Positions 1 through 64,000 of a stretch of DNA of 64,000 bases are shown piece by piece. Source of the stretch: Dictyostelium discoideum (taxonomy: Eukaryota); contig CM000153.2 of assembly GCA_000004695.1 (NCBI GenBank), positions 2,496,001-2,560,000 on the forward strand, written 5' to 3'. The position numbers and the translations under genes were made by a program. The notes below the pieces were generated by a model, which was given only the letters and a program-made list of their open reading frames with translations, made no database searches and was not told the DNA's origin. How positions within the stretch are numbered: the first letter of the stretch is position 1; each line of letters opens with the position of its first letter.

Positions 1-1197
1 AAGAGTGTAATGCTGGTAGATAATAAATGGATCACCAAATTGTTGTATAGTTTTCAAGATGCAAATTATCTCTACTTGGCTATGGAGTATCATTGTGGTG
101 GCGATTTTAGAGCATTGTTAAATAATTTAGGTACACTCTCTGAGGATGAGGCCAGATTCTACATGATTGAAATGATAGAGGCAATCTCTTCACTTCACGA
201 GATGGGTATAGTTCATAGGGATTGCAAGCCTTCCAATTTCGTATTGGACAAGTTGGGTCATATCAAGTTAATCGATTTCGGTCTATCCAAGGAAGGTATT
301 GAAAAGAGAAATGGTTGGAATAAGGCTACGATGAATGAATTGAGAAAGAGTTGTCTAAGTGCCTCTTTCACTTCGAATACAATGAAAGCAGCCTCTGCCT
401 ATCTATCAGGTGGCACCAATGTTATGGCATATCGTCGTCCAATTGCACATTCTGCTGTTGGCTCACCGGAATATATGTCACCCGAGATTGTCAATGATCA
501 AGGCTACGATATGACTTGTGACTATTGGTCGTTGGGTTGTGTTTTCGTCGAGATGCTTTGTGGCTTCAATCCATTCTGTGCAGATACACCAAATGACGTT
601 TTCATCAATATTCTACGTTGGAAGGAAACTTTGGATTGGCCATTATTCACTCAAGAACTTTCGGTGGAGGCAGCTGATCTACTAAAGAATATGTTGATGG
701 AGCAACCCCATCGTTTAGGTGGTAAAGGGAAACAAGACTTTAAGAACCATCCTTTCTTTAAAAATCATAATTGGGATGAAATCGTAAATGGTCAAGTGAA
801 ACCACCATTCGTACCAAAGGTTGAGAGTGATATAGATACCTCTTACTTTGAAGATGCCGTTAATAATGATTCCTCAACTTGGGATATCGATGATAACGAT
901 TGTGGGGGTTATGGTAGTGGTGGTTATGGTGGTGGTGGTCCTCAAGCTAGAGATCCTTTCAATAATTTAAAAATACCCTTTTTCACCTATAGAAAATCTT
1001 CCGCCCTTAGTTTAAGTATGAGTTCAGAAATTGCTCAAAGTTTAAATTATAACAATGGTAATACTTATTCAAACTATACTAGTAATAATAATAATAATAA
1101 TCTTCATAATAATCAAATTCACGAAAGTGATGATGAAAATTATGATATCAATAATATAAATAATAATAATAATAATAATAATAATTTCATTAACTAA
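1..1197 (+). CDS. Ser/Thr protein kinase, NDR/LATS-like AGC family, C-terminal portion (5' end of CDS lies upstream of window)
   Basis: Frame of ORF 10..1197 stays open back to base 1, so the CDS enters from upstream. The N-terminal subdomains (GxGxxG, VAIK) are absent. Visible: LYLAMEY, HRDCKPSNF (catalytic loop), DFGLS, a 45-aa insert before SPEYMSPE (NDR/LATS hallmark), DYWSLGCV, and the AGC C-terminal hydrophobic motif FFTYRKS. It ends in a poly-N tail; stop TAA 1195-1197. Confidence 0.75.
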   Translation, partial: KSVMLVDNKWITKLLYSFQDANYLYLAMEYHCGGDFRALLNNLGTLSEDEARFYMIEMIEAISSLHEMGIVHRDCKPSNFVLDKLGHIKLIDFGLSKEGIEKRNGWNKATMNELRKSCLSASFTSNTMKAASAYLSGGTNVMAYRRPIAHSAVGSPEYMSPEIVNDQGYDMTCDYWSLGCVFVEMLCGFNPFCADTPNDVFINILRWKETLDWPLFTQELSVEAADLLKNMLMEQPHRLGGKGKQDFKNHPFFKNHNWDEIVNGQVKPPFVPKVESDIDTSYFEDAVNNDSSTWDIDDNDCGGYGSGGYGGGGPQARDPFNNLKIPFFTYRKSSALSLSMSSEIAQSLNYNNGNTYSNYTSNNNNNNLHNNQIHESDDENYDINNINNNNNNNNNFIN

Positions 1198-1270
1198 AAT
1201 TTTAACACAAAACTCATTCGTCTCAAAATAACTTTTTCACATACACATCCCATATAAAATCATAAATATT

Positions 1271-1330
1271 CATTCATTCATTCATTCATTCATTCATTCA
1301 TTCATTCATTCATTCATTCATTCATTCATT
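1271..1330. repeat. (CATT)15 tetranucleotide microsatellite in 3' flank of kinase gene
   Basis: Uninterrupted cattcatt... run seen directly in the sequence. Confidence 0.95.
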
Positions 1331-1419
1331 TTACATACACTCTCATATAATTTATAATCACAAATAATTCATCATCCAAAATTATTATTTTTTTTTTTTT
1401 TTTTTTTTTTCAAACTGTA

Positions 1420-2100
1420 TTGTTATTGTGTTGCTTCTATTTTTTTTTAAAAAAAAAATTGAAAAAAAAAAAAATATATATATATAAAATAATTAATTTA
1501 TATTGTTTTCAAATAGAAAATGGTAATAGTGGATATAATCATTTTCACTTTGATTCAATAGAACAACAAAATCAATATCAACTTTCATTGTTATCACCAA
1601 ATTCATCCGATAAATCGATAGGCATGATTCAATATATTAAAAAGTTTAGATATCAACAATTACAACAACAATTACAACAACACTTTCAACAACAAAATCA
1701 TTTACAACAATTAAAATCAAATCATAGAAAATCACCAACTAGACAATTAATTTCTTCACTTTTATATAAAGGTGATGATAAAACTTCAATTTTACAAAAT
1801 TATTCCTCACAATCACAACCATCTCTAGCTAATCAATTACAATCATCATCATCATCACCATCGCCTTCTTTACAGTCACAATCACAATCACCCTCTTTAC
1901 AATCATCTTCAAAATCAACTCCAAATCTATCCTCTTCTTTATTAGAAAATCCTGTAAAAGAAGAATTAGAATATAAAAACCAAACTGAAAATGAAGTTGA
2001 AATTAAAAAAGAAAACGAAAGTGAGGAAATTCAATCATTAAGAGATCAATTAAAAGAAATTATAATTTATGAAGATTATGACCAAGAATATAGTATATAG
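1420..2100 (+). CDS. hypothetical low-complexity Gln/Ser-rich protein (may be only part of a gene)
   Basis: 226-codon ORF with typical Dictyostelium codon usage (caa, tca, aat); QQLQQQLQQ and SPSPSLQSQSQSPSLQ tracts; no recognisable domain. Start is uncertain because the N-terminus is poly-K from an A-run. Confidence 0.3.
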   Translation: MLLCCFYFFLKKKLKKKKIYIYKIINLYCFQIENGNSGYNHFHFDSIEQQNQYQLSLLSPNSSDKSIGMIQYIKKFRYQQLQQQLQQHFQQQNHLQQLKSNHRKSPTRQLISSLLYKGDDKTSILQNYSSQSQPSLANQLQSSSSSPSPSLQSQSQSPSLQSSSKSTPNLSSSLLENPVKEELEYKNQTENEVEIKKENESEEIQSLRDQLKEIIIYEDYDQEYSI

Positions 2101-2303
2101 TAAAAAAAAAAAAAAAAAAAAAAAAATTAAGAGAATTAAACTTTTTGTAAATGATTAATTTCAAAACAAAAAAGAATTTTTTCCATCACTTTCCAAAAAT
2201 ACCAAAAATTATTGTGTACTTTAACACAGTAAATGACAAATAAATAAAAAATTATATTTCTCTATTGTAATATAAAATTTGTATTACTATTTATATAAAA
2301 TTT

Positions 2304-2335
<32 letters not shown>

Positions 2336-2542
2336 CCAAACAAATTTGAAATAAACATAAATAATAAAATTGACCCCATATATTTTTATAATTTTTAATT
2401 TTTTTTTTTCCATTTTATTTTTAGTTTGATTTTAGTTGTAATTTATATTTAATACTGTTACTTTTTAATATTAAACCATTTTTTTTTTTTTTTTTTTTTG
2501 TACTATTATTATTTATTTATTTATTTATTAATCATATATTCT

Positions 2543-3047
2543 TTAAAGGAATTTTGGAGCAACAAGTTTATCGAAACACTCGTTGAATGCTTTATTCTCT
2601 TCTTCGCAAGGAATTGTTCTCATATTATTTTCTTCTATACATTTAACTGATTCGTTTAATTCTTTTTGACAATTTTTGACAATTTCTCTCATTCTGTAAA
2701 TAATTGAAAAGATATTTAGTATATTAAAGAAAACACACACACACCAAATAAATTTATTTTTAAAACACACCACACATCACACTGCCATCCAAAACCACCA
2801 GCAACAAAACACACACACATACACATATGAATTTTACTTTAATTGTGATAAAGTAAGTGAATGATTGAATATATTATAATTACACTTTTTGTGAACATCC
2901 AACAACTGCAGTTGATTCTCTTAAACAAAGTTCTGGATCACTACCTTTTTCCATTCTACATTTTTCATAGGCTTCAAAAACTTCACCACAAACAGCCCAA
3001 ACGCCATCTCTTTGTGCTACTAATTCTGCTCTTGTGAATGATTCCAT
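2543..3047 (-). CDS. twin CHCH-domain protein (four Cx9C motifs; CHCHD5/Mic14- or NDUFA8-like small mitochondrial IMS protein), 2 exons
   Basis: Proposed join(3047..2884,2693..2543) on minus strand. Exon 1 reads MESFTRAELVAQRDGVWAVCGEVFEAYEKCRMEKGSDPELCLRESTAVVGCSQK and ends at donor GTAATT. Acceptor is ttttacag. Exon 2 reads (V)MREIVKNCQKELNESVKCIEENNMRTIPCEEENKAFNECFDKLVAPKFL. Four Cx9C spacings: C-GEVFEAYEK-C, C-LRESTAVVG-C, C-QKELNESVK-C, C-EEENKAFNE-C. About 104 aa. The intron is CA/GT-rich. Confidence 0.55.
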
Positions 3048-3781
3048 TGTTTAATTGAATATATGAAATAATTTTATGCGTAAATAAAAAAAATAAAAAA
3101 ATGCTTGAAGAAAAAAAAATAAAAATTTTATTTTTATTTTTTTTTTTTTTTTTCAAAAAATAAAAAAAAATTAAAAAAAAATAAAAAAAGAAATATTAAT
3201 CAAATTTAACTTTTTTTTTTTTTTTTGAAAATTAGAAAACTAAAAAAAGAAATAATCATCAAATATCACTTTTTTTTTTTTTAAAAATTTTTTTTTCACC
3301 ATAAACATTTGAATTACTTTTTGAGGTTGTTTTGTTTTTTTTTATTTTTTTTTTTTTTTTTTTTGGAATATTAAATAAAAATAGTGTAAAAAAAATAAAA
3401 AAAAAAAACAATATTCTTTTTTTAAAACTATCTTTTTCAGTCATTTTTTTTTTTATTATCTATAAAAAATAAAGATACAATGAGCTTAAATACCACTTTA
3501 TTTTTAACAAAATTCTAAATAAAATTAAAAAATAAAAAAATCTATATAAGTATTATTAACCATAAATAGTAAAAACAAATTTATTTTTTTTTTATTTTTT
3601 TTTATTTAATTAAACAAAAATTTTAAAAATATTTTTATTTTTTTTTTTTTTTATTATTTTTATTTTTTTTTTAATTAAAAAACTTTTTTTTTTTTTTTTT
3701 ATAAAATGTCCGACTTCATTAAAATTCCAACTTTAATTTTTTATCAGAATAATTTTAAAAGCAAAAAACAATACATTTAAA

Positions 3782-4479
3782 ATGAAATTTAAAAGAGATG
3801 AAAATCAAAATAGTACCCACCATAGAGGTAATAAAAATAATACCAACAATGACGACGATGATAAAGAAGAGGAAGAAGAAATAATAAATGATACAACAAT
3901 GCCACCATTAAACAATGAAGAAAAATATTTTTTAAAAAAGATTTTTCCCTTTTTACCAAGTAGATCAAGTTCCAGTACATCGAAATTAATTTTTAGTTTA
4001 ATTTTAGATTTAGTTGGATTCTTTACACAGATTATACCAATATTTGGTTTTGCATTTTGGCCATCAATTTCAACTTATTTAATTTTTAAAGTTTATGGTT
4101 CAGGTTTACATTTATGTGTTTCATTTTTAGAAGAAACTGTAACTATTTAATTTAATTTTTAGAAAATAATAAAAAAAATAATAAAAATAAAATAAAAATT
4201 ATTAATTATATATAAAACTATTTCTTTATTATTAAGATACCAGGATTAGGTTTCATACCAACTGCAACTTGTTGTTGGGCAAATGAAAAATATAATATAA
4301 TTCCAAAAGTTGATAGGTACCTACCAACAAGATATATTAAAATGGTCAGAAATTTTATTTCAGCATTTAAAAAAATTGCAATTGCTGTTGCACTAATTGC
4401 AATTTATAAAATCATTTCATATTTTTCACCCTATTTACCATTCTTTGGTGGTAGTAAAAATCATCAAACTTCATATTAA
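3782..4479 (+). CDS. small hydrophobic (2-3 TM) protein of unknown function, 2 exons
   Basis: join(3782..4138,4237..4479). Exon 1 (MKFKRDENQNS...SFLEET) ends at donor GTAACT. A 98-nt AT-rich intron ends ...attattaag. Exon 2 (IPGLGFIPTATCCWANEKYNIIPKVDRYLPTRYIKMVRNFISAFKKIAIAVALIAIYKIISYFSPYLPFFGGSKNHQTSY*) is phase-0 compatible. Hydrophobic stretches LIFSLILDLVGFFTQIIPIFGFAFWPSISTYLIF and IAIAVALIAIYKII. Confidence 0.5.
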
Positions 4480-4892
4480 TATTAAAAATTAAAAACAATA
4501 AAATAAAAAAAAAAAAAAAAAAAACATTTGTAAATAAATCACATCTGTATTTTTCAACTTTGTGATTTTTTAAAAAAAAAAGAAAAAGAAAAGGAAATTT
4601 GGAACAACTTCATATATAATTATTGGAATCTTATAATTGTGAAACAGTTTTGGTAATAATGAAAGGTTACCATCCCTCAGCCATTACCACATTAGATTAT
4701 TGGACAAACAAGTAATTAGACTATAGTAGAAGAGGATAATCTGCCAAAAAAATAATAATAACAATCTATAAAATTGTAATTTATAATACAATTAAAATAT
4801 AATTAAATAAAACCAGAACACATCCCAAATGGATGAGGTTATTAAAAAAAAAAAGTAAATTTGAAAATTTTTTATTAATTTATTTTGTTTAG

Positions 4893-5669
4893 TTAATTTG
4901 GAGTACAAAAAACTTCATTAAAATTATCATCACCAGGAGTGCATGGCATTGTTACATCTTGTTGACTACATGAAGATGAAGATGAAGATGAAGAATCATC
5001 ACCATCTTTGCATATTAAAACACTTGCATTACCGTTTGAGCATTGAATTGTTACGCTGTTTGGATCATTTGAATCATTTGATGAGAATTTTAAACCAGAA
5101 GTTGAATAAGTCATATAATATAAAGATGATGAACTATCACTACCACTATCATTAGCACTATTACCACTATTATCACTATTACCACTACTACTACCACAAC
5201 CATTATAACCACCATTATCAAATTGTGAATAAACTTGAGTATTTGCAATGTATAATGGTGAATTTGTAATTGTTACCAATGAATATTGATTTGATAATTG
5301 ATATGAATTAATTGAACCATTGAATGTAATGAAACCTGGTGTTTGAATGCATGAACCGTTCTTGTATGAATTTGCATTGACAAAGTTACCTGAACAACTG
5401 TTATTATTATAATTGTCAAATTGAGCTACACCAACTCTTAGTGCATCAACTATCACTAAAAAACTACTCTCTTTTTGTACTAATCCATTATGTGCTATAT
5501 TATAAAAACAATTTTCTGGTTGGAAACTAAATCCAAGTCCACTAACTTCACTTGAACAACTACTATCAACACCATATGGAATAAAATTTGCATAAATATT
5601 TTTTGGTAATTGACATTTTACAAATGTACAAATTAATAAAATATTTAAAATTATAAATAATAATTTCAT
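4893..5669 (-). CDS. secreted Cys/Ser/Asn-rich protein (signal peptide, no C-terminal anchor)
   Basis: 258-aa ORF. N-terminal signal peptide MKLLFIILNILLICTFVKCQ, about 14 Cys, long S/N/G/D tracts, ends CTPGDDNFNEVFCTPN. No introns needed. Confidence 0.55.
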   Translation of the reverse strand: MKLLFIILNILLICTFVKCQLPKNIYANFIPYGVDSSCSSEVSGLGFSFQPENCFYNIAHNGLVQKESSFLVIVDALRVGVAQFDNYNNNSCSGNFVNANSYKNGSCIQTPGFITFNGSINSYQLSNQYSLVTITNSPLYIANTQVYSQFDNGGYNGCGSSSGNSDNSGNSANDSGSDSSSSLYYMTYSTSGLKFSSNDSNDPNSVTIQCSNGNASVLICKDGDDSSSSSSSSCSQQDVTMPCTPGDDNFNEVFCTPN

Positions 5670-5827
5670 TTTAAATTAAAAAATATTTGTATTAAATAAA
5701 AAATGAAAAAAATAAAAAAAATAAAAAAAAAAAAAAGTTAAAAAAAGATATTGTTTTGAAAAAAAAAAAAAAAAAAAAAATCTAAAATGCAAAATATCTA
5801 TAAAAAAAATCAGAACGTTCTTTCAGA

Positions 5828-5861
<34 letters not shown>

Positions 5862-5890
5862 ACAAATTTAATTTAATTATTTTTTTTTTT

Positions 5891-8732
5891 TTATAAATTA
5901 TTATTAATTTCTTTTAATTTTTTCTCTAATAAAGTTTGAGTTTTACTTAATTTCACTCTTTGTCTGGTAATAAAGAAAGCTGAAACTATTAAAGCAGCAC
6001 CACCAATACCTACACCAATACCAACACCAATTTTCCAACCATTTTCAGATTTTTTATTATCAGTATTTCCATTTTGAGAACCGTCCTGTGAGGTACAACT
6101 ATTGATTGATGGTTCACGAACTACAGCAGTTGAATAAGCAGTTAAATCTAATTCAAAACTAGCACTTTGACAATCGTATGCGTTTACTTTAGTTACCATT
6201 TTATTGAATAAACCAGAAATACCAACTGAATTTGAAGTTACACCACCATTACCACTTTGACCATTTACAATTGCAACTTTTGGAAATCTACCAAAATATT
6301 CAACATTGTAAGTATTTAAAGTAAAGAAACGAGTATCCACTGATGAACCAGTTGGATTACCAAAAATAATTGGAAGATTTTGACATTCTTTTGGATATTG
6401 ATCAAATTCAAATAAAAATTGAGGATTATTAACAGTTAATGAACTTCCAGAATAATAATCTACTCTATATGTTAAACTATTCAATGGGAATGAAATAAAT
6501 TGATCACTTGAACTAATTTGATTTTGTCTAATTGTAACATTTATATTCTTTTGATTGGCTCCATACCATTGATATAAAGTTGTATATTGATCGATTGGAA
6601 TTGATTTCCATTGATCAATTAAAATTTCATTTTGATTTTCAATTATTGAAACTAAATATAATTTCATTGAAGATGTGGTTTTTGCATCATCATTTAATTG
6701 TGGTGTCATTGTTATAGTTGCATTATTTTCACCAAATTCAAATTTTGATACAATGGTAGATAGTGAACAATCTGCACCAGTGAAATTACTATTACAAATA
6801 CACATTCCAACATCACCATCACAATAACCATTACTACCACAATTATTTGGACAAAATGATGGATCCATCATTGTTAATAAATTTGAAATTGCACCATATG
6901 ATAATTTATTAACAGTGACTGAAACATCCAATTGACCAGCTGGTAAAATAAATGGTGTTTTTGGGAATTTACATGTTAAAATTGTATGATTTACTGATTG
7001 AACTGGACAATCGATAGAACCCTGTACCAATACTTGTACCATTGAAGTATCATTCCAAAAATTTGAACCAAAAATGGTAACTATTGATTCAAGTTTTGTT
7101 GGAATTAATTTAGTTGATGTACTTTTAATTAATGGTGGTGAATATAAGAATGTAAAAGCTTGATTTCTATTATCTTGACCACTGACACTAACAACAAATA
7201 TACCACCATCAATACCACTTGGTAAATCACATGTTAAAGTTTGATAAGCATTTATTACTTTTACATTTGTGCATTCAATTTCTGTGCCTTTTTTATTGAT
7301 TAATCTAACATAGTTATTTGAATCAGTGGTGGTTCTAGTTGCAATCCAAAAGTTTGTACCATAAATTGTAGCGGTACCACCAATTGTTGGCACAGGTGTA
7401 ATGGAAGCAATACTTGGTGCATTATATTTAAATGAAATTGAAGATGATGGTGCAGGAGTTACATCATTTAATACATTCAATGTTAAAGTACCTTGACCAT
7501 ATATGAATGGATTACTACATGATATTAAAGTGCCAAATTGTTGAACTTGACAATTCAATGGTACAGCACCATTTACATTCTCCATTGAAATACTAATGAA
7601 AGGAATGAATGCACCTAACATTGTACCTCTGATTTGAATACTAAAATCCAATGAACTAATTGGTGTTGTAATACTTGCAATTGTTGGTGAACAAGTTCCC
7701 ATTGGTCCAAATTTAGCCTGATCATATAAAATTCTAAAACTTGTTGATGTACTTAAGAAAACTGATTTTGGTAAACAATAAAATGATGATGGTAATTCAC
7801 CACCAGCAGCACCTCCGATATTAGTTGAAGTTATATCTAAAAAGTTTAAACCACCAGCTAAAATATCATTTGGCAATGCACCTGTGAATGCTGTATTTGA
7901 AATGAAAAGTTGAGTCAATTTAGAACGTGATCCAAATTCTGATGTAAATGAACCAATTAAATTTGGATTATTTTGTGAATACCAAATTCTTAAATTTGGT
8001 AAATAGAAAAACTCTGGATCTATAGTACCAATAATAGCTAAATTATTAAGTGTAACAGTTTGTAATGAATCCCAACTAACCTCTCCAATTCTTGGCATTG
8101 TCTTATTGGCTCCAAAATTTAATAAAAATAATTGAAGTGTTGTTAATGTTGATGGTAATTTATAAAATACACTAAAACTAATTGAATAACCATTACAATA
8201 TAATAAAAATGTTTGTAAACTTGTTGAATTTTTAAATAATGTTGATTGAAGTGATACTGAACTAATTGGTGCAACTTGTAATTGTAAATAACTTTTTTTT
8301 TTTAAAATAAAAAAAATAAAAAAAATTAGAAATATGAAATAAAAAATATATATATACCACTACTACTACTATTACTTACAATGTTAATAAATTTGGGGTA
8401 AAGATTTCAAATGGAAATCTTGCTTGTGTAGCTGCTGTATCATCGGAATGGTAATAACTATTTAGAATTAAAAAAAAAAAAAAAAAAAAAAAAAATATAT
8501 ATTAATAGATAAAATAAAAAATTAAAATAATAATTAAATAAATATAAAATTTACTTACAAATTTTGAAGAGAAGTTGGTAATAAAGGCATTGTTCCCACA
8601 ACTGGTTGAATATGTAAATATTTTAAAGATACCATTTTGGTCCAATCATTTAGTCCATTATCAGTGGTAATTTTAAAATTGTATGTTGAAATTGATTGAC
8701 TAGAAAAAAAGAAATTATTAGTAACAACGTTT

Positions 8733-8767
<35 letters not shown>

Positions 8768-9211
8768 CTCTTTAAATAATCTTACAATTGTTCTAAAACT
8801 GGATGTTGATAAATTGTAATAGGTACATTTTTAACATCAACATTATGTAAGTATAAAATTTTCAAAGCTGGAAATGCATCAAATACATTATTTAAACCAC
8901 AATCTGATACTGCATCAATATCACTTTTTATTTTTATTTTTATTTTTATTTTTATTTTTATTTTTATTTTTAATTTCATATGAAAAAAAGTTAGTATTTA
9001 TATTTTATTTTGATTATTATGTATAAAAAAATATTTACATTCTATTAATATCACCATTTTCGTCACATTTAATACTGTTTGCTAAAAAGATTGATGTGGA
9101 AGTTGCACCACATTCTAATGATGTCCATTGAAATCCACACTGACTTGAAATAGTATTCAAAGCATTAACTAATAATAATTATTTTTTTTTTTTTTTTTTT
9201 TTTGGCGTTAG

Positions 9212-9263
<52 letters not shown>

Positions 9264-9360
9264 TCTTACTTTGTTGGGTTGTAAATGTGGATGAAGCAAT
9301 TGATATAAAAAGTACCAATAATACATTTATCTTTAAAATAAAAGATGAGAGCTTTCTCAT
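5891..9360 (-). CDS. type-I membrane receptor-like protein: signal peptide, LRR N-cap, plant-type LRRs, IPT/TIG repeats, EGF-like module, TM, short basic tail (about 990 aa, 6 exons)
   Basis: Proposed join(9360..9270,9168..9039,8923..8786,8699..8559,8457..8380,8291..5891). Exon 1 is MRKLSSFILKINVLLVLFISIASSTFTTQQ, ending at donor GTAAGA. Exon 2 is the cysteine cap NALNTISSQCGFQWTSLECGATSTSIFLANSIKCDENGDINR. Exons 3-5 are LRR-like (DIDAVSDCGLNNVFDAFPALKILYLHNVDVKNVPITIYQHPVLEQ / QSISTYNFKITTDNGLNDWTKMVSLKYLHIQPVVGTMPLLPTSLQN / YYHSDDTAATQARFPFEIFTPNLLT), each flanked by GTAAGT/GTAAGA donors and (a/t)ag acceptors, with consistent phases. The large last exon continues with LRRs (LxxLxLxxNxLxGxIP-like: LRIWYSQNNPNLIGSFTSEFGSRSKLTQLFISNTAFTGALP). 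IPT/TIG repeats follow (PSIASITPVPTIGGTATIYGTNFW..., PTKLESIVTIFGSNFW...), then EGF (CPNNCGSNGYCDGDVGMCICNSNFTGADC), then TM IGVGIGVGIGGAALIVSAFFI, then RQRVKLSK...; stop at 5891. Confidence 0.7.
8925..8990. repeat. (TTTTTA)n hexanucleotide microsatellite inside intron 2 of the receptor gene
   Basis: Eight tandem tttttattttta... units. It generates the spurious (KI)n N-terminus of ORF 8782..8979. Confidence 0.9.
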
Positions 9361-10039
9361 TTTATTTATTTTTATTTTTATTTTTATTTATTTTATTTGT
9401 ATTTATTTTTTTATTTTTTTTTTTTTTATTTGGTTGTTAATGGATCAAAAAAAAATAAAAATAAAAAAATAAAAATAAAAATATAAAATAAAATTTCGAC
9501 ACCAAAAAAAATCTGCAAAACATTTTAAAAAAAAAAAGAAAAAAAAAAAGATATTTATAATTTCCAAATTAGTAACCATTGAAAAAAAAAATCTTTTTAT
9601 TATTTTTATAATACCTGGTTTTTTAAAAAATATGTGAAGGTTATATTGCCGAAAAAAATCTTTTTTTTTTTTTTGCTAAATTTTATTTTTGGTGGTTGAT
9701 TACTTTTTTTTTTTTTATTATTATAATGGTTTTCATCATGTGATTGCGCAATATTAAATCAACAAAAATGAATAAAAAAAAAAAATTAAAAAAATAAATT
9801 CTCGAAAATTAATACTTTTTTTTTTTTCTCTTTTACTCATCCTTTCACCAAAGAAAGATTGATGATTTTTGAAAAAAAAAAAAAAATAAATGAAATAAAA
9901 TAAAATAATTGAGACATTTATTTTTTTTTTTTTAGATTTTTTAAACCAGTTTTGTTCTATTTTATTCTTTTTTTTATTTTTGGTTTTGGTGTTGCCTTAT
10001 TTTTTTATATTTATTTATTTATTTTAATTTAATTTAATT

Positions 10040-21445: not shown

Positions 21446-22403
21446 CCAATATTAAAATTAAAAAATCTAATAATAAAATAAATTGCATAAACTCAAAATT
21501 TTATTCTAAACTAACCAAAATGAATCATAACAAAACATATAATATTCTAAACTTGAATAAACAAATTAAACAATTAGAAATCTGTAATAATATTTATTTA
21601 ACTGATAATAAAAATAATAATAACAATAACAATAACAATAACAATATAGATAATAATATGGATCATACTTGTAATAATAATAATAGTTTTCATATTTATG
21701 ATAACTATATGTTATCATTAAAAAAATTAACAATTAATGTTATTAAAATTTTAATTCATTTCAAACAATTCACTAGTATTTCAATAAAAGATATTTCAAA
21801 TTATCTAAATGTTTCAACAGAATCTATTTCTTTTATAATTAAAATTCTATATATATTGGAAATTGTTGAAAAAGATAGTAATGATGAGACTCATTACATT
21901 TGGAAAGGATTATATGATAATCAAGATTTTATTGAAACTATTGATTATATTTCAAATTCAAAATCAAATTTTGTAACAAATCATTCTGAACCATTTTTAA
22001 ATATTTATGACAATTATCATCCATCTATAAATGATATTGAAAGTAATAATCCAAAATACAATAAAGATATCGGTTCAATATTACATCAATTTTTAAAGAA
22101 TTTAATTAAAAGGGATTATGTTTCATTTTTACATTTGAAAAATAATATTTATTTAATTGATTCTCAATGTAATTATTAAAAATTTTATTTTATAATTAAT
22201 TTATAGCCTTATTAAAAATTTTCTAATAAAAAAAAAAAAATCTTTTTTTTTTTTTTTTTTTTCTTTTTTTTTTAAAAATAGATTACCACATTGTAAATAT
22301 TTCAAAAGTTTTATATGCCCTCGGTTTAATTTCAATTGAAGTTTCAAAGAACAATAATTTAATATATTTTAAATGGATTGGTTTTATTCCAAAAGAACAG
22401 TAG
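21388..22403 (+). CDS. E2F/DP-family-like winged-helix protein with two divergent DNA-binding-domain-like modules (atypical E2F/DEL architecture), 2 exons
   Basis: join(21388..22168,22282..22403). Exon 1 reads ...SLKKLTINVIKILIHFKQFTSISIKDISNYLNVSTESISFIIKILYILEIVEKDSNDETHYIWKG. This resembles the E2F DBD ...L(T)KKF(I)ELL...G.(L)DL..AA..L.V.KRRIYDITNVLEGIGLIEK..KN.IQW.G. The second module runs SILHQFLKNLIKRDYVSFLHLKNNIYLIDSQ | donor GTAATT, acceptor atag | YYHIVNISKVLYALGLISIEVSKNNNLIYFKWIGFIPKEQ*. Here IVNISKVLYALGLI matches IYDITNVLEGIGLI. The RRxYD DNA-contact motif is not conserved in either module. Confidence 0.45.
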
Positions 22404-22593
22404 TAGAAAATATTATTAAATTTAAAAAAAAAAAATAAAATAATTAAACATTTAAATATTGTAAATAAAAAATAAAATAAATATATAAACTGTAGATTTT
22501 TTTTAAGTTTTTTTTTTATTTGAAATATAATTAATCTTGATTATAATAATTTATTTACAAAATTGTATTATATGTTATAGATTTGTTATTTTT

Positions 22594-22624
<31 letters not shown>

Positions 22625-22686
22625 TTTCTATATTTTAATAGTTTTTTTTTTTTATTTATTTATTTTTTTTCATTTGAAAGTTAAAT

Positions 22687-23487
22687 TTATTTTCTACCAC
22701 CAGCTCTCTTGCTTTTACCTGGTCTTGATTGTTTAGCAGCACGTGAACCACCTTTACCAGCACCACCACTACCACCTCTACTAGCACCACCTTTACCAGC
22801 ACCTCCTTTACCACCTTTGTTCATTTTACCACCTTTACCTCTTGAGTAATCTCTATCTTCATTATTTTTCTTTACACTAAAGCCACTCATATCATTAACA
22901 GAGCCTTTATCGTTTGTCTTTGCATATCTCTTTTTACCACCAAATCCATATTTAGCATCTTTCTTCTTTCTCTTATCACCTTTAACTGGTAATTTTGATT
23001 TTTCAACTTTCTTTCTATCTTTTTTAGCAGCTATATCATCAATTAAATCAATATTAAATTCATCTGAAACATTACCTTTTTCACGATCTAAAATAATTTT
23101 TAAAAAAAAAAAAAATTATTAATATAAAAGTTGTGCGGAAAAAAAAAAAAAAAAAAAAAAAAGAAATTTAAATTTAAATAATATAATATGTTACTCTTTC
23201 TCCATTTTTTAACAGATTCAATGGCATCTGATTTTTGTTTTTGTCTTTCTTGTAATTTTTGAGTTTGAACTTGTTTGCCAAACTTTTTGATTTCTCTCTT
23301 CTTTCTAATCATCTCTGAAGTTTCAACTCTCTTCTTCTCTGATTGAATATTTGTTTTAATTTTGTGCATTTGTTGATCAGATTTAATCATCTCTGCAAAG
23401 AAATCTGGTTTTCTTCTAACTGTTAAACCATTTTGAGCACATAATTTTTCACATTCTGTAACTGATTGTAATGTTTGTTTATAACTA

Positions 23488-23524
<37 letters not shown>

Positions 23525-23744
23525 AGTATTTTTAATAAAAAAATAAAATAATAATAAAACAATAATAAAATATAAAAAAAACACATACAAAGCGATTTCT
23601 CTATGAAAATCATCATGAATATCTTCAATGTCTAATGGTGTTTGTGATGTAACTGCTAATGTATGAACCCATGGAACTTTACCACTTGATAATTTAAAAT
23701 CTCTTAATTTACTTTTCATACCTTCCTATAATATTTAAATTTAA

Positions 23745-23843
<99 letters not shown>

Positions 23844-24706
23844 GTATTTATAATAATAATTATTAATTTATTTATATTTATATTAATACATACAATATCA
23901 TTTACAACATATTTTTGACGATTTGATTTTAAATGTTGTTGTTCTAATCTTTGTTTTTTTTCTTCTTTATCCATTTCATTTTCTGAATCAAGTAATTCAC
24001 CATCTTCATCAATGAGTTCTTCATCAGAATTGATTTCTCTAATAATTTCTGGTGCTTTTCTTGGTTTTTTAGCTTCTTCTTTAAGAATATCAGAAACTGA
24101 AGCAAAACCTTGGAAAGCATTACCTGACATTTCAATCTTTTTACTTAATTTTTTATTTGTTTTTGGTGCTTCAATTTCTTGTTCTTCCTCTTCCTCTTCT
24201 TCTTCTTCTTCACTATTCATTTCATCAAATAATTCATCAACATCTTCATCTTCACCATCTTCATCTTCTTCTTCCTCCTCTTCATCATCTTCTTGTTCAT
24301 TTAAATCATCACCATAAACATCATCATCATCTTCTTCATCACCTTCAAAATCATCTTCACCATCATCTTCACTATCATCGAAATCCATAACTTGTTGGTT
24401 ATCATCTTCAGATGAGAAATCATCTTCATCTTCATCATCAAAATCACCACTATTTGAAATCATTTCTTGGAGTTGTTTTTTTAATGCATTTTCATCAAAT
24501 CCTTCAGATTCTTTCTTTTTGTTATTTGATTTCTTTGCTTGTTGTTGTTGTTGTGCTGCTGGTTTTTGATTGGTTTGTTTCTTTTCAACGACTGGTGCTA
24601 CTGATTTCTTTGATAATTGTGTTACATTTTTAGCTGCTGCTACTGGTTTCTTTTGATTTTGTGCAACTACTTTTTTATTACCTGCTGTATTACCTTTAAC
24701 TGCCAT
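22687..24706 (-). CDS. nucleolar rRNA-processing protein EBP2 (EBNA1-binding protein 2 / Ebp2p) homologue, 4 exons
   Basis: join(24706..23894,23725..23589,23485..23195,23087..22687). Exon 1 is a Lys-rich N-terminus plus acidic D/E tract, ending ...QKYVVNDI at donor GTATGT. Exon 2 is EGMKSKLRDFKLSSGKVPWVHTLAVTSQTPLDIEDIHDDFHREIA. Exon 3 is (F)YKQTLQSVTECEKLCAQNGLTVRRKPDFFAEMIKSDQQMHKIKTNIQSEKKRVETSEMIRKKREIKKFGKQVQTQKLQERQKQKSDAIESVKKWRK; this is the conserved EBP2 core, with W..T..V, DD..RE, DYFAEM.KSD.HM.K. Exon 4 is ...KKDAKYGFGGKKRYAKTNDKGS... plus a Gly/Lys-rich tail. Exon-3 length is off by 1 nt in my hand count, so one boundary may shift by 1. Confidence 0.8.
23748..23843. repeat. (ATT)n microsatellite (about 32 units) forming most of EBP2 intron 1
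   Basis: Pure attattatt run between donor at 23893 and acceptor at 23726. Confidence 0.9.
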
Positions 24707-24966
24707 TTTTTTTTTTTATATTTTAATTTTATTTCTTTCTATCTAAATATATATAAATATAATAAAAAAAATAAAAAATGAATAATTAAAATAATAAAAA
24801 TTTAAAAATAAAAAATAAAAAAAAAAAAATTAAAAAAAGAAAATTGAAAAAAAAAAAAAAAAACGAAAAACGACAAAAAAAAAAAAAAAATTAAAATAAA
24901 ATAAAATAAAAAATAAAAAACGAAAATGATTTTTTTTTATTTTTTTTTATTTTTTTTTTTTTTTGT

Positions 24967-26046
24967 TTATTGTGAAATTTCAATTGTTGGAGTTGGATTA
25001 CTTGGTAATAATTGTTTTTTTTCATTTTTAGGGTTACTACTACTACTTGCAACATTATAATCATCAGCATCTTCATCATTTCCTTCATTATCCTCATCTT
25101 CGTCATCCTCTTCATCACGATTATTATTACCAAAGAATCGGTTTAAGAAATGACCATGGTTATGATTATATTTTGGACGGAATAAAAACAATAATAAAAT
25201 GAAAAATATTGTATTAATTAATAGATTCAATATGGTTACAACTCTATACTTTATATATGGATCAATGAAATGAGCAACAATGATTACAATTGGATGCAAA
25301 AGGAACCAATTTAGGAATACAACAGTGAAAATGAACATCAACTTCTTTTTAGAACCATCAATTTCAATACGATAATATAAATGATTACTAAATAAAAAGA
25401 ATCCAACTATTACACCATACAATGAGACCAAAATGTATCCTGGTGTTGTATCTAAAAAATAGCTATAATTATTACTATTATTATTATTATTGTTTGCATT
25501 AAATTCAACATCAAAAACAAACATTATATAAATTGTCCAACTTAAACCAATCATTGATAACGTTATTAAATAGTTTAAAATTCTTTGGAAAACATTTACA
25601 CCATATTGGGTACTATTTGTCCATCCTTGTCCAATTATTAATAATAATAATAAAAATAATCCATTTCCTAAAATATAAAATACTATTTTTTTCAATTAAT
25701 TTAGAATTAATTTTTTTTTTTTTTTATTATTTTTTTTTTTTTAAAATACTAAAAACATACAATTTCCAAATAATTCAACATATGGAATTTCTTTTGAAAA
25801 ATGAATTATACTTAACCAATTTGTTAAAAATAATATTTGACTTATGATGAAAATTAATAAAACTCCTGAAAAATATTCTAGGATTTGACATCGAATTCCA
25901 TTACTCCATCTTGAAATTATATAATAAAGTGATACACCAAAAAGTCCAACAAAAACACATAAAAATATTAATTGAACTCTTGGTATTACATTTTCATCAC
26001 TATTAACATCATTTAATTCACTACTATTAAAAAATTCCTCTATCAT
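24967..26046 (-). CDS. 7-TM membrane protein, GPR180/TMEM145-like (GpcrRhopsn4-type) family member lacking the N-terminal ectodomain; 2 exons
   Basis: join(26046..25761,25682..24967). MIEEFFNSSELN...IPYVELFGN | donor GTATGT, acceptor aaatag | (L)FYILGNGLFLLLLLIIGQGWTNSTQYGVN... Multiple hydrophobic helices; acidic C-terminal tail (DEEDDEDEDNEGNDEDADD). Paralogous to 27362..28794 with the same intron position and phase. Confidence 0.6.
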
Positions 26047-26601
26047 TTATTTTCAATTTTATTATTATTTATTTTTTTAATTATTAAATTTTTTTTTTTA
26101 TTTTTTTTATTTATTTTTCTACAATAAAAATTAATTAAACTGCTTTTTAAAAAAATAAAAAAATAAACAAATAAATTTTAATAAATGATTTTATTATTTT
26201 TATTATTTTCTTTAAAAAAAAAAAAAAAAAAAAAAAATATGGTAATTTTATTTTATTTTTTATAATTTTTATTTTATAATTTTTATGGTTAAATAATATT
26301 AATGATAGTAGTAAAAAAAAAATTATGAAAGAAATGTTGATAGAATTTTATTACTAATGATTATTAATGCTACATTGATTTTTAGTGGGTAATAGTATGT
26401 TTAGATATGTGTGTTAAAAAAAAAAAAAAAAAATTATTCATTTTTTATATTTTTTATTTTTTTTTAAACTTTTTAATGCAAATATTAAAAAATTATAATT
26501 AAATTATTTTTAATAGAAATCTGATTGTTTTTAAAATTTATTTAATTTCATTAAGGTACTAGTTAATAAAAATATTACTTTAGTAATTATTATTAAATCT
26601 C

Positions 26602-26632
<31 letters not shown>

Positions 26633-27361
26633 TCTCAATAAATTTACGCATAATAAATACACAACAAAATATGTTTACTATAAGTTCATTTTTATTTTAT
26701 TTTTTTAATTTTTATTATTTATTTATTTATTTTTTTTATTATTAATTTTTTTAATTTATTTTTTTTATTTTTTTTTTATTTATTTTTTTTTTTATTTTTT
26801 TTTTTTTATAAATCTTATTCATGTAAATGATTAAAAAGGTTAAAATCATTGAAATTAAAAAATATATATGGAGAACACAAAGTGGTTGGTAGCATGGGGG
26901 ATTTTCTATTTTGAGAAAGATGAATTTTTTTTTTTTTTTATTGTGTGTGGGTGTATTTGTTTATTTTTTATTTAAAAATATTATTTTTTTCATTTTTATT
27001 TCCCACATTGGGAAGGTGTTACTTTTGGAAATCATAAAAAATATATAAAAAAAAAATAAATAAAAATACAAAAAAATAAATATTGAAAAAAATAATTTAT
27101 CCACCTCCCAATTCAAGGTAAAGAGTGCTAAAGTGTGTTTTTAAGTGTGTATTTGTTTTGATAATTATTTTTTTTTTTTTTTTTTTAATTATTTATTATT
27201 TATTATTTTTTTAAAAAATTGAATCAAATTGAAAAAAAATCTCTATATAAAGCTAAAATTTTTTTTTTTAATCATTATTCACATCCTATTATAAATACAA
27301 TAAAAACAATAATTACAAAAAAAATTGTCAAATAATTAAAAAAAAAAAAACAAAAAAAAAA

Positions 27362-28794
27362 ATGAATCATTTAAAAATATTTTTATTAGTCTGTTTAACA
27401 ATTTTAGTTTCCACGGTTGGTTCTATGAGGCTAAGCGGTGAAATCTCTTCCAAAGGTACCTTTACTCAATATATTGGTAAATTCTGTTACAATGATAATG
27501 GTGGTAATATTATAGTGGATCTTAACTGGGATCATTATAATATCGATACTGCAAAATTATTATTATTCTCTGATTCAATTGAAAATGTTTTAGAAAAAGT
27601 AGAGTCTTTATCATGTCAAAATACAGTATGTTTTTATAAATATTATTATTATTATTATTTTTTTTTTTAAATATTAATTTTTTTTTTTTTTTTTTTTTTT
27701 AATAAATAAATAAATATAAAAAAAGGTAACACCAAGTTATGTGTTTAATAAATACTCTAATCTTAGTAAAATCTATGAAGTAAAAGGACAACGTGATAGA
27801 TATTGGTATTTGGTTATTCAAAATTGTGAAAAGTTTCCAAGTAATTTAAACTATGATATCAGTCTCTTAAATGATGGTGATTCATTTGATAAATTTCTCT
27901 CAGCTGATCATCAATCTGTACCACAAGCTCATATTTTTTACTTTTTATTCGGTATGGTATTAATTATGGTTTCAATTGTATGGATTGGTCAATACTTTAG
28001 AAGAAATAAATTAAATGGTTGGGTAATTGAATGTTTAATTTTGATAATGATTCTATCATTAATGTCTATATTTTTATATACATTAAATTGGATTTATATA
28101 ATTTATAATTTACCACTTGGTAAAAATATTTTTGAAATTGCAAATTGTAAGTAATAATAAAATATATATAAATTTAAAAATTATTAACAATATTTTTTTT
28201 TTTTTTTTTTTTTTTAAAATTTTATTTTTATTAGGGGTTTATGTTTTAGCAAAGAATTTATTTTTCTTATTGTTAATTTATGCTGGTCAAGGTTGGACAA
28301 CATCAATTTATTCTAAGTCAAAATTAAGAAATTGTATCAATATATTCTTAATTGTATTTAATATTTCATTGGGATGGTCATTAAGTTATATTTATGATTA
28401 TTCGAAACCAGATATTAGACCATACAATTATTATTTAGATTGTTTACCTGGATACTTTTCTTATGTTGCATACGGCTTATTAACGGTCTATTTTATTTAT
28501 TGCAATATAATTTCCTATAGATCATTAAATGATGCTGAGCCGGCTAGAAAAACATTTTTAAAAATTTTCACATTGGTTTTCTCAATATATATGTTGAGTC
28601 CGATTTTGGTTGGTATCATCTCCCATTTCCTTGTGGATTATATGAAATTCAAAGTTTCAACTATAATGAATCACACTTTGGATTTCATATTTTACATTAC
28701 TCTAATGGTGTTCTATAGGCCTACAGCTGGAAATATTTTAGTAACAAAATTAGTAAACCCTTATAATATTGAATTAAGAGAAATTAAATATTAA
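27362..28794 (+). CDS. 7-TM receptor-like protein with signal peptide and about 150-aa extracellular N-domain, GPR180/TMEM145-like family; 3 exons
   Basis: join(27362..27625,27726..28146,28235..28794). Signal peptide MNHLKIFLLVCLTILVSTVGS; ectodomain with Cys (CYNDNGG...SLSCQNT | VTPSYVFNKYSNLSKIYEVKGQRDRYWYLVIQNCEKF...). TM core ...NIFEIAN | (W)VYVLAKNLFFLLLIYAGQGWTTSIYSK...FYRPTAGN. The family assignment is tentative and from memory. Paralogy to the minus-strand gene is directly visible (LLLIYAGQGWTTS vs LLLLIIGQGWTNS; FYRPTAGN vs LFRPKYNH). Confidence 0.65.
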
Positions 28795-29344
28795 TTAAAT
28801 TTCAAAAAAAATCGATTTTTTTTGAAATTTAATTAATATTTAATTTCTCCAGACCTTTAATTTTTAATAAATAAATAATAATTTAAATGTTTTTTTCTTT
28901 ATACTAAAATAATTTTTAATATTTTTTAATTTTTTTTTTATTTATCTTTATTTTTTTTTTTATTATAAAAAAATGGTTATTAATAATTTTTATATTTTAA
29001 CTTTTTGCAAATATAAAAAAAAAAAAAAAAAAAAAATGGTTATTAATAGTTTTTATATTTTAACTTTTTACAAAAAAAAAATAAAAAAAAAATTATTCAA
29101 ATGAGGTAAAACACCAGTGTTAATATATTTATTTTTTTAAAAAAATAATAATAAAAAATATTAAAAAAATCAACGCGAAAATTGGTGTGAATTTAATCAC
29201 AAAAAAAAAAAAAAAACAAAATAAATAAAAAATAAAAAATAAAAAAAAAAAAAAAAAAAAAAAAAGAAAAAATTTTGAAAATTTTTTCATTTTTTTTTTT
29301 TTTTTTTTTTTTTTTTTGTTTCATAAACATAAATACATAATAAA

Positions 29345-29738
29345 ATGAACTCATTTTTTAGATTAGCTAGAACTTCATTCAACCAAACCAAAACCATCGC
29401 TCAAAGAGGTGGTCATGGTCCAGTCGTATGTATTCATTAGTTATTAAAGAAAATAAAAAAATAAAATCAAAAAAATATAAAATCTAATCAATTTTATTAA
29501 ATTAACACTCAATAATAGGAACTCGGTACCTCTGAATACAGTTTAAGCCCAAGCGTTCATGCTGCTATTTCCCTTTCAGTTAAATTATCAGCTTTTGCCT
29601 TTTTCTTTGCTTACCCATTTGCTGTTATCAGATACCAAAGGTAATATTAAAAAAAATAAAATAAAATAAAACCTATTAAAAAACATTAACTAACCCCACT
29701 ATTTATTTTTTTATAGATCTAAAAAAGAATCTGGTTAA
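29345..29738 (+). CDS. cytochrome c oxidase subunit 7C/VIIc-like (yeast Cox8-type) small mitochondrial membrane protein, 3 micro-exons, 74 aa
   Basis: join(29345..29425,29519..29640,29717..29738). MNSFFRLARTSFNQTKTIAQRGGHGPV | donor GTATGT, acceptor aatag | ELGTSEYSLSPSVHAAISLSVKLSAFAFFFAYPFAVIRYQ(R) | donor GTAATA, acceptor ttatag | SKKESG*. Presequence-like N-terminus, single TM, and a PF.V.R.Q motif as in COX7C (...FAAPFFIVRHQLLKK). Confidence 0.5.
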
Positions 29739-30024
29739 ACTTTTTCTTTAAATAATATAATGAATACAGAATATAAAAATAAAATCAAATAAAATCAAGT
29801 AATATATAACATTTAAATTTTTAAAATTTCATTTTTCTCTCAATCTTTTTGTTTATTTATTTATTTTTATTTTTTACAGTTTATCAATATATGTTTTGGA
29901 TTTTAATAAATTCACAATAAAGAGATATTTCTCAAATTTATGGAAATTGGAAATTTTTTTTTTTAAAAAAGTTATATATATATGTTTTTTTTTTTTTTTT
30001 TTATTATTATTTCAATTTAAAATT

Positions 30025-32618
30025 TTAAATTGGTGAAGGTATACCAATTGTTGATGGTGGAGTTGTTGAAGGAGTTAAAGATGAAGGTGAGGAAGGTGAT
30101 GAAGTAGTAGCGGAAGAAGGACCAGAAGTGATTGGAGCAGTTATTGGGAAATTACTTGAACCAGAAGCAACTGAATGAATATAATCGACATAATTTCTAT
30201 CGGAAGAATAACGATCAACGATTTCTTTGATACGGAATTTTCTGAGTACATAAGGTTTTGAATAATTTGGAGTATTATGACGAACATAACGATAGGCATT
30301 GATAGCGGTTTGACGAACCAACAATGGTAACAATTCCTTATTGACAGCCATACCATGAATTAATGGACCAAATAATGGTACTTTTGATTCTTTACGATAG
30401 ATTTGAATTCTGAATAAACCATTTGGTAGCGGATAAACGATGACCAAAGCATCATTGAATTGAGAGGTGATAGTGGTACTATTGTAATCACGGATATGTT
30501 CGGACCAAATGATGTTTACAATATCATTACCCACATGACGTTTCTTATGAATTTGTTGTGAATCGGTTGGATTGGTTGGCATTAATGTGATATCGTGAAA
30601 GATGGCCTCAACCGATGGAGTTGCATAATATGGAGCATAGACACCAGTTGTCTTTTTACGATCCAAACCACCCATATAGCCTTGATGTTGAGCCAATTCA
30701 ACTGGCCAACCTAAACCATCGACAAATTGACGATAGAGATTTGAAGTGTGAGCATTGGCACCACCTTGACTATTGTATTGTTTGGTTTGGTCATTTCTAA
30801 GGATCTCTTTTTGGTCATCTTGACCTTCGCATGTATAGATGACACCAATCTTTAAGATTTCACGACCAGGAGTGATATCCAATTGAGTTAGAGCACGACT
30901 TAATTTATTTGTTGATTCCAATTGACGTAGAGTGTTGGTATAGATATTAACATCCAAGAAACCTAAATAAGATAAAAGTAAACGACAACTTTGAGAGACA
31001 ATCGATTTTGCTTTATCAGGGATTTGAGCATTCCAAGTGCTACCAATTGGTGGTAATGCGTATTTCTCTTGAGTATTTAATGAATCTTCCCTTTGAATGA
31101 ATGCATTCAATTCATTTTGATTCTTTGTAAAGATATCAACTAGATTTGCTTTCAAACAATTCAATGGTTGATTTAAGAATTTTCCTTGACTTGGTAAACA
31201 TTCTGGATGTTCAACAGAGAGATTCTCCAAGAGTTTATTTAATTTTTCATCCTTTTCAACCGGTTTAACTGTTAAATCATTTGAATATTTATTGATTAAA
31301 TGATAACTATTTTGATTGGAATCTAAAACCATTAGATTACTATTTGTACCCTCCAATAGTGATGGGAGTGGTGATTGTTTAATTTGATTCTCCAAATCAT
31401 AATCACAATCAAAGTTCCAAACATATTTACCGGTTGCGTCACGTATAAATAATCTTGCATAGGAACCTGATCCATTTGGTTTAGGAATTTCAACAACGCT
31501 AATTAATGCATTCTCGTTCAATACACAAAATAATGGTAATGTTGAAATATTAGTTGGTGGTGATGCATTAATTTGTGATGATGATGATTGTTGTTCATCA
31601 TTTTCATCAAATAAAGTTTTATCATCTTCTTCATCAATCATTGAACTAATGAATTCTGCACCTTGTTTTGATGGGAAATTATGAGTGAAATTTAAACAAT
31701 GATTTAATAAAGTTTCACAAGCATCATGTATTACAACGAATTTTGTAGTTTCTTCCTCCTCTTGATTGGTTGAAGTATTTGTTGATTTATCACCACTATC
31801 TCTAAATTTATCATTAATCTTTGAGATAACATTCTTTTTAATTGTTAAATTTTTAGTAACACCTTTAATATGATCCTTTGAATCACCACCGGCATTTAAT
31901 GCATTAGCGGCGGCGGCAGCAGCTTCTTGTTTTAAAATATTTGAAAATGAATTTGAACTCCACATTTCATCTTTTAGACCTAAACCTTCTTCAATACAAC
32001 GAAACATTAAACCACGGAATTCAGCATAACTACTATCATCGAAAATACTATTATCCAATGAAATCCAATCCAAAAGACAATGGAAATGACTTGCGATTGT
32101 AATTTCAGCAACGGAAGAGGTGGCAGCTTCAATCTCGGGTAAAACTCTTAGAATACTTGTACAAAGTGAAACTAGTATCTTTTGAATGGTTGATTTTGAA
32201 AGTTTCTTAAAGATTAAACCAATGGAAGATAAAGAATCCAATGCAGCTCTTGCAACGGTAGTATCGATACTTGTGGTATGATTGGTTATCTCATCGACGA
32301 TTTCATTCACCAAGTCTTGATTAAAATTACAATTAAATTCCTCCATTAAGAATACTGATAAACCCCAAACACAAATAACCTTATTCTCTGATGACTTATC
32401 ACTCTTTAATGTCACTGATAATATCTCTACGATATCTTTTTTCATTTCACTCATTGTTAAATCATTACCTAATAATTTACCTTTAACTTCTCTTTGATTA
32501 TAAATATCCATATTTGGAAATTGATTTGGATAAAATATTAATGAATTTATAATTACAATACATTTCTTTCTAACTTCTAATGGTATTGTAATTTCACCTT
32601 TTAATGTTAACTTTTTTG

Positions 32619-32666
<48 letters not shown>

Positions 32667-59000: not shown

Positions 59001-59903
59001 ACTAGTAAACGTCCACTCTTAACACCAGATCGTATCACTCAAATCTTCTCTACCATTGAAAACATTCAAAATCATAATTCCATCTTCTCTGATGGTCTTA
59101 CCTCTCGTATTAAGAGATGGTTGGCCGATAATAAAAAGGATCATTTAATCATTGGTGATATTTTCCAAAAGATTGGTGGTTTCATGCAAGACTATAGTAA
59201 ATACATCAACAACTACAATCAATCCATTAAAACCTACAATGAAACTAAAAAGACCAATCTTCCATTCGCTCAATTCATTAAAAAGGTTGAGTCCGATCCA
59301 GAATTGAATGATCGTGAATTGGAGAATCTTTTAATTACACCAGTTCAACAGCTACCACGTTACATTATGTTAATTCAAGATTTAATTCGTAATACTCATG
59401 ATGATCATCCAGATTATAAACCATTGACTGAAGCTTTGGATAAGATTAAACATATTACCACCATCATCAATGAAAAGAAGAGAGATGCCGAAGACGCTTT
59501 TGCAATGTTACAAATTCATCAACAAGTTCACGGTAAAGTACCAAATAATTTCGTTACTCCACATCGTAAATTCATTCGTGAAGGTGCCGTTCATTTCGGT
59601 TCTTCAAGTGGTTCTTTCAAAGATAAAGATCCAATCGTTTTCCTTTTCAATGATATGGTAATGATGACAATTAAACATCCAAACAAACCAAATGAATACA
59701 AATATCGTTACTCTTGTCAATTCTCTACCACTACCACCATCGAAGAACTTCCAAGTGTTAACAATGGTTTCATCATTAAATCAAACCAATGGTGGTCTTT
59801 CTCTTGTTCAACTCCACAAGAAAAAACTTCTTGGATGGAAACAATTCAAAAATCTTTAACAAATTTACCAAAAGAATCAAAAGTTTTAACTTCAAAAAAA
59901 TAA
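56011..59903 (+). CDS. armadillo-repeat protein with central Glu/Lys/Arg-rich coiled coil and C-terminal DH (RhoGEF)-PH module; 3 exons, about 1215 aa
   Basis: join(56011..56326,56469..56783,56887..59903). Donors GTAAGT x2; acceptors aatag / tttag; phases 1 and 1 are consistent. ARM-like repeats: ...AIRRCKGLETLASMLSG...ALSNMAVD...; GVITLLVEMIQLPSAEVRREAARALANA...; GGVKLCVDLLLQADKELVKQAARALVNLA... A roughly 250-aa EEERLR/KEKE coiled coil follows. DH domain: IVQEIMQVEVNYVKNLTLMVRKFLHPL...IFSTIENIQNHNSIFSDGL...LITPVQQLPRYIMLIQDLIRNT. PH-like C-terminus: REGAVHF...WWSFSCSTPQEKTSWMETIQKSL. Confidence 0.8.
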
Positions 59904-60089
59904 ATTAATTAATCAATAATAATAATTTTAATATTTTTAGTTCAACTTTTTTAAAAAAAAAATAAAATATAAATAAAAAAATAAACATGTAGTTTTTATC
60001 TATAAATAAAAAAATAAACACAATCTTTTTTTTTTTTTTTATAATTATGTATATATATTGGTTTTATTTATTTATTTATTATTTTAAAT

Positions 60090-60496
60090 TTATTTTTCAT
60101 CAAAATAAATTCCTTCTTCAGTTCTCCATTTAGTATCTTCATTTTTAGATTTACCACCAGAGATTTCGATTTGACCAGGAATTGGATTTTGATATTTTGC
60201 GCTTTCAATTGCTTGTAAATAAGTTTTTGTATCTGCATGTTTGAAACGAACGACTTGACCTCTCATCCATTCTTTTCCACTTTCAGTTTCAACGATCCAA
60301 TTATCACCTGTATCACCTTCTCCATTTTCACCAAAACAACTAACTTCATTTTGTTTGGTTAATGGTGAAACTGCTAAATGACTATGTAAATTCTTTTTAG
60401 TATTTGAATGAACCAATCTAATTATATCTCCATTCTTAACAACAGTGCTGTATATATTTTTTTTTAATGAATTAATTTTATAATTAATAACTTTAG

Positions 60497-60588
<92 letters not shown>

Positions 60589-61087
60589 CCTTGTAATACA
60601 CGATTACCATGTGGTCCTTTGATAACCCAAAGACTATTTGTATCATCATTTTCTGGGAAACCAGTAACAGATTGTTGGCCACTACCACCACCACTACTAC
60701 CATAACTAACTTTATGTGAATGGAGTCTGAAATTAGTTGGAACATGAGCTAATTTAACCATACTTCCATATGTTACTTTGGTTACTATTAAATGATAATG
60801 GTAATGGTAATGATAATGATAATGATGAAAATGAAATGATAATGATCCAAATTAATACAGTTTTGATGATTTTTTTTAATTGTAAATGAATGTTTGAAAA
60901 TAATGTTTAATAGTAATAATAATAAAAATAATAATAATAAAAAATTGAGTTAGTGAATAATTTTACTTTTTTTATTATTTTTTTTTTTTTTTAATTACTC
61001 ACTTGGATGGTCTTCATATTGTGATTCGTTTGCAAAAATTAATGGAATAGTAATACATAAAATTAAAATTAAAAATAAACTCTTCAT
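60090..61087 (-). CDS. SDF2 (stromal cell-derived factor 2)-like ER protein with three MIR domains, 3 exons, about 212 aa
   Basis: join(61087..61003,60784..60589,60447..60090). Exon 1 is MKSLFLILILCITIPLIFANESQYEDHP (signal peptide), ending at donor GTGAGT. Exon 2 is (I)TKVTYGSMVKLAHVPTNFRLHSHKVSYGSSGGGSGQQSVTGFPENDDTNSLWVIKGPHGNRVLQ(G), ending at donor GTATTA. Exon 3 begins TVVKNGDIIRLVHSNTKKNLHSHLAVSPLTKQNEVSCFGENGEGDTGDNWIVE... and carries on through ...RFKHADTKTYLQAIESAKYQNPIPGQIEISGG...WRTEEGIYFDEK*. Matches the SDF2 pattern (RLHSH..YGSGSGQQSVTG ... LHSH...SP.SGN.EVS.FGE.GEGD..D.W). Confidence 0.75.
60500..60587. repeat. (AAT)n microsatellite (about 29 units) filling most of SDF2-like intron 2
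   Basis: Pure aataataat run between donor at 60588 and acceptor at 60448. Confidence 0.9.
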
Positions 61088-61152
61088 TTTTAAATTAATT
61101 TGTTTTTTTGTTAAAAAGAAACTTTTTTATAAAAAAAAAAAAAAAAAAAAAA

Positions 61153-61183
<31 letters not shown>

Positions 61184-61644
61184 TTAAATCCCAAAAAATT
61201 TTTTTGGGTGACGAAGCTCCAATTTTTTAAAAATGTTTGGAAATAATATTTCTTTTTTTTTTTTGTTTTGATTCTAATTACCAAAATAAGTTCAGATTAT
61301 TTTTAAACTTAGTTAGTACTTAAAAAAAAAAAAAAAAAAAAATCAAATATTAAATATCAAATCTTTATCTTATCACCTTTTTTTTATCTTAATCACCTTC
61401 TTTGTGTAATATATTATTATAAAAAAAAAAAAAAAAAAAAAATCAAATATCGAATATCATATCGAATATCAACATTTACCATAATAAAAATAAAAATAAA
61501 ATAAAATGACATCATCACTCTTTATTTTTATTTAAACCAAAAACTAAAAGAAGGTTGACACAAAGGCTGAATAAATTAATTCCCACCATAGTATTTTTTC
61601 CTTCCTACAAGCAAAAAGGTGGGATTTTTTTATTTGTTTAATTT

Positions 61645-61698
<54 letters not shown>

Positions 61699-61757
61699 AA
61701 AATAAAATTTTTTTTTTTAATCACATTTATTAATTTTGGTTGGTTTAAACTAAAAAT

Positions 61758-64000
61758 ATGATCACATCAGGTGGCAACGAAGAAATTGGTGAAAATGAAC
61801 TTGAACCATTATTGGTTAATAATGGGTCAGGGGATTTATCATATTTAAAAAAGTTTGAAAAACAAGAGAATATTGATGAAAATGGAGGAGATGATATGCT
61901 ATTGGTTGATAAAATGGTCGGATACCAATCAATATCATCTAGAGAATTAATTTATTGGTTATCTATACTATTTTCATGTGGAGGTATCTTATTGATATTT
62001 TATTGGTTTGAATCATTTTACATCAACACTCGATTCAAAAAATCTTCAATCTCAAGTGCTAACCACGTTTTAGTTTATTCAAAAGATTCAAGAACTGAAT
62101 TTTGTAAAGTTAATTATTTGGTGGTATATATTTTTTTTTTTTTTTTTTTTTTTTTTACCAATATATTAATAGTATAATTTTTTTTTTTTTTTTTATACTA
62201 ATATATTTTATTGTTGTTATTATTTTAATTTTATTTTTTTTTATTTTTAAAGGAAGAAAATGAAAAATATATAATTTATAGATTTTCAAGATTTTTTTTC
62301 AATGAAAAACTTCAAGAATATGAAAAGACTAAATTAATTAATCAATATGAAAAGATTGATTTTTTAAGATTGGTCGAGAATGGATTAAGTGAAAACAATT
62401 TACAGAGAATGAAACAAAGATTTGGAAGTAATGAAATTAATTTTCCAGTTAAAAATATACCAAGATTATTAATGGAAGAAGTATTACATCCATTCTTTAT
62501 TTTCCAAATTTATAGTGTTTGTTTATGGATAGCAGAAGAGTATTATTATTATGCAGGTGCAATCTTTATAATTGCAACTGTAAGTGCAGTTTTAAGTTTA
62601 AGAGAGATTCGTGGAAATTTATTATCATTACAAAAGATAGCCCATTTTGTATGTCCAGTTAGAGTTGTTAGAAATAATGGTAGAATTGAAACTATTCCCT
62701 CAACAGATTTGGCACCTGGCGATATTATCGAGTTAAAACAAGATTTCATTATGCCATGTGATGCTATCTTATTATCTGGTCAAGCAATTCTTAATGAATC
62801 AATGTTAACAGGTGAATCAATTCCAGTAAATAAATATAGTATCTTAAGTGATGAAGAGATTAAATCATTTAAACAACGTAATAATAATAATCAACAACAA
62901 CAACAAAATATTATTGATATTAGTGATAAAGAAATTAAAGATTTATCAAAAGAAAAACGTTCATTAGTTTTTGGAGGTACAGTTGTTGTTAAACTTTTAT
63001 CATCACCAAGTACAAATGATAGAATTTTATGTATGGTACGTGATACATCATTTCAAACCACCAAAGGTAAACTCATCCTTAGTATTTTATATCCAAAGAA
63101 ATCTCATTTCAAATTCTTTATGGAAAGTTTAAAATTTGTAGGTTTTTTATGCTTTTTAGCTGTTATTGGTTTTTGTATTTCAGTTTGGAAATTAAATTCA
63201 TTAGGTATTGATTTTGGTACTATTGCAATTCGTGCTCTCGATTTAATTACCATTGTTGTTCCACCAGCATTACCAATGGCAATGACAGTAGGTACTGGTT
63301 TTGGTTTATCACGTTTACGTAAAACTAAAGTATTTTGTATTTCACCACCACGTTTAAATATGGCTGGTAAAATTCAAGTATTTTGTTTCGATAAAACTGG
63401 TACTTTAACTGAAGAAGGATTAGATTTATTAGGAATAATTTCAACTTTACAAAGTACAGTAAAACATGTCGATAATATCAATAGTACATCAGAGTATAAA
63501 TTTAATGAACTAAATGATCCAAAGATAACATTCTTTAGTAATACCACTGCAATGTTTAGAGTATTGATGGCATCATGTCATTCTTTAACCGTTATTAATG
63601 GTTCAGTTTCTGGTGATCCATTGGAGATTAAAATTTTTGAATCAACAAATTCAACCATTTTAGATGCTGGTACAATCGGTGGTAGTGGTCAAGTAATTTC
63701 ATTGGTAGCAACAGCATTTTCCTCTCAAGATACTATCTCCTATTTAGAGAATTTCGATTTCCAATCAAAACTTCAAAGAATGAGTGTAATAGTTCAATTA
63801 AAATCTGATAATGCATGCTATAGTCTTGTTAAAGGTAGTCCAGAAATGGTGAAGGGCCTATGTTTCCAACATACAATTCCAAACGATTATGATAGTCAAT
63901 TGGCAATGTATACAGAGAAAGGTTATAGAGTTTTGGCCTGTGCTTACCGTAGTTGGGATCCAACAGTTTTATTCCCAAAAAGAGAACTCCTTCGTAAAGA
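61758..64000 (+). CDS. P5B-type P-type ATPase (ATP13A2/Ypk9-like), 5' part; CDS runs off the 3' end of the window
   Basis: join(61758..62123,62253..>64000). Exon 1 is the N-terminal extension with the extra TM hairpin (IYWLSILFSCGGILLIFYWF) typical of P5 pumps. The donor is GTG|GTATAT or TTG|GTGGTA, and the acceptor is tttaaag. Exon 2 reads EENEKYIIYRF...FIFQIYSVCLWIAEEYYYYAG... (M1-M2), then the actuator TGES, then PPALPMAMTVG (PPALPxA, the P5B signature), then the phosphorylation motif VFCFDKTGTLTEEG at about 63375. It is still open at base 64000. Confidence 0.8.

Follow-up and report, generated by a model that had tools for sequence, protein, structure and literature searches.

A GOLD-less seven-transmembrane paralogue next to a full-length GOST gene in Dictyostelium discoideum, probably an old and still functional 5'-truncated form

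Introduction

The GOST family, comprising TMEM87A/B, GPR107/108, GPR180, TMEM145 and Wntless, is poorly understood; its members carry a luminal GOLD domain ahead of seven helices, and the GOLD domain is found in all of them and is generally conserved across eukaryotes (PMC11605061, PMC12716839). Localisation to the Golgi or endosomes and a role in cargo trafficking are described for animal members, and for none of the GOST members is there evidence of signalling through G proteins (PMC11605061, PMC12716839).

Here we describe two genes in a 64,000-nucleotide stretch of the Dictyostelium discoideum genome (the window), DDB_G0284819 on the minus strand and DDB_G0284821 on the plus strand, which are adjacent and divergently transcribed (head-to-head). 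Both are already annotated, as hypothetical genes, and the novelty of the locus is modest in this respect. A literature search with both gene identifiers turned up a bisulfite-sequencing preprint. The locus had previously been interpreted from its letters alone (hereafter the sequence-only reading), and the claims of that interpretation are considered together with the results below.

Results

Gene models

The gene coordinates given by the sequence-only reading are exact. The spliced models (Table 1) translate into proteins that are byte-identical to those of AX4: XP_638425.1 for the minus gene and XP_638426.1 for the plus gene. A 72-bp palindrome extends over the final codons and the stop of the plus gene; it was not found at the 3' ends of the plus-gene orthologues of D. 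firmibasis and D. dimigraforme.

Table 1. Features of the head-to-head locus, in window coordinates
Feature	Position	Strand	Description
Minus gene (DDB_G0284819)	26046..25761 + 25682..24967	-	333 aa; ATG 26046, stop 24967
Minus gene exon 1	25761..26046	-	Met1, 12-residue N-terminus, juxtamembrane linker VNSDENVIP, TM1-TM3
Minus gene intron	25683..25760	-	GTATGT...ATAG, phase 1 after Asn95
Minus gene exon 2	24967..25682	-	TM4-TM7 and C-terminal tail, stop included; model equals XP_638425.1
Minus C-terminal tail, coding	24970..25182	-	residues 263-333 (71 residues)
Intergenic region	26047..27361	.	1315 bp, 12% GC, no GOLD ORF or remnant
Block A	26285..26422	.	241-365 nt upstream of minus ATG; 16 invariant G/C positions
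Block C, first GC-rich island	26815..26935	.	core 26876-26915, 447-486 nt upstream of plus ATG
Block D, second GC-rich island	26983..27035	.	TTTTTTTCATTTTTATTTCCCACATTGGGAAGGTGTTA...; 334-371 nt upstream of plus ATG
Block E, third GC-rich island	27096..27140	.	ATCCACCTCCCAATTCAAGG; 235-261 nt upstream of plus ATG
Plus gene (DDB_G0284821)	27362..27625 + 27726..28146 + 28235..28794	+	414 aa; ATG 27362, stop 28794
Plus gene exon 1	27362..27625	+	hydrophobic signal-like N-terminus, first half of GOLD through Cys85; phase-0 end
Plus gene intron 1	27626..27725	+	phase 0
Plus gene exon 2	27726..28146	+	rest of GOLD (to ~27911), linker, TM1-TM3; phase-1 end after Asn228
Plus gene intron 2	28147..28234	+	phase 1
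Plus gene exon 3	28235..28794	+	TM4-TM7 and short tail, stop included
Palindrome	28778..28849	.	perfect, 72 bp, two 36-nt arms, no spacer; checked by script

Family assignment and the shared 7TM core

Both proteins match the Pfam model of the GPR180/TMEM145 7TM region (PF10192) over all of its 224 positions. The plus protein scores 192.4 bits (residues 160-385, model 1-224, E=1.1e-56) and the minus protein 119.7 bits (residues 28-259, model 1-224, E=1.7e-34), both above the gathering score of 23.7 bits, and the GPR180/TMEM145-like call made tentatively from the letters is thus borne out. Its claim that the two 7TM proteins are related also holds, with a significant BLASTP alignment between them (27% identity over 259 aa, E=7e-17), as does its observation that the phase-1 intron follows the same Asn in both genes (N228 in the plus and N95 in the minus protein).

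The minus protein is predicted to retain the seven helices, and it keeps the family core motifs GQGW, PGY, HF and FRP. In a hydropathy scan with a 19-residue window and a threshold of 1.6, its overlapping segments merge into seven stretches, and five of the seven TM helices of the plus protein rise above the threshold. The AF2 models of both proteins contain seven helices each, at low confidence (pLDDT 56 and 48). By analogy with the family topology, we infer that the N-terminus would be luminal and the C-terminus cytosolic in both proteins.

The plus protein has the full GOST architecture

As judged from its sequence and predicted fold, the plus protein is a complete GOST protein, composed of a signal-like segment, a GOLD domain, a linker and the 7TM region. 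It aligns over positions 1-399 of a family profile that was made without its close relatives. When compared with the PDB, the family profile matched the GPR180 GOLD domain 9FOW_A (E=2.5e-4, profile positions 24-148); the plus protein sequence searched directly yielded chance matches only, so that the profile was needed. The matches of the ectodomain to Pfam TMEM145_N (23.8 bits against a threshold of 28.1) and to GP180_GOLD are sub-threshold. The low-confidence AF2 model places seven strands between residues 21 and 136, followed by the seven helices, and the top four PDB matches of this model in Foldseek are all full-length human TMEM87A (E=3e-6 to 8e-5). The GOLD beta-sandwich has conserved cysteines at positions 85 and 122. 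The plus gene had been credited with two extra upstream exons, but there is only one, since exon 2 spans the region from the middle of GOLD to TM1-TM3.

The minus protein begins at the juxtamembrane linker

Against the same family profile without close plus relatives, the minus proteins of AX4, D. firmibasis and D. purpureum align only from position 152 of 417, which corresponds to residue 13 of the minus protein; 12 residues precede the linker motif. Compared with the ancestral structure, the minus gene is missing exon 1 and the 5' third of exon 2, and the truncation point lies inside ancestral exon 2, at the boundary of the GOLD domain and the juxtamembrane linker, rather than at an exon border. 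The earlier description of this copy as devoid of an ectodomain is therefore right, whereas its wording that ectodomain exons had been lost does not fit the exon structure.

The MIE start and its frame are kept as far as D. purpureum; in the cross-species comparison, synonymous changes at third positions set in directly after the minus ATG. A tblastn search with five GOLD domains against the upstream DNA of five species gave noise only (best E=0.8), and the six-frame ORF list of the intergenic region has no minus-strand ORF of at least 20 aa resembling a GOLD ectodomain, which agrees with the claim that no ectodomain ORF exists in the 1.3 kb between the genes. Because only 12 residues stand before the linker, the profile alignment begins at position 152 and no GOLD-coding sequence lies upstream in five species, the minus protein is predicted to be a GOST-derived 7TM protein rather than a GOST protein sensu stricto.

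The long acidic C-terminal tail recognised previously is confirmed, with 17 D/E against 7 K/R among its 71 residues, a DDYNV motif and an IEISQ end. It is conserved across four species; the orthologue in D. purpureum likewise ends in ISQ. In Foldseek, the top match of the minus model is TMEM87A, which is not significant (E=0.09-0.3).

Selection on the two genes

The dN/dS values of the minus gene are 0.11-0.16 overall, 0.08-0.12 in the core and 0.23-0.38 in the tail, and those of the plus gene are 0.17-0.22. These ratios indicate that purifying selection acts more strongly on the minus gene than on the plus gene. Its ORF and intron are intact in five species without any frame disruption, and the position of the intron and the coding sequence around it are kept in D. 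citrinum, D. firmibasis, D. dimigraforme and D. purpureum.

Phylogeny and gene order

The head-to-head pair is also present in D. citrinum, D. firmibasis and D. dimigraforme, with an intergenic length of ~1.15-1.3 kb across the four species of the D. discoideum complex. The synteny comparison suggested by the sequence-only reading thus recovers its arrangement within the complex but not in D. purpureum, where GL871111 carries three family genes in tandem on the same strand: DICPUDRAFT_80123, a GOLD-less gene of 379 aa, and another gene of 431 aa. The minus gene has its orthologue in the 379-aa gene (core identity 67%, clade bootstrap 100%); the gap upstream of this gene is 608 bp and ends at the stop codon of another gene. 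For the plus gene, D. purpureum yielded no clear one-to-one orthologue. From the compared genomes, the species distribution shows that the GOLD-less form predates the split of D. discoideum and D. purpureum and has been kept under strong purifying selection.

In a neighbour-joining (NJ) tree, with bootstraps computed as unrooted splits, the minus and plus genes form exclusive sisters in 2% of the replicates. The deep nodes have bootstraps of 2-68%, so that the tree places neither the donor of the truncated copy nor the plus-gene orthologue in D. purpureum. Both window proteins are nearer to the GOLD-bearing genes of D. purpureum (33-40%) than to each other (27%), and the plus gene itself is nearest to other plus-type genes (54-68% identity). 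The phase-1 intron after Asn is present in every dictyostelid family member that was spliced and is thus family-wide, and the phase-0 intron within GOLD is also common to the GOLD-bearing D. purpureum members.

Conserved blocks between the genes

The GC content is 12% in the intergenic region versus 23% in the coding sequence, and it reaches 35-41% in the three islands that had been flagged from the letters. A four-species alignment has 46 invariant intergenic G/C positions, 44 of which lie in four blocks, namely the three islands (blocks C-E) and block A, which on the minus strand includes ACCCACTAA. The islands are real conserved footprints, kept in four species, and are candidate regulatory elements. 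Blocks D and E were not found in the D. purpureum loci, and a global alignment of the AX4 and D. purpureum upstream regions is no better than that of shuffled sequence; the two regions have only a short motif, ACCCAC[TC]AA, in common. The motif of block A lies at a similar distance in D. purpureum.

Other identities of the blocks were considered. Repeats or mobile-element pieces were rejected, as each block is unique within the window. ARAGORN found no tRNA in the window, and thus none in the islands or block A; the Rfam matches at E<=1 were three sub-threshold chance matches, all inside genes. For block A, RNAalifold gave -1.2 kcal/mol and no covariation, indicating no RNA structure.

The conserved blocks form two groups, one 241-365 nt from the minus ATG and the other 235-486 nt from the plus ATG. 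Since the islands are nearer to the plus gene and a separate block is nearer to the minus gene, the arrangement in the four close species and D. purpureum suggests two promoters rather than one shared promoter, and each gene would have its own proximal elements, with block A serving the minus gene and blocks C-E the plus gene. The proposal of a shared bidirectional promoter is thus supported by the four-species conservation as far as regulatory islands are concerned, but not in its assumption of a single promoter.

Discussion

We consider it probable, on the whole of the comparative evidence, that the two genes are distant, anciently diverged paralogues in the dictyostelid GPR180/TMEM145 branch of the GOST family and that the minus gene is a 5'-truncated functional derivative, i.e. 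an old, well conserved and still functional version that is neither a recent inverted copy nor decaying. The minus gene would have arisen by a partial, 5'-truncating duplication within a tandem array like that of D. purpureum, in a form that starts at the juxtamembrane linker, retains the seven helices and gained the long acidic C-terminal tail. The head-to-head arrangement would have come later, when a small inversion took place in the ancestry of the D. discoideum complex, as far as can be read from its four species and D. purpureum. By analogy with GOST proteins, both products would reside in membranes of the Golgi or endosomes, with the plus protein handling cargo through its GOLD domain and transmembrane cavity, and the minus protein supplying the transmembrane module alone, sorted by its cytosolic acidic tail.

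Two adjacent, divergent and homologous genes with the same intron position, separated by conserved GC-containing elements, are also what would be expected from the history put forward by the sequence-only reading: a recent local inverted duplication, loss of the ectodomain exons from one copy and a single bidirectional promoter. This history seems very improbable, because the identity is only 27%, the sister grouping has 2% bootstrap, the plus gene is nearest to other plus-type genes and the shared intron, which had been taken as proof of the duplication, occurs throughout the family. The inverted-duplication model is largely refuted by the D. purpureum locus, which places an orthologue in tandem orientation inside the minus clade, and the single promoter is at odds with the division of the blocks into minus-proximal and plus-proximal groups. 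It is hardly plausible that the minus gene is an annotation artefact with unrecognised upstream signal-peptide and GOLD exons. Although AG dinucleotides within the first 25 nt of its ORF (ATGATAG/AGG and AATAG/TAG) are potential acceptors, the upstream DNA has neither GOLD-like tblastn matches, in five species, nor such an ORF, its GC content is well below that of coding sequence, and the start and frame are kept to D. purpureum, where the whole gap is only 608 bp.

Decay of the minus copy, which the earlier interpretation had also entertained, would make it a relic or a pseudogene in the making. The absence of the family-defining domain and the poor AF2 model could be taken in this sense, but the intact ORF and intron in five species, the retained core motifs and a dN/dS below that of its neighbour make this extremely improbable. 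A functional pair, in which the GOLD-less protein acts as a heteromer or dominant-negative 'decoy' of its neighbour and adjacency is kept through co-regulation from the shared region, is unlikely: the head-to-head order and spacer length are kept in all four species of the complex, and the D. purpureum orthologue also lies between family members, but the partner differs between the lineages in orientation and subfamily, and oligomerisation of GOST proteins is not reported as an established property (PMC11605061, PMC12716839). Quite unlikely, too, is the idea that DDB_G0284819 and its orthologues are a long-conserved 'transmembrane module only' GOST offshoot that acts with or regulates GOLD-bearing paralogues, e.g. 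by a shared lipid or cargo cavity without a GOLD gate; if this is true, its lasting position next to family members, in D. discoideum as in D. purpureum, would reflect functional coupling.

Apart from the GOLD-less paralogue, the locus is an ordinary pair of annotated hypothetical genes. A GOLD-less paralogue beside a full-length one offers a natural experiment for separating the role of the 7TM module from that of the GOLD domain. D. discoideum is haploid and genetically tractable.

Among the closest known systems, GPR180/TMEM145 (PF10192, PF21870 and PF21892), a branch of the GOST family, resembles the window proteins in that the PF10192 7TM model is matched over its whole length by both of them and the plus ectodomain matches the solved GOLD domain 9FOW through the family profile. 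The differences are an identity of ~20% between the window proteins and their non-dictyostelid relatives, and, in the minus protein, the absence of any GOLD domain and a ~70-residue acidic tail. TMEM87A, the GOST archetype (cryo-EM structures 8CTJ, 8HSI and 8HTT), is the best structural match of the plus model, with 416-433 aligned columns across GOLD and 7TM, and also the top, non-significant match of the minus 7TM model; it differs in having only 13-14% sequence identity and in belonging to another Pfam family (LUSTR), and the TM-scores are 0.4-0.5 with low-confidence models. The D. purpureum array on GL871111, together with DICPUDRAFT_157379, belongs to the same family and has the same phase-1 intron and, where GOLD is present, the same phase-0 GOLD intron, although all three genes of the array are on one strand. 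Its 379-aa protein has a longer, Asn-rich tail, but it has the MIE start, the truncation point and the ISQ end of the minus protein.

Gene models and family assignment

The two genes were modelled by three-frame translation and explicit splicing, and exact-sequence look-up identified their products as the D. discoideum AX4 proteins XP_638425.1 / DDB_G0284819 / Q54P33 (the minus gene) and XP_638426.1 / DDB_G0284821 / Q54P32 (the plus gene); the gene coordinates proposed in the sequence-only reading are therefore exact. Both genes are already annotated and their family is known; UniRef names both proteins "GPR180/TMEM145 transmembrane domain-containing protein". What appears to be new is a conserved GOLD-less lineage, represented by the minus gene, inside the GPR180/TMEM145 branch of the GOST proteins (GOLD domain plus seven transmembrane helices), together with the history of that lineage.

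Coordinates of the gene pair, the conserved spacer blocks and the 3' palindrome (window positions)
Feature	Position	Strand	Description
Minus gene	exons 26046..25761 + 25682..24967	minus	333 aa
Plus gene	exons 27362..27625 + 27726..28146 + 28235..28794	plus	414 aa
Block A	26287-26411 (invariant G/C span)		241-365 nt from minus ATG
Block C	26876-26915 (invariant G/C span)		447-486 nt from plus ATG
Block D	26991-27028 (invariant G/C span)		334-371 nt from plus ATG
Block E	27101-27127 (invariant G/C span)		235-261 nt from plus ATG
Perfect 72-bp palindrome	28778-28849		36-nt arms, no spacer, centre 28813/28814

The tentative GPR180/TMEM145 assignment made from the sequence is borne out by Pfam, the whole PF10192 model (GPR180/TMEM145 transmembrane domain) being matched by the plus (1.1e-56) and minus (1.7e-34) proteins. 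The family's invariant motifs are retained in the minus protein, and formal alignment of the pair is significant (BLASTP E=7e-17, with 27% identity across 259 residues). The introns after plus Asn228 and minus Asn95 are both phase 1 and fall in one column of the multiple alignment, as had been noticed earlier. However, this intron was taken as proof of one particular duplication; since it is common to every dictyostelid family member spliced, it demonstrates family membership only. A phase-0 intron three codons past the conserved Cys is common to the GOLD-bearing dictyostelid members spliced.

Two public records are probable annotation errors. In D. dimigraforme, the minus orthologue (P0004, 310 aa; L002 6001-7069) is spliced to an incorrect acceptor and lacks 19 residues (the LFYILGNG... 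block) with the DNA intact, and the plus orthologue in the D. citrinum assembly used here (L003 3174-4853) is annotated at 504 aa through read-through of the (AAT)n-rich intron 2. Extra plus-type paralogues (P0009-P0015, P0024, P0136), which share 54-68% identity with the plus protein and in several cases are truncated or fragmentary, come from wild D. discoideum and cf. discoideum isolates (ACTFIW, ACTFIR, ACTFIY, ACTFIZ). They nest among the D. discoideum sequences of the plus clade and none of their 90% clusters includes any AX4 protein, which suggests that the plus-type subfamily is copy-number-variable, partly decaying and different among strains. A few other short, Met-initiated and possibly incomplete relatives (P0053, P0089) are found in metagenomic data.

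Domain architecture

Pfam matches at the plus N-terminus are sub-threshold (TMEM145_N, 23.8 bits, cut-off 28.1; GP180_GOLD, E=0.11). In the family profile A6, built from 38 members, positions 24-148 match the solved structure of the GPR180 GOLD domain, 9FOW_A (E=2.5e-4). In the low-confidence AlphaFold2 model (mean pLDDT 56), a signal-like N-terminal helix is followed by seven strands and one helix at residues 21-136 and then by seven long helices, and the best four Foldseek matches of this model in the PDB are all full-length human TMEM87A (E=3e-6 to 8e-5). Taken together, the profile match, the predicted fold and the TMEM87A matches identify the plus protein as a complete GOST-type protein. 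Its last five codons and stop codon are spanned by the palindrome. No such palindrome is found in the D. firmibasis and D. dimigraforme plus orthologues, which run on for several more codons, so that the AX4-type C-terminus (...EIKY, then the stop) may have been created by the inverted duplication that forms this palindrome.

Ectodomain extent was assessed with a test profile from which close plus relatives had been left out. The plus protein aligns over profile positions 1-399. For the minus proteins (AX4, D. firmibasis and D. purpureum) the alignment begins no earlier than position 152, at the juxtamembrane "S-x-D-x-x-x-(I/V)-P" linker, and in the minus protein just 12 residues lie ahead of this motif. 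The minus AlphaFold2 model, also of low confidence (pLDDT 48), has seven helices, and a hydropathy scan gives 7 merged hydrophobic stretches for the minus protein, with only 5/7 helices of the plus protein above the same threshold. Since the minus alignment starts at the linker, the loss comprises exon 1 and the 5' third of the segment that forms exon 2 of the plus gene, with an intra-exonic breakpoint at a domain boundary. The absence of the ectodomain had been recognized correctly in the sequence-only reading, but what was lost is not a set of whole exons; just one exon, rather than two, is additional in the plus gene, whose exon 2 spans the breakpoint. The 71-residue minus tail (17 acidic vs 7 basic) carries two conserved features, a DDYNV motif and the C-terminal I-S-Q. 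By comparison with acidic-cluster motifs in general, its acidic cluster may be a cytosolic sorting signal.

Evidence against overlooked exons and decay

An annotation missing upstream ectodomain exons could also account for the short minus protein, although we regard this as highly improbable. No GOLD-like ORF of at least 20 aa was found on the minus strand in 26047-27361, and when upstream DNA from five species was searched by tblastn with five different dictyostelid GOLD domains, no hit was better than E=0.8, in keeping with the earlier claim that the spacer holds no ectodomain ORF. Overlooked exons are also disfavored by the GC content of the spacer (12% vs 23% in coding regions), by an MIE start kept as far as D. 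purpureum with synonymous third-position differences beginning right after the ATG, and by the short gap in D. purpureum, where just 608 bp lie between the orthologue and the upstream gene's stop codon.

Decay of the GOLD-less gene had been offered as another option. Nei-Gojobori dN/dS across four D. discoideum-complex species is 0.11-0.16 for the whole minus gene (7TM core 0.08-0.12, tail 0.23-0.38) against 0.17-0.22 for the whole plus gene (GOLD 0.19-0.27, 7TM 0.14-0.21), with dS values of 0.4-0.85 that are near saturation for the most distant pairs. The truncated minus gene is under more constraint than the plus gene, and decay is therefore ruled out.

Age and origin of the GOLD-less lineage

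D. citrinum, D. firmibasis and D. dimigraforme keep the pair head-to-head, separated by about 1.15 kb and with a RalGAP gene and Ebp2 on its flanks. In an exhaustive phmmer search over 1.8 billion representatives, the best normal-length relatives outside the minus cluster (about 400 aa or more) have an N-terminal region of ~140-170 residues, the best-scoring being D. purpureum DICPUDRAFT_157379 (40% identity). By tblastx of D. purpureum loci against the window, we found an unnamed 379-aa gene on GL871111, which shares 67% identity with the minus protein over the core and has the phase-1 intron in common with it. Its product begins MIEYVP... and terminates in ...ISQ. The gene sits between two GOLD-bearing family members, DICPUDRAFT_80123 and a 431-aa gene, all three on one strand. 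Species sampling covered group-4 Dictyostelium and single representatives of other dictyostelids. In a neighbour-joining tree (248 core columns, 500 bootstraps), the minus clade including this gene and the plus clade each receive 100% bootstrap, and the two as exclusive sisters 2%; deeper nodes are without resolution. Distance trees are weak at 25-40% identity.

By the synteny comparison suggested earlier and the tree, the GOLD-less form predates the D. discoideum / D. purpureum split. The proposed inverted duplication is contradicted by the 2% value and by the same-strand D. purpureum array. The divergent orientation is most simply explained by a later inversion, and the truncated gene may have arisen through partial duplication inside a tandem array, an origin in agreement with the observations.

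Window 5900-15900 is collinear with L004 1-8950 (D. purpureum GL871297), comprising eIF4E-family, Fe-S biogenesis, TIG-domain and two small genes; this block adjoins GOLD-bearing DICPUDRAFT_157379 in D. purpureum, and AX4 has no family member on that side. Two further dictyostelid data sets have family members modelled as fusions to a neighbouring eIF4E-like (P0026) or mannosyltransferase (P0029) gene, presumably gene-model artefacts of adjacency.

Conserved blocks in the spacer

The four-species spacer alignment is mostly unalignable, and 44 of the 46 invariant G/C positions lie within four blocks. Blocks C, D and E coincide with the three GC islands pointed out from the sequence alone (35-41% GC; only 1.6% of 40-nt windows in AT-rich parts of the window reach 40%). 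Block A (26285-26422), which that reading missed, is 138 nt of non-coding DNA, not GC-rich, conserved about like coding sequence in the four species. On the minus strand it contains ACCCACTAA, and ACCCAC[TC]AA is also present upstream of the minus orthologues in D. citrinum, D. dimigraforme and D. purpureum, at a distance of 282-344 nt. Each block is unique within the window. No block corresponds to an ORF, tRNA, Rfam family or structured RNA, and for block A neither RNA structure nor an Rfam match was found. The blocks are best read as putative cis-regulatory footprints in two gene-proximal groups.

GT-rich runs lie beside the blocks: GTGTGTGGGTGT, AAGTGTGT...AAGTGTGT and ATGTGTG (window 26939-26958, 27130-27155 and 26405-26416). 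They may resemble G-box/CAE elements, the binding sites of the developmental factor GBF, which is a lead only. A bisulfite-sequencing preprint (10.1101/166033) lists DDB_G0284821, labelled 'pheromone response', among genes with a robustly methylated cytosine inside them or no more than 1 kb away, without its exact position, and a 2025 transcriptome paper (PMC12503944) reports a Dictyostelium 'GPR180' gene, gene ID not specified, as up-regulated in the dark.

Comparison with known GOST proteins

GOST proteins localize to the Golgi and endocytic vesicles and are thought to chaperone membrane-associated cargo, with no evidence for G-protein signalling (PMC11605061; PMC12716839). The architecture and the constraint of the pair are what the sequences show; for the cellular role, we propose by analogy with these proteins that the plus protein may be a secretory or endosomal handler of cargo or lipid, and that the minus protein could be a transmembrane-module-only derivative whose traffic would be set by its acidic tail. 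The low-confidence model of the plus protein has the GOST archetype, TMEM87A, as its top PDB fold match. In contrast, the minus protein is without the GOLD domain that all GOST members are described to carry (PMC11605061; PMC12716839).
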